Assembly: GCA_964234715.1 (NCBI GenBank) | Contig: OZ174275.1 | Source: Podarcis melisellensis | Taxonomy: Eukaryota | Direction: 5' to 3' (one strand) | Length of the DNA stretch: 64,000 nt | Shown: in pieces, positions 1 to 64,000 of the stretch | Numbering within the stretch: position 1 is the first letter of the stretch | Layout: each line of letters opens with the position of its first letter | Made by a program: the position numbers and the translations under genes | The notes under the pieces: generated by a model | Seen by the model: the letters and a program-made list of their open reading frames with translations, nothing else | The model's database searches: none | What the model was told of the DNA's origin: nothing

Positions 1-172
1 AGCAAAATAAGGTGATGCCATCACAATACCGTGTAGCCAGCCAGATATGGCTATGTGATAATACAACGGAGGACAAGTCAGGCAATTAAGAGCAAGCGCA
101 ATGTCAATGTATCACAGAACTTTATCCAAAGAGTGCTGAAAAACAAAGTGGAAACATTCATCCCAAAAACAT

Positions 173-254
173 CATACGTTTCCCTTTTTTAAAGGGAAAA
201 TCCCTTATTTCAAATAGGATTCCTCGCAAGAAAAGGGAAAAGTTGACAGCTATG
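173..254. mobile_element. Small degenerate hAT (Blackjack-like) MITE
   Basis: Right end GTTGACAGCTATG, left end CATAC (partly deleted); near-8-bp TSD AAAAACAT/CAAAACAT. Confidence 0.45.
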
Positions 255-972
255 CAAAACATAGCTACATGTCTCTAACGGAAAGGGGCATGCAATTCCA
301 CACAGACATTTACCTCATAGCCAGAAAAGGAACCAACCAAATTCACCTAAATTGTATCAATTTAGATTTCTCCGTCCAGAAAACTATTTTAAAAACATAG
401 TCCAAGGAACACAAAATTTTACCCGGGGGGGTGGGGGATAATCCTGGGGGGAAAGAGTAAGCGAGAATTAACTTCATGCTGCAATGGCAATGCAAGCTTA
501 TGCTAGCATAACATCCCTAGTTCTTACCATGAGTATCCATGTTTGCTTTAGCAAAGCCATTGGAACAAGGGTTTTGTTTTTACATTTGATTTAACACTGA
601 CCTTAGGTAATCCTTGCTATTTAACTCCCTGGTCTTCCATGCACATCTCCGTCTTGACAATGTAACCTTTTCTCCCTCCCTTTTTTGTGTGAAGCATCTT
701 TCATATAAAATACAACTCTAAATATATCTCAAAGGGCTTACATGTTTCTGGTGTCTCAAAAACTCAACATCAAATGTGCTCAGTACACCAGAAAATTTAC
801 TTCTAGTTGATGGCTCTGCTTTTAGAAAATAGTAGAACTGAATCTAATTACCATAAAATAGTTTAGAGAACTTTTTAAAAGGAGTTTTGTGGTAATAATC
901 AAAAGGTATACTTTTGTACATGCAAAAAAACACACCCCACTGTTGAATATAAAAAGATTTGAGTCCTATAAC

Positions 973-1488
973 CAGGGGCGCCGACTTATAAAAAATATTG
1001 GGGGGGCGGGGGCCCATACCGACTTATAAAAAATATTGGGGGGGGCCCAAGACCTCCCAACCGCTGCTGCTGGGGGAACGAAAGGGGCGAGCCCCGGGCT
1101 GCCCCGACCTTAAGTGAACCTGTGAGGGCCCGCCCTTTGCGGCAGCCGATTGGCTGCCGCCATGGGCGGTGAATATTAATGAGCTAGGGGGAATCCCCGC
1201 TTCTCGCGGGGCTGACGCCAGCCCCGCAAGATTGTTGATGGGTCGAGAGCCCGCAACCCCACCCCCTCTCTAGATCGGGAGTGGCTTTGTTTTAACTCAT
1301 TACTGAATGTATTTTAAAAGGTAACTATCGTCAAACAAGGAAAATAAAAAATACCAACATAATTTTGTGATTTTACAAAGCATAATATAACTAATAATTT
1401 TCTTAAATTATTGGGGGGGCAGAGCCCCCCCAAATGAATTTTTGAGGGGGCTCGGGCCCCCTCAGGCCCCATGGAGTCGGCGCCTATG
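973..1488. mobile_element. Non-autonomous hAT DNA transposon, GC/CpG-rich
   Basis: TIR CA(GG/TA)GGCGCCGACT at both ends; near-identical 8-bp TSD CCTATAAC (965-972) / CCAATAAC (1489-1496). Confidence 0.8.
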
Positions 1489-1539
1489 CCAATAACCAGT
1501 GCAAGGCTGCCACCCTCCCATCTAAATCTCCACACACAC

Positions 1540-1822
1540 AGCCACTGAGCCTTTGGCCAATCACCATCTCTTAGCCCAGGCATCCCCAACCTGCGGCCCT
1601 CCAGATGTTTTGGCCTACAACTCCCATGATCCCTAGCTAACAGGACCAGTGGTCAGGGATGATGGGAATTGTAGCCAAAAACAGCTGGAGGGCCGAAAGT
1701 TGGGGATGCCTATCTTAGCCTAACCTACTTTGCAAGGTTGTGGGGAGGACAAATGGGAGGGAAAGAGAGCCATGTGTGGCGGGCGCCTTGAGCTTCTTGA
1801 AGGAAAGATGGGATATAAATGT
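1540..1822 (+). mobile_element. Old CORE/MIR-like SINE interrupted by a hAT MITE
   Basis: CORE-like CTTTGGCCAATCACCATCTCTTAGCC|TAACCTAC...GGTTGTG and L2-type tail CCTTGAGC...GGGATATAAAT. Confidence 0.6.
1577..1712. mobile_element. Palindromic hAT (Charlie-like) MITE; decayed relatives at about 4311-4415, 5425-5530, 6483-6545 and 59350-59465
   Basis: TIR AGGCATCCCCAAC / GTTGGGGATGCCT; perfect 8-bp TSD TCTTAGCC (1569-1576, 1713-1720). Confidence 0.9.
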
Positions 1823-1935
1823 ATTAAAAATGGGGAATGCATATGCCACCACTATGGAACCTCATCATAAGGTTCCGTGTATTTTTAATATTTGCAATAG
1901 CGTGGTAAAAATATTATTTGCATTAACTTTTTTAC

Positions 1936-1972
1936 ACTACACTTGATCTTAGCCAAAAGGTCAAGAAGTGAA
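1936..1972 (-). pseudogene. 3'-truncated (tailless) U2 snRNA retrocopy covering U2 nt 1-37
   Basis: Minus strand TTCACTTCTTGACCTTTTGGCTAAGATCAAGTGTAGT versus U2 ATCGCTTCTCGGCCTTTTGGCTAAGATCAAGTGTAGT; flanking direct repeat GCATTAAC(A)TTTTTTA. Confidence 0.88.
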
Positions 1973-2094
1973 GCATTAACATTTTTTAGCAGTTACATTC
2001 CACTGCTGTTCAGTCTGTGACCCACAAAGACATTTAGATAACATTCAGCTATGACTTCCCCATTCCATACATGAAGCTTTGATTCTTTTTTAAA

Positions 2095-2285
2095 AAAATG
2101 CATCTAAATGCAGGACTTTGCATTTATCTATGTTGAATTTAACCTCTTGATTTTGGCTCAGTGTCCAGCCTGTTGAGATCTTTTTCAGTTGCAAGTCTGC
2201 CTTCTATAGTATTAGCTATACATCCCATCTTTGTGTTATTCATAGATTTGATAAGCATCCACTCTACCCCATCATCCAAATGCCT
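2095..2285 (-). mobile_element. CR1 LINE reverse-transcriptase fragment (decayed)
   Basis: Reverse strand resembles the CR1 RT region around LIKFADDTKLGG and M.FN..KCKVLHLG. Confidence 0.6.
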
Positions 2286-2786
2286 TTTGAGTTAGGTATA
2301 GTAACTTCAAAGGGTTAGGTCAGATTCACCTGGCAATTTGGGGCTTTAAAAGAAAATCCTAGCGGTTTCAGGAATGTGGTAAGTAACAAATATACCATTA
2401 GGAGTTCATTCACAATCTCACTTTCCTGCCACATGAGAACAACAAGGGAAAGTAATTTTGTGGGTTTAGAATCTCAAGGTCTAGGCTAGCAATATTTTTA
2501 ATGAAGCTGCCCTGGGCCATACTGATTGACCTGGGATGTGTGAGGAACGTCCTCCACCACTTAGGAACTTCATGGCACACCAGCATTATTTTGCCCAGGG
2601 CAGCCCCAAGCAACTTTCAACCAAATTAGGAGGCGGGGGCATTCTGGCACCATTTTTTCTATAAGAAAGGCACTGGGTGCAGCCATGAGAAGATCAAGCA
2701 CTTTCACTTCCATGTTTAATTAATTACAGTTTAGCATTACATCTGAACACAAAATTGTTAATCTCATGAATGGTGTGTTCAATGTA

Positions 2787-2940
2787 CAGTGGTACCTCAG
2801 TTTATGAACTTAATCCATTCCGGAAGTCCGTTCTTAAACCAAAACCATTCTTAAACCAAGGCGCACTTTCCCTAATGAGGCCTCCCGCCGCCGGCGCCTT
2901 TCCACCATTCGGATTCCGTTCTTAGACTGAGGTAAACTGT
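2787..2940. mobile_element. Truncated Tigger/pogo-like MITE (left end only)
   Basis: TA|CAGTGGTACCTC terminus shared with the other copies in the window. Confidence 0.65.
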
Positions 2941-3034
2941 CAAATTTGTATCATATTGCTCCCCTCTTCCTTTGTTTTCAGTGATTTGTAGGCATTAAAT
3001 AATAATAAATAATAATAGTAACCACAACAACAAC

Positions 3035-3243
3035 ATCATTATTAGTTCTACCCCACCCATCTGGCTGGGTTGCCCCAGCCACTGTGGGTGGTTTCCAAAA
3101 CACAATAAAACATCAAAAATTAAAAACTTCCCAATACAGGGCTGCCTTCAGATGTCTTCTAAAAGTTATGTAGTTCTTTATCTCCTTGACATTGGTTGGG
3201 AGGGCGTTCCACAGAGAGGGTGCCACTGCTGAGAAGGCCCTCA
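3035..3243 (-). mobile_element. L2 LINE 3' end; further copies at about 5535-5660 (-) and 34360-34520 (+)
   Basis: Translation RAFSAVAPSLWNALP...FRRHLKA is typical of the L2 ORF2 C-terminus, followed by 3'UTR and an AT-rich tail. Confidence 0.8.
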
Positions 3244-3291
3244 GCAAATGCTTTTGGATCCCCAGGATGAAAGATACACCATGGTTACAAT

Positions 3292-3438
3292 CAGTGTTTT
3301 TTTCCTGGGGGGACGCAGGGGTACGCATACCCCTAAACATTTTGTGAATCTATGTTTGGCCTCATTGATGGGGCAATATTTCAATCTGAGTAGGAAAAAG
3401 AGTGTCCCTAAACATTTTTTTAAAGTAAAAAAGCACTG
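3292..3438. mobile_element. hAT MITE
   Basis: TIR CAGTG(C/T)TTTTTT; perfect 8-bp TSD GTTACAAT (3284-3291, 3439-3446). Confidence 0.88.
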
Positions 3439-4096
3439 GTTACAATCCTAAACTTCTCTCCCTAGAACTTCATTGGCACAAAGAGGCTTATTTATAAGTA
3501 AATACGCATAGGATTGCATGCTCATATTATATTTTAACCAAACCCAAGCAAGACAGCAAAGAGAAATGCAGCACAAATATACTTTGAGCGAAGCCCCCAG
3601 CCTATTCTGAACTGAACCGGTAAAGAACAAAACACCCCAAAATAGATTAATTGCATTATGTGCCAGTGCTGGAGATGCATATCGGAAGGGGGTGGGCGGA
3701 GTGAGAGATGGATGAATTCTCTTGTCACACCTCCCAATATGCTAGTAATTAAAAACAGCAGTCTTTACCTTGTTGAAATCTCCAAAGTGCCAAGGCCGGA
3801 TTGCACTGAACACATGTAGCTCAGAGACCACCTGCCAAGAAATGAATGCAACAGCAGCATGATGAACAAGGGATAGGCTGCTGCTGTTCAGATGCACCAC
3901 TTCACAACAAGAGGCTGCAGTAGATTCTCAGAGCTTCCAAATCATTTATCTGCTGAGGGGGAAGGGGACAGAGAGACTGTCTCACTTGTGTGTATGTTTT
4001 TGTGCAATTGTAGCAGGTCTGTGAATCCTAATAACTGGGCGACACACAACTGATGAATGTCAATTTTCCAGCTGCTTTCTTTACAGTCACTCTGCT

Positions 4097-4270
4097 AGAT
4101 TCAGGTAGGTGTTGGTCTGACGCAGTCGAAATAGAAAATTAAAAAATAGTCCAGTAGCACCTTAGAGACCAACTAAGTTTGTTCTTGGTATAAGCTTTCA
4201 TTTGCATGCACCCAGATATCTGAAGAAGTGTGCATGCACACGAAAGCTTATACCTAGAACAAACTTAGTT
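4097..4270. mobile_element. Penelope-like (PLE) terminal-repeat fold-back element
   Basis: Inverted arms 4167-4211 and 4230-4274; PLE-type GTCCAGTAGCACCTTAGAGACCAAC end; flanking 12-bp direct repeat AGTCACTCTGCT (4085-4096, 4271-4282). Confidence 0.7.
4214..4255 (+). ncRNA. Minimal type I hammerhead ribozyme motif (PLE-type)
   Basis: AGATAT-CTGAAGA-A-GTGTGCATGCACAC-GAAA-GCTT-ATACCT: core boxes, palindromic stem II, palindromic AGCT stem III, and stem I AGAUAU/AUACCU with one mismatch. Confidence 0.62.
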
Positions 4271-4449
4271 AGTCACTCTGCTGTTGAACCAAATGTCATC
4301 CAGTCCACAGCAGCCTTCCCCAACCTTCTGTCCTCTAGACCAGGGATCACAGGTGCTTTGAGGTTATGAGAGTTGGAAGCCAGCAGCATCTGGAGGTATC
4401 AGGTTGGCCAAGGCTGGCTTACACTCTGTTCCAGGGAAGAAAAAGAAAA

Positions 4450-4765
4450 TAATATTTGACAGTTCTTGGAGAACAGGTGAGGTCCCTACAGACTGGAGGC
4501 AGGCAAATGTTGTCCCCATCTTCTTCACAAATGGGAAAATATAGGGCCCAGGCAACTTCTGGCTGGTCAACTTACCATCAATACCAGGGAAATTCCTAGA
4601 ACATATAATTAAACAGTTGGTCTGCGAATGCTTAGAAAAGGATGCTGTGATTATTAAGAGTCAACATGGGTTTCTCTAAAACAAGTCATGCCATACTAAT
4701 CTTATTTATTTATTTGATAGAGTTTCAAGCTTGGTGGATCAGGGAAATGCTGTGGATGTAACTCA
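4450..4765 (+). mobile_element. CR1 LINE ORF2 fragment (start of RT domain)
   Basis: Reads SWRTGEVPTDWRQANVVPIF...GPGNFWLVNLPSIPGKFLEHII...SQHGF, typical of CR1 RT. Confidence 0.85.
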
Positions 4766-7700
4766 CCTTTCAAAGGGACACGACTGAGAACTATATCATT
4801 CAATAAGAACAAGCCACATTTGGAAGATACCTTCAGGAAGTCAATCCAATAGAAGGAAATATGTTGTTTTAAATGAAGGACCTCTAAAATTCATAGTCAA
4901 ACTCAGTGACAGATGTGGCATAAACTGTGCAGCTTTCCTCTCTCTTCAAGCCCAATTTCAAGCTCAACTCTTCTCCTGTTATGTCAAATCTAGTCCCTTT
5001 CTTTGTTTATGACTACTTTTTCGGTTTTCTCTGCAGGTAAGCTTATCATTTCTTGTAGGCACAGAACAAATGCCAAAATAATCCTGCTGGAGAGCAAATG
5101 TCAACCCCATGCTGCTTCCTCTTGTAGTAATTATTGTTTCTGATGTCTAACTCTGCTGCAGAGCAGAAAAGGGTGGGGTGCAGAGAGAAGAGAGGAAACA
5201 CAACTGGTGTTTCTACAAGGCCCAACTCTCCCCAGCTACATTGAAATGGCTTGCACTGATATGGTTAGATCACCAAAGGGTCCACTGGGTGAATAGATAC
5301 ACACAGGAGGAATGAGATTAAAGCTGCAATGTTATGCACACTTCCTTGGGAGCACGCCCAACTGAACACAGCAGAACTTGCATCTGAGTGAACATGAGTA
5401 GTTTTGTACTTCATATGAACCTGGCTCTGGAGCAAGGATACAGAAGCTGTAGTCCTCCAAATGTTCCTGGACTTCAGTCAGCCCTAGACAGCTGGGCAGG
5501 GATGATAAGAGTTGTATTCCAAGAACATCTCAATATAATAATAATAATAATTTATTATTTATACCCCGCCCATCTGGCTGAGTTTCCTCAGCCACTCTGG
5601 GTGGCTCCCAATCAAGTGTTAAAAACAGTACAGCATTACATATTAAAAACTTCCCTGAAATCATTCATCTCCCAGAAATGCTTATTCCATGAACATGGAG
5701 AAGTAGTCTGTGATCTGTTTGGACCTGTTTAGAGACAGGAGTCCCTGAATAGTCCAATCATCTACTATGGAATAACAGAACTCCATCACTGGTGTAGATA
5801 CATACACAGGACCATTCTATGCCCTTGTACTAAGTCCCAACGTGTTCAGTGATGTCTGTAACTCCCAGGGAGGACTAACCTTCATCCAGAAGAATTTGAA
5901 GACATTAATGGCACACAAGGGGAGCCAGTTGGTCAGCCTCACCCTTCACCTGACAATCTTGAAGGAGATATTGAACTGCAAAGGCTATTCCCAGCAGATC
6001 ATTGTAGGTTTCATATCATTAGTTTTTAGGCGGCCTAATCAAGCTGGAGGGATAATTTATGCATCAATAATAAAATGCAAGCTTGGAAGAAGCTGGCTGC
6101 AAACCCTTCAGGAAATGCAAATGGGCAGCAAAGTATCTCTAAGCACCGCCTTATGAGGGCAGCTGTGAAGCAAAAAGCAAGGATCTTGCAACGTGTGCTA
6201 CCGTCACCAGCCTTAGGGCAAGACCTTTGGGTCCCTCTTCTATTCCGGTGATATGCATAATGAAACAATTAGTTCCCAACACCAAGGCTGAAAAAGCAAC
6301 TTCTAATGCTTTGATATCGCAATCTGGGGTACATGAAGAAACCATCTGCCAGCTACCTAATTTGCCCATCTCTCCTTCCCCAAAGAATTTCCTTTGTTAT
6401 GCAGAGTTTGCACTAACACAAAATAAACCAGCATGTCAGCACCTTCACTGTCTGTTAAAACTACAGGCTTGCTAACAGAAAAGGTGCAGGGATCCTGTAG
6501 CCTTCCAGGTGCTGTTGGGTTCCAACTCCCAGCTGCCCCAGGCTATTCAGCAGGTACCCTTCAGCAGGTTCCACAACTCTTGAGCATGAAATATCATTTT
6601 ATTACCCTCTGCTCATGGACTTTGGGTGCTGAGCAATCTTAGTGTTATCTCAGCACTTTTCCTGAGCAGAGTAGCTTCATTAGCACACCACAATTAGGGA
6701 CATTAATGCAAAGCAAAGTAGCCAGCTAGTTTCTATAGCTGGCTTGATTATTATTTTTTTAACACATGGCATATAGAAGTATGAAATCTGAACTCATACC
6801 AAGGCTTGGCTTATAAGCATGGACATCACCACAAGGCAGCTATTTTCTAGACCATAGTAGTAACTCTTGCCTGCCACACGGAAGCAAGATGATGAAACTG
6901 ATGGAGTGCTGCAATGCCAACTCCAGGTTTAGAGAGTCCTTGGACAAGGTATTTGTTGGTTGGAAATAGGTATATAAAAAGGAGAATTCTTGGATGCCAA
7001 GCTCCAGGTTTGGGGCAGGTACTCTTTAGTAAGAGAACCCCAGCAGAGATTTAAAATCACAAAACATGCAGCAAAGTAAAGCATGGAAATATAAGCTGTT
7101 AGACCTTTAAAAGATGCTCTTCTAAGTTCCTGCCAAAGCTTCTCACTCCCTCTAGCATAGAAAAACACCACACATTTGGAAAGTTAAAAATGGTTTACTT
7201 ACAAGATCTTTGAAGGTCAGATTCATGTGCTTTTCCATACAGCATTCAGAAAGCACAGGCAGCAAAACTTAGGTTAGTTCCCAAGTGGTGAAAGTTTCTA
7301 ATTCTTTATAAAGGAACATAATGATGGCTTTGTAAAAAGGCCATGCAGTCTGAGCCTGGAGCAACCAGCTAAGACCTCTTCACACACCGGAGTTCACATG
7401 GTGGACTGAGGGAACAACAGGACTAGACTACCTTCCTCCTAAGGAGAAGGGGAGTGGCCTAGCTAAGTCTGGCAGGACAGCTTACTCTATGGCATTAACC
7501 CCTCCGTGCATTAATTAGACTTGAGCATTTGGGTTATATGAGGCTGTATTCTCAGAGGGCCCTCCACTTTGAGTGTGCCTCCAGCTGTTCCTTGCGAAAA
7601 ATGCATTGCAGCTTACCACAGGGCATGTTATCATACAATCCAGCATATGGCTAGATATCATGATAGCATTCTAGTCATAAAGAATCACACATTACCTGAT

Positions 7701-8914
7701 GGGCAGCTGTTGTGGCCAGAGCATTGTGCAATAAGACCCATTCCATTCCTGTGATTGTGAACCAGGGCAATGAAACTTGAGAGGCCCCTGTCCACCTCCC
7801 TGTTGCTCTAGAAGGGGAGATGATCTGAGACTGCTCTTTAAATACTATAAAGCTACATCATAGTACAAAATAGCAACATACGAAGGCTTAGAACAGGTAC
7901 TACGCAGCATATTTCAAGCCCTCAGGCAAAACGTCTTGAATTCTTCAGAGGAAATTATATATTTATTGCCATGTGGAGAATATTTGGAGACAATTCTACA
8001 CTTTTTCTAGCGGGAAGGGGAAAGAGGAGAAAAACCTCAGACATTTTCTCAGGAAAAAAGCCTTCTGTTAAATGTTGGCTCAGCTGTTTTTCACCCTGAT
8101 GAAAGGGATACACACTCACCAGAAGCAGAAGATGGGAGAAGGAAAGAACAGGGAGGCAGGAAACTGAGAAAAGGATTGTACCATCCCAATTAATGTGTTG
8201 GAGTCAAAACTAAAATCAGAAGATAGAGATTATCAAAAGAATTGAAGAAGTGGAGAACCGATTACTGAAAGGCTTCTTTGACACAGAGACACACACAGTA
8301 CTCATGGTACAATATTTTGTCAGCTATGATCAGTGAAGTGCTCAGGTATGGGCAGGGTTGAAAAAACACTCAAGTGTAAAAGAGAAAAGAAGCAACAAAT
8401 ATACTTAAAAGTTACATACACGCAAGGTATTTCCAGTGCATTAGGCAAGGTCAAAGACAAACTGACACGAGCACTTTGCAATGCACATCCATTAGAAGTG
8501 GTATTCTCAAATGCACCCTAATGGAAATGACATGAAGCCTTTTGCTATTTCGCCTGCCGCATCTTTGGTTTCCCATTGACTTTGGGATAAGCCAAGAGGC
8601 TGAGTAGATCAGGGAGTATAACTGTGCATCAGGTGTCGATAATTGTTTGTCTTTTATGGCAGTGATGCGCTCTCCACACTCTACTGAACACTCATGTTTT
8701 GGAAATAATTAGGTTCAATATGCCTAGGGGACAAGGATCCAGAAAGTCAAAACTGCATGCTGTATAGCCATGCAAGATATAGCAAGCATCAAAAGTAGGA
8801 AACTCACTCCTCTAAAGTAAATTAGCATGCCTCCCTGAAAGTGATTGTAATTATACACACACATAAAGATGAAGCTCCAGCCACACTTGAATTTAAAGAT
8901 TCGTTCTTATTCGG

Positions 8915-9085
8915 GGGTTGTTGTCTTTTGCACATACAGCATCTTCCTTGCTGTATTATATTATATTGTTTTAATTAGTGTTTTTATAGTTGTTCTGATT
9001 TTGAGTGGAGTGCCCTATCTGGGTGGATGGAGCAGCCAAGTAATTTCGTTGTCCCTGAGAGGGGGCAATGACAATAAAGATATTA

Positions 9086-9137
<52 letters not shown>
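8915..9137 (+). mobile_element. Probable Rex1/Babar-type LINE 3' end with (TTA)n microsatellite tail (about 9087-9137)
   Basis: Terminal AATTTCGTTGT...CAATGACAATAAAG motif followed by a triplet-repeat tail. Confidence 0.5.
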
Positions 9138-10195
9138 GCCAGTGTCTCAAAGTCTTTGCCCTGTGAGGATCTCCTAGTTGAAACATCAATGAGAATACAT
9201 GATATAGCTATGTAAAGAGATTGTTCTCCTGTTCTCTTCAAGTCTCACCCTTGAATGTGGCTTTTACTAGTCTCTCCTCATTTTATCATTGGTCCAGATT
9301 TTAGAAGGGTGTTGAAAGTTGGCGTTCTAATTGTTGCTAGCAAAGGATATCTTGGAGATGGAGGGTGCATGCCTGGCATTGCGATGGGTCTTTTACTTTG
9401 TTTTGTTTCATGATTAAGGTTTGTTCAGACATTAGAGACAAAAAAAGTGGTCCAAGTAGCCATTTCTATCACAGGCATGTGCTGTAAATTTCATTACCAT
9501 GTGCATTCAGGGAATTTATTTATTTATTTATTTCAACAAAGGAAGAAGTGGAGGGAATGATAAGACAAGCAAATAAGGACAAGGAAGAGGCAAAGAGGCA
9601 AAAAGCTAACAAAACAACCACAAAAGTGGTCATGCAGAGAAAAAGGCCTGTGCCAAGCTGACCAGATGCAGGGCAGATCTGGAGGGCTGAGGACTGGACT
9701 CTTCCTCCTCCTCCCTGCTTCCATGCTACAAAAGCAGTCCCTCACCGGTACAGATCTTCACCAAAGGTGGTGAGCCGATGTCAAGGCAGGAGGCAAGAGC
9801 AGGTCTGCAATATCTCATGAGGCATCCATGAAGTCAAATTGATTCAAAGAAACAAAACAGCTCAGGGCTAGTGAGCACAGCAACTCTTCCCAGTAGGTCT
9901 TGCCCCAATGAGGCAGTTGTGAGGACTGAAGGTCCTCACCTTCCTACAACTCCCTAAGTCTCCTCTTCCCCTGGGACCTGACATTGCGACTTCCTCACCT
10001 TGTCTGTCTTTGCTCTGCTCTCTTCATACCTCTGCAGGTTCTGGGAGACCAAGATGGGAGGGGAGCTGGTTGCAGCAGAAGGGAGAGATGCCCTGGCTTG
10101 TTTAGCAGCCTGATTCATTTCTGCCACTTAGCCCTCCTTCTTTCCAGACTTTGCTTCTACCTCTGATTCTGGACTGATCTTTGCCATAGACTCTC

Positions 10196-10566
10196 TTTTT
10201 TAAAAAAATAATAATACATTTTTATTAGTTTTTAACATATTAATTAGAATTCATCCAACAGAACTTCACATCTTATACAATACTTTTTGGACTTCCGTCA
10301 ACGCCTCTGATGATTTTCCGTTCTTATTCCTTATTATGCATTTCTTCATTTTATATTTCCTTTCATTATCTTTAACTAATAATTCTCATTGTCTTTTTTG
10401 CAATATTTCAAATAATTTGCCTCACAAAACTTCTTGCAAACCTACTAGCGCAATCTGTCCATCACAATTACTTTTCAAATAGTTCATAAATTTACTTGTC
10501 TTCTGAGAATCTCTGGTCCTGCAGGTTTCAAATCCTTCCTGTTAGTTTAATTCTGCATAGTCCAGG
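10196..10566 (-). mobile_element. 5'-truncated L1 3' end (ORF2 C-terminus, 3'UTR and A-tail)
   Basis: Minus strand reads DYAEL.KLTGRI...KFMNYLK (frameshifted), then AATAAA and an A-rich tail; direct repeat TCTTTGCCATAG at 10178-10189 and 10567-10578. Confidence 0.7.
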
Positions 10567-12206
10567 TCTTTGCCATAGTCTCTTCCTGCTCACTAAACCC
10601 TATTACCTCTCCAGCTTCCAACACCTTCTCCTCCCAGTCTGCTCTTCTCTTTCTGACCACTCATCATCATCCCACCACCAATCCCCTTGGGGGTTTCCCA
10701 GCTGGTGCCTCCCACCGCCCCTCTGCAGCCAGCCAGCCAGATCAGAGTTCACTCAGAGACAGAGCTATGAGACGGATGCAGAAGCAGGCAGAAGAAAAAA
10801 GCTGGAATGGATCTGCAGTTTCCGCCTGCATCTGTCTCTGGAAGTAGCATTGGGGCGACTGGTTCCAGCACAGAGCATGATACACTGTATGATCCTCATA
10901 CAGTTCTTGTGAGGATAAAATGGGGATGCCCTGCATGCCACCTTGAGCTCCCTGGATAAAAGGTGGGATACAAATAACTAACTACATATTATGTAGCTAT
11001 GCTGCACCATAACCAGCCTTCTCTGGTTGGCCCACATCAAAACTTCAACACAACCCCAATCCAATCAGGTATTTATGACAAGTGATGAATTCTTCCTCAA
11101 AAATGTCAGCCCATCAGCTTTAGCAAAGATCTTTAGAATAAAATTCGGAAATGTAGGAGGAGGGAGAAAATGAGAGGACACTTTTATTCTACTTACACAA
11201 AAAAATTGCAAACAAAATTAGTATCAAGTTTGGGGGGGAAACATTTTTTGAGATTCTCCCCCAAATCTTTGGGCTATGCTATTGTTAATAAAGTGTGTTA
11301 ACCATATTCATTCATTTGTATGCTGTGCATAATATAGTCGCTAGCTACTGAAAGGGATTAGCATTTAATCTGTTCAGCTGTGAGCTACCAATTGCCAGCC
11401 CCTGCTGAATGCAATGTATTACTTAAGTTCTTTGTGAGCCTGGAAGTTTATAAACAAAATTGCCATACGGGGCATAATTTTGCTTATGAATGTGTTTACT
11501 GTATGAATGGCTCCCTGTTAGCAGTCAGAACACCATATTGGTAAGTGGATATAGACAGATACACTTTTGTTTTAGGGTTAATTTGGGACAGGTGAATCAC
11601 TGAAGCAGCAATTTATATGGCTAATTCATGGAAGCGATTCAACAGCTTTGCTTAAGTAGTTGTCAGATTTGGCTGTTTTATTCCCCGGCAACACATCTCC
11701 ATTTGTTCACAAATTGCTAAAGGCAGTTCACAATTATTTGTATTGTTCTTGAAATGATATACATGGGATCGACCACAGAATTAGCACCTGTGTTTAGATT
11801 AGAGAATGTGAAAGGTGAAATGTGGCTCCAAGCACTCACTGCTGTGTTCTTACCAGGACTTCTGAAGTAGAGTTTTGGGTCTCCTCCAGCCTCTCACATT
11901 TTTGCAGATAGGATTCGGTCGGAAATTTAGGTTTGTGCGATTATAGTTGATTAAAACACTCTGGGGCAACTTTAATGAAAAAAGGGACACTTTTTGTTGT
12001 TAGGCTGTAGGATAAGATTGATGGGAAGACTATAACCTCCATGCAAACAAATCAGAACAGAAATCCTCGTTAATGTGTAGGCATGGTATGACCTCTGCAC
12101 AAGCTTTCTGCAAGCAAATCAGGATGCTCAGCGAAATGATCATCTGGAGCAGCCCCTGAAGTACCTTTAGACCAAGCACCTATTGACAGATTATCACACT
12201 AAAATT

Positions 12207-12343
12207 CTAGAATCATAGAATCGTAGAAGGGACCCTAAGGATCATCTAGTCCAGCCCCCTAAAATGCAGCTGCCTCGTACAGGGATTGAACCTGCAACCT
12301 TGACCTCATCAGCACCACACGCTAACCAACTGAGCACAATCCA
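12207..12343 (-). mobile_element. tRNA-derived SINE with CR1-type (GATTCTAT)n tail (Squam2-like)
   Basis: A box GCTCAGTTGG and B box GGTTCAATCC, then GGACTAGATGATCC...GATTCTATGATTCTAG. Confidence 0.7.
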
Positions 12344-13192
12344 ACCAAAGGGGGGGGAGCCACAATTGTAGCACAGCATGCTAAAAAATGCCAACCTTAA
12401 CCCACTTACTAAAGTGTAAGCTCCCATTAAACTTAGAGGGGTTTACTTCTGAGTAAGCATTGTTAGAATTGCACTGTAAAGCCTACTGAAATCTGTGGGC
12501 TAAACCATGCTTGATTCTGTGCTGGACTACAGCCAAACACTTTTAAGCCTCATTGGTTTTTAATGGAAGAATCATAAAGATCCTTAACCCTCTCCCATTT
12601 AAATCACTGAAAGGTAAACAAAATGTTCCAGCTTTGCCTATGGTGTGACTTTTGTCTGCACGGTGCCTCAGAAATCCTTGTCTTCTTGGCTGAAATACAT
12701 TAACCTCTAAAACCAACATCTCTGATCTAGATTCAAGGCTGGTGCCGCAAAGCATTTCTTAACAGCCAGACAAGGCATGAAGCTAGCTGCAGGAAGACAA
12801 TTAATGTGCACTTTTGAACAATATAGTGTCTGCTGATGAATTGAAGTAGGATTGGGATTACTGCAAATGGGAAGGTGAAGTTAACCCCCTGCACCTATTG
12901 TAAGCACGCTTACTTCTGGGACAGAAGATTCCTCAAGATGCCAATGGGAGTTTTGCCCCCACGGTTAATACCTCTCCTTATGCACCATGCTGCTAGTACT
13001 TTCCAGGGGATTCTTCCGCTGCTATTTAATTTTTTTAAGCTGTGCATTAATTCATTTCACACAATTCATATCACATCCATAAGCAGCAAACATGTGAAGG
13101 TTGCAGTAAGGAAGAAGTGCAAGAGGAGCACCAACACATTCCTCGTTCATGGGAAGCCATTTCTTCTGCCATAATGGGTTATCCAAACGCAG

Positions 13193-13194
<2 letters not shown>

Positions 13195-13242
<48 letters not shown>
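13195..13242. repeat. (CT)n microsatellite
   Basis: Directly visible. Confidence 0.95.
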
Positions 13243-13247
<5 letters not shown>

Positions 13248-13328
13248 TGTACTAGAAATAATGTGAGATGGCCAATCACATCTTCCATGTCTACTTCTTT
13301 GAAACAGAGGCCATGGCCCACCCTATGC

Positions 13329-13459
13329 TTTGACAGGAAAATGGCCACCTCAGAATGTTGATTTTGGGTGTCCTAAAACAACAGAAAAAACCGAACATTT
13401 TGCTGTTGTTTTATGACACCTAAAATCAACCGTCTGAGGCAGCCCACTTCCCTGTCAAA
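13329..13459. repeat. Imperfect fold-back (about 60-nt arms), probable MITE
   Basis: Paired segments TTTGACAGG/CCTGTCAAA, CCTCAGA/TCTGAGG and GTTGATTTTGGGTGTC/GACACCTAAAATCAAC. Confidence 0.75.
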
Positions 13460-15684
13460 TTGTTATTTCATTAATTGTTGTATTTTTACTTCCAGGAAGA
13501 TGAGCTTGGGTGACTTTCCTTCTCAGGTGCCAAAATAACTTTAGTGGCCTTGGGTTTCCATGCATCTTGACCTGGGGGTGGGGCAGGGAGGGGGATGCCT
13601 TTTGCTGAAAACTGACAGCAATGGCTTTGGGTCATTCTCAGTATAAAGAGCATGAGACTTGCCTTGAAGACAGATCAATGTTTTATAAACACCACCCTTC
13701 AAAATCATCCACAGTACACTCAATGCGTTGGTTAATTGGAATTAAGTCATTATATAGTGAAAAGTTCATTTTCCTGAGGTGATATTACATCAGCAATGAT
13801 CTAACATTAGCAAGCTAACACTGAGTTAGCAAGACACAGATCTGAAGATGGGAAATGCTAGTCACATTTATGATGACCTTATTAAATTTATGGCTTAATA
13901 TATCCTCAGAACAGTGTATCAGAACGCATCTTACTATCACCATTTCATGATGAAGAAATACATGGTCTCATGTTTTGTACATTGTGAAATAATGTTCCAG
14001 AAGTGAAACATATTCAGAAAGATTTCTCAGAGCCCAAAGAAAGATCCATATTCCATAATGATCTTTGTGTGCAGCACTTATCTTTCATTTTTTATGCAAA
14101 AGTATGCTTGAAAGGAAAGTCTTGCCAAGGAGTTGAATCGAAATTCAGCCATGCTCAGAGAAGACCCACTGAAACGAATGCTCATTAAATTCAATGGGTT
14201 TACTCTAAGTAGGACTTTGATACAACCAAAATGAACACTGATGATTGTTGTCATAAAAATCTGGAAGAGGAGGAGGGAGATTTTCTCTGATTTGAATTGC
14301 AGGAATGTAACATTTCAAACTGCCAGCCATGCTAACCTTTAGAAAACATTCAGATCTAAGATGATATGACAAGGGGCCTATTATTTAATAATAACAAACA
14401 GCAGAAAACACAGCCTCTCTCAAACTTCCACCAGAGGGCTCCTCAAGAACCATCTTGCCTTGAGGAGTGAAGACACTGAGCTTTCAAAAGGCACTTTGCA
14501 ATGCTGTTTGTCTCCATTGTTTTATATTGTTTATATAATTGATTGCTGCTTGTTTAAACCGTTGTGTGATAAATCAGTAAGTACAAAGGATTTGCCTACC
14601 ACATCCCTACTGCTGTCTTCTAGTCTTTGCGTACAACGCTGCCTTATGACCTGCTCATGAGGTTCCTCATGACCAGTATTACCTGCTTTCTGGGTGGCCA
14701 ATGGCTGTCTAGGATCTCAGGCAGAACCTTTCCCCATCACCTACTTCTCAACTGTCTCTCAATTGGAGGTACCAGGGATCAAACCATTGCCTTTCTGCAT
14801 GCAAGATATGTATTCTTACCACTGACCTGTGCCATCAAGTCACAGACACTTCCTCCCTTCAAAGCCCACATCTACTACTAAGAGGTTCCTGGCCTGGAAG
14901 CCACTCTTATTCTATCCCTGCTATGCCTACAGGAAATTTAGGCACTATCTTCTCCTTTTCTGTGTCCTTCTCTGCTGGATCCCTCTGGAAAGGGCTGTCA
15001 CACATCAGTGCGTGCACTTGGGACAATGCCCAGGGTCCAAAGAAACACCAAGCAAGGAATACAAGCTCAAGAGGCATTTAGATTTGTTTTCTTGAACAGG
15101 CTCTTTCTCCCTAAGGGGCACGAAAAGCTGCAGAAGACTCAGCTTTGTAAAGGGCAAAAGGCAAGCTTCTGTTGTAACCACCAGCAAGTTGTGGTAGCCT
15201 AATCAGCTCTTTTCCATTTTAGGGGCTAGCTGTAGTGCAAATTTAAACCATTGTGTGAATTGTTCAACATTTCCAGTTATGTTGCAACTCACGTATTTCT
15301 TCCACTAAAAGAGGAACGAGTTCTTTATAACTATTTAAGTAAAAAAAATAACTCTTAAGAAGCATGTCCTTTATTTATTGATTTTTTTACTTCCCAGACT
15401 AGGCAAGTTAATTGAGATCTGTGATTTCAGAACTATGGAATCCTCCAATTAGAGAAAGACGTCTCTTGCAAAGACCTGTTTTTTGTTGTCTGTTGTAGAG
15501 GTGTATAGCCTATTAGAACATCCAGATTTCTTACCAAGGCTTTACAAATTTGTGTAGTAACACTTAAAGGGGGAATGGGAAATGATTTATTCTGTATTGG
15601 TGGGGGAGCAGAAATGTAAACTACTATTATTAGCAGTATTCTTGTTATTATTGTGTGTGAAATGGCTGCTCGCTAAACACAATC

Positions 15685-15714
15685 GAACTGAACTGAACTG
15701 AACTGAACTGAACT
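15685..15714. repeat. (GAACT)6 pentanucleotide repeat
   Basis: Directly visible. Confidence 0.95.
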
Positions 15715-16700
15715 AGGATCAAGACTGCAGCAGTGGGAGACAAATGTTCAATCCTTTTCCCCAATTCATTTGCTATTTGATCCATTGGTCACACACAAGT
15801 CTTCCTAATGGGGTAAATGTCAGCCTTGGGGGAGTATTGTCATCAGCAGAAGGGTATGGCAGAGGATTAAATCCCTCTCTCCCCACAGCACAGACCCCAG
15901 TCATTTCTCTTTTGGCCTGCCTCACCACACAGGTACTGCTTGAGTTTTCACATTTGCTCTCTAAGAACACAAAATATGGTCCCTATGCCAAAACTAAAAT
16001 TAACATTTTGGAGGAATTCAGATTTTGAATTCAAAATTTGAATGCTTTGGTCTTGCTAGAGATCTCTCAAATCTCTATTGCACTGTTGTGTATTTGTTTG
16101 GGTTTTGGTCATTTATCTCATAAAATAGTATAAGCAATCAAGTACCAAATATGATATTGAGTCCCAATAATAAACAAATGCTAATTATCATTCATTTTAA
16201 GTCAAACATGTCACAGCTCCGAATGCTAAATGTCAAATTGTGACTCAAACATTGAACATCAAGCTTTACACAGGATTTGAAGATTTTTGTGAGCATTTCC
16301 CCCCCCCCCCATCTCAACCCTTACTCTACACACTAAAGACTCACTATAAACACAGGACCTTGTCAGCCTTCCAGGAGAGCATTTGAGGGCTTACAGAGGA
16401 AGGGCAGGTGTGAATTGGCCTTGGGGCTAACATCCCTGTGCATACAATATTGTATATGTTAAAAAAAATACACACTAAAATCCTTACTATTCTTTGTGAG
16501 GAAACACACACACACCACAAACTGATGTGGAAATGTGGCCAACTGAATTTAAGACCAGAAAAATGAGAAACTAAAAGAAACCGAATTAGACAAATTATCC
16601 ACTTCTATCCAGTCCCAATATGAGCTCTCATGCATTATTTTGAACACCTTAAGGCGGCTAAAGTTTTGTAAGGCATTGTGTCCAAATTCTGAAAGTTGTG

Positions 16701-16707
<7 letters not shown>

Positions 16708-16753
<46 letters not shown>
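16708..16753. repeat. Compound (CT)n(CA)n microsatellite
   Basis: Directly visible. Confidence 0.95.
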
Positions 16754-16754
<1 letters not shown>

Positions 16755-17565
16755 CCACTCAAAATTCTCAATAAATCTGAGATTGCTCTTTGCAGTTTTT
16801 TTAATATAAAAAACTAAGAAGCCAAACAGAATTTGCAGGTCAGGCTGTCCTTCCACACAACTTTTCCTATTAATGTTTCCTTTGACAATGCTGAGAGACA
16901 CAAATATAGCATGGCTGGATACAGATGGGAACAGGACAAATAACTGATATGAAGCCTTTGAGTGTTACATAACCAAAGCCTCTTTCATAAGGGTACAAAA
17001 TGTGATGGTGAACACCATCCCTTTACTACATTAATGCTGCCATTGAAAGAGATACTTTAGTCATCATTTTTATCATCAGTATAAGATGAGGATTTTTCCA
17101 TTGAACTAGCAAAGTTATTATTGTACGCCACCACAATCTCCAAGTGGTACGAGATTCCAGGCGTTTCAGGCACTTACCCAAGGGTCATGTTTCCTTTAGA
17201 ATGAGGTACAGCAGAGACTCACTTCTGCAAATCACTACTCAAGGGGAAATAAGTTTTCAAGGCACTCAGAATAGCTGTTCTCCCCAGTTCAAAATGAACT
17301 ATGCTAAAAATGTGCAGAACCACCTCTCTTCAGAACTCACAAGTAGGTAGAGGTTTGAATCTGAATCAGAGGGGGCAGGAATTCTCCTTCCCTCTCACCA
17401 TCACAGCAACAGCCAGGTAGCAGCAGTGATTGAGATACCTATCCCACGCTCTTTTCCTTTCTCTACCTGGTTTTCTCTTTCTTTTGCGAATGACATCCCG
17501 GAGCCATCAGGTATGTCATTTTCAAAGAGCACCTGTTAGTATGGCTGCCAGGTGTCAGGTGTCAG

Positions 17566-17786
17566 GAGAGCCAGTGTGGTGTAGTGGTTAAGAGCGATAG
17601 ACTCATAATCTGGGGAACCGGGTTCGCGTCTCCACTCCTCCACATGCAGCTGCTGGGTGACCTTGGGCTAGTCACACTTCTCTGAAGTCTCTCAACCCCA
17701 GTCACCTCACAGAGTGTTTGTTGTGGGGGAGGAAGGGAAAGGAGAATGTTAGCCGCTTTGAGACTCCTCAGGGTAGTGATAAAGTG
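17566..17786 (+). mobile_element. Young tRNA-CORE SINE (Squam3-like), 3' end lost in the assembly gap
   Basis: Head AGCCAGTGTGGTGTAGTGGTTAAGAGC...GGTTCG and CORE TGGGTGACCTTGGGCTAGTCAC; near-identical to 22240-22527. Confidence 0.85.
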
Positions 17787-17922
17787 NNNNNNNNNNNNNN
17801 NNNNNNNNNNNNNNNNNNNNNNNNNNNNNNNNNNNNNNNNNNNNNNNNNNNNNNNNNNNNNNNNNNNNNNNNNNNNNNNNNNNNNNNNNNNNNNNNNNNN
17901 NNNNNNNNNNNNNNNNNNNNNN
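17787..17922. other. Assembly gap (run of N)
   Basis: 136 N characters. Confidence 0.99.
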
Positions 17923-18814
17923 CTCAGTGCTGTAGCATCATTCCAGCTGCAGGAGGAGAATAGGGTAGAAAAGCAATATTCCTCCTAGTCAACCACAGAA
18001 GAAAGGGGTGAGTAGGGAGAACCTCCGTCCAATCAACTATTTGGGGGGGGGGCTTCCTCCCTAGCACAAGGTACAGGGCCCTGAGGTCTCAGAGAGATGG
18101 CAGTTGAAGGAGAATTCAAATAAAATCCCTTTGTGTGCTGTACTTTTGTTCACAATCACTAGCCCATTCTATTTCAAGCCAGGGCAAAGCCACTCAACGC
18201 TAATTATTATTCCAGTATTGCAAGTGTGTCTGAAGGTAAGGAACAGTTGATTTTGTAAGACAACCCTGCAGGTTAATCACTGACGTGAGATCTGAAGTGG
18301 TGACTTCAAAGCTCATGCTATTAGCCACCGTACTGTACTACTTCATAGTGTCCAAAGTATTTCACAACTCTCATCTTGTTATCCTCACAGAGCATCTTTG
18401 TTATGACAAGTTTGGCTGAAAAAAGAGACCAAGGTGATTAAGTGGGTCCCATGGCTAAGAGGAGTTGTCCTACATAAAGCCCGAAAGTTATCAACTGCGC
18501 TACAAGCAGAAATGTTGAATGTCTCTTTTGTATATCTTGTGGTAGTAATGAGAATTTCTGTAGCCTCTTAGCTCAGATCAAAATAGCAACTACAAACATA
18601 GACTGTATGCACCAAGGTGATCAGCAATCATTGACTCTCACTGAATCCTTTCTAAACATTATGTTGCCACATACACTATAGTTGAATAAATCCAAACTCA
18701 CACAATTCTACATTTACCTATTTGAGAGAACCTTATAAAACAGATACAAAGTATATAAAACTTATATGTAATTACAAAGTCCCAGGGTTTGGCTTTATGA
18801 TATGAGCCTTCTAC

Positions 18815-18910
18815 CTTGCTGAAGCTAAGCAGGTCTGGATCCGGTCCATGCCTAGCTGGATATGCACAGCACTTTGGGTTTAATGAAAGAGGAAAAGCAG
18901 GATATAAATG
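18815..18910 (+). mobile_element. Decayed 5S rRNA-derived SINE (SINE3-like) fragment
   Basis: GAAGCTAAGCAGG matches the 5S box A region, followed by an L2/MIR-like tail AAAGCAGGATATAAAT. Confidence 0.4.
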
Positions 18911-19489
18911 TTATGGGGGCGGGGGACTAGTTTCCCCAGTCTCCTTTATTTGAGTAATTCAACTGTGGAAGCAAAATGCAAAGCCTAAGATCACCTCTAC
19001 GAATATGTTTTTCATTTAAGATTTTAGTGGTAAGCCTGATTACATTTAGAAACCTGTATACCTTTTATCACAATTTTCCAAGACGTTTAAATGGAAGAGC
19101 TTAATGAAATGGACTATAAGACAGAAGCCAGAAGGTTCTCTGCCTTCCCTACAAGCTAATTATTCTTTGAGCAGAATCCATTTTCTGCCAGCTTTTGAGA
19201 GAGATGCTGTTTTTCAGTAGAGTGGAGCTAAATAATTCATATATAAAAATGTTGCCACTTTATCCGAGTAGGAGAGTAGCAATAAGGTCCAAAGCATGTA
19301 TTACAGGGAGCCAAGAAAGATTTCTCACTACTATTGAATAACCAAAGACTGTCTTATTTTTCTTCTTGTTGGCCTGGCGAATAGATAATATTTCTTCCTT
19401 TTGAGTAGGAAAACGGGTTACATTTGACCATCTGCCAAGACATGCTAATGCAGGAAGCTATGCAATAAAATAAAATCAAAATTAAAGTA

Positions 19490-19845
19490 CAGTGGTGCCT
19501 CGCAAGACGAAATTAATCCGTTCCGTGAGGCTCTTCGTATAGCGGTTTTTTCGTCTTGCGAAGCAAGCCCATTGACAGCTTAGCGGATTAGCGCTACAGC
19601 TGTCAAGCGGCTTCCAGCGATCAGCTGTTAAGCGGCTTATCAGCGGAACAGCTGATAAGCGGCTTAGCGGCTTAAGAAAAGGGCGGAAAAAGCGAAAAAA
19701 ACCCGCGGGGGGATGCAAGATTTTTTTCGTCTTGCGAAGCAACCCCATAGGGGAATTCGTTTTACGAAGCGCCTCCAAAACGGAAAACCCTTTCGTCTAG
19801 CGGGTTTTTCGTCTTGCGAGGCGTTCGTCTTGCGGGGCACCACTG
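19490..19845. mobile_element. Tc1/mariner (Tigger/pogo-like) MITE, copy 1
   Basis: TA TSD; 22-bp TIR CAGTGGTGCC(T/C)CGCAAGACGAA; CpG-rich interior. Confidence 0.9.
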
Positions 19846-20372
19846 TAGAGGCATAGAGCAAAGTGAACATGATGTGACTGGAGAATACCTGAAGTGGAAA
19901 CTTGTGCTTTAAGAAAGACTGTACCAGCTGAAGAAAATAAAGTGTGAACCACTTTTCTTTTTTAGTGACCCCACAATGCTGAAGTGCTGAGATTGCTGGC
20001 GAACAATAGCAGAAAGGGTTTTACGCTCATGTCTTGCTTGTGAGCTTCCCATAAGAATCTTGCTGGCCACTGGGGGAAACAGGATGCTAGCCTAGTTAGG
20101 CTTTGATCAGATCCCACAGAGTGGCTCTTATGAGATATACCTCCCTAATCGGAAAGGTGTGACTCAAGTTGCAATTGCATACCCATTTACCTAGAAGTAA
20201 GGCACACTGGACTGTGGGTGTTTTACTTCTCAGTAGGCATGCATAGGATTGCCCTGGTTGCCACCAGAACTGATCAAGAGATTTGAGGCCCTTTCACTTG
20301 TTGCAGAGATAAGGAGCACAGCAAATGTATGCTGTAATATCCAAGGTAGATACATCATAAAATGTGGGTGGA

Positions 20373-21510
20373 GGGGGGCCACTAGGGGGCGCATTGGAAG
20401 ATGGCCGACAATACCATCTCTCCGACCCACACGGGGTAATTAAGAGGCTGTTATGGGAGTAGGCAGCCTCCCTTGTTGCCCCAAGGAAATGGGGAACACT
20501 TGCCTGCTGTGCCCATAAATCACCCCCTAATTCAAAAGAAGGGGGTGAGGGCCCTAGGCAGAATGCCCCCGTGTGGACCTCGGCTCTCCTGGGCGCTGTC
20601 TCTGATCGCGCACTAGTTGCAGCAATTTGGAATAATTAATTACAAAAGAAGCAAATGCACATATTTCAAGTGAATAAGGGGAGTGGTCTGCTAATTTAAG
20701 TGACCTCTGCGAAAGAAGACGACGGGTTGGAGAAACAGGAATATTTTACAATGAAGATACACCAAAGGCGGGGTATGTTGACAACAGGGCTGAATGGGGG
20801 GGGGGACCTTTTTTACTTTTCTTCTATGTGATTTACAAGAACCCCTCCTCATTAGAACCGTCGGTTGAACTGACCCAAGCGGGATGATTAAGATCTGTGT
20901 GGAGATAAACTTTAACCAAAAGTATGCTTTATGGAGACCGAGAAGCAATAAGAGCTTTTGGGAATGGCGCAGCAATTAATTCGGAGTTGCCATCTTGCCA
21001 AAGGATTTATAGCCGGGAAGAAGAACGGATTTGTTTTCAGACTGCATTCCTAGTGAATCTCCTCAGAGGTTTTGAGAAAGGAGGCAGATTGGTGAAGATT
21101 AATGACGCTAAGACTGTTTTGATGTATGGAAGTGATGTTATATGGAAAACGTCTGGATATGGCTACTGAATTAAAAAAAATAATATCCACGCAGGATTAC
21201 AAACTGTTCTAACCAGCTTGCGGAGACTATCAGAGGTCACAAAGAGAAAGAAAAAATATATGAAAATAACAACAAGAGATGTGGAAAAATAATAAGAAAG
21301 GACTGGATAGTACTGTGAACAACATAAGGTTAGATTTGTGGACATTAAAACAGCAGTAAGAAGAAGTTGATTGGATCCGTTCGGAACTTGAAATATGGGT
21401 ACCCCCAACAAAAATTTAAAATTCGGCTGTGTAATTTGGAATTTATGTAATTTGGTTTGATTTGATGTGATTGGTCGGTTAATAAAAATTATTCTTAAAA
21501 AAATAAAAAT
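20373..21510 (+). mobile_element. Full-length ~1.1 kb non-coding L1-dependent retroposon, copy A
   Basis: 5' G-run plus GGAAGATGGCCG; AATAAA at 21481-21486 followed by an A-rich tail; TSD (AT)AAAATGTGGGTGGA at 20357-20372 and 21509-21524; end-to-end homology with 53311-54415; no long ORF. Confidence 0.85.
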
Positions 21511-22034
21511 AAAATGTGGGTGGAGAAAACTGTAACTGGCTCAGTTCCCTGGAGTGTGTATGTACTACATACCTGTCATATACTTGTGATCATTAAAATA
21601 TGCTACTCTCACTAAGATGTAGCATATAGAATAGGCCTAAGACTAAATAGCAAGCATTTCTGAATTCACTCATAGGCTTTAAGATAGCAAGCTTTCTTCA
21701 GTTTCTATTTGCTCTTAAGATATTATGTTAGAGTATCTCAGGAGTAGCCTCTCTATAACAAAGGTTGGTTATGGTCTCACCAAGGATATTTGAACTGATG
21801 ATCATGTAGCAACTTCTTTGTCTTAGGCTTTTCTAATTACTTTAAACTTCTAACAGTTAACTTGGGGAGGGACAATTATCCAGATAATGTTCAAAATAGA
21901 CTTCTACCACCATTCAGAAGAAATATTTACACAAACTGATGCTTTTACACTGATACTATATGTAGTTCACATCAAAGGACATCTCATAAATATCCTGACT
22001 GATAAGACAGGATATTTCTATAATACTCTTGGCC

Positions 22035-22076
22035 AAATAGTTTATATTGGAATGAAAATAGTTTATATTGGAATGA
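22035..22076. repeat. Perfect 21-bp tandem duplication AAATAGTTTATATTGGAATGA x2
   Basis: Directly visible. Confidence 0.95.
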
Positions 22077-22239
22077 ATGGAGCAACTGCTGTTAAAAGTT
22101 ATTCATATCTTCAAAGGAAAATATGTTAGAATTGACTATCTCCTTTTCCATTAGCCCTGCTGTTTGCACAGAAATATCAAGTCTGGCCCAAGCTTTAACC
22201 ATATGCAACAGTTGTCTTGAGTTATTTGAGTTGAGACAT

Positions 22240-22527
22240 AGAAGAAAAAGAAGAAGAGGAGGAGGAGGAGGAGGAGGAGGAGGAGTAGTAGTTTGGCTTT
22301 GATATCCCGCTTTATCACTACCCTAAGGAGTCTCAAAGCGGCTAACATTCTCCTTTCCCTTCCTCCCCCACAACAAACACTCTGTGAGGTGAGTGGGGCT
22401 GGGAGACTTCAGAGAAGTGTGACTGGCCCAAGGTCACCCAGCAGCTGCATGTGGAGGAGCAGAGACGCAAACCCGGTTCCCCGGATAACGAGTCCACCGC
22501 TCTTAACCACTGCACCACACTGGCTCT
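22240..22527 (-). mobile_element. Young tRNA-CORE SINE (Squam3-like) with compound (CTA)(CTC)n(CTT)n tail
   Basis: Same body as 17566-17786 in the opposite orientation, with complete tail. Confidence 0.88.
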
Positions 22528-23111
22528 GGATTCCATTGTGCCATTTCACATTATTAGGAATGAAGTTGAGCAGGTTGCTACACAGTGGCCAACTGCACAA
22601 GCCAGAACCAGGAATAGAAAAGTAGCAGCTTGTGTAACTCGGCTTAAAAGAAAGAACATAAAATATATATTCAGGTTCTGGACATCATTGTGATTTAAGG
22701 GAGAAAAGAACAAAGTTATATAGATGACACTGAACTATTACCAGCACTATAAAATTTTCAAGGTCGGTTCTATGTCAGCTTGAAAAGAAAAGAGGTATGG
22801 CTATGGATACACCATGTATCTGTCAACAGACAGATTACTGGCCATTAACAAATAAGTATTTTTATAACAAATATGTTCATTTCAGTACTCAAATGTTTCA
22901 ACTCCTACTATCCCACAGAAATGAATTGCTTGCTTATGTGCTTAAGTTTTTGTATTTCATTAACTGCTAGAAGCTCTTATCAGTTCACTGGGGAAAAATT
23001 GTGTCAAGTTGTTCAGTACGACAAAATTTCTAGCAAGAAACATTTAAAAAGCAAGGCTAGTGTGATATAAACATGTAACAACCCTTGAGAGAACAAATTC
23101 CTGGGCAGGAA

Positions 23112-23180
23112 AATCATAGAATCATAGAGTTGGAAGGGATCCAGAGGATCATCTAGTCCAACCTCCTGCAATGCAGGAAG
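23112..23180 (-). mobile_element. CR1 or CR1-tailed SINE 3' end; a similar piece lies at about 49420-49527
   Basis: Minus strand GGACTAGATGATCC...CCTTCCAACTCTATGATTCTATGATT. Confidence 0.75.
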
Positions 23181-23360
23181 TTTCCGTACACCAAATCAGA
23201 CCATTGGCCCACCTCATTCAGTATTGTTGGCATAGACCGCTAGCAGCTTACCTTGGTTTCATGCAGGAGTCTTACCCAGCCCTACCTGAAGGCACCGGGG
23301 ATTGAACCTGTGACATTTTGTATGCAAAATGTGTGCTGTACCCTAAGCAACAGCCCTTCC
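23180..23360 (-). mobile_element. Old tRNA-derived SINE (LF-SINE-like); related copy at about 62725-62935 (+), isolated heads at about 14770-14830 and 25310-25365
   Basis: Degenerate A/B boxes (GGTTCAATCCCCGG) followed by a shared body ending ...GGCCAATGGTCTGA. Confidence 0.5.
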
Positions 23361-23428
23361 TTTGCAGGCTCAGATTAATACTATGCCATAATGTTTTGGG
23401 CTATCTCAATCTCAAGTGATCTATTTCA

Positions 23429-23435
<7 letters not shown>

Positions 23436-23493
<58 letters not shown>

Positions 23494-23500
23494 TACATAT
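23436..23500. repeat. Compound (AT)n(AC)n microsatellite
   Basis: Directly visible. Confidence 0.95.
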
Positions 23501-23649
23501 ACGACACTAATTATAATAAACAGCAAAAGCATTTCACAAAGACTTATACCAACAGTTGTTTCACCCACGGCTGATTTTGTGTTGTGGCCATAAAGAAAAA
23601 TTGGAAAGAAATACTACAGGAGAGGTAAGAGAGAGTGTTTGTGTGCATG

Positions 23650-24624
23650 TGCACTCACTTAACTTTTTTTATTATTCAGAGGCCAACAGGCTGCAGTCTT
23701 GTCACTTGGTCAAGAAAGAAAAACAGTCTTGACTGGCAGTTTCCTGCTGATTGAGAACACCAGAAAAAATCTGAAATGTTATCAAATTTCATCACAGATA
23801 ATTTTCCCAATAAAGAGATCAAGGATCTGGAAAGATAGACCTTTGTTGGTTCTTCCAAATTTTAAAATCAAATTACTTGTATAACTCCAGCTACTTCTTT
23901 TTTGAATTTATTTTTTGTTATCAAAGACAATGTCCAGCAACAGTACCAAAGAATCTGTTCATGGCATTGTTTTACAAAAGTTCCTACCAGACAAATATTT
24001 TATTGTTGGATGTACTCTTTATTAATGATGAGATGAACTAATCAATGAAATTGCTAACAAAACTCCTATAAAGAAAGGTCTAGTCTGAGTTTTGAATCTG
24101 TTGGTTGGAGCATATTCAGTGGTCATAACAACATCATCAGTTAAAGGCAAGTACAACTCTTACCCATCGACAGAACTAGGCATGGCTCTTCCAAAAGGTC
24201 ACTGGATCTTTCAAAGAGAGGCACCATGTTTTAAATTCTGCACATACAAAATATGCTCATGTCACTCAAATTACACAATGCAGCAGTGTTAAAAGTCTTA
24301 TTATAGTCTATTAATGGCAAAGAACTGAGCCCAAGGCTCATATATGACTCATGGGAGGGACATGTCCTCAAAGAGACAAACGGTATAAAACAACAGGTTC
24401 CCTGTTGAATGTGTATCAGTGTGCATGAGTGCAAGTGCATGTAACAAAAGAAGTCCAAACCATGGCCCGTTGAATTGTTCCAAGCTGTATATCCAGTCCG
24501 AATGATAAAAGGCTTTCATTTTAACTGTATGTTAAAATGCAAATTCATATCCCACAAAAGCCAACAGTATGGTTGGTTGAAATAGCTTCAAAGTGAGTGT
24601 TACGGCGAGCTGTCCTGCTTGTCT
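23650..24624 (-). other. FUT8: Probable FUT8 3'UTR with several AATAAA signals (24018-24023, 23999-24004, 23907-23912, 23668-23673)
   Basis: Repeat-free AU-rich sequence after the stop codon; the true 3' end cannot be determined from DNA alone. Confidence 0.6.
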
Positions 24625-24942
<318 letters not shown>

Positions 24943-27900
24943 CTAGGGAAAGTAGTAACAAAAAGCATTAATTAGCAAACAGCATGACAGTACATCAGTT
25001 AAGTATTCCTTACAGAAGTGTATCTTGTCCAACTTTCTTTCTTCTCCAATCATTCATAAAGCATATTACTTCAACATTAAGCAATTAGCAACAGAATGCA
25101 ACAATGTTAATCCTTGTATAATGTTTTTACAAAAGCCTTTTAAAACATTCAATTTAAAGTAATTTTAATTTGCTTACATCAGGAGAATGAGACAAAGGCA
25201 TTTTGGGTTGTATCCAATGTTAATCATACTCAGACCCAATGAAATTAGTAGACATGATTAATCTCAATGGGCCTATTCTGAGTATAACTTAACTGAATGC
25301 ACCTACTTTGTTGGTTGAACCTGGGACTTTTTGCATGCAAAGCATGAGCTCTACCCCTGAGCAACTCACACCACAGCAGTTTATATTATAAGCCCCAAGC
25401 CTGACTTGCTGAACCTTAAAAAAGTTTCAATTAAATAAAAAAAGTAACTCATCCTCTGTAAGAAACTTCAGAACCTACTAGAAGCCCAAAGGACATTTAC
25501 TACATTGGGTCTTCACTGGATCAAATTCAAATTCTTAGTACTACTATGTGGAACCTCCTTAGAATTGGCCCAAGGCATCTAGACAACCCTCTGACTATGA
25601 TCTGGCTTGGCAGTGATATCCTTCAGCAACTCCAAAGCTGTCAGGCTTAAGTACAAGCCCTCTTAGAACTGGAGATAGGAATGTCTTGGCAACAGGCCCA
25701 AGGCTCTGGATAATTGGAGAATATTAGAATGACTTATAATCTCATGACCTTCAGAGCAATGTGAAACCCTCTTGGTTTTCAGAGTTGCCACTAAATTGAT
25801 TAAATGGAATATGAATATCAAGTCCAAAGCAGAGTAGCAAAAGGAAAAAGGAAATGAAAAATGAATAGTATACAAGTGCCAGAGAACACGGAAAGAAAAA
25901 TTGGGCCAATCACCAATTTTTTATTTCCTTTGTATGCTGTAGAAGGTGGTCAGGAGTGGTGATAAATGTTTTAATAAAAGAGGTAGATGGATAGTAGGTA
26001 AACAAAATAAATTCAAATCTAGAGTGATCAAACATGTATCCCTTTTAATAAACTTAAAGCACAGCCATTTATCAAAATCTCAGATTTACACATTCCCTCA
26101 TCATCTATTCCTAACAAAAACAGTAATAACTGTTAATATTTTATAATACTTTAGTGCATATATGATTTATTAAACACTATTTCTGACTGCTTCACTCTGA
26201 AACCGCAGTTCTGTGGCCACAACAATTACCAAATATGCTACCACTAAGGCTGAAGACTAGTATCTCTTTTTGGTATAACAGGTGTCTCGTTATAATCAAG
26301 AGAGGTTTGACACTCTAAAATTAGAAGTGGGTAACTTTCCCCCCCTCAAAAACAAACAAACACTGCAGCCTTATCTATTACGTAAGCCATTTCTGCTCAT
26401 TTTTATTTACAAGGCAGAAGCAAAACCATTATCTTTCCTGATATTATTAGGTCTCATTGAGATTAAGATGAATGGTATTTAAATTTCTTGTAGCTTTTTA
26501 AAACATCTATTTCATAAATTTTAAAAAAATCTTGTACACAGGAAAAGGACTTTTGAAAGCACACTGTTTACTTTCAGATATATTTAAAATGGAAGAATTT
26601 GTCCTCAAGGTCACAAAATATGGGCATGATCCACTTGTGAACACAAGGCCCATTGAAAAAAATAGGAATTGCTCAAGAAAGCAGGCATGCCTTTCCACAC
26701 TTCAACAAATTTTTGCATAGTCTGTGACCAATTCTAGACAGAATAAGCAACATATTCAGTGACAAGGGTCACAGACCTGGATACATTAATATAGCTTAAA
26801 TTCTGTATTATTCAATACAGTTGGGAGTAGGGCTGTGCTCTCTCCCTCCTCTCTCCTAACAATAAGAAATGAAGATAAGCCCTCACACAAACCAGCAAAC
26901 TCTTTCAGCTTCACCTGATCTTTCCACTTAGAGCTCAGCTAATTATCTAAGAGGCAAAGTAAACAAAGAACTGGGAAGCACTTCTTTCTTCCCTCACCAG
27001 TGAAAAAAAAGAGGGGGAAGAGTTTTTATTTTTGATTTTCTGGGGGTGTTTATGATGTTGGTTCCCCCTAAATAGCTTTCCTCCACATTAAAAAGGGTGT
27101 TTTTTTAATTTAAAGGAGACTATCTTTCTGCTTGCTTGCCCTCCCTTTGATAAAAAGGAGAGTTTGGTGGGATGAGGGCTGGGGGGTAGTGGGCCTCTGT
27201 GGGGGGAGAATGGAGGGAAGAAGATTTAGCTGGCTGCCTCATGCTGAAATGGAAGGTTGGGTACTATGTGAGAATGATGGGGAGGGTGTTTTTTGGTAAG
27301 CAGTGGAAGCAAATGTGTGTCTACTCACAAGCAAGCCCTACTGAATTCAGTGAGGCCCAACAAAGTCCTCCGCCCCCGCAGATAGAAATCGTAATGTTGA
27401 AAACCAGATATTGCCCAGCCCAAGTTGGACGGCACTGTCATACTCTAGGAAGAATGGCTGACTCGTCCATAATTTGATACTGACCTTCTACACCTCTAAC
27501 CCAATCACAAAGTATCTGGGAATGAATTATTAGATAACAGTCTGAAACTCTAAAGGTTGGGAAGTTTCCTTAGTCACATGTTATGCTGCTGCTAAAGTGA
27601 TATTTGGAAAACAGCCTTAAGACTCACATATATGCAGATTTCTATGATGCTCAACTATATTTTTTGCATGCAAGTACAGAATGGTATTGCTGGCTGACTT
27701 TCTCAACTGCTACAACTTTCATGATGATTCCAATTCTATGATTCTATAACATGCTTTTCTCTTTTTAACCAAGTTTATTTCAAATCCATAAACATTAAAA
27801 AGCCTTGCCTCATTAGCAAATCTGGTCAATCATCAACTGAAAAAAACAATACAATAGGTACTAAAGTAAGCAACAAAACCAAAATTCGAATGGTTTAATT

Positions 27901-30024
27901 ATTAACAAAATTCAGTGTTTGCCTAGCTATGAATAAAGGTAGGTGTTTCTTCAGCAATACAGAGTCACTACAGTTCACAACAACTGGTGCCACCTCATAT
28001 TTGATTATCTGTTCTCATACTAAGTTGCTATTTGTGTTGAAAAGCAAGTCAATACTAAGGTAGAAAGTAGAAGTATCGAGTGTAATTTTCGTTTGTTTAT
28101 TTCATTTCTGGAATCTCCTTGTTCATAGGGAAATTAATATATATTTATTTTTTATCCTATTATACTATGAGGCAAAGTGTAGAGTGAGGTTCAAGATTTA
28201 AACTCATGTTCTAAACTGGTAAAATTGTTGCACATCACCAAATGCTGGTCTGCTATCCGCATCTATCCCCACACTACTGGCATTTGAGAACCTCAGCTTA
28301 TGTGTGGAAAAACTTTGCAGGAATAAAGGCAACTGGAGATAGTTTTAAAAAACCCCACCTATTTCTACTTTCAAAATCTAATATTTTAATTTGAATTACA
28401 TCCCAACTTCTGACCTCCAAGGTAATACACAATACAAGACAATGAAAAATGTAAAAAGCTACAGCATTTAAGAGGATTTCTGAATACCATGAAGAATTGA
28501 TCAGATACTTTTTTCTCTTAATGAAAATGTTATAAAATCTACAAATAATAGATATGAATAGTAAAGCAACAGTACTTTATAGTTCCAAACTTGAAGAAAT
28601 GAATACTGTAGCAAAGATGATTTATGTGCAACAGAATACTTTCTGGGTCCATAATGAAAAGGCTAACCATGAAATGTTCACAGTGAAAGAGGCATTTATT
28701 ACATTTTTGCCTTGAATGAAGTTAAGAAATGGTTTGTCAAAATGTCAGTCTTTAAAAACAATTTAATGCTTTGTAGTGCATATTGTTCGCTTCTTGATTA
28801 TAAAAAGTACAACTCTTCAGCATATACTTGAACAGCATACCTGAAAAGGCTTGTAATCTTTTATAATCCTATAATCTCTTCCATCATGCTTAACCATCAA
28901 GGCAAATTCTCTGCAGAAAAGGGCAATTTAAAAACCATCAATGCAGGGAGCTAATCCACATTGTGCCAGGTACTGCAGTAGATGGGGAACACTGTAAAAC
29001 TACTAAGGAAGTTTAAAATATGTATTGCATTGCTGTCATGGGAATTAATCCTCTGATACTAAAATGGTGTTGCATGGAAAAAATCAAATAGTCCGCAGTC
29101 CACCTTCTGACAGAAAGGGAAACTGTCAGTTTGGAAGAGAGTAAAAACCTAACATGGGGCGGCCACAGGAAAGAGGCTGAATGGAGGATACAGAATAGGC
29201 AACAGAGTGAGGAAGAGTCTGAAAGAAAGTAAAGGGAAACAAAGCTTAAGGAAAGTATATAAACCTATATAGATCTAATAAATAAATAAAAAGTGGCCCT
29301 GGAAGCAAGGAACTAAAGAAATGGGAAAAGCTGGGGAATAAAACTCAAAAGCGCTTAAGATAGCAAGGACCGCTATGAAAATATTTTTATTGGCAATAAT
29401 GCTCCTGCTGATGGAGCAATCATATATTAAAGAAACTCTCAAATTTGGGTCAATAATAATATACAAATATTACTAATAGTGATATGACATTATCATTATT
29501 TTTCTCTTCTCTTTTTCTTCATTTTGTTCTTTAATGTTATATCATCTCTTTCTCTCTCCTCCCCTTGTTATATGTGCAAATAAAAAATAATTAAAATACA
29601 AACCCTTAAATATTGCAGGGAGACTTTGTAAATTGTTTTAAAACGATCTATCACTGATATTTAACGGCTCAAGAAAGGAATACAGCACTTGGTTCGATGT
29701 TCACTCTTCAAGGTAGACTTCTTAGAAGAATACAGGAAAAGAACTGCTAGATTGATTCATTTAGGCTAGTTAGTGGTCTCCACTAGTGACATTAAGATGC
29801 CACTAGCAAGTTCTAAAGCACTATGTGACTGAGAGAACCATCTCCTAATGTTTGTCCGCAGAGGCAATATACCTCTGAAGACAGATGAGCCACAAATAAT
29901 AATAATGACCCACAACAGTATCCTCTTCATGAATGTGATTAACCCTTTAAGGTTAATTAGCAGCCATCACCACATCTGGCAATGTAGTCTTTCCAGTTAG
30001 TAACCAAGTTGTTTGAAAAAAGTA

Positions 30025-30384
30025 CCGTATTTTTTGCACCATAACACTCACTTTTTTCCTCCTAGAAAGTAAGGGGAAATGTCTGTGCGTGTTATGGAGC
30101 GAATGCCTACAGATGGTGGGGAGATCTGCTGCAGTTGTGAGCAGAGGATCCATGGTTCCCCTTCCTTCCCTCCGTGGTTACAAAGCATGGATCCACATGG
30201 ATCCTGAGGATTTTTGCATTGGGCTACTCCAAACTCACTGTCAGATCACATGTCTGTGGCCACAGCATGAACCACAAAAATCATATATCCACTATTTCGT
30301 TTAGAATATTTTTTTCTTGTTTTCCTCCTCTAAAAACTACGTGCGTGTTATGGTCTGGTGCGTGTTATAGAGCGAAAAATACAG
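30025..30384. mobile_element. Tc1/mariner (Tc2-like) MITE
   Basis: TA|CCGTATTTTT ... AAAAATACAG|TA termini. Confidence 0.8.
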
Positions 30385-31118
30385 TATTCCCTTTTGTTTG
30401 TCCTAAACCAATAGAAAATCAATTGCAGCGAAAGATCCACTGAGTTCCAATGTTCTGACTTAATACCTTTTTCTACCAGCTGTTCTCCTTGTTTATCATT
30501 TACATTTCTTTTGATGTATCTCCCATATTGGTCTCCACAGCCACAGCAGGTGCTGCAACCTTTCAACAATTTGACTTCACCCACCCAAAAGCGAACTCCT
30601 CCATTGCCTCTCAAGACAGACAGATGTCAACAAATCTCTCTACCATTGCTCCCCATGGTCATCTTTTTCAAAGGGGCAGAGTTTTAACTTCCAATCACTT
30701 CTCTTAAACTTAGTATATTTTCATGAGCCATACCATGGATTGGATCCAGAGTAATTATGAAAACTAGTTCCACTAATGTGCTGACTCTTCCTCCAATCCT
30801 CGCAAGCTGCTCTGGAAAGGTAGGGACTTTCCAGAACATTGGGGATCAGCTAAAATTGCTTCCTCTTCTGTATGTCAAAGGGCATGTCTGAATGCAGCTC
30901 ATTATTTCTGAGATGTAACAAGCAGAGCTACACATTGCTGTGGTTCCCTTTTTTAAATAGTAGATTTGCACTGATTTTCTGCATGTTATGAAAGAAAATA
31001 ATTTTTAGAGGAATTATTAATGCTTGTATATTTCAAGTATTTCATAGTACTACTATTGGTTATAGGAAACCACTGAGTACTATAGCCACTCAGGTTTATA
31101 TTGTGCTACTAGAGTATT

Positions 31119-31712
31119 ACTTTCTTGGGCTCCATGATCACTGCAGATGGTGACAGAAGTCACGAAATTAAAAGACGCCTGCTCCTTGGGAGAAAGGTGA
31201 TGGCAAACCTAGACAGCATCTTAAAAAGCAGAGACATCACCCTGCCGACAAAGGTCCGTATAGTTAAAACTATGGTTTTCCCAGTAGTGATGTATGGAAA
31301 TGAGAGCTGGACCATAAAGAAGGCTGATCGCTGAAGAATTGATGCTTTTGAATTATGGTGCTGGAGGAGACTCTTGAGAGTCCCATAGACGGCAAGAAGA
31401 TCAAACGCATCCATTCTTAAGGAAATTAGCCCTGAGTGCTCACTGGAAGGACAGATCGTGAAGCTGAGGCTCCAGTACTTTGGGCACCTCATGAGAAGAG
31501 AAGACTCCCTGGAAAAGACCCTGATGTTGGGAAAGACTGAGGCCACAAGGAGAAGGGGACGACAGAGGACGAGATGGTTGGACAGTGTTCTCGAAGCTAC
31601 AAACATGAGTCTGACCAAACTGCGAGAGGCAGTGGAAGATAGGAGTGCCTGGCGTGCTCTGGTCCATGGGGTCACGAAGAGTCGGACACGACTAAACGAC
31701 TAAACAACAACA
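31119..31712 (+). mobile_element. 5'-truncated BovB (RTE) LINE 3' end, antisense to FUT8
   Basis: GSMITADGDRSHEIKRRLLLGRK...LRLQYFGHLMRREDSLEKTLMLGK with in-frame stops; (CAA)n tail; perfect 11-bp TSD ACTAGAGTATT (31108-31118, 31713-31723). Confidence 0.95.
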
Positions 31713-31739
31713 ACTAGAGTATTGATAAACAGAACTTTA

Positions 31740-31940
<201 letters not shown>

Positions 31941-32404
31941 TCAGTTTTGGAGGTTGCACCCAAAGTAGTACTTCCCATCAGTGCAAGGATTTTTGCTTGT
32001 GCAACAGAACTTCTGCCTCCCCTCAAGTACCTTCTAAATATGTTCTAGGGGTGGGGGCAGGGCGGGAGGGAGCCTTGCTGCACAAGTGGAAATTCTTGCA
32101 CTGACAGGACTCGTTAATTGGATACCACAGTGAAATTAAACAGATTTTTTCACCTCTTAGCAGTTTGCTATGCCTTCATAGCTTGTAGCCCTAATGAGAA
32201 ATTAAATTTTGCAGAATTTTTATCCACTTCTTGTAAACAGAAACCCATGACTCATATGTGTCATAATCCACCTGCAAATTTAAGACCAAATTGCGAGTTT
32301 TCAGCTGTATCTCATAAGAATTACTATTAGTGGAGCCTTGTTCTACCAACACCTGTTTAGGAAGCATGTATATAAAGCTCAGAAGTTATAGCTATTTGCA
32401 AATA

Positions 32405-32788
32405 CAGTGGTGCCACGCTAGACGAAATTAATCCATTCCGCGATTCTCTTCGTCTAGCGGTTTTTTCGTCTTGCGAAGCAAGCCCATTGACAGCTTAGCG
32501 GATTAGTGCTAGAGCTGTCAAGCGGCTTCCAGAGATCAGCTGTTAAGCGGCTTATCAGCGGAACAGCTGATAAGCGGCTTATCAGCGGAACAGCTGATAA
32601 GCGGCTTAGCGGCTTAGGAAAACGGCAAAAAAAGCAAAAAAAACCCCGCCGGGGGACGCAAGATTTTTTCGTCTTGTGAAGCAACCCCATAGGGAAATTC
32701 GTTTTGCGAAGCGCCTCCAAAACGGAAAAACCCTTTCGTCTAGCGGGTTTTTCGTCTTGCGAGGCGTTCGTCTTGCGGGGCACCACTG
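32405..32788. mobile_element. Tigger/pogo-like MITE, copy 2 of the 19490-19845 family
   Basis: TA TSD, same TIRs and body, one extra 27-bp internal unit. Confidence 0.9.
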
Positions 32789-32892
32789 TAGTTTCAAACA
32801 CAGGTATTCATATAGACATTAAAAGTAAATATGCTATTTGTTTAAATAGCCACACTTCATGTAAAATCACTTGTGTACAAACATGGTCTTAC

Positions 32893-33069
32893 TTGGATTT
32901 TGCCTCTTGCAATAATGAAGGGTCATCTGTAGCCAAATAGACTCGTTTTTTGTCAATATGCATTCTGCGGGAGAGAAGTTGGAAACGTTCTTCAACATGT
33001 ACCATATATTCTTCAATGGGATGAAATGCTGCTTCAGTTCCCACTTTGTCTGTTCTTCGGACATGAATA
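32893..33069 (-). CDS. FUT8: FUT8 coding exon (177 bp) with GDP-fucose-binding motif I ([12 protein letters not shown]) and motif II (VYLATDD)
   Basis: Alpha-1,6-fucosyltransferase motifs intact; AG at 33071-33070 and GTAAG at 32892. Confidence 0.98.
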
Positions 33070-33737
33070 CTGCAATGAAAAGCAAACACAAATTTCTCTT
33101 GACCAGGATTTGTTTGTTTTTTGTTCGTTTGTCCTTTACTTTCATTAGAACGGACTGTAAAATAAATTGGCATTAGAATATATATTATTTTCAGAACAAA
33201 TTTGTCAAAAACTACAGAGCAAGGGCTTGGATTAGTTACATGGCTGAGGGTGGGTGGAGAGAAGTAAAGATTACTAGTCAGTCCTTGAAACCAAATAGAT
33301 GGTTGGAGGCCAAATGCCAATATATTTTACACATGTCACAGTAGAATCACAGCATTATGATTTTGCAAATACCTTCAAGGTACTAATGCGCCACACGGTC
33401 AGCATGGCCTCCTTTTACACACATATCCAGTAGGTTTAAATATAGTCACCAGCTCACAGAATTTAACCTTGTGTGAAAAGACGTTGCATGTATCATAAAT
33501 GTGTATTTGTCAAGAGGGTTCTTAAGGCATTTTTATCACTTCTCTACAGTTTCATCCATACTAAAACATGCCTGCTGAACTAAAACACTGGAGTAAAATT
33601 AATTTTCTCCAGGGTTTCTGGAAAGGAAGCTGTCTTTTATTGGGGTAGTACTATAGTTACTTACTGTTGCTAATTTGATTGTGATTCTGTGGTTTCAATT
33701 ATGGCTTTAATTGTGCTCTGTCTTGTTTTAACTAACT

Positions 33738-33933
33738 CAGTCATGTCCAAAGTCTGTTTCGGGGGCCTAATCAAGCCCGCCGGTTGGTTTAATCTGGCCC
33801 CTGTGGCAAAAAATCGTAAAAAAACCTCAACAACTCCAACCCTAAAAAAAAAGCTCAACAAACTTTGACCAGCCCCCACGGCCCTTCACTTCATCAAATC
33901 TGGCCCTCTTTGAAAAAAGTTTGGACACCACTG
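33738..33933. mobile_element. hAT-Charlie-like MITE
   Basis: TIR CAGT..TGTCCAAA / TTTGGACACCACTG; 8-bp TSD AACTAACT/AACTAGCT; GGCCC subterminal motifs. Confidence 0.8.
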
Positions 33934-34587
33934 AACTAGCTGTTGCTGTCATCCACCTCAAGATTGAAAGGTAGGATATAAAAACAAACAAGAAGAAATG
34001 TTTACTGAAAAGTACCCTATTAAACTTCAATTTTCTTTAAAATCTTGTTCATTTCCCCACAACACTGATGACTGAATGATAGGAATAGATTCAAACTAGA
34101 AGTGTCTTATTTTTAGTATGTTACTAAGTTATTTTCAAATATATAACCAATATTATGCAAGTGGCTGAGTTCTGAAACCCAAGCAGCTAATGCAGATAGA
34201 TAACAATATTAGTATGTAAAAAGGTGGAACAAAAATTACACTAATTTTTATAGTAAAAACTGAGAACAATTTTATACATTGAACTCTTGGTGCACTGTAT
34301 CCAAGTATTACTAGGACCATTAGTGCCAAATTAGATATGACAGGGACAGGGAAATGCTTATTCAGAACCTTTTCTGTGGCTGCACCTAGATTATGAAACA
34401 CTATCCCTTGAGGTTCAAGTAGCAGCCTCTTTTGCCATTTTCTGTGGGTCAGTGAAAACTTTCTGTACCAACAGGCTTTGCTGCATCACTTTAGATAAGG
34501 ATCTGCATTGAGGACTTCATCTTTTGTTTTTTAATGCGTCATGTCTTCTTTGTTATTTACTTTATTGATTTCTATTGTGATTTTAAA

Positions 34588-34942
34588 GGGACATGGGTGG
34601 CACTGTGGGTTAAACAACAGAGCCTAGGGACTTGCTGATCAGAAGGTCGGCTGTTCGAATCCCCGCAATGGGGTGAGCTCCCATTGCTCGGTCCCTACTC
34701 CTGCCAACCTAGCAGTTCAAAAGCACGTCAAAGTACAAGTAGATAAATAGGTACCACTCCGGTGGGAAGGTAAACGGCATTTCTGTGCACTCCTCTGGTT
34801 CACCAGAAGCAGCTTAGTCATGCTGGCCACATGACCCAGAAGCTGTACGCCAGCTCCCTCGGCCAGTAAAGCGAGGTGAGCGCCGCAACCCCAGAGTCGG
34901 TCACGACTGGACCTAATGGTCAGGGGTCCCCTTACCTTTACC
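34588..34942 (+). mobile_element. Full-length Sauria SINE (Squam1/POM type)
   Basis: GGGACATGGGTGGCACTGTGG head, GTTCGAATCC B box, BovB-like 3' end with (ACCTTT) tail; 14-bp TSD TATTGTGATTTTAA. Confidence 0.95.
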
Positions 34943-35569
34943 ATTATTGTGATTTTAATTTAATTACTGTGATTTTAATTTAGTCTTCAACTGGGTGTAA
35001 GCATAAGTCACAGAAATCTTATAAAAGTATTAAGTATGCCTTCTCTTTTCATATCTAAACCAAGCAAGGGTGGGCAGGAGTCTACATTTCTACAACAAAA
35101 TATGTAACTGCCATTACAATGATGCCAGGTGACCCATTTTTTGCATAGTACTATACACAGAAACCTGAAGGATCAGCTGATTGTTGGCACTTCCAAAGCA
35201 CTATTCATGGGGCTTTGCAGATGAAAAGCCTTTCAGCTCAACCACAGCTTTACTTGCCCTGCACAAAATGTCAGGGGTAGGGTAGATGGCCATGGCTTGG
35301 CAAAAACAGTCAACTCAGGAGGACTGGTGAGCCTAACTAGGCCTGCAGGCCATAAGTTCTCTACCACTGTTGTAAATGGTGAGGCGGGAAAAGTTATCAC
35401 TCTTAGGAAGTTCTTTAAAAGGATTAGACAAACTCATGAAGGACAGGGCTATCAATGGGCAAACAGAGCAGCCACATTCAGAGGCATTTTACCTCAGAGT
35501 ACTAGGTTCTGATAACCAACACAGGAAGGCTGCTGCCTTCAAGTATTAAAACAATAAAGTAGCAAAATA

Positions 35570-35865
35570 CCATATTTTTCGGCCAATAGGGCGCACCTAG
35601 TTTTTTTTTGGGGGGGGGATAAAGAAAAAAAAATATCCCCCCCCCCGGCGCAGGGCTAGGGCGGAGGAAGCCCGAGCTTCCCCCGACCCCAGCCCCCAGA
35701 ACAGGCAGCTCTCCACAAGCCGTGGGAGAGCTGCGCGAAGTAACGCAGCTCTCCCACGGCTTGCGGATAGCTTCCTGAAGCCTGTATTCACCCCATAGGA
35801 CACACACACATTTCCCTTTCATTTTTGGAGGGGAAATAGTGCGTCCTATAGGGCGAAAAATACGG
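35570..35865. mobile_element. Tc2-like MITE
   Basis: TA|CCATATTTTTCG ... CGAAAAATACGG|TA termini. Confidence 0.85.
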
Positions 35866-36028
35866 TAGGTTTAGGACAACACCCTTTATTCTCAATGGAT
35901 TTTGAGTTCTGACTTTCTAAGAAGTGTTTCACAGCCTTCTGTGTGAAAAGGAATGCTAAAGAAGGTGAAATGTTCTTGTTTACTCAGAAGTCCTACTAAT
36001 TTTGATATATGACTAAGCATGAATAGGG

Positions 36029-36152
36029 TAAGGTTACCAGACGTCCCCATTTCCCGGATACAGTCCCCGGATTCACAAATCAGTCCCCATACAAAATCCA
36101 TTGAAGTTGAAAAGTGTCCCTGGATTCATTGACAAAAAATCTGGTAACCTTA
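36029..36152. mobile_element. hAT-Blackjack-like MITE
   Basis: Perfect 13-bp TIR TAAGGTTACCAGA; perfect 8-bp TSD GAATAGGG; GTCCC subterminal repeats. Confidence 0.92.
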
Positions 36153-36203
36153 GAATAGGGATATGGCTAAGATTGTAGTCGTAGCGCATAATAAAATACC
36201 TTA

Positions 36204-36548
<345 letters not shown>

Positions 36549-36913
36549 TCATGATAAATCACCAGATTAAGAATCAAAGAAATAAAGTATGTAAGAATAT
36601 ATACACACAAAAATAAGGTGACAGAAAAGCACTACCGATATTATTTTGCAGAACAAAATACTCATCCCTGGTAGAACAAAAGACAGAACAAAAGACTCAA
36701 CCCTGATAGAAGTTCATTGGAGTTTAGACAACTTTCATAAACCTGGCAGAGGTGCCAAAGAAAGACCAGGTTCCATAATTCAATTTACAGTATCTGAACA
36801 AGTCTGAGGTTGCGTCCTGGGAGATGGGGGCAACTGGCAGGCCCCCAGCTGGCTCCAGCCCACTGGCCGGCAGCCGGGCGAACTCCGGTTCTCGAAACAG
36901 CATCAAAACTGCA

Positions 36914-37050
36914 ACTCATGCCTCAGAAACCTTTAGAGACTGAGCACGCAAGCCAGCAGAGATAAGAACTCTTTGCAACGGAATGGCAGACAGAGTTCTT
37001 ATCTCTGCTGGCTTGCGTGCTCAGTCCCTAATGGTTTCTAAGGCTTGAGT
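36914..37050. repeat. Long intronic inverted repeat (59-bp arms, inner 35 bp perfect, 19-nt loop)
   Basis: 36938-36972 is the exact reverse complement of 36992-37026; the outer 24 bp have 4 mismatches. Confidence 0.95.
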
Positions 37051-37528
37051 CACATGTTGGTACGGGCATACTAAAATGAAGATTTCCAAGTGACTTGCCT
37101 GACCGCACTATCAAATATTACTGAAGAAAGGCTGGATCACAAAATTTAGAACTTATTGTTGCCCTCAGAGTTCCCAGCTGAAAACCACCCACTCCCAAGC
37201 ACCCATTCTAATTAATATCTTGCATGTGACACCTGTAATATTTCAGAGTTCTGGCAAAAGATTCAGCAGCAACATCAGATATATTTGAGAACACAATAAA
37301 TATTCTAGATTGGTTGCAAACTAAATGACCATTTCACCAGTTCGTCTGTGCCCACTGTTCAAGAACTTATGTAAAATGTTGTATATTTCTGTCAATGGTA
37401 GTTAGCAGATTCATTTAGAGCTTGCTGATCAACATGATGATATCTAATGGGAGCTGGGAGACAGATAAACCCCACAAGCCTAAAACTTAGAACTTTTAAT
37501 AGATGGCATTATATATGGTGCATGAGGA

Positions 37529-37885
37529 AAGGCATGTTTAGCCTGGATAAGAGGAGACTGAGAGGAGATATGATAGCCATCTTTAAATATCTAAAGGGTG
37601 TCACATGGAAGATGGCACAAGCTTGCTTTCTCCTCCTCTGGAGGGTAGGACCAAAACCAATGGCTTCAAGTTGCAAGAAAGGAGATTCCAAGTAAACAAC
37701 GGGGGGGGGGGGAGAGAATTCTGATGGTAAGAGCTGTTCAACGGCAAAACAAACTCCCTCCTTCATTGGACTGTCCTTCATTGGAGGTTTTTAAGCAGAG
37801 GCTGGATGTCCATGTGTCATGGAAGCTTTAGTTGGGATTTCTGCACTGCAAGAACTAGATGACTCTTTGGATCTTTTCCAACTCT
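37529..37885 (+). mobile_element. CR1 LINE 3' end
   Basis: GMFSLDKRRLRGDMIAIFKYLKG C-terminus, then 3'UTR and a degenerate ATTCTAT tail. Confidence 0.9.
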
Positions 37886-38368
37886 ACAATTTTATAATTC
37901 TATTATGTGTCAAAGCTTTCTCCCCCTAAAAAATACCGCCAGCAGTTTTATTCTCTGCAAGAGTTACTTTGAGTCCACAAAAGAGACGCAAGTGAGAGGT
38001 AAGTGGAGACAAAGCACAGGCAGGGGAAGGTTTGGCATTTCTCCAGCTTACCCTGTTTTGAACACACACACACCCCAACACACACTTTATAGAGATTTTG
38101 ATGGTGGATCCGATTCCGACACATGTATAGTTGGCAGTTTGTAGACACAATTTTAAACTGAATATTGCACCTAGATGGTGAAAACAATAGGAAAAGATCC
38201 CATGACAATTTCTGCAAAAATAGAAGTCTGTCTTCGCTAGCTGCTGCTGTAATATCAACAAAATATTGATTAAAGAAAAATTTAATCAATTTAGTTGAAA
38301 AGCATGTGAAAGCACCTCTATTAGAGATTTGTGAAGAAAGGACCTAATTTATAAGTGAGACAGAATGA

Positions 38369-38372
<4 letters not shown>

Positions 38373-38406
<34 letters not shown>
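38373..38406. repeat. (TG)n microsatellite; another at about 38601-38621
   Basis: Directly visible. Confidence 0.95.
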
Positions 38407-38409
<3 letters not shown>

Positions 38410-39627
38410 CACACACACAAAATTAAATTTAATAAAGAATAATTAGATTTGGAATTCTCACATGAAAAGAAGAATGGAAATAATTACATGAGAGAAGTAA
38501 TGCTAATGGTAGTGAGCAAGAAGAAATTGTAAAGAATGAACTGAACATTCCCTAACAACAAAATTCAATGCATTAACACTTCATTTGATTATACACTGTT
38601 TGTGTGTGTGTGTGTGTGTGTAAAAATCTAATTCTAAAAGATCAGTTATTTCAGTAGATGGTTATTTAACTCTGGTCTCAACAACTGATTTCCCAGGAAG
38701 GTTCTCTTAAAGTAAAATAAAACTGGTAATTAAAAAATCAAAATGTTGCCACTCTCTGAATGTAAGATAAATTTGCTTATTCTGCAAAAAAACAACAACA
38801 ACAACAACAACAAAAAACCACCCCATGGATTAAGGCTATAGCTACACAGTTAAGGTTTCCTCTCAAGCCTTCTTTTGATGTAATCAAAACAAAAACCTTC
38901 CACATTTTGCATACAGTGGGATAACTGCTACACACTGCAATCCTCCAAAGAGTTTCTGAATCACTGTAAAGTCAGAGCACTCCTCCGTCTTCATCTGTCT
39001 CTTTGGACTTTGGTCTCAAGTACAGAAATAATTGGCTTAAGTGCTATTTAGCGACTTAACGTCGAGGCAGCTAAACATATTGATTCAGTTTCTCACAGTA
39101 TGAGAACTTCATGGGTGTGCAAGCGTCTTGAGGACAAAAACACAAGACATACCAGCAGCAGAGGACGCTTGGCAGAGCTGGGGACATCATGCCATATTTT
39201 CAGCAACAAGTATTTTCAGCAACAAAGCTAAGTTTGGTGTACAAGCAGAGATGTATGAACATGTCTCAATCCATTCCAACGTTCATTCACACTTTGATCT
39301 GGTATTTTCCATTCCATGGCAATTGGTTTATTTTGCACAAGTCTTTCTTCTGTTTTGTCATCCTCTGGTGTAGAAATATACATATTTTTTCATATATATC
39401 ATAGCACACAGGAAACACGCAACTCTCGGCAGTCAAAATATATTTACAAATCAACTACTTTCGCTGTGTGTTATCTTTCAAAGTTAGTGACTTTCCAGAG
39501 GGAGTAAACCTCCTTTGTAGCAAAATCAGTTATTCTTATGGCTAAGGTGCCACAAGAATAATGGATTTTGCTACAAAGGAGGCAAAGTTAATGAACTGGC
39601 TAATGACACATCACAAAGCCACCTATG

Positions 39628-39708
39628 GCTGCAATTCTATCCAAGTATATTGAGAAGGAAGTACCATTCAGTTCAATGGGACTTACTCCCAGATAAGTGG
39701 AGTTGCAG
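39628..39708. repeat. Member of a short palindromic interspersed repeat family (AAGTCCCATTGAGTTCAATGGGACTTAC-like core); decayed copies at about 5323-5410, 12390-12475, 14140-14220, 25205-25300, 40630-40700 and 58740-58815
   Basis: Recurring degenerate GCTGCAAT...ATTGCAG termini and the same central palindrome. Confidence 0.55.
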
Positions 39709-39788
39709 TCTCTCTTAGACATACAAGTTCTATTTACTGCAACATCTTATTTCATAAATTTGTATTTTACACAGAAAATAGTCATATA

Positions 39789-40284
39789 CAGTGGTACCTT
39801 GGTTTTCAAACGCCTTGGTACTCAAACAACTTGGAACCCAAACACTGCAAACCTGGAAATAAGTTTTCCGGTTTGCAAACTTTTTTCAGAAGCAGAACAC
39901 ACTCCATTTTTGCATGTTACACTTCCAATTTGAGTGTCACACTTCCATTTCGAGTGTTACGCTGAGGTCTGTTTTTGCTATTTATTTTGCATTTTTGTTT
40001 TTGCGGCTCTTGTTTTTGTGACTGTGTGGAACCCAGTTCAGCTACTGATGGATTGATTGTGTGACTGCAGTACATTGTCTACTGCTTTCATTTTATGGAT
40101 CAATGGTCTTGTTAGATAGTAAAATTCATGTTAAATTGCTGTTTTAGGGTTATTTTTTAAAGTCAGGAATGGATTAATCCATTTTGCATCACTTTCTATG
40201 GGAAAGTGCACCTTGGTTTTGGAATGCTTTGGTTTTGGAATGGACTTCCATAACGGATTAAGTTTGAGAACCAAGGTACCACTG
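39789..40284. mobile_element. Tigger/pogo-like MITE
   Basis: TA TSD; TIR CAGTGGTACCTTGGTT(T/C)TCAAAC. Confidence 0.9.
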
Positions 40285-42590
40285 TATGGGTATGCAGAAG
40301 CATAATGCTCAAGCTAATTCCTGTTTGGCAGCTTTAAATCCTTTTTAGTGCGAATGTATTCTTGCCATGTGAAAAAGAACAACAATGAATTATGTGTTTC
40401 GTTGGTTTGGATGCTATTAAATGAAAAAAATAAAATAAAACAAATGTTTAAAGGGCAGGTGGTTGTTCAAAACGAGCAGTCAAATCTTGGTGGTTCCACT
40501 CATTTTGACAAAGAGGCTTGGACTTTTAACTGAGGAACACAGATAAAGTCTACAGGTAACAAAAAGGGTGAAAACAATAATGAACAATGCATCCCACTGG
40601 TTTTTAAAATTCATTGTAGGAAGCAGATTAAGGCTGCAATTCTAACCCCAAAGAAACAAGTCCAACTGAGTTCTGATTAGACATGGTTGGGATTTCGGCC
40701 TTAGTGCATATAGGTGGTGTCTAGGAACAAACAATTTACACAATTAAATACTTCAGAAAAAAAAGAAAAACAATGAGGCACCCATTGGGACAGTGGCAAT
40801 TATGCATCAGTGAACATCTAAATGTACATGGCAAATCAATATGCATACACATAATGTGTGCATATTTTTTTAAAAAAATATTTTTGTTGTAGACAACTAC
40901 GGTTAAAAGCACCCCTAAGAAGAATCCATACTGTGATGGGAATCAACTGGGGGGACGGACAGAAGGAAATCCATTTGAAAGGCTGTTTTCAACTGATCTG
41001 TCAAACATCCTTATGGATGCTGAAGGCCTGAGCTGCTTCACTGTTACTCTATATGGAGATTAAGTACAATAAGTATATTGTAGGAGCCCCAAGAGCTGCA
41101 TGTGAAACTTCTACTAGCTCCAAAATAATAACTGACTACTACACAAAGGAAACACATAAATTACCACATCTTAAAAAATGCCAATATAAAAGTACTCATT
41201 TGAAGGGGTGATTTACTGCCTGACAACTATTACTGAGATTCCTTCACTTAGCAGACACTGTAAATGATTATCTGAAAAATGGCATACTCCCAGAATCATT
41301 TATTCTTGGGCATATAATGAAAAATGAAAATAAAAAAACACTGGCCTTTCAGAAATAACACATATTCATTATACCACATTAAGATGAAAAGGAAAATTAA
41401 ATCTTAAACAGAAGATGCTAGAAATAATTTATCATACTTTGTAAATATCAAAATAATTGATTTAATACAGAGATGGACTGGTCTAATGAGACACATTCCC
41501 AATTGGATGTTCTGAAAGAAACAATTTAACTTTAGTATACTTCTCACCATGCCTACTGTTGAAAATAATTAAGATAGAAACTGAAAACTCAAAAAGTATT
41601 TGCAAATAATTGCTCCACAACATGAAGCAGGGTGGAATGGAAGAGAAAGAATTATATGAAGACAGAAAATGGGTTAAAACAGCTACTTTATTGGTTACAA
41701 CTTACAAAGTTTGACATGGCATAGGGCAAGGATCACTGACAGCCAAGCTGCTTACTGACAAAATCACCAATTCACTTGCTGGGAAAAACATAAATGGGTG
41801 GAAGGCGAGTCCAGGTCTGCAATAGGGCATATGCCATCACTAAAAACATGGATGTGGTAGGCATGCTAGTCCCCTCTGAGATGGCTCTTGAACTGACACC
41901 CAATATCTCATAAGGTAGTACCTTCATAATAAAATAATTATAATAAACATGGAGTATAATGCTTGCAAAATTATAGGACAACATAACCAAATAACCAAGA
42001 AAGACACTGCTATTGGACAGGCAAAAATGCTACAGCACCAAGCTGTGTGAATGCAAAGTGAAATTCCTTCCCAGCCCTATCAACTCCAAGACAAGATGCG
42101 AGAAAACATGGGAACAACACTGCTAAGGCATGGGCTAGACCTCAATCTACAGCCCAGAAGCAGACCAAAGGGGTAAAATTCATTAATTCTGAAATACATT
42201 AGATGTACTTGCTTGCTCTAAAAATAAAATACATAAAACCCTAGCTCCAGTGCAACACCTTGTCAGTGCAAAATGGCTTGGGGAGACAGTGTTATTGAAA
42301 AAAGAAGGGCAGCTGAGTGGCATGTATGAACTTACTGACCTTATTCAAACAACTGCAAAATGGTTCTAGGTATATGGGTATGGGGTGATGGGGGAGAATA
42401 GCGATGTACTGCTTGGCACAAGTGATGCCATATCAAATTCAATCCTATGTGTAAAAATTTCACCTCCTGTGACACAGACATAAGTTTTTGTTCATTTTTG
42501 CTAAAAGGCAGCCAGCTTGTCCACTGGAAAAATTACATTGTCTTAGTAGTTTATAAAATTATCTACAACCCCAACTTCCATAGCTTTTAA

Positions 42591-42750
42591 ATTATAGCAA
42601 CAAAACAGAGATTATCTTAATTGTAAGTGGACTGTAAATGAAACCTGTCTTTGGCATTATGATTGTTTTGCAAGCTGGTCATAGTCTCAAAAGCAGGTTT
42701 CATTTACAGTCCACTTACCCTTAAAATAATCTCAGTTTTGTTGCTATAAT
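42591..42750. repeat. 160-nt intronic fold-back, probable palindromic MITE
   Basis: 42623-42647 is the exact reverse complement of 42694-42718; 42591-42620 versus 42721-42750 has 2 mismatches. Confidence 0.9.
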
Positions 42751-45700
42751 CCAATTCTCAAAGTACAGTACATTACTATTTGAATTGGAAGGCATGGTAT
42801 ATTCTCTAGACTGTTCTTGAAAACACCAGCACACAAAAGGAAGAAAATGCTCTACTAAGACTTATATGATTTCTACTGGAATATAATATACAGTAATTGT
42901 TTTTGAAATGCACTAAATTCTTTGCTTCATTATTCCTGCCTAGTAGACTGTTCTAAACATTTATTGTTTTTTTCAGCAAAAAATGCATTTGCTCCAAGCA
43001 TTCATCCATAATATTCAATTCTTATATTACTAACCCTATCCTTTCAAAGGAATGGCTTTGACTTAATGTTGTAGATTAAGAATGGATTCTTGACATATCC
43101 TTAAATATCGGTTCAGAGCACCACTATTGTTGAAAAGAAATATCTAAATTCTATCCTCCTGTGGCTTCGCCTGAAGATAGGCAATAGTTTCTCAAAAAGT
43201 CAAAGGTGATGTGGTATAATACAAGCATTATTTCTGGTGGCATGCACATTCATACCACAATAGTCTGTAGTAAAACCATTTTTCAGGTTTTTAGATGCTT
43301 TAAAAAAGTTACAATCTGCTGCAAGAAGCAACAGTTGGGGCAAAATAAAAGAGCATATATACTATATGAAAGGAGGTGCCCATGAAGTGGCCTTCAATCT
43401 TCAAAACACTCTATTGTCTGCTTCCAGTATTGGAAATCAGGTTATGTCGCATCACAGATAGTTGTTAGGCAATCTGATTGTTTATAAGTATTGTTATGGG
43501 AGGTACCCAAGACAGCTAACAGTAGTGATGTTTTGTACCTATGCTGCAATGTATATTACTTAATTTTAGGATGAGAAATAAAGGAAAAAAATATTCCAAG
43601 TCATCAGTCACTGCTGCACATGCACTCTCCTCTGATTTACAAGGACAACTGCCCCAATGAGCAAAACCAAAAGTTGACTTCAATCTACAAAGAGAGCATA
43701 GGAGCTCCAAAACCAACACTGCAAGTCTCCCCTTCTCCATTGCTATTAGAATGTCAAAAGAAAATAATCCAAAGTGTACCTTTGTATCAACACACATAAG
43801 GGGAAGATCCATGGGCAATTTTGACAAATGAGTCAATCACCTGATACCATTCATATAATGTCAGGTGCTTCAAAGTTCAAACTGCAGCTTGAACTCAAGT
43901 CAGGAATACAAAGAAAGAATTTCTTTTTATTGTCAAAAAACAGGCAGCATTTCTGTTATATCTGCTTTTAGCACTATGGGACCACAGAGCTGAGTTCTGA
44001 GAAAAGTCTGTGCCTGCTGCCTTTTAAAGAGGAGACAGAGCCTTCTCTCCAATTTTAGAATTAATCACAAAGCATTAAGATTAGAGATAATCAATTATTT
44101 ACCCCTGACCATAATGCTTAGATTGGCGATAACAGATCTGATATCATGTCAGGTGCAACTGTGGGCTGTAAGATATGGATTGTCCAAAATGACCTAGCAG
44201 GACACATTCAGAGGCTTGGCGGGCCCAATTAGGCTTGTTGGCTATATTCCCTACAATCGATCTACGTGAAACACTTCGAGAGCTTGATATTCATGAGGTG
44301 TTTCCTCTAATTATCATCAATGTGAAGAGTACGTGACATCTAGTACCAGATACAGGTAAGCCTATCTGACATTTCATGTTCAAAAAGTTCAGCCCAACAC
44401 ATAATGACATAAGTGAAAAGATCAGAGATAAAGCCGTAAGTCATTTTGGTTTGTTTCTAGTATACAGGTTAGGAAAATTGGAGGGCAGTGTGTGATCACA
44501 GCATGTATTACTTCGCATTGTAGGTTAACAGGCATTCCACATCAGAATAATACCTTTATTTCTGTGAGAAGAGCTTGGAAGGTCAACATTCTGAAATTAG
44601 CTTTTAAATTAGCTTTTCAAATCACCTAGATCATGTGACAATATATTTTGAACATCACTATTCAAAATTAGCTGACCCTATAGACAACTGGAACCTTTAC
44701 TCCTTTTACTTGAATGGCTAAGTTCAAAATCTCTGAACTTTCTTGCTGCATTTCATCATAAACTTTTACAGCATATTTTTTAAAATAAGATGTGCCATGC
44801 CCATCTGGACCCCACCATGGTTAGGAGTAAAGATGCATTAATTTGTATAGGAGTATTATATTTTTCCATTTTCTGCTCCATGGGGCTGATAACATCTGTT
44901 CCTCCTTCATGTCTCATTCCATTAGCAGACAGTCAAGATTTTACTCTATACATTCCCTTTTATTTACAATATTTTAACCAATATTTATAAAAAGATTCCA
45001 GTGTGATGTGACTAAAACTCATTTGCACAACCCAAGCAAAATTTAAAACCAGCAAATGTAAGACAAAAGGAAAATCTGAAAAACTAAAGCAGAAGAGGGC
45101 AAAATTCCCAAAATCTCTGAACTGAGCTAATATCCAGTAATATGTTTGAATTCAGATGCAGAGGAACAGAGTGTGGGAACAGTCTGCTGGGAGGTAAGCT
45201 GCAGGTATAAGCAGGGTTCAGCACCTCCATCTATACAATCCTTTTACTCTAGCAATCAGGTTCTAACCTACCAGTTTGTTTATTTCAAATAATTTACAAT
45301 ATATCCTGTTCTTCCTCCCCAAGGATATCAGTACAGCATGCAATACAAACTGAAAAGGTACCACCAAACTCACAGCACGCTACAATAGCTTAGAGACCTT
45401 AAAGACTTGTAAGAAGTTTAACTGACCTCCTAAACATAAGCAGTGAAAAAGCTATGCATCACGAGGGCTGGCCTGGATTACATAAACTGTCTGCTAGGAT
45501 CAGAATTTAGATAGTAAAATGGCATGTTAGTGGCTCAAAATTGTACAAAGAACCAACTTGCCAACTGTTTAAGAAGGCACTTCTGCACTAGTTGCAACTT
45601 TCCACTGTGTGTAGTACAGAGGAAGTGAAAAAAACTTGCCAACTATAACTAATTGGTTATGATGATGATGACGATGATGATACTCAGTTCCTCAGAAACC

Positions 45701-46649
45701 AACTAGTCCTACAGTGTGACCCAAGAGAAGTGATGAAAATCCAAAGAGGACTGTACATGTTTGCATAACTTTGCTGACTCTGCCCCAACCTGGTTTAGGC
45801 ATGGTTTGTGTCAGCATGCTGATGCAGAGGAGGTCTTGCCTCCATCCAGGCTGGTCAACCCTCTGTCCACACCTGAACCCCACTGGGAATGGCAGGTGAA
45901 ATGTTTTACTTTAGAAATGTTGATGGACTCCCATATAAATATACTTGTCTTTCTGGCTGTTTTATCACTTTATCACTTAAAGTTGACCAACAGATCTAAC
46001 CCTAACTGTTGTCTTCTCAACTCTCTAGAAATACCCAGCTTGAACTTCATAGGAAAAATCCCAAGATTCTGTGCCAGAAGACTACAAAGTGGGGTGGGGG
46101 GGTGCTAACTCATTAAATGCTGAAGGATTACAGTCAAATACCCTATTAGAATTCATGCTATTTCCCTTAATACTAGAAGTGATTTAATTAGCCACTGGAA
46201 TACACACAAATGACTAGTGTACATAAATAGAAAAGACATCAACAATGGCACTTAAAAATAAAAATCCTCTTAATACACAGATAAACCGCTTAATTATTTT
46301 CACACTAGGTAACTATATAAATTGTTTCATCCATTCCAGGCTTTGAACATATTTAAATAATTACTAATCAAAATTAATTAAAATTTTCCAACAGGGACAG
46401 TTCAGTTCATTAGTATGAAGATAAATGCACTACACTCTGCTTGATAGGAACAAACAATTTAGTAACTGCTGTTTAATGTCATTGACTGCAAGTTAACACA
46501 AGGAAAGAGTACTGCATAAGGAATATAAATACTAAAACAAATTTTAAAGGAGTTCTTAATTTTTGTACCTTTGCATACTTATTAGAAGGACCACTTACCA
46601 TATCATCAATGGCAGTCATTGAAGACTGGTGCAGACTCAGGGGAGCCAG

Positions 46650-47195
46650 CTGTCCTGACCCATGCGGCTGCCGGCACTGTTAACAATCTTGGCCAGTTGC
46701 AGGGTGCTCTGGGAAGTCCCACCAAAACTTAAATTCAAATCGGCCAATCATGGCCAGTCTAGGGGGAATGGGTTTGGAGGAAGACCTGGGGGAGCCTGTC
46801 TTCACTCAGGTCCACTTCCATACCTTACATTCCTGCTGTACCGTGAGTGGTACAATGCACTCGGCAACGGACCATGGGAAAAGTTTTGTCCGGAGGCCCA
46901 GACATGGACTAACAGGCCATAAAACTTCCCAAATGGCAACCAAGCAGGTCTTCCCCATCTGATCTGCATCATGGGGTGATCTTTTAACCCAGGATTGACC
47001 ATAACAGGCAATCAGCAAGCAATCAGGCTAGGCTGATTCAGGACACATATCAAGTGCCTATTGCCAAAAGCCTTCTTATATCTTGTAATCAATAAAGTTG
47101 TGGCCATTTTAATCCCAAACTGTTGCTCTGTCTTTATTGGTAATTGCACACTGTTGGCCCCCAGTGAAGCCGGGCTCACTGCCTCTGCACTCACA
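46650..47195 (+). mobile_element. Putative solo LTR (Gypsy/ERV-like); ends uncertain
   Basis: GC-richer block with CCAAT box (about 46744), TATA-like CATAAAA (46918) and AATAAAGTTGTGGCC (47091), ending near ...CACA; no clean TSD found. Confidence 0.4.
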
Positions 47196-48702
47196 CTGCT
47201 CTGGCCTACATAGAAACAACAAAAGGAAAACTAATGGAATGTGCATTGGCATAGATCGTTATACCTATTTATTGTGTGCACAAGTTAAGTTGAAAAGTTT
47301 TATTACTTCAAAGAATCAGGAAGAAAGAAGTTAATATATTTGAATATGAATACTTCGCTTTCAGAGAGCAGCAAAATACAATCCCACCCCCCACCCCCCA
47401 TGTTTTGAAGTTTTCCTTGCAAAATAGATTTTGAGTGACAAGAGCTGACAGGAGGAAAATATCTCCCACTCAATTCAATGGAGAAGAAAAACACACTTTA
47501 AAAATGTCCCCTGCACTGCCGGGCACATTGTAGAGTAAGAGATTGGGGGTGACCCTAACCTTACACCTAAACTCAATCACATCAACACCTGTCTATAAAA
47601 TCCAGACAGGAAGCTTGAAATGACAGTGCACACAGCACAAGATTCTAGTGGGGTATACTTTCCAGATTCAAGTTGGGTATATTTGAAGCTCTGGTGATGG
47701 AAGCTTTGGCATTTCCCACAAAAGTCTTGCCTCAGAACACAGAGAAACTTGAGCACACTGAAAACACTTCTCAAACTATAACGTTTCAAGCTACCCTGCT
47801 TCAGAACTCCAAGCATAAGTACTCAACATAACTGGGGCATCTTCCTGTCACCATTAATTCATGCTAGACTTTCTTAGTTGTGCAAAGGAAGATCTTCAAC
47901 TATGGGTCCTTATAAGGTTATGTTACTGTTAGACCATTTTTGGTGCAAAAAATAAAATGTTGCTCAGGTTGCAACCCAGGGATTGAAGAATACAAAACTG
48001 AACTAACTGCTAGGTTCTACTCTTTTCAGAGGGAGAACACCCAAGCTTCTCTGCCCCTGATGTTTTTGGTGCCTTTTTGTACCAAGGAGAGCAAAACAAG
48101 TCCTTTTAGCAATTCCCACATTCCATCTTAAGACTGTTACAAACCCTGCCATATAATTTAATCACCTGTGTGGTTAGGGGAGCAGTCTAGTAAAGAACTG
48201 CTTTCTATTTGTGTTCTTGTTTGAATTGTGCAGCAGTTCATTCAGCCCAAAATAAGAGAGTAAGACTCACTATGACAATAAGGCACTCTCTGCAGATGAC
48301 ACTTTGCATGTGCCCTGGAACTTTATAGTCCTGGAACTTCAATCAACAGATGAATGGAAAATGAACGGATTCACTATAATTGCACAGACGAAGCAAACCT
48401 GAGTATACCACTGGCTGCCCTCAGTGAAAGATTACTTGTTCTCATGGGATTGAGAGGCCAAGAACTCCATAAGTATGCTAATGCATAATTTTACATGTGA
48501 TCATTTGTCAGCTGCCAACACAAGCTCAAGCCACCATTTGCTCCCCATTAGCCCTGGTGAGAACAGAAGCCTCTTTCCAACTGGCACTAACCCAAATCAC
48601 TAACAAGCAAATCACAAACAAGAGGGAAATGTTATCAGTCTGAAATTATGAATTCAATACAAGTTGCATGTTGTTCACTCACTCCAAATCATCTTTAAAA
48701 TG

Positions 48703-48704
<2 letters not shown>

Positions 48705-48767
<63 letters not shown>
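48705..48767. repeat. Compound (TC)n(AC)n microsatellite
   Basis: Directly visible. Confidence 0.95.
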
Positions 48768-48770
<3 letters not shown>

Positions 48771-51288
48771 GTGTTTATAACCTTACATGTACTGATGTTT
48801 CGCAGTTGGAGGATCCTGCAGTCTAATTCAGAGAGTCGAATTGAACCTGAAACCGAACCTGGAAACCGGTTCAGAGAGCGTTGTTTCAGAGAAGCAGCTA
48901 AATCCAACTCTAAAGTATCGCAGATTCCTTGACTCATATTGAACTTCTCAAAACAAACCAGTAACTGGCTCAAAGTAAGTAGTTCATTATCAAGTACTCA
49001 AGTAGTGTAAAAAGGTGTTTCTGAAAGACTTCCTGCAACTTTGGGCCAAATTACATGCAATCCACACTTCTTTTTGTGCCGTATGTCTAGGCAAAAAGTT
49101 TGGGCTTTCCAAGTCTGTCTGATTTTTTTTTTTTATTATTTTTTGTCCCAGCACTTTCCCCAGGAAACCCCACATTTTACCACTGAATTGGAGCAAACAG
49201 CAATGGGCTTTCCTCTCAGATTGCTGTTTGTAACAATTCAGTAATAAAAGCGCTGGGACAAAAACAAGCAAACCATTCCGTCACCGACCTGGAAAGTGAA
49301 GACCTATGACTAGAAAGTGCAGAACAAAGGTAAGTTTGGATGACATCTTAGTCGTGCATATCTGCTCTAAAACAAATCAATGATCTTTTAAACTGAGGGT
49401 ATTGTTTTTGTTTGTTATTTATAGAATCATCGAATCTTAGAGTTGGAAGGGATTCAAGGGTCATCTAGTCCAGCCCCCTGCAATGCAGGAATTTCAGCTA
49501 AAGCATTCATGACAGATGGCTATCCAATCCAAAAATTATGCTATATATTTTTGTATTTTTATATTGTAAACCACCCTATGACCTTCAGATGAAGGGTGAT
49601 ATAGAAATTTAATAAATTAAAAATTAAATGCAAAGAGTTTGGGAGCAAATAGCATGAGACCTGAACCAGACCAGGACCCTAATGTGCAAAGAATGTGGCT
49701 TTAACCCTTTTGCCCTCCCCACTGTAGGCTGATACAGATCAGAGTCCCTGCACCCGCAGTTTGTATAACAAAAAACCACCCCTTTGGGGTAATGCAAATT
49801 TCAGGTGTGGTGACCTTGATCTAGATCAGGCTGCAGTATGTATTGGGGGGGGGGGGAGTTAGAGCCCCTATTTTCTCTACCAGGATCGCAATCTGATTTA
49901 AGCCTCCACACTGGCTACTGGTCAAAACAAGAACAAAAAGACTCGCTTCAGTTATGGATGGAACTATGTGGCTAATATCACTTTGAAGTGTGGCCCTAAA
50001 TAAGAAAGAAGGAAGAAGCCAGGATTCTAGGACTGGAACATTTGTTAAGGAGAAACAAAAAGCTACAAGTCATCTAACTAAAACAGGTCAAACTGGAACT
50101 CTTATATACGCCAGATAAAGTATTCAGTGTAACTGATTTTCAGCCAAACACCTGGTAGTTCAGATGATAACCCAGAGCTACTTTTTGAACAACATTCCAA
50201 GAGGAGAAATTTCATCACAGCTTTTTATCAACAAGATCAATCTCTGCAGAAGTAAAACTATAAAGTATAGAGGAAGCACAATAAAATCAGATCCAAACAA
50301 AGATCAGACAACCAAGATTTTTACGCCTGGTATATCTAATATGCTTTTAAATATTTGCTATGCCATACTAGGCTGAGATTCCTACCCATCTCTCTTAAAC
50401 TGTTTATATATAAACAGCTCTCAGCAATGTATTTCTTTGGTGCAATAAGTGACCCTTGTTTTGATACAAATGAATACAGAAAGGCTCTCGCCATTGCCTT
50501 TTGGATTCCAGCCAACATGCCTAATATAGCTATTCAATTAGAAAGAGAATAAGGGTTGAAGGCTAGCCTAGATACTGTTGATAACATGCCTGGCTACCAG
50601 CCAAAGTTTTTTTTCATTAAAAAAAAACCCCAGACGACATAACATTCACTGATGGTACACATCTTCTTTTCAAATGATGTGACCAAAACAAGGGATATCT
50701 CTTGTATGCTCATCTGTGAGCTTCCCAAGTTCATCTGATGAACCAGAGTTAGAGAATTGGACTTCAGTCTTATATCACAAGGCTTAGCTTCATGAAACAG
50801 TACCTTAGATCATTAAAAAAACTCTCCATTCTCTACTCTTTTGACCAGTAGATTATCTGAATTGCTATGAGAAGAATGATACTACCCAGAGTAGAAGGTC
50901 AAATGCTAAATAAGCAGACTTTTGCTTGTTCAATGGGACATCCCCCTTCCTCTCCTCCTCTGTGCCCTCCAAATCTGACTGAAGGGGCTCCCCAAACCTC
51001 TGAAACAGATTTGGGGGGGTGTGGGGAAAAGAAGAAAAGATTTGTTTCGCAGGCAGAGAAGTCCATTCACACACTGTTGAATACAACTTTCTGTGTCTGA
51101 GCAATTGATAAAAACATCAGAACAGCCAATTAAGCATGGGGCGATCTGAGGAAATTCTTGAACCACCTGATAATATTCATTTTTCTTCTTTCCATTGCTT
51201 TTCTTTATTTCCTAACATAAATTATCTTTCCTCTACAATGGAAAGGCAGACTAGGTCCCAAATGGTAATTGGGACTGAAATGTTATCA

Positions 51289-51588
<300 letters not shown>

Positions 51589-53099
51589 CTACAAATGAGA
51601 AAGTAGACATGAAGACATTATAGACACAAAAGAAATAATTTTTTCAGAGCAAATGAGAACTATTATAAATTATATAGCAATTATCATAATTCATATGCAG
51701 ATACAGGAATAGACCTCTGCTCCGTGAAAATTTTATGCACATTCTTCACTAAGCTAATATAAAATAAAATGATTTTATGATTTTAAATTACTGTTTTATT
51801 TCTGAATTCATCAGAATTATAACTTTTGGTCTCAATGCTCACATGCCACCAGTACTGCTTTGAAAGTGGAATGTTCCTTATTGCAGATGGCTACTTTCCA
51901 AATTTCTTAGCTTGCTTCAGTGAACATGCATAACCACCCACCCATCCTACTGCAATTCTGCCTGTATTGTTAACACTAAACAAATGTTAATTGTTTGTAT
52001 GTTAATTTTTGTATATCAAGGACAAAGAAACAGATGTATGAATGAAAAGACAAGTCCAGGAGAACAAAGAGCTTTGTGGCTTAAAGACTAACACATTTAT
52101 TGTGGCATAAGCTTGAAATTTGTTGGTCCTTAAGGAGTCTCAAGAATCTGTTCAGCAGATACAGACCTGGATGCTACCCTCTCTGGAGACTATTACAATG
52201 GAAGGTCCAGGAGAGTAGTAAAACATACATGCACATACTAACATTCTCTCACACACATGCACAAATGCAGATGCACACCATAGTTTTCAAAAAGGACGTT
52301 AAGGATCTGATGTATAATGGAGGGGATTACTTGAGTTTGTGGGACAACATGAAGTGAGAATTGGTTTAATCAAAGCTGGAGTTGGATCAAGGAGACCCAA
52401 GCTCAAAATCCCAATCCAACAGTGCTGAGATCAAAGTTCTCTGAAAAGAACTTTTGACTTAAATTTGAGAAAGCAAAACTCCTGAACTGAGGTCATTTTG
52501 TGATCTCTCCCTTCCCCCATTATTTTAGTGTTGTTATTTATGGAAACAGAGATCTTCTCAGCAACCACTGATGCCAATATTTTATCCAGAATGCTTGGAA
52601 ATTGCATCATTTGATAGCATCGGGGAGGAGAGTTAAGTGGCCAGCAGCAAAAATGAGAGGGAAGTACCACTCTTGCCACGAGTTATGTGCTCCCTAAAAT
52701 TTTGAACGTCTCTCCCTTGCAATTGCCAAAATCCACCATTTGTGAATGGGTTAGAATTACCATGCAAATATAAGGCTCAATGCTTGACCTTGAGCAAGTT
52801 ACCATCTTTCAGCCTAACGTGGTCTAAAACACTGCTATGAGAATAAAATTGAATAACAGTTTTCTGGGGAAGGCCATAAAAATGGGGTATTAAATAAATC
52901 AAGTTAAAATCAAAACAAATATAGGCAGCAATTAAGAAAAGGAAGTCTGGTTGATTTGGCTGTAGTCATGGACTTTTTGTCCTTTCCAGTTCTTCCTGGG
53001 TGACACTTTAAAATCCAACTGTTCATTTAACATTTATCTGCCTTTCCTGCACCACCTATCCTCTTGTCTACAGTCTGTTCTCCTCTAAGACACAAGGTA

Positions 53100-54464
53100 C
53101 AGTGGAACCTCATGTTACGTACCGTCCTCCTTGCAAACGCTTCGGGTAACAAGTTCTGCTAAACCGGAAGTAGGTCTCCTGGTAACAAATTTTGCCTCGG
53201 GGTGCAAGCAGAAGTCGCATGCCGGAGGCGCACGTGCAGCGGAAGACGCCATTAGCGAAAGTGCGCCTCATGTTAAAAACGGTTTCAGGATAAGAACGGA
53301 CCTCCAGAACGGGGGGCCGCTAGGGGCGCATTGGAAGATGGCCGACAATACCATCTCTCTGTCTCACGCGAGGTAATTAAGAGGCTGATATGGGAGTATG
53401 CAGCCTCCCTTGTTACCCCAAGGGAATGGGGAACACTGCCTCACCTGCGGTTGCCACAAATCACCCCCGGATTCGAAAGAAGGGGGCGAGGGCACTAGGC
53501 TCACAACCCTCGCGTGGGACGGCTCTCCCTGACGCTGTCTCTGATCGCGTGCCTGGTTGCAGGAGCTCAAAATAAACAATTAGCGAGAAGCTAATTAGCG
53601 AGTTAAGACTGCTAATTGAAGTGACCTCAGTGAAGTCGAGCAACGGGCTGGATTCAACAATATAGCAAAAAGAAGATATATCGAAGATGTTGGTATGTCG
53701 GAACAGGACTGAAGGGGGGGACTTTTCTTTTTTATCTTATGTGAGTACCTAACAATCCCCCCCCCCCCAAGAAGAATCGTTGCAATTACTGATTACAAGC
53801 AGGATGATTAAGAACTGTGTGGAAATAAATTACTACTCAAAGACATGGCTTGTGGAATATTTGGAAAGGAATGAAAGGTCTTTGTGATGCAGTTATAAAA
53901 AGAGACTTGTTGGGGCAGGCCTGGCTACAGGAATCGAGGGGGAGGAGACCAAGGTTTGTTATTATATCGGACTGTGAGTTTGATCTGGCAGAACCCCCTA
54001 AGAGAGACTGACTGGCCTGTGAAGATTAATGGACAAACTTTAAGAATGTTTTGTACGGAAGTGCGCAAATGGTCTCTGTTTGTCTCAATATGGCTCTTGG
54101 AAGAACAGAAAATCCACACAGGATATAACAACGTTTGTTTTCAACCCGCTTGTGGAGACTACCAGAGGTCACAAAGAAAGGAATATATGACAACAACAAC
54201 AAGAAGATGAGGAAAATAATAAAGAGAAGATTGATTAGAACTGTGAATACTATTTGGACAGAAATTGTGAACATTAAAGCAGCAGCAAGAGAGATGTTTG
54301 AATCCCTTTCTGAGCTCGAAGCATGGGTACCCCCAACAAAAATTTTAAAAATTGCCTGTGTAATTTGGATTTAATGTGATTTGATTGGTTTGTTAATAAA
54401 AATGTTTTTTTAAAAAAGAACGGACCTCCAGAACAAATTAAGCTCGTAACTGGAGGTACCACTG
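53100..54464. mobile_element. Tigger/pogo-like MITE (about 240 bp) split by the 1.1 kb retroposon
   Basis: TA|CAGTGGAACCTC ... GAGGTACCACTG|TA; halves at 53100-53310 and 54435-54464. Confidence 0.88.
53311..54415 (+). mobile_element. Full-length ~1.1 kb non-coding L1-dependent retroposon, copy B (antisense in a FUT8 intron)
   Basis: Same 5' end as copy A; AATAAA at 54395-54400 and short A tail; perfect 19-bp TSD AAGAACGGACCTCCAGAAC (53292-53310, 54416-54434). Confidence 0.88.
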
Positions 54465-55034
54465 TACTGTGTCTATGCAATCCCACTTTCTATTGCACAT
54501 TATACCCACCTCAATGGATATTTGTACCAGGTCAGAGACATGTTTTTCACTTCCTACAAAAATGAACCGAGTTGGATTATTACCAACATGACTCATTTTA
54601 GGGAGCCATGCTTCACATGGCATGGTGCATACTTTGCATACAAGAAGGTTGCATCTCAGGTAGAGAAAAGATGGGATTCCTTTTGCTGTGTGCTTTGACT
54701 TATCTAATTGTTTGTGTTAGGTTTTAGTGAGGTTGTTTAACAATACTGTATTGTTTCTATTTATTTTGTTCCATATTACTTTGGGTACTATTGGCAAAGT
54801 GCCAGTTTTAGAAAATTAAAAGTTTTAAATGCATAGCCACACAATCAAACACAATTTTCATGACTCAAAGAAACATGTTAATAACCTTCCCCAGACATTT
54901 CATGATTCTTTGCACATACCAGATCAGTGTACAAGCACATACCAGTGAAATATATACACCAATGTAGTACAGTATTTTTAGAATACTTTCTTTATTGAAA
55001 AATAAATCCCATAGCATAAAATCTCCTGGACCTA

Positions 55035-55400
55035 GGTAAGGTAAAGGTAAAGGTACCCCTGCCCGTGCGGGCCAGTCTTGACAGACTCTGGGGTTGTGCG
55101 CCCATCTCACTTAAGAGGCCAGGGGCCAGCGCTGTCCGGAGACACTTCCGGGTCACATGGCCAGTGTGACATCGCTGCTCTGGTGAGCCAGAGCTGCACA
55201 CGGAAACGCCGTTTACCTTCCCGCTGGTAAGCGGTCCCTATTTATCTACTTGCACCCGGAGGTGCTTTCGAACTGCTAGGTTGGCAGGCACTGGGACCGA
55301 GCAGCGGGAGCGCACCCCGCAGCAGGGATTCGAACCGCCGACCTTTCGATCAGCAAGTCCTAGGCGCTGAGGCTTTAACCCACAGCGCCACCTGTGTCCC
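55035..55400 (-). mobile_element. Full-length Sauria SINE (different subfamily)
   Basis: Same head and body, variant 3' segment GTCAAGACTGGCCCGCACGGGCAGGGG, (ACCTTT)n tail; TSD TGGACCTA. Confidence 0.93.
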
Positions 55401-55584
55401 TGGACCTACCTATCCGAAATTTAGCAGGGTTAATCTACTCTTTTGGGGGCTATCTTTTCTTCTAATTTGATGCACTCATCTGTAAAAACCTAATAGCTGT
55501 GTCTGGTTTGATTTCCCAACGCAAGTGAATGGGACTACAGTGGTACCTCGGGTTAATTCGTTAATTCGCAAGTGAATGGGACTA

Positions 55585-55833
55585 CAGTGGTACCTCGGGT
55601 TAATTTGTTCTAGAGGCCCGTTCTTAACCTGAAAATGTTCTTTACCTGAAGCACCACTTTAGCTAATGGGGCCTCCAACTGCTGCCACACCATGATTTCT
55701 GTTCTGATCCTGAAGCAAAGTTCTTAACCCGAGGTACTATTTCTGGGTTAGCAGAGTCTGTAACCTGAAGCATATGTAACCTGTAACCTGAAGCGTATGT
55801 AACCTGAAGCCTATGTAACTCAAGGTACCACTG
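55585..55833. mobile_element. Tigger/pogo-like MITE with duplicated left junction
   Basis: TA|CAGTGGTACCTCGGGTTA ... TAACTCAAGGTACCACTG|TA; internal TAACCTGAAGC repeats. Confidence 0.88.
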
Positions 55834-58800
55834 TACAATATCTGGATTACTAGATCGCTCCAAAGCAAATCAGGGCCAGATCTAGATCTGGACCACCAGA
55901 TGTTGAGCTATGTCCAAAAGTCATATCCCAGGAAATAGTGTTCACTACTGACCTTGATGTTACCCTGTAGGTGGTCTTGTAGATCAGTGAAGTATGAGGT
56001 TGGTGTTGGTCATCAACACTACGGGCTCTGACAGTAATTAGCATGTATTCAATAGCTATGTTTTAGCTGCTGCTGCTTGTCTATGGTTTGCATCCAAACT
56101 GAGTTCCACTTTGACAATAGGACATCCACTTCCTGTCCTCCTCCCTGCAGCCTCCCACATGTTTTAGAAGGTGGGGGACCCTCCACAGCAATTCTGGGGA
56201 AGCACGTGGTGCTGTAGGGGGAGAGGAGAGGAAGAAGTCCCATTATCCAAGCAGATCTCCATTTGTGCGATGCTGGATTCAACTTTTTTATTATTTATTA
56301 TTTCTTTTAAAAATATTCTATTTCTTACTGATTTTAAATATTGCTAGCTGCCCTGAGTGGTGAATAAATGGGATATGATTATTCTATAATAAAATAAATA
56401 CCAACTGCAGCACTTCAAAGTTAACTTCTTTTTCAGGTTAACTTCTTTTAGATATCTATCTATTTTAGATATCTTACACTACTCATTGAAATGCTAAGTT
56501 TATACAGAATGCTTTCTCCCCCTTTAAACAATTTAAGAGAAATGCGTGTTTTTGAATGATCATGTATTACAACAGCAACAGGAAAGCTCTGGCCTACAGA
56601 CCTAATTAAGCCTGGCAAAGATGCCAACTTTGTTCACAAGTCTGTTTCCCACAAAGCATGTCTACCTGTCCCACACCTGACATCAGATGTGATATGACGT
56701 GGGGCGGGGGGCACAGGTGAAGACACAGCTGCCAGTGCACAATCAGGAGCATTAAAAAACACTCCAAACTGTGCATTTGCAAGGCAGGCTTGCTGTCAGT
56801 GCTGATGAGCTGATCAGCAGTGAGAGAAAGCCTGTTGGGATCAGCTTCGCTACCAAGTTCCCCATTGTTACTTCAATCCTTGGCTTTTCTTTTGCTGCAT
56901 AATTTGCTATGCTACAAAGGAAAACTGGGTTGCCTTTTGTCATAGTAACATCAGGTGACTGACAGCTGGGCAGGCTCTGGCCAGCTGCTGAAGTGGCACA
57001 GCAGGATTGAGGGAACCCACGATCCAGCTCAGACTGTATCTAGTTTTCAACGTGTTTTAAGGTATTCACATGTATTCTAATTTTTTTTTTTAAATCAACT
57101 AAAGCTTTTAGATTATATGAATGTTGTTCAAGTAAGCAGACTTGAACATTTTTCTAATATTTTCTAATCAAAATTTTCTGCTCAAGTGCTACTTTTCAGA
57201 TCTTTATACAACATGAACATTAACATGTATAGGTTCAATTTTATTTACTGAATATAAATGAAACAAATACACCCTGATAACCATTTGTTTAAGGCACTGG
57301 AAACTACAAATTCAAAATTCTGCAGAGAACGTACATTATGATACTTCAGTTTTGCAGGAACTCAGCTTAATGAAGAGAAAAAGAAGACTATTAAATTGTA
57401 TCTGACACTGCTCGTGCCATACAAACAATATAAGTGAACCAGTGGGTGCATCTGCTAATGGAAGGGAAGAGGAGGGAATTCCATGCCATCTTCTACATTG
57501 TTCAGGAAGGTTCCCCGGCTCTCTGGAGCTGATTGTCAGGGGCACTGGAGACAGTAGGAGGAAATGGCAAAAATAACCTTTCTTCTTCCATTACCTGATG
57601 CCTCACTTGCATTGTTTGATTGCTTTGGCCCAAGCCCTTCCATGAGCACAAGAATACCAAATGGATTCCACCCATAATGAATTGATATTGAAGTAAAATT
57701 GAGCAAATGGAATGGTCACAATCCTAGCAAAATATGAAATCAAGTTGTAATTAACTTTTATGCCGGCTCAGACTGGCAATATATTTAACCAAAAAAACAA
57801 GTCAAGAAAACAAGCCTCTGAAGAGAGCAAGTCAGACCCAACCAGCAGTGGCAATAGAAAGAATCGCTCTGGTGAATGGGATTATTATTGACTAAATTTG
57901 TATACTGTCCTTCATTCATAGATCTCAGGGTGGTTCACAGGAATGACCCCACCCCCTGGAGAGGAGGCAGTAGACTTTCTAGGATACCACTACCAGGAGT
58001 TGTCACCCCTATCAGAGGAATGTCCTTCAGCCCAATGCAGAAACAAGAATTCACAGTAAGAATTCCATTTTTTTTTCAAGCAATCATCCCTAGAGAGCAC
58101 TGCTCTATATGCATATTAAAATTGGAATGGTAGCATTTTTCAATGGCTTTTAACTTATCTAAATACTTTTAAGGAAAATGTATTACATGAGTTGTCTAGT
58201 GTCTTTTGAAAACTAATGCACTTCAAATTTTTACATGGTCACAATTCCATAGTACTGACTGCTTTGTTTAGAATGATGAGGCAGAATTTTAGAGATAAGA
58301 TTTAAATTACCACAAACGTGGCAAAACCAAGTTCAAATTGCTTGCATATTATACAGCTTAACTGCTGATATGTAACCATTTCTTTCAAGATGCAAACTGA
58401 AATGATACTACAACTTCCAACAAACTTCCTTAAGAAATATGCAAAATATTCCCAAGAATATAATAAAGTTCAATGAAGTGCCAATTGTACAACATGTTAA
58501 TATAAAGCAGATATGTCTATTAAAGCATACATTTGCTAATGGTTTTGCGGACAATTATTTGGCAAATTCTTAGCATTACTGATTTTTTATGACTTAAGCA
58601 TTAACAACAGACAGTTTCTCATGTCGACAAGCCCTGTGTAAAGACCTCCACACCCCAGCCTACCTCACTGGACCCCCAGCTTCTCAGTCCTCTGGACCGT
58701 GGCTGCTCTCACTTTAGTCCTAAAGCATGTTTCCTAAAAATGCAATTACAATAGTTCTACTCAGAAGATCCATTGAGTTCACTGGGGCTTATTCTGAGGT

Positions 58801-58865
58801 CAGCAGGTATAAGTTTGTCACTTTAGCTATATAATTCCAGAATTATTTAAATATGCACATGTATA

Positions 58866-59223
58866 AAGGTAAAGGTAAAGGGATCCCTTGACCATTAGGT
58901 CCAGTCGTGGCCGACTCTGGGGTTGCGGCGCTCATCTCGCTTTACTGGCCGAGGGAGCCGACTTACAGCTTCCAGATCATGTGGCCAGCATGACAAAGCC
59001 ACTTCTGGCGAACCAGAGCAGTGCACGGAAACGCCATTTACCTTCCCGCCGGAGCGGTACCTATTTATCTACTTGCACTTTGACGTGCTTTCGAACTGCT
59101 AGGGGGGGCAGGAGCAGGGACCAAGCAACGGGAGCTCACCCCGTCATGGGGATTCGAACTGCCGATCTTCTGATCGGCAAGTCCTAGGCTCTGTGGTTTA
59201 ACCCACAGCGTCACCTGCGTCCC
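58866..59223 (-). mobile_element. Full-length Sauria SINE (Squam1/POM type)
   Basis: Matches 34588-34942; perfect 13-bp TSD ATGCACATGTATA. Confidence 0.95.
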
Positions 59224-60200
59224 ATGCACATGTATAGAGCAGCCTCATTTGGAAAATCATGCTCCCTCAGGAGATCATCTTGCCCATTGTTTTAGTCTTG
59301 AACATAAAAGCCTTCCTTAAAATGTTCTTCAACATGAAAAAAAACCTAAGGTCCTCCAGATGTTACTGGAGTACAACTCCCATCATACCTGGCCATTGGC
59401 TATGATGGCTGGTGCTGATGGCGAGTTGGGAGTCCAACAACCTCTAGAAGGCTATGGGTTCTGCACCTGTACATTAATTTGCTTCTCAATATGTGTACCA
59501 AGGCACACATACATACACACAAACATACTTCTTCTTAAAATAATTCTACATACTTTTTCTGATTAGAACTAATCTCGATGTCAGAAAAAGTACTACATGA
59601 AGTGTCTCTAAGGTCATGTTTGAAAGGGCACTTCCTTCTCTCTTGCAGTAGTACCATGATTTTCAAAGATGTCACCAGAAAAGTATTTGCCATGGGAAAC
59701 CAAGCATAACATCCTTGATACTATGGTCACTATGTCCTTTTAACCATAAAGGTAGTGACTGATGGGCCATGGACTTATGGAATTTGCATATGTGATTCAA
59801 TCCAAAAGAACATACCTTACAAATTTCCCTCAAAGTCTGAGAAAAAAATGTTATCTAGACAAAATACTGAACAGCCAAAGAGATTTTCTTCTTTTTAATT
59901 TAGTAAAAAATGATAAAACCAGAAAGTATATTGATGAAAGGTATAGCAATTTCTCATAGCTAAGTGACTGGAAATGCACTTCAACAGAAATTGAACACGA
60001 ACAGCAAATAAATTTGATCTATAAAACTTACCAAATGCTCTCTTACTTAATGTCCAAACACATACTAAATAAACTAATTTCATTATTTTAATGACTAAAG
60101 TTGCTTTAACCCTGATAAATACATATATTTTTCTGGCGCCTTATGTACTCTCACACTGCTCTATATTAGCATGAATTAAATGTTCCTTCAGGAAATCCTA

Positions 60201-60389
<189 letters not shown>

Positions 60390-60942
60390 TTAGTGGCTAA
60401 CTTAACTAATCAGAAGAATCACTGGCAAAATGAAAAGTAAATGAGGATTATAAGATCTTAAAATAGGAATTTTAAAAAATCAATTTCCCTCCACTTCCAG
60501 AGCCAAATATCTGTATGTGCACATGTATTCACCTTCAATAAATTTAGCAATCTCAAATTGATTTAAGCAAAATATTTGAACAGTTTAGGGATGAGAAAAC
60601 CAAGCTCACACACACGCACAGACAGAATTGGAATTGATTTCCCCTAAGCACCAAAAACAATATTCATAATAAAACAAATCTTTTGGTGCAGGTAGAGCAA
60701 CATAATAATCTCTCTTGAAAGCCAAAATGAGTTGCTACCATCAAACATTAAGAAAATATGCATATAGGTTTAATACACAATCTCCCTGCTGTTTAAAGTA
60801 TTGTGAAAAGTTTTCAGTTTACAGATAGCATGCAGAGGTGGACTAAAAACCAGTACTCTAGTCCATTGAGAATATCACGGAAAGGTGTCAGCAAAAGAGA
60901 AGAAAGTATAGGTTCATGGTGGAAATTATAGGCAGTTAGGTA

Positions 60943-61458
60943 CCGTATTTTTCGTCCCATAGGACGCTCCATCCCATAGGACGCACCTAGTTTTTTTTGG
61001 GGGGGGATAAAGGAATTTTCCCCCCTTTATTTCCCCCCCAAAAGCAGGTCGGGGAAACCGAACCAGGTCAAGGAACAGTGGGATGGCGGCGCTTTGCCTC
61101 CCTGCTGTCCCCCGAGCTTGTGGGGCTGGCCGATGTCTGCCCGGCACAAGGGGCGCACTGCTTCAGGGCGCCCCGCCCGCCAGGCGGCAGGCTTCTATCC
61201 TCAGCGTGGGGAGCCCTGCGGGGAACTCCTGCAGGGCTCCCCACGCTGCGGATGTCTGTCCGGCGTGCGGGGTGCTCTGCTTCAGGGCGTCCTACCCGCC
61301 GGGCGGCAGGCTGCTATCCGCAGCGTGGGGAGCCCTGCGGGACCCCTCTCGCTCTCCAAGCTTCAGCGAAAGCCTGCATTCGCCCCATAGGATGCACCCA
61401 GATTTCCCCTTCATTTTTGGAGGGGGAAAAAGTGCGTCCTATAGGGCGAAAAATACGG
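60943..61458. mobile_element. Tc2-like MITE with internal ~119-bp GC-rich tandem duplication
   Basis: TA|CCGTATTTTTCG ... CGAAAAATACGG|TA; units start at 61132 and 61251. Confidence 0.9.
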
Positions 61459-63975
61459 TAATCAGCAGACTAACTCAACATTGTTGAAAAAGACACAAAC
61501 CATCAGTGCATACTAATAAATTTAGTTCTGAGCAGTAACCAACTCAAACCACTCAATCCATTTTGGGGGGAGGTGACAGACAAAAAACTATGATTGTGTA
61601 TAATTATACCCAGAGTTCATAGCTTAGTTAAAAACTACTTGATCGTCACACAAGAAATTGAACAGGAAAATATCTCCAGTGATTGTATACTTTTCCTGCC
61701 CTTGCATGCATAAATAAATAAATGAATAAATAAATAAATAACTGGCAACTGGTCAAATCAACATCCACTCCCTCAAAAAAAATCTCAGTGAAATTCTCTA
61801 TCACCTTGATAGGCTGGGCTGTGCAGTGCTGAGAATAACTTTGAGCACAATATGTCTATGTGCTACTTGCCATGTACCAACATGAATGGCATTGGAGTGC
61901 ATGTCGGAGAATGCCTGATGTGAACTTCACCTGAGCTAAGCCCAGGACAAACACTCTCAATGGGTTAAGGACAGATTCAACTAGGCTTGCACGAAAACTC
62001 AGCAGGGCAGCTGCCTGGGATTCAAGAGATAGCTGTGAATTGTCAACAGACTAATATTGCCAAATCCCAGAATGCAAAGAACACATCCTGAAGGAGAATG
62101 GCAGAGGAAGGAAAAACAGAATCAAAGCTTAAAGTGACACACAGAGGTCCTATGGTGATGGCAGCAACAATGTTCTCTAAAATTTCCTGGCTAACAATAT
62201 CCAGAATTACTCAACAGGACTCCCACAAATCTTTGCCATATCCTGCAACTGCATTCCCAACATCTCATAGTATATTGTATCAAATCCAAAATACGAACAG
62301 GGCACAATGTTCCCTATCACTATTTTAGTGGAGGATCAATAATTGCCCAATAAATACAGTTATAAGGTAAAATCAGAATGTCAAAGGCTCAATAAACCAT
62401 AAGACCCTGAGTGCAACTGAATAGGAATTCATGGTGAGTATCAGCTTTCATGGAGTTACATAATCTACTCAAGCAGCCGCATAATGTTCATTATAGGGTA
62501 TTTTTAAAATCACATTAGGTAAACCAATTAGATGCAATTGGTCTGTTCAATTATTAGAGAATCTCAAGTTATTTTAGGACTAAATAGTACCTGCCCCCCC
62601 AAAATTTATCTGCTATAATCTTGATGCATGATCCATCTCAGGTTCAGCAAGTCTTTTGCATGCAAAGAGAATGGCACTGGGCTTAGGGCTCTGGTTGCCT
62701 TAGTAAATGCAAACCTCAGGAGACAGAACTATAGTTCAATGGTAGCGCACATACTTTGTATTCAAAAGGTCTCATATTCAATGCCTGGCACCACCAATTA
62801 AAAGAATCAGATAACAAGTGACGGGTAGGAGTGATGGAAATGTACTCTGCCAGAAATACTAGGCAACGACCAGAAGTTAAGATTAAACTGGGATAGATGG
62901 ACATGGTCTGACATGGTATGAGACAGTTTCCAATGATCTCAATGTGCCAGGCCATTATTTAGATATGCCCAGGGGGGTGTTAAATATGTGTTAGTGTGTA
63001 AGTGGAAGTGAGTGGGGATATATTGCACCTTAGTCTACAAAATTTAGAACAGGTTTGACATCTAAACATTTGCACTGCAAATAAGCGTTTAGCTGTACTT
63101 GCTTTCACTTTATACTGAATGAAACAAATAAATCTTTAGTAAAAGCAGGAATTATTGTGTTTAATATATATAACATATAACATTAAGGTCATCAACATCG
63201 GTAGCAAGTATTTTCACCAACTCAGAAATCCAATCTGCATCTGGAGCCAATCACATACATCTGCAAAACATCATAGAAGTATCAGCTTTACAGAAATGAC
63301 CAGGGTTGTAAATAATGATCCACATGCTATTAACTTTAATGCCAGATCTAGATCAGGCAAATTTAATATGTTCTTGTTGTCAAGGTAAGTGTACAGTTAC
63401 TGAACATTCAGGTAAACAAATTAATCCAGTTAGAACGCAAGACTGGCAAAAAATATATCATTTTCAGTATTACAGCCGACTTAGATTTGGTTTTATAGCT
63501 TATGAGATTTTTGCACCTTGGCAGTTATTCTCATGATGAAATATACACCCAGACAGACCACCTCTTTAACAGTAAACATATCCAAAGAAATCAATTTAGT
63601 ATAAGGCAACAAATTATATAGCTTTATTTTGTATAACTTTTAACAGGCCAAAGAGGAAATTCCTTAGTGTAGTCTCATGAGGCTACCAAAATTTTTGTTA
63701 TGTGAAATTAAGTTCTCAAGTTTAATTGCAAATATCATTTTCTATTATTCTCTCTATGTTCCAGAACCAGTCATATATATAAAGATTGCTAAATGAAAAT
63801 ATAGGTGCCCAAGCCACCAATATTAGAGGAAACATACAAAGTTGAGGAACATGTGGTTCCAAAAAAAAGGAGTATGACCTTCAGAGTCATGGCTGATTAA
63901 GACATCTAATATGCAAGATTCTAAGCAAAGCCCATATATTCAAAAAATAAATGCATCCCTATAGTAACCCCTTCA

Positions 63976-64000
63976 TAACAACAACAACAACAACAACAAC
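63976..64000. repeat. (AAC)n microsatellite running off the window end
   Basis: Directly visible. Confidence 0.9.

Follow-up and report, generated by a model that had tools for sequence, protein, structure and literature searches.

To our knowledge, little has been documented outside mammals on elements that depend on L1 and are not SINEs. HAL1 of mammals is L1-dependent and polyadenylated, measures 1-2 kb, has an L1-like 5′ end and flanking target-site duplications, and encodes ORF1p. The SVA and LAVA elements of hominoids, again 1-2 kb long and polyadenylated, are non-coding, transcribed by RNA polymerase II (Pol II) and mobilised by L1 in trans. Rodent B2 is a Pol III, tRNA-derived SINE with a CTCF site inside its body. 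Bipartite non-autonomous LINEs of the ORF1-absent type, which retain just the 5′ and 3′ parts, are Pol II-transcribed and depend on a parent LINE, are a described class (Kojima 2018, PMC5786205). In lizards, L1 probably moves other RNAs in trans as well: among non-mammals, tailless retropseudogenes have been found in the green anole alone, and a relaxed, trans-acting L1 system has been predicted for lizards (PMC5322556).

Two full-length members of one retroposon family of ~1.1 kb, both on the plus strand, lie within the 64-kb window (the whole stretch of DNA that was analysed), which seems to come from a squamate:

20374..21510, plus strand: full-length retroposon copy A (1,137 nt), with an end-to-end BLASTN match to copy B
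53311..54415, plus strand: full-length retroposon copy B (1,105 nt), inserted within an older interspersed repeat

The reading that we favour, with moderate confidence, is that they belong to a Pol II-transcribed, non-autonomous, L1-mobilised retroposon family without ORF1. Nucleotides 1-1129 of copy A and 1-1105 of copy B form a single BLASTN match (69% identity, E 1e-106), and global MAFFT alignment of the two gives 70% identity over ungapped columns with 25 indel runs. The end-to-end homology claimed in an initial annotation of this DNA is thereby borne out, with the qualification that identity along the length is very uneven. The same annotation had reported a common G-run start and 37 shared nucleotides, and both are exact: GGGGG(G)CC opens the two copies at an identical start base, directly abutting the 5′ duplication in each, and the 37-mer a few bases further in matches without a mismatch. 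A 27-nt part of this 37-mer occurs in the window at positions 20389 and 53326 only. No further copy or fragment besides A and B was found within the 64-kb window by nhmmer with all filters off, and neither copy is similar to the other repeats of the window.

Each copy has the anatomy of a target-primed insertion, as laid out below.

20357..20373, no strand: 5′ target-site duplication of copy A, 17 nt, with a 15-nt core from 20359, at T/AAAA
21481..21486, plus strand: AATAAA polyadenylation signal of copy A, from motif search
21497..21510, plus strand: A-tail of copy A, 14 nt, AAAAAAATAAAAAT
21509..21525, no strand: 3′ target-site duplication of copy A, a perfect direct repeat of 20357-20373
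53292..53310, no strand: 5′ target-site duplication of copy B, 19 nt, at T/AAGA
54395..54400, plus strand: AATAAA polyadenylation signal of copy B, from motif search
54412..54415, plus strand: copy B's A-tail, 4 A, or 6 when the two A that open the duplication are included
54416..54434, no strand: 3′ target-site duplication of copy B, a perfect repeat of 53292-53310

The duplication of copy A is ATAAAATGTGGGTGGAG, which measures 17 nt, or 15 nt if its leading AT is counted as tail; that of copy B is AAGAACGGACCTCCAGAAC, perfect over 19 nt. Both copies end in an A-tail 10-11 nt past their own AATAAA. Previously asserted features of the ends, namely AATAAA followed by an A-tail and perfect duplications at T/AAAA and T/AAGA, are thus all present, with signals at 21481 and 54395, tails of 14 nt (A) and 4-6 nt (B), and duplications of 15-17 nt (A) and 19 nt (B). 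The near-absent A-tail of copy B counts against our L1-mobilised-family reading. The hallmarks of target-primed reverse transcription (TPRT), namely a duplication of ~7-20 nt, a TT/AAAA-like site and an A-tail after a polyadenylation signal, are found in both copies, in agreement with the earlier assignment of the duplications and target sites to L1 endonuclease and TPRT. Judged by these features, the copies were probably moved by L1 enzymes, and from the insertion signature we infer L1 as the mobilising partner.

Fragments of Bov-B and CR1-like elements are present in the window. They are what would favour mobilisation by a LINE clade other than L1 (Bov-B/RTE, CR1, L2 or R4), an explanation that we group with duplication at the DNA level and regard as very improbable. 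With RTE and CR1 partners, tails are microsatellite-like and duplications short or missing, and the retroposon tail resembles none of the Bov-B or CR1 fragments in the window. An A-tail after AATAAA, duplications of 15-19 nt and T/AAAA-type targets are instead the signature of L1 endonuclease and TPRT (PMC5381506, PMC5322556). Segmental duplication is excluded by the flanks and duplications of copy A, which differ from those of copy B and mark independent insertion sites.

The unevenness of the alignment follows a layout of two conserved ends around a divergent middle:

20374..20623, plus strand: GC-rich (56%) conserved 5′ domain, with 84% identity to copy B and hairpins common to both copies
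21182..21480, plus strand: conserved 3′ domain rich in A (up to 49%), with 58-82% identity to copy B
21441-21472, plus strand: (ATTTG)n micro-repeat of copy A, within the 3′ domain

Divergence between A and B is 16% over the first 240 columns, 39% over the middle 620 and 23% over the last 300 (chi-square 50, P 1e-11), with identity of 80-88% across the first 240 nt, dropping to 37-68% in the middle and reaching 58-82% over the final 330 nt. Neutral decay after insertion would run evenly along an element. Had each copy drifted by 5% since insertion, the probability that both duplications would still be perfect is 0.03, and at 10% it falls to 0.0008. The duplications having stayed perfect, the greater part of the ~30% difference between A and B predates insertion; it therefore arose mostly in the source lineages, in which both ends were more constrained than the middle. 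The CpG observed/expected ratio is 0.36-0.79 in the elements versus 0.27 in the window. These figures point to at least two recently active sources with one layout, that is, to young copies of what would be old lineages. The greater constancy of the ends suggests that the promoter and 5′ RNA domain, like the 3′ end, have been under selection. As read from this one alignment, the divergence pattern is that of a retroposon family with putative subfamilies and not of decayed pseudogenes of one gene. The family status proposed earlier is upheld by the two copies, their independent insertion sites and the at least two source lineages to which they point.

The copies do not encode protein. Comparison of their open reading frames revealed none common to both; 21 of the 25 indel runs between A and B have a length that is not a multiple of 3, and mismatches are spread evenly over the codon phases (110/94/115), without codon periodicity. 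A Pfam search with ten ORF translations (E up to 1) returned chance-level matches only, with no Transposase_22. The PDB as searched includes human L1 ORF1p and ORF2p, and the three longest plus-strand frames (E up to 10) matched neither. Enterotoxin and cholera toxin B chains that came up in the PDB search, at E 0.2-1, were rejected as noise. ORF1, whether intact or degraded (coiled coil, RRM, CTD), was not found in either copy. The earlier statement that no long ORF is shared is thus confirmed on the two copies by the ORF test it had called for, through out-of-frame indels, lack of periodicity and chance-level Pfam and PDB results.

Features of Pol III-transcribed elements and of other element classes were likewise not detected. 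ARAGORN predicted no tRNA in either copy, no Rfam family reached E < 0.03 or came near its gathering score in a search with E up to 1, and this agrees with the reported lack of a tRNA, 5S or 7SL head. Each copy contains 6-7 internal runs of at least four T, at which Pol III would stop. The repeat search of the copies returned no LTR, TIR or VNTR, as had been noted for TIRs and LTRs, and no tandem array except the small (ATTTG)n in copy A. Given the lack of coding capacity the element is not HAL1-like, and given the lack of a Pol III head together with the internal T-runs it is not a classical SINE. Of the description 'neither SINE nor HAL1', the exclusion of both classes stands; the implied novelty of the kind does not, since an ORF1-absent class is already recognised (PMC5786205).

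Within the first 70 nt of each copy lie the candidate promoter motifs and a very short reading frame:

20379..20392, plus strand: CTCF-like core CCACTAGGGGGCGC of copy A, +6 to +19, predicted from sequence
53317..53329, plus strand: degenerate CTCF-like core CCGCTAGGGGCGC of copy B, differing from copy A by an A-to-G substitution and one missing G
20398..20407, plus strand: YY1-like box AAGATGGCCG of copy A, +25 to +34
53335..53344, plus strand: YY1-like box AAGATGGCCG of copy B, +25 to +34 as in copy A
20401..20439, plus strand: 12-codon mini-ORF MADNTISPTHTG of copy A, ending at TAA and not taken as coding

The copy A core CCACTAGGGGGCGC is identical to the first 14 nt of CCACTAGGGGGCGCTA, the canonical CTCF site given in PMC5694663. 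Its counterpart in copy B is degraded, so the CTCF core may not be essential. In mammals, the L1 start reads G2-6(A/C)G2AGNCAAGATGGCGGA, and its CAAGATGGC segment is the YY1 site on which transcription initiation critically depends (PMC5381506). The retroposon's AAGATGGCCGA, after the 5′ G-run, resembles this mammalian start in a motif comparison with the same source, and the YY1-type box that the initial annotation placed after the 5′ G-run is confirmed to that extent (PMC5381506). The two heads have in common a G5-6 start and AAGATGGC(C/G)GA; they differ in that the retroposon box lies further from the start, at +25 to +34, and in that a canonical CTCF core stands between G-run and box. This likeness is one of motifs and does not imply homology. 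In copy A the YY1-like box also forms one arm of a small hairpin, AGATGG...CCATCT. YY1 and CTCF are predicted to bind these motifs. That two diverged copies begin identically at the 5′ end implies a fixed transcription start, and because the motifs lie downstream of it, a new copy would carry its own promoter. It is the motifs and the shared 5′ end that point to transcription by Pol II from an internal promoter.

YY1 boxes of the AAGATGGC type, just 3′ of the start and overlapping an ATG, are common in housekeeping gene promoters. In both copies the mini-ORF starts at the ATG of the YY1-like box and is 12 codons long (53338-53376 in copy B). These features would suit processed pseudogenes whose parents are a few related cellular Pol II genes, non-coding or with a tiny ORF. 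L1 would have retrocopied them by accident, and the copies would have no promoter function of their own. We consider this explanation decidedly unlikely. Four of the 12 mini-ORF residues differ between the copies, no ORF remnant is left, and Pfam, PDB and Rfam gave no match. Being 30% apart and young, the copies would further require two or more diverged source genes sharing one intron-less 1.1-kb layout, and their insertions, 33 kb apart, are denser than expected for retrocopies of host genes.

A more serious contender, if still an unlikely one, is that A and B are dead-on-arrival by-products, that is, spliced or internally deleted RNAs of two L1 families that lost their ORFs, like human SpIREs, and founded no lineage of their own. 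The start is L1-style, with a G-run and then AAGATGGC(C/G)GA. The conserved 5′ domain of ~240 nt is close in length to the 0.23-kb 5′UTR of the anole clade 2 L1, and lizard L1 5′UTRs are conserved across very divergent families (PMC5381506). Lizard L1 3′UTRs are rich in AT and contain poly-C, poly-T or short repeat tracts (PMC5381506), and the retroposon has UTR-like tracts of its own, G-run, T-rich and C-run sequences at 20795-20850 (A) and 53714-53765 (B) as well as the (ATTTG)n. Spliced L1 retrocopies are documented in human (PMC5860796), and ~30% divergence is typical between lizard L1 families. Against this explanation, A and B are alike in architecture, nearly equal in length (1,137 and 1,105 nt) and collinear through the middle; independent deletions would not recreate one junction, and only conserved splice sites would. 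Traces of ORF1 and ORF2 are absent. Anole L1 heads read GACTTCCGGTGN8ATGGCG (clade 1) and GGGNGCTGCGCATGC (clade 2) (PMC5381506). Neither string occurs in the window within 3 (clade 1) or 2 (clade 2) mismatches, and the retroposon heads are unlike both, a weak argument in that the consensus is the anole's and may not be that of the host.

Under the favoured reading of an L1-mobilised family without ORF1, a cycle can be proposed in which RNA polymerase II would transcribe a source copy, and the promoter signals just 3′ of the start (the CTCF-like core at +6 to +19 and the YY1-like box at +25 to +34) would travel with the RNA. The transcript would then be cleaved and polyadenylated 10-11 nt past its own AAUAAA and would borrow, in trans, the reverse transcriptase and endonuclease of an autonomous L1. 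These enzymes would nick T/AAAA-like sites, with target-primed reverse transcription leaving duplications of 15-19 nt. At least two source lineages, ~30% apart, would have been running this cycle recently.

Whether copies A and B share an RNA structure was addressed by folding. The 5′ domain folds better than shuffled sequence in both copies (z -4.0 for A, -2.2 for B), and its consensus fold contains 78 pairs, of which four are changed on both sides (compensatory) and none is broken; with partners slid by 1-3 columns, merely 42-50% of cells pair. The clearest compensatory case is a long-range helix formed by CCACACGGGG/CCCCGTGTGG in A versus TCACGCGAGG/CCTCGCGTGG in B. A less circular test took the structure from one copy and scored the changes in the other against random placement. 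With the structure from B, 8 pairs were broken versus 19 expected (P 0.0002) and 4 were compensatory (P 0.012); with the structure from A, the 19 broken pairs versus 21 expected were no better than random. These predictions are suggestive of a conserved fold of the 5′ domain. RNAalifold also drew long-range helices between the conserved islands of the middle, with four shared helices of at least 8 nt, a result reached in 2 of 300 column shuffles. Parallel-complement matches, which are physically meaningless, were as frequent (5 vs 4), and the middle helices were rejected.

A further reading of the element as a whole, speculative and in our estimate rather unlikely, makes it a structured non-coding Pol II RNA that is not derived from L1, aids its own capture by L1 and spreads CTCF and YY1 sites. 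If that were true, the compensatory changes in the ~240-nt 5′ domain would point to a selected fold, and the domain would help to capture L1 proteins much as the Alu fold does. The CTCF core at the extreme 5′ end would seed new CTCF (and YY1) sites through the reptile genome, and the element would be the Pol II equivalent of B2, a SINE with a CTCF site.

Set beside the described systems, the retroposon most nearly recalls in its workings the ORF1-absent bipartite LINEs, the '-N' derivatives of Repbase. The two are alike in the lack of an ORF, a Pol II-type transcript (predicted here), a polyadenylation signal of their own, dependence on an autonomous LINE (likewise predicted here) and 5′ and 3′ parts more constrained than the middle. 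They are unlike in that the described elements are defined by identity of both ends with a named autonomous partner. By analogy, then, the retroposon would work like the ORF1-absent class, strict membership of which requires both ends to be homologous to the partner L1; no L1 for an end comparison lies within the 64-kb window. This ORF1-absent, LINE-dependent kind is already known, and the retroposon's kind is not new. The overall interpretation in the initial annotation accordingly stands for the L1-type hallmarks, the missing ORF, the missing Pol III head and the family, and gives way where it presented the kind as new. The family itself may already be present in Repbase or Dfam.

With HAL1 the retroposon shares its apparent L1 dependence, polyadenylation, flanking duplications, size class and L1-like 5′ end; unlike HAL1, it has no shared ORF and no similarity to ORF1. 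It resembles SVA and LAVA as a non-coding, polyadenylated element of their size class with probable Pol II transcription and probable mobilisation by L1 in trans, and differs from them in having no VNTR and no recognisable composite of other repeats, and in its host lineage. Like the CTCF-bearing rodent B2, it is mobile and brings along a consensus CTCF core from which new sites could arise. Its own site, in contrast to that of B2, belongs to a Pol II-type element, sits at the extreme 5′ end and, in copy B, is degraded.

Searches elsewhere returned nothing for the element. Its 24-nt head and 23-nt tail motifs had no exact match in metagenome contigs, which may contain no lizard non-coding DNA. 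Six ATG-start ORFs of the element were absent from the protein collection searched, and an open minus-strand frame of the 5′ domain yielded no candidate in the protein search, lizard non-coding DNA being perhaps unrepresented in both cases. Five element motifs did not occur in a full-text literature search.

Should at least two old lineages indeed have been kept active, they would show that a lizard L1 supports long-lived non-coding parasites, and they would offer a natural comparison for learning what features, besides a poly(A) tail, an L1 requires in trans of an RNA. Since the CTCF core and the YY1 box both fall within the first 35 nt, a potential insulator or looping site could arrive with every new full-length copy. 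Such delivery would bear on the evolution of chromatin architecture in reptiles. If, on the other hand, the ends turn out to be plain L1 UTRs and Repbase or Dfam already lists the family, the finding would amount to routine repeat annotation.

The older repeat that hosts copy B has two paralogs in the window that preserve the insertion target:

55583..55779, minus strand: intact paralog of copy B's host repeat, with the uninterrupted target ...GGTTAAGAACGGGCCTCTAGAACAAAT...
2784..2899, minus strand: second intact paralog of the host repeat, with the target likewise uninterrupted

Both read through ...TTAAGAACGG(A/G)C(C/T)TC(C/T)(A/G)GAA... and so provide an independent view of the empty site of copy B, with TT/AAGA at the target. 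FUT8 exons were observed on the minus strand of the window; copy B is intronic in FUT8, and copy A lies ~3 kb past the FUT8 stop codon. Copies A and B are thus antisense to FUT8, an orientation expected for elements with a strong poly(A) signal.

Both copies of the 1.1-kb retroposon, copy A and copy B, are antisense to FUT8 (alpha-1,6-fucosyltransferase). The exons below were located by Pfam and peptide strings: one exon matched FUT8_N_cat in Pfam (E 3e-25), and the remainder were recognised from peptide strings typical of FUT8.

24628-24942, minus strand, FUT8 exon
32892-33070, minus strand, FUT8 exon
36204-36548, minus strand, FUT8 exon
51289-51588, minus strand, FUT8 exon

In the middle of the element (20700-21240 in copy A, with the matching stretch of copy B), the conserved islands form two nested complementary pairs, GTGACCTC with GAGGTCAC and CTGTGTGGA with TCCACRCAG. 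Four antiparallel helices of at least 8 nt are common to both copies, as against five meaningless parallel-complement matches. The antiparallel class is no commoner than this control, and these helices were rejected as unsupported.

Copy B splits an older host repeat, which has two paralogs in the window.

53130-53310 and 54416-54480, host repeat, split by copy B
55560-55790, minus strand, host-repeat paralog
2770-2910, minus strand, host-repeat paralog

Judged by its ends, the host repeat seems to be a MITE, bounded by terminal inverted repeats, and not a SINE, because ...GAGGTACCACTGTA forms its terminus and CAGTGGTACCTCGG is found at the opposite end of its neighbours (55520-55609).

Two further frames resemble LINE fragments.

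31389-31700, plus strand, open frame ending in ...RRRGRQRTRWLDSVLEATNMSLTKLREAVEDRSAWRALVHGVTKSRTRLND
37441-37692, plus strand, frame containing ...FSLDKRRLRGDMIAIFKYLKG...

The first ending we take to be the kind of C-terminal tail with which Bov-B/RTE LINE ORFs typically close, a clade different from the L1 inferred for the 1.1-kb elements; the second frame looks similar to a CR1-type LINE 3' ORF end.

Other repeats were also observed.

19485-19848 and 32400-32791, interspersed repeat, two copies, 93-96% alike
61129-61341, GC-rich tandem pair, period 119 nt, 85% alike

The interspersed repeat is built on palindromic GCGGCTTATCAGCGGAACAGCTGATAAGCGGCTTA units, and one copy lies ~500 nt upstream of copy A. 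Separately, a run of 136 N at about 17.7 kb marks an assembly gap or masked stretch. The tandem pair sits within overlapping ORFs of 134-158 aa, for which Pfam returned no match, and adjoins a ~90-nt segment common to 35778-35867 and 61370-61460 (86% alike); this is probably another repeat family.

Follow-up and report, generated by a model that had tools for sequence, protein, structure and literature searches.

The first ~210 bases of a ~1.1 kb retroposon, present twice in the 64-kb stretch of DNA that we analysed (hereafter the window), are predicted to form a stable, four-armed RNA fold whose pairings are kept in two very different copies. On balance, and without great confidence, we favour the view that this region is a selected, cis-acting structured 5' RNA module of an L1-dependent, pol II-type, non-coding and polyadenylated squamate retroposon.

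Results

Two full copies of the element lie on the plus strand of the window. Copy A extends from 20374 to 21508, limits set by an empty-site joint and by alignment to copy B, and copy B, defined by alignment to copy A, extends from 53311 to 54415. Copy A is flanked by target-site duplications identical at 17 of 17 positions (20357-20373 on the left, 21509-21525 on the right) and copy B by perfect duplications of 18-19 nt (53292-53310 and 54416-54434). These lengths, 17-19 nt around both full copies, fall within the ~7-20 nt expected of an L1-type retroposon. At the 3' end, both copies carry an AATAAA signal and then a short A-rich tail, which in copy A follow a conserved block on the plus strand (together 21392-21508). 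We searched the 64-kb window with blastn and nhmmer and recovered copies A and B only; the window also held no standalone copy of the head and no L1 for comparison. No coding signal was detected in copies A and B: their ORFs reach at most 81-94 aa, none is common to both and none matches Pfam. With no ORF that is recognisable or common to both copies, the element is non-coding. The two ORFs in the head of copy B (71 aa and 55 aa) found no candidates among 5.8 billion predicted proteins.

Judging from an exon ORF at 32889-33320 (minus strand) that matches the FUT8 catalytic domain (Pfam FUT8_N_cat PF19745, E 3e-25), the window lies within FUT8, the alpha-1,6-fucosyltransferase gene, on the minus strand. 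Copies A and B are both antisense to FUT8 and sit in its non-coding part, probably in introns. Their two insertion sites are loosely T-rich on the bottom strand. The target of copy B (53283-53310 and 54416-54440) recurs inverted at 55601-55634 (minus strand), ~1.2 kb downstream, with 89-92% identity over 25-28 nt, and copy B thus seems to have inserted into another repeat.

Does the 5' end of the transcript adopt a defined structure? Folded alone, the domain of copy A (162 nt) has a minimum free energy (MFE) of -80.5 kcal/mol (z -5.24), a value that 0 of 200 dinucleotide shuffles equalled, and the domain of copy B (174 nt) one of -74.6 kcal/mol (z -4.0), equalled by 1 of 200. The independent MFE folds of the two copies arrive at the same four-way junction, composed of a closing helix (P1), two hairpins (P2 and P3) and one long arm, and P1 and the hairpins are retained in both the MFE and the centroid structures of the full-length transcripts of both copies. 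A search of Rfam with the fold matched 0 of 4227 families, both at the gathering score and at E values up to 10; the only candidates, mir-26 (17 bits where the cutoff is 57), HOTAIR_3 and CRISPR repeats, were rejected as chance matches.

In copy A, the 5' strand of P1 (20422-20436, plus strand), recovered in the MFE, full-length and consensus folds, pairs with a 3' strand at 20567-20583 that carries a 3-nt bulge (20577-79): CCACACGGGG (20427-20436) pairs with CCCCGTGTGG (20567-20576), and CCGA (20422-25) extends the helix by pairing with TCGG (20580-83). A preliminary description of this DNA had paired 53359-53373 of copy B with 53508-53522, and we recovered this helix as 15 continuous base pairs, two of them U-G; every strand that it quoted from copies A and B lies where it had placed it. 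P1 is therefore 10-15 bp long across the copies. The two hairpins already described, P2 (20444-20470, GAGGCUG/CAGCCUC plus an apical extension) and P3 (20474-20498, UGUU.CCCCA paired with UGGGGAACA), appear on the plus strand in the MFE folds of both copies; the stem of P3 is invariant between them and so carries no covariation information. The long arm (20503-20558, plus strand) is built from P4 (20503-06/20555-58), P4b (20509-14/20549-52), P5 (20520-27/20541-48) and a tip (20531-33/20538-40), and is conserved least at its base, where a 4-nt indel follows 20498.

The corresponding fold of copy B spans 53359-53522 on the plus strand, with P1 at 53359-73/53508-22, P2 at 53381-53407, P3 at 53411-35 and the arm at 53444-99, tipped by a C-GAAA-G tetraloop (53474-79). 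The GNRA loop proposed earlier for this copy is borne out in the family, where GAAA is the majority state (G at 20534 in ~94% of contig depth among the matches listed). Two other stems said to be kept in both copies needed correction. The one given as GCCT/AGGC is really CCUG/UAGG, which both copies form, the outer G-C pair of copy A being an A.C mismatch in copy B; likewise, the TCACCCCC stem is present in both, but its A-U pair is A.C in copy B.

Which strand is paired? Energy does not decide between the two, the antisense strand being as stable as the sense strand (z -5.5 and -3.8). Two C-G/U-G changes in P1 become A.C mismatches on the antisense strand, and the antisense P1 of copy B is interrupted. 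These changes are thus tolerated on the sense strand only.

We then compared the two copies, which differ by 29 substitutions in the domain, pair by pair. An RNAalifold consensus of copies A and B contains 48-52 pairs: 41-44 are invariant and carry no information on pairing, 3-4 have changed on both sides, one or two on one side (C-G to U-G), and none is broken. Three double-sided changes had been claimed for P1. Those at 20431/20572 (A-U to G-C, a CpG transition on both sides) and 20434/20569 (G-C to A-U) hold; the one at 20425/20580 (A-U to U-A) exists only under one placement of a 2-nt indel. Another, from U-G to A-U at 20451/20462 in P2, had been missed. Two of the double changes are non-CpG, one of these two being a transversion on either side. 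No stretch of the head changes faster than P1 (8 substitutions in 30 nt against 17% over the whole domain), yet P1 is fully paired.

To what extent could such a pattern arise by chance? The structure conservation index (SCI) of the A/B consensus is 0.84, and its energy was reached in 0 of 500 column shuffles (z -7.8) and in 0 of 500 re-dealings of the differences with either copy held fixed (z -3.6 and -5.3; p <0.002). When the structure of copy B was imposed on copy A, 6 of 56 pairs were broken or gapped, as compared with ~15 expected (p <1e-4) when each B-to-A difference may fall on any column with the same base, and 4 double changes were found where 0.8 were expected (p 0.005). The test of the structure of copy A on copy B was weaker and only marginal (11 of 60 pairs broken, p ~0.04); the MFE fold of copy A contains extra pairs at the poorly conserved base of the long arm. 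In a family-wise simulation of the whole domain, in which CpG and non-CpG substitutions were as many as observed and any helix of at least 8 bp kept in both sequences was considered, at least two double changes in a kept helix occurred in 1.1% of trials (0.011) and at least three in 0.05% (0.0005). This simulation, with its observed number of CpG transitions, replaced as the main null an extreme one in which nearly all CpGs decay; there, at least two double changes arose in 24% of trials and at least three in 10%, showing that CpG-rich P1 arms could mimic compensation. A control on the pair count gave 73/500, a figure to be read against the eight outcomes that two rows allow and the resulting floor of 1/8. 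In our reading, the pattern is real and structure-preserving, resting on three or four events. The earlier proposal of a selected RNA fold is supported in part, in that the substitutions separating the two copies are placed so that pairs stay; the kept pairings suggest that the fold matters to the element, two copies being too few for proof.

Copies A and B are 69% identical overall (31% different), and this identity is unevenly spread: it is 74-90% in the first ~250 nt, 45-70% with many indels in the middle and 88% in the 3' block at 21392-21440. The stretch directly 3' of the fold (20584-20612, plus strand) is invariant. This conservation of the head is the pattern reported for Anolis L1, whose families keep their first 100-120 bp despite strong divergence from one another (PMC5381506). 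The diverged middle contains homopolymer G/C tracts, G10 in copy A (20797-20806) and G7 and C12 in copy B (53706-53712 and 53758-53769), which recall the poly-C/poly-T motifs reported in lizard L1 3'UTRs (PMC5381506).

The order of features from the 5' end is a G-run, a CTCF-like box, a YY1-type box and then the folded domain (20422-20583). The CTCF-like box, CCACTAGGGGGCGC, was read from the sequence of copy A at 20379-20392 (plus strand); its counterpart in copy B (53317-53329) has lost one G and carries CCGC. Within the family, a C at 20383, which converts the box to CCACCAGGGGGCGC, accounts for 24-31% of contig depth among the matches listed. We take CCACTAGGGGGCGC to be a near-match, and CCACCAGGGGGCGC a perfect match, to the CTCF core consensus, and a high-copy, active retroposon of this kind could be a spreader of CTCF sites in a squamate genome. 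The YY1-type box AAGATGGCC (20398-20406, plus strand) is invariant between the copies and matches, at 8 of 9 positions, CAAGATGGC, the YY1 site found at the start of almost every mammalian L1 (Boissinot and Sookdeo 2016, PMC5381506). Two further pairings are predicted around these boxes, both between sequences that are invariant in the two copies: (i) GGCUCUCC, just after P1 (20584-91), can pair with the 5' G-run (20374-81); and (ii) the YY1 box, as GGAAGAUGG, can pair with CCAUCU.CUC nine bases downstream (20396-20422), an inverted second ATGG core.

How old are the two copies? In sequencing run X4, position 20356 is followed at once by 21509 in one contig, whose 249 flank bases show no difference and whose two sides have 17 letters in common at the joint; this joint skips 1152 nt, the sum of copy A (1135) and its 17-nt duplication. 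An empty site was also found in run X3, which bears another organism label, with 6 flank differences. Because the empty site in X4 has identical flanks, copy A is a recent and probably polymorphic insertion. With perfect duplications around both copies and an empty site for copy A, yet 31% divergence between them, copies A and B are young insertions from long-separated source lineages that were both recently active, a situation typical of lizard L1 families (PMC5381506). Since both copies are young, their differences arose in functioning elements and not in decaying copies, and the uneven conservation and the pair-preserving changes therefore reflect constraints on activity.

For the family at large, we aligned Logan contigs (~100 nt) and RNA reads to the element at 80% likeness. 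Summed contig depth is 60,000-780,000 over the element and 84-97 in its single-copy flanks, an excess of roughly 700-9000x; contig depth is not equal to copy number, but the family is clearly highly repeated, with roughly a thousand or more copies. Depth is about 5-10x that of the fold and body in two places, namely the bin with the YY1 head and the P1 5' strand (20391-20437) and the 3' tail (21378-21518); from 21392 to 21508 it is 5-8x that of the middle. The two deeper parts are either shared with other families, perhaps L1s or other retroposons, or simply the best conserved. A 23-mer from the YY1 head, searched with and without the majority variant, had no exact match in metagenomes, GTDB genomes or viral contigs. 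Among the matches listed, the family majority has the copy B state at 20434 (A), 20534 (G) and 20593 (A), and the CTGCC insertion after 20498, again the copy B state, is present in half or more of the RNA reads; thus, copy A carries several private changes. In these data the two strands of P1 cannot be linked, and the majority A at 20434 is neutral for covariation, B-like reads being clipped in the divergent 3' strand of P1.

The element is also represented in RNA. Read depth reaches ~50-60 in the head (run X23) and 5-10 in the body, and the 3' block is covered as well. In two RNA-seq runs, pairs with the first mate on the minus strand were in 2-7 fold excess, which corresponds to sense RNA under the usual stranded protocol, the libraries being uncalibrated and the flanks without coverage. 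We observed no pile-up of RNA-read starts at the first base of the element, and many RNA reads continue upstream into unrelated DNA; part of the element RNA is thus read-through, and much of it may be. The element contains internal T6 runs (20811-20816 in copy A, near 53731 in copy B) and, given these runs, the AATAAA signal and the YY1-type start, it looks like a pol II rather than a pol III unit.

Discussion

What we observe is a fold whose pairs are kept through double-sided changes, in a family that is abundant, recently active and transcribed. How might this fold serve the element? Most likely, the family borrows the L1 machinery for its mobility. The L1-type YY1 box, and perhaps the CTCF box, would act as DNA-level signals, the YY1 box probably as the pol II start signal. 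Downstream, ~165 nt of the sense transcript would fold into the four-way junction, with the long arm tipped by its GNRA loop. Selection on the RNA of active source elements would keep this fold, which may act in cis and improve the transcript as a template, whether by stabilising it, by helping RNP assembly or by giving it access to the L1 reverse transcriptase. That the head docks on ribosomes to capture L1 ORF2p as Alu does, a proposal made by analogy, seems to us quite improbable; the head has no 7SL/SRP similarity, and the transcript looks like one of pol II.

Could the head instead be conserved at the DNA level, serving as an internal pol II promoter or transcription-factor platform like the L1 5'UTR, with the fold a by-product of palindromic sites? 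The CTCF-like and YY1-type boxes just upstream of the fold, the invariant sequence of hairpins P3, P4 and P5, and the greater depth (5-10x) of head and tail, as shared modules would show, agree with this idea, as does the conservation of the first 100-120 bp across Anolis L1 families (PMC5381506). It leaves unexplained why P1, the least conserved stretch, is fully paired via double-sided changes and why the substitutions preserve the structure as a set, and we hold it to be rather unlikely. Chance and history together would dispense with selection on pairing: a head recently exchanged between lineages would have higher identity, and its few compensations would be due to luck and the decay of CpGs, or else to template switches from one arm of an inverted repeat to the other. 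The events are indeed only 3-4, one of them CpG-type, the extreme CpG null gives p values of 0.1-0.24 and the A-on-B test is marginal. However, the realistic null gives p values of only 0.011 and, for three events, 0.0005, 0 of 500 re-dealt sets of differences reach the observed energy, two double changes are non-CpG with one a transversion on both sides, and the arms lie 130 nt apart, all of which makes this account unlikely.

Two further readings concern the origin and the chemistry of the fold. SINE heads have arisen by capture of host non-coding RNA, and if an undescribed host RNA, for instance a small nuclear or small cytoplasmic one, was joined to an L1-type tail, the element would have inherited its fold; the compact, stable, multi-helix domain with its GNRA loop has the size of a small RNA. 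We nonetheless regard such a capture as a poor candidate, still less probable than chance and history, as 0 of 4227 Rfam families match at E up to 10, the domain begins ~50 nt inside the element, behind the YY1-type start, and the window contains no standalone copy. A self-cleaving ribozyme could set the 5' end of the element by trimming co-transcripts, a role that HDV-like ribozymes have in R2, RTE and L1Tc, and such processing would be useful where many RNA reads enter from unrelated upstream DNA. This reading we consider highly improbable: Rfam yielded no ribozyme match (not an absolute argument, covariance models being weak on pseudoknots), the structure, which begins ~50 nt inside the element, is a simple nested four-way junction that lacks the double pseudoknot of HDV, and no pile-up of read starts was seen. 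We therefore retain a selected, cis-acting 5' RNA module as the preferred reading.

Elements of this kind are known, namely non-autonomous L1 passengers with a structured head. What is new is that one element unites a YY1-type start with a four-way junction, a non-coding body of 1.1 kb and a poly(A) signal, its head being unrelated to the RNA families described in Rfam; the comparison covered Rfam, and the family may already have a name in a repeat library such as Repbase or Dfam. In a bolder version, which we put forward tentatively and think more doubtful than the module itself, the fold would belong to a class of cis-acting RNA not described so far: a 'retrotransposition module' in the shape of a four-way junction, which arose de novo in a non-coding L1 parasite of squamates transcribed by pol II and which recruits a host or L1 protein to obtain reverse transcriptase in trans, as the 7SL-derived fold does for Alu; the same element would be spreading a near-perfect CTCF site to thousands of loci.

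How non-coding retroposons that have neither a 7SL nor a tRNA head compete for the L1 machinery is poorly understood, and SVA is the main studied case. A lizard family that is active and abundant, and whose compact 5' fold seems to be under selection, would offer a second, independent system, in which helix-breaking and helix-restoring changes could be tied to mobility. The family would also be a natural case of a retroposon that carries CTCF and YY1 sites through a reptile genome. Should the fold prove incidental, the element would still be a useful marker of young insertion polymorphism, and otherwise ordinary.

Comparison with known systems

At the extreme 5' end, the element resembles the heads of L1 5'UTRs, in Anolis and in mammals with their YY1 start, where a G-run is likewise followed by AAGATGGC. 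To our knowledge, no conserved RNA fold has been described for the 5' termini of Anolis L1. The head is also conserved across otherwise divergent families, as in Anolis L1 (PMC5381506), whose 5' consensus sequences (GACTTCCGGTG..ATGGCG and GGGNGCTGCGCATGC) match the head only loosely (PMC5381506).

Like Alu and B1, which derive from 7SL, the element is a non-coding, probably L1-dependent retroposon with a compact, conserved multi-helix RNA at its 5' end, an A-rich 3' end and target-site duplications. Unlike them, it is 1.1 kb and not 0.3 kb long, and its head is a four-way junction and not the Y-shaped Alu fold. No Rfam family, at E up to 10, gave the head a similarity to 7SL/SRP; this lack of 7SL homology, the internal T6 runs and the AATAAA signal with its A tail argue against a SINE with a 7SL/Alu domain.

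With SVA and HAL1 (half-L1), the element shares polyadenylation and a length of ~1-2 kb and, probably, pol II transcription and non-autonomous mobilisation by L1. The 5' domains of SVA promote trans-mobilisation. In contrast to SVA and HAL1, the element lacks ORF1 and has neither hexamer nor VNTR nor SINE-R parts, and its head consists of one structured domain preceded by a YY1 box. Finally, in stringent LINE/SINE pairs such as UnaL2/UnaSINE1, 3' stem-loops are kept because propagation needs them. Those systems resemble the proposed module in having an RNA structure that acts in cis within a retroposon; their structures are 3' and are read by the reverse transcriptase, whereas the fold described here is at the 5' end.

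Follow-up and report, generated by a model that had tools for sequence, protein, structure and literature searches.

Complementary conserved blocks in the diverged middle of a non-coding, L1-mobilized retroposon as candidate long-range RNA helices

Among L1 parasites, the Alu-type SINEs are a known case in which the folded RNA is the selected trait; transcribed by pol III, Alu and B1 RNAs are about 300 nucleotides (nt) long and adopt a known fold to which SRP9/14 binds. Short long-range helices that clamp or cyclize an RNA are known from Ty1 and from viral RNAs. For SVA, we know of no description of conserved long-range clamp helices, and, to our knowledge, how non-autonomous RNAs compete for L1 proteins is largely unknown, Alu-type SINEs apart. 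SVA and other composite pol II-type L1-mobilized retroposons share several properties with the element described here: they encode no reverse transcriptase, carry a poly(A) signal and tail, have L1-type TSDs, and are about 1 kb long with conserved ends around a variable center. The present element has no sequence relation to SVA and differs from it in having a structured 5' domain with a YY1-like box. We compared two of its lineages, represented by copies A and B. Both retain two or more pairs of complementary blocks that lie far apart, and these pairs probably close the variable middle as RNA helices.

Two copies of a non-coding, L1-mobilized retroposon

The window analyzed here is a stretch of 64,000 nt from Podarcis melisellensis (contig OZ174275.1 of assembly GCA_964234715.1). 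It contains 136 N and lies as a whole within FUT8 introns, with both retroposon copies antisense to FUT8. The main landmarks are as follows.

20374 to 21510, plus strand: copy A of a ~1.1-kb poly(A)-tailed non-autonomous retroposon (subfamily A), with TSD, AATAAA and A-tail and without a long ORF
53311 to 54415, plus strand: copy B, a diverged subfamily of the retroposon family of copy A, with TSD, AATAAA and A-tail
32889 to 33320, minus strand: exon of FUT8 (alpha-1,6-fucosyltransferase; PDB match, E 2e-29)
36201 to 36539, minus strand: ORF that we take to be a second FUT8 exon

Both exons presumably differ from the human protein at several residues. Another repeat is present in two copies that are 92 to 96% identical, one just upstream of copy A (19485-19848) and one by the FUT8 exon (32400-32791); it contains palindromic GATCAGCTG...CAGCTGAT units internally, and its tail is rich in TTCGTCTTGCG. 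At 61129-61341, a GC-rich 94-nt unit recurs at a spacing of 119 nt and with 85% identity inside overlapping ORFs of 134 to 154 amino acids (aa), a pattern that suggests a CpG-rich tandem repeat rather than a gene. Copy B interrupts a further sequence, the halves of which (53100-53311 and 54416-54470) continue across the insertion.

Copy A is bounded by a perfect TSD of 15 to 16 nt (20358/9-20373 and 21510/1-21525) and copy B by a perfect TSD of 19 nt (53292-53310 and 54416-54434), both within the range of about 7 to 20 nt expected for L1 mobilization. Each copy has AATAAA followed by an A-rich tail, and each lies in a T-rich/A target site, with putative bottom-strand nicks at TTTT/AT (copy A) and TCTT/AT (copy B). 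The longest sense ORFs comprise 81 aa in copy A and 84 aa in copy B, and there is no ORF for a reverse transcriptase or endonuclease. Rfam 15 gave 0 matches in the window at the gathering score; at E values of up to 5, it gave only noise (E 0.03 to 2.7) and no tRNA-, 7SL- or 5S-derived head. ARAGORN detected no tRNA module in the element, and the ORFs of the element matched no Pfam family. Taken together, the TSDs, AATAAA, A-tail and target sites and the lack of a long ORF and of Rfam, tRNA and Pfam matches identify copies A and B as a non-coding, L1-mobilized retroposon of the pol II type (AATAAA plus A-tail). A classical pol III SINE was rejected because Rfam and ARAGORN revealed no 7SL, tRNA or 5S module, and a HAL1-like, ORF1-only L1 derivative was rejected because no sense ORF exceeds 84 aa and no Pfam family was matched. 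An L1 was looked for in the window and none was present; blastn with copies A and B detected no partial copies there. A literature search retrieved no description of this retroposon family, which is apparently undescribed.

The head of copy A (20376-20392) contains a near-consensus CTCF-like motif, GGCCACTAGGGGGCGC, adjoining a YY1-like AAGATGGCC box. In the head of copy B (53314-53330), the sequence is CCGCTAGGGGCGC, which is one G shorter and would break the spacing of the CTCF-like motif.

The element is multicopy: besides copies A and B of the window, 8 independent Logan contigs carry it, and the flanks of two of these contigs differ. The additional copies were reached via the sense ORF of copy A, which led to one Logan cluster and from there to the eight contigs (0.9 to 1.26 kb), all of which belong to subfamily A and are 96 to 97% identical to copy A. 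Contigs L003 (positions 1140-1261) and L004 (positions 1-213), from runs ERR14657230 and ERR14127405, extend into different flanking DNA and are therefore separate insertions. The family is abundant and young, judging from these contigs; since all eight are of subfamily A, the comparison across subfamilies is still one of two lineages. No further copies came from exact-pattern scans of metagenome contigs, and the single match in the genome-contig scan (L001) lies within a bacterial gene of an Alistipes MAG and was dismissed as fortuitous. Exact look-ups of the ORFs returned nothing, and neither did word searches with the antisense ORFs of A and B and with the 5' ORF of B.

Conserved islands and long-range complementarity

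Copies A and B are 68.8% identical overall (blastn). Their first 260 nt are ~90% and their last 250 nt ~85% identical; the middle is 63% identical, and 51% identical outside 15 islands of 6 nt or more, in keeping with an earlier remark that the middles align poorly. Intact TSDs on both copies indicate that both lineages remained mobile during divergence, and since they were mobile while their middles diverged, the islands reflect constraint on the mobile RNA or on its DNA copy. The blocks examined as helix strands in and around the middle are the following.

20427 to 20576, plus strand: 5' domain closed by a 10-bp helix (20427-20436/20567-20576; copy B, 53364-53373/53508-53517), found by alifold and in the ensembles
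20700 to 20709, plus strand: predicted 5' strand of H1 in copy A, GTGACCTCTG, pairing with 21231-21240; in the alifold consensus
21231 to 21240, plus strand: predicted 3' strand of H1 in copy A, CAGAGGTCAC, at the start of a 15-nt conserved island
53621 to 53628, plus strand: predicted 5' strand of H1 in copy B, pairing with 54165-54172; in the full-length MFE structure
54165 to 54172, plus strand: predicted 3' strand of H1 in copy B, pairing with 53621-53628
20895 to 20903, plus strand: predicted 5' strand of H3 in copy A, CTGTGTGGA, forming 9 bp (one U-G) with 21186-21194
21186 to 21194, plus strand: predicted 3' strand of H3 in copy A; in the alifold consensus
53815 to 53823, plus strand: predicted 5' strand of H3 in copy B, forming 9 Watson-Crick bp with 54113-54121
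54113 to 54121, plus strand: predicted 3' strand of H3 in copy B; in the alifold consensus

H1 has the form GTGACCTC(TG)/(CA)GAGGTCAC, with 8 to 10 bp and a span of 540 nt, and H3 has the form CTGTGTGGA/TCCAC(G/A)CAG, with 9 bp and a span of 300 nt; both are exactly complementary at homologous positions in the two copies. A strongly A/G-rich tract lies right after the 3' strand of H1 in both copies (21241-21330 in A and 54173-54250 in B), so that the element has an A-rich stretch internally as well as its terminal tail.

A preliminary description of this DNA had held that the shared blocks are mutually complementary and properly nested. The coordinates and letters that it gave were confirmed for 8 of 8 pairs, the partners are complementary, and H1 encloses H2, which encloses H3. 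As a statement about the shared blocks in general, mutual complementarity applies to a subset but not to most of them, since the proposed helices hold only about 42 of the 128 island nucleotides. About two-thirds of the island nucleotides have no conserved partner, including islands of 12 and 13 nt (columns 198-209 and 420-432 of A3, the alignment of the diverged middle of copies A and B).

Chance complementarity was assessed with conservation-preserving column shuffles, counting as strict helices those with Watson-Crick pairing in both copies and no more than one wobble. The middle (A3) contains two strict helices of at least 8 bp, H1 and H3, versus 0.037 expected, and 0 of 400 shuffles reached two; for an all-Watson-Crick 8-mer, P was 0.005 with column shuffles and 0.004 with dinucleotide-preserving column shuffles. 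Mirror, direct, parallel-complement and two artificial pairing rules produced no run of 8 or more. Within the middle, the blocks are thus conserved against a background of 51% identity, and their complementarity and nesting exceed what chance would give. The significance of the long-range helices depends on the search space, however: with the whole element, two helices of at least 8 bp were counted versus 0.57 expected (P = 0.12; for at least 9 bp, P = 0.07), a weaker value because the well-conserved ends contribute many chance helices. A GU-permissive count in the middle, with three helices of at least 8 bp versus 1.08 expected, was not significant (P = 0.13; for at least 9 bp, P = 0.2). The shuffle tests proposed earlier for the block complementarity are therefore positive for the middle but not for the whole element or for the GU-permissive count.

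RNAalifold, which was blind to the proposed pairings, gave H1, H2, H3 and a G-run/C-run hairpin as the consensus, whether it was given the middle alone or the full-length alignment. The z score of the consensus energy was −5.7 for the whole element (0 of 101), −3.5 and −3.2 for the middle (0 of 120 each), and −2.5 for the middle without the G/C hairpin, which bears out the expectation of structure beyond shuffled controls. For the reverse complement of the middle, the z score was −3.0; as this signal is nearly as strong, the folding signal is not strand-specific. The consensus energy of the middle amounts to 0.41 of the mean single-sequence MFE, so that the earlier view of a branched architecture kept in much of the ~1.1-kb RNA is an overstatement. 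H3 is inconsistent between sequences, and a further pairing, T, rivals the inner branch. Outer helices in the full-length alifold structure (20595-20630 with 21303-21354) were rejected, having a probability of 0 in both single-sequence ensembles.

In the full-length ensembles, the per-pair probability of H1 was 0.86 to 0.98 in copy A and 0.99 to 1.0 in copy B, and it was 0.92 to 0.99 in four other natural subfamily-A sequences; across the six natural sequences folded, from two subfamilies, H1 had a probability of about 0.92 to 1.0. In the centroid and MEA structures of A and B, computed independently, H1 and a 3-bp hairpin are the only pairings common to both copies beyond the 5' domain. H1 is missing from the MFE structure of copy A despite an ensemble probability of 0.98, which makes the full-length MFE structures a poor guide. 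H3 reached 0.68 to 0.88 in copy A, 0.04 in copy B, and 0.01 to 0.27 in the other subfamily-A sequences, and enforcing it in copy B costs 4.4 kcal/mol. The strands of H1, H2 and H3 are invariant in all eight Logan contigs, and no both-sided changes were found in H1 to H3 between A and B, the two lineages compared.

The 5' domain provides context. No conserved helix of the element is longer than the 10-bp helix that closes this domain; it has a probability of 0.79 in A and 0.98 in B and contains two both-sided changes (A-U to G-C and G-C to A-U), one of which is not at a CpG. Five 5'-domain helices are common to the independently folded copies. The closing helix shows that the RNA of this retroposon family carries selected structure.

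Inner pairings and competing explanations

Between H1 and H3, several shorter pairings were considered.

20876 to 20880, plus strand (copy B, 53795-53800): predicted 5' strand of H2, CAAGC; in the alifold consensus with flanking extra pairs
21216 to 21222, plus strand (copy B, 54148-54154): predicted 3' strand of H2, GCTTG, and also of T, which pairs with 20720-20727
20720 to 20725, plus strand (copy B, 53641-53646): predicted 5' strand of S, CGACGG, and also of T; in S, it pairs with 20858-20863
20858 to 20863, plus strand (homologous positions in copy B, 53777-53782): predicted 3' strand of S, CCGTCG, in the ungapped register
20799 to 20848, plus strand (copy B, 53714-53763): predicted G-run/C-run hairpin, 7 bp in the alifold consensus
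20720 to 20727 with 21216 to 21222, plus strand (copy B, 53641-53648/54148-54154): candidate helix T, joining the 5' strand of S to the 3' strand of H2, based on the ensembles and on homologous pairability

H2 (5 bp) and S (6 bp) are individually not above chance, and both have a probability of about 0 in the single-sequence ensembles of the two copies. The G-run/C-run hairpin has a probability of 0.9 in B and 0.02 in A in the consensus register. Its G-run (A4 columns 447-452, at about 20794-20803 of the window) is variable in length and interrupted by A in some subfamily-A copies, a variation that shifts the small ORFs there (49, 62 and 68 aa) and alters the predicted register of the G/C hairpin.

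MAFFT misaligns the 3' strand of S; in the ungapped register, where 12 of 19 nt match, six homologous pairs can form. For copy B, the complementarity reported for S holds, but the register as first written was 1 nt off relative to A, and 53641-53646 pairs with 53777-53782 at 6 of 6 positions. In the homologous register, two pairs of S differ between A and B, one by a change from G-C to A-U and the other by a change from G-C to G-U. T excludes S plus H2, and in both copies the GCTTG strand prefers the 5' region of S over CAAGC. The probability of T is 0.97 to 0.98 in A; in B, it is 0.94 to 0.97 for the pairing with 53641-53644, which is 2 nt out of register. In the register of A, 7 of 7 pairs of T are pairable at the homologous positions of B, including one with a G-C to A-U change. 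All both-sided changes in S and T are CpG to TpG/CpA transitions, and only 1 of the 15 CpGs in the middle of A is kept in B; these apparently compensatory changes carry little weight because CpG decay alone would give nearly the same result.

With T forced, the energy of the consensus fold is −59.0 versus −61.8 (alifold), and as the cost is only 2.75 kcal/mol, the comparison cannot choose between S plus H2 and T. Enforcing H1, H2, H3 and S together costs 10.8 kcal/mol in A and 4.5 kcal/mol in B, with MFEs near −310. The best structures of copy B that enforce H2, S or all four helices are equal in energy, and that with H3 alone lies within 0.1 kcal/mol, so that in the model these helices appear to co-occur; in copy A, adding S to H1, H2 and H3 costs nothing. 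The complete four-helix model proposed at the outset is still energetically reasonable in these calculations. As to its broader interpretation, the non-coding nature of the element, a stable consensus and H1 were supported, but the extent of the branched architecture was not.

On balance, we think it somewhat more likely than not that H1 and H3 are real long-range helices, with H1 clamping the variable middle into a closed domain and the inner branch having two alternatives. Copies A and B would then represent two long-separated, recently active lineages of one retroposon in which H1 and H3 fold a fast-evolving middle of ~540 nt into a closed domain. At the base of this domain, H1 could act as a clamp that brings the conserved, structured 5' head beside the conserved A-rich 3' part, and it might keep the variable middle from mispairing with either of them. 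Between H1 and H3, the RNA would have two mutually exclusive and equally conserved options, S plus H2 or T. The helices would form in vivo on the plus-strand RNA, and selection would presumably act through retrotransposition competence, that is, through template folding or packaging for L1 proteins in trans.

Other origins of the islands have to be weighed against this reading. It is extremely improbable that they are remnants of a conserved protein-coding frame. Copy A has an ATG-initiated ORF of 81 aa (20924-21169) and copy B one of 84 aa, and the two have the tetrapeptide VKIN in common; however, A and B share no reading frame, 12 of the middle's 14 indels have lengths not divisible by 3, and there is no Pfam match. 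Moreover, relatives of the sense ORF of copy A were found solely in subfamily-A copies and with lengths of 81, 95 and 108 aa, so that the ORF is not maintained. Coding as the selected trait of the element is excluded, in agreement with the preliminary description. Chance deserves more attention: the islands might be conserved for unrelated reasons (for example sequence-specific protein or RNA contacts, or promoter or processing signals), and two pairs of them might be reverse-complementary by coincidence. That the pattern was noticed after reading the sequence would fit such a coincidence, as would the many partnerless islands, the lack of covariation in H1 to H3, the P value of about 0.1 under the whole-element null, and the GU-permissive values of 0.13 to 0.2. 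We nevertheless regard it as unlikely, given that 0 of 400 shuffles of the middle matched the observed count, that the alifold z scores are −3.2 to −3.5, that the control pairing rules came up empty, and that all pairs are nested. RNA helices predict block pairs in inverted and nested order, as seen for all three pairs here. For independent protein-binding sites, this order would be unlikely; by our reckoning, it would arise with a chance of roughly 1/8 × 1/3, or about one in twenty.

A motif acting at the DNA level, with one protein-binding site present twice in opposite orientations and complementarity as a by-product, would explain why the strands of H1 carry GAGGTCAC in both orientations (it contains AGGTCA, which we take to be a nuclear-receptor half-site) and why the two strands give folding signals of about the same strength, and the head of the element also has YY1-like and CTCF-like motifs. 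Such a motif leaves unexplained that H2 and H3 are inverted as well and nested inside H1, and complementarity reaches 10 nt in copy A; we consider this origin quite unlikely. The blocks might also go back to an old inverted duplication or fold-back in the ancestral element, or to an inverted-repeat transposon that inserted into it, the arms having since decayed to collinear patches of complementarity. Their nested, collinear order and, without the S branch, the similar lengths of the arms (about 60 nt on the 5' side and 55 nt on the 3' side) agree with this possibility, which is very unlikely all the same: the arms are not complementary between the blocks, no TSD adjoins the strands of H1 in A or B, and the identity of just these patches amid surroundings at 51% would have no explanation. 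An inverted-repeat DNA transposon (MITE) nested in the element was itself rejected, as the bases adjoining the two H1 strands differ from each other, in A as well as in B, and thus form no TSD.

The reading in which H1 and H3 clamp the middle can be taken one step further, although we see this extension as a long shot: the outer clamp framing S plus H2 versus T could act as a conformational switch, in a retroposon selected purely for RNA structure. One form might, for example, be neutral with respect to translation and export and the other competent to capture L1 ORF2p, and shorter relatives would arise when reverse transcriptase bypasses the clamped domain.

Comparison with known systems

If the clamp is real, the family would be a natural experiment, with two active lineages whose middles have drifted to ~50% identity while a few complementary blocks stayed fixed, and it would show which RNA contacts matter for mobilization in trans. 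In squamates, many L1 lineages are active side by side, and partners for testing would thus be available. Even without real helices, the islands would point to short functional sites in a retroposon family that is apparently undescribed.

The element shares with Alu and B1, the 7SL-derived SINEs, an L1-dependent RNA in which folding and not coding is the selected trait; it differs from them in having no 7SL, tRNA or 5S module according to Rfam and ARAGORN. HAL1-type L1 derivatives and internally deleted L1s are similar in their L1-like head (a G-run plus the AAGATGGCC box) and L1-type insertion, whereas the present element has no ORF1-like ORF or domain. The proposed pairing itself resembles CYC5/CYC3 of Ty1, the 5'-3' contacts of HIV-1 and flavivirus cyclization, where conserved complementary blocks of 8 to 10 nt that lie hundreds of nucleotides apart likewise organize an RNA globally. 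Those helices serve priming or strand transfer in LTR elements and viruses, whereas this element uses target-primed reverse transcription, and the role of its helices is putative. What would be new, if true, is a clamp that closes a freely drifting middle in a pol II-type, L1-dependent retroposon.
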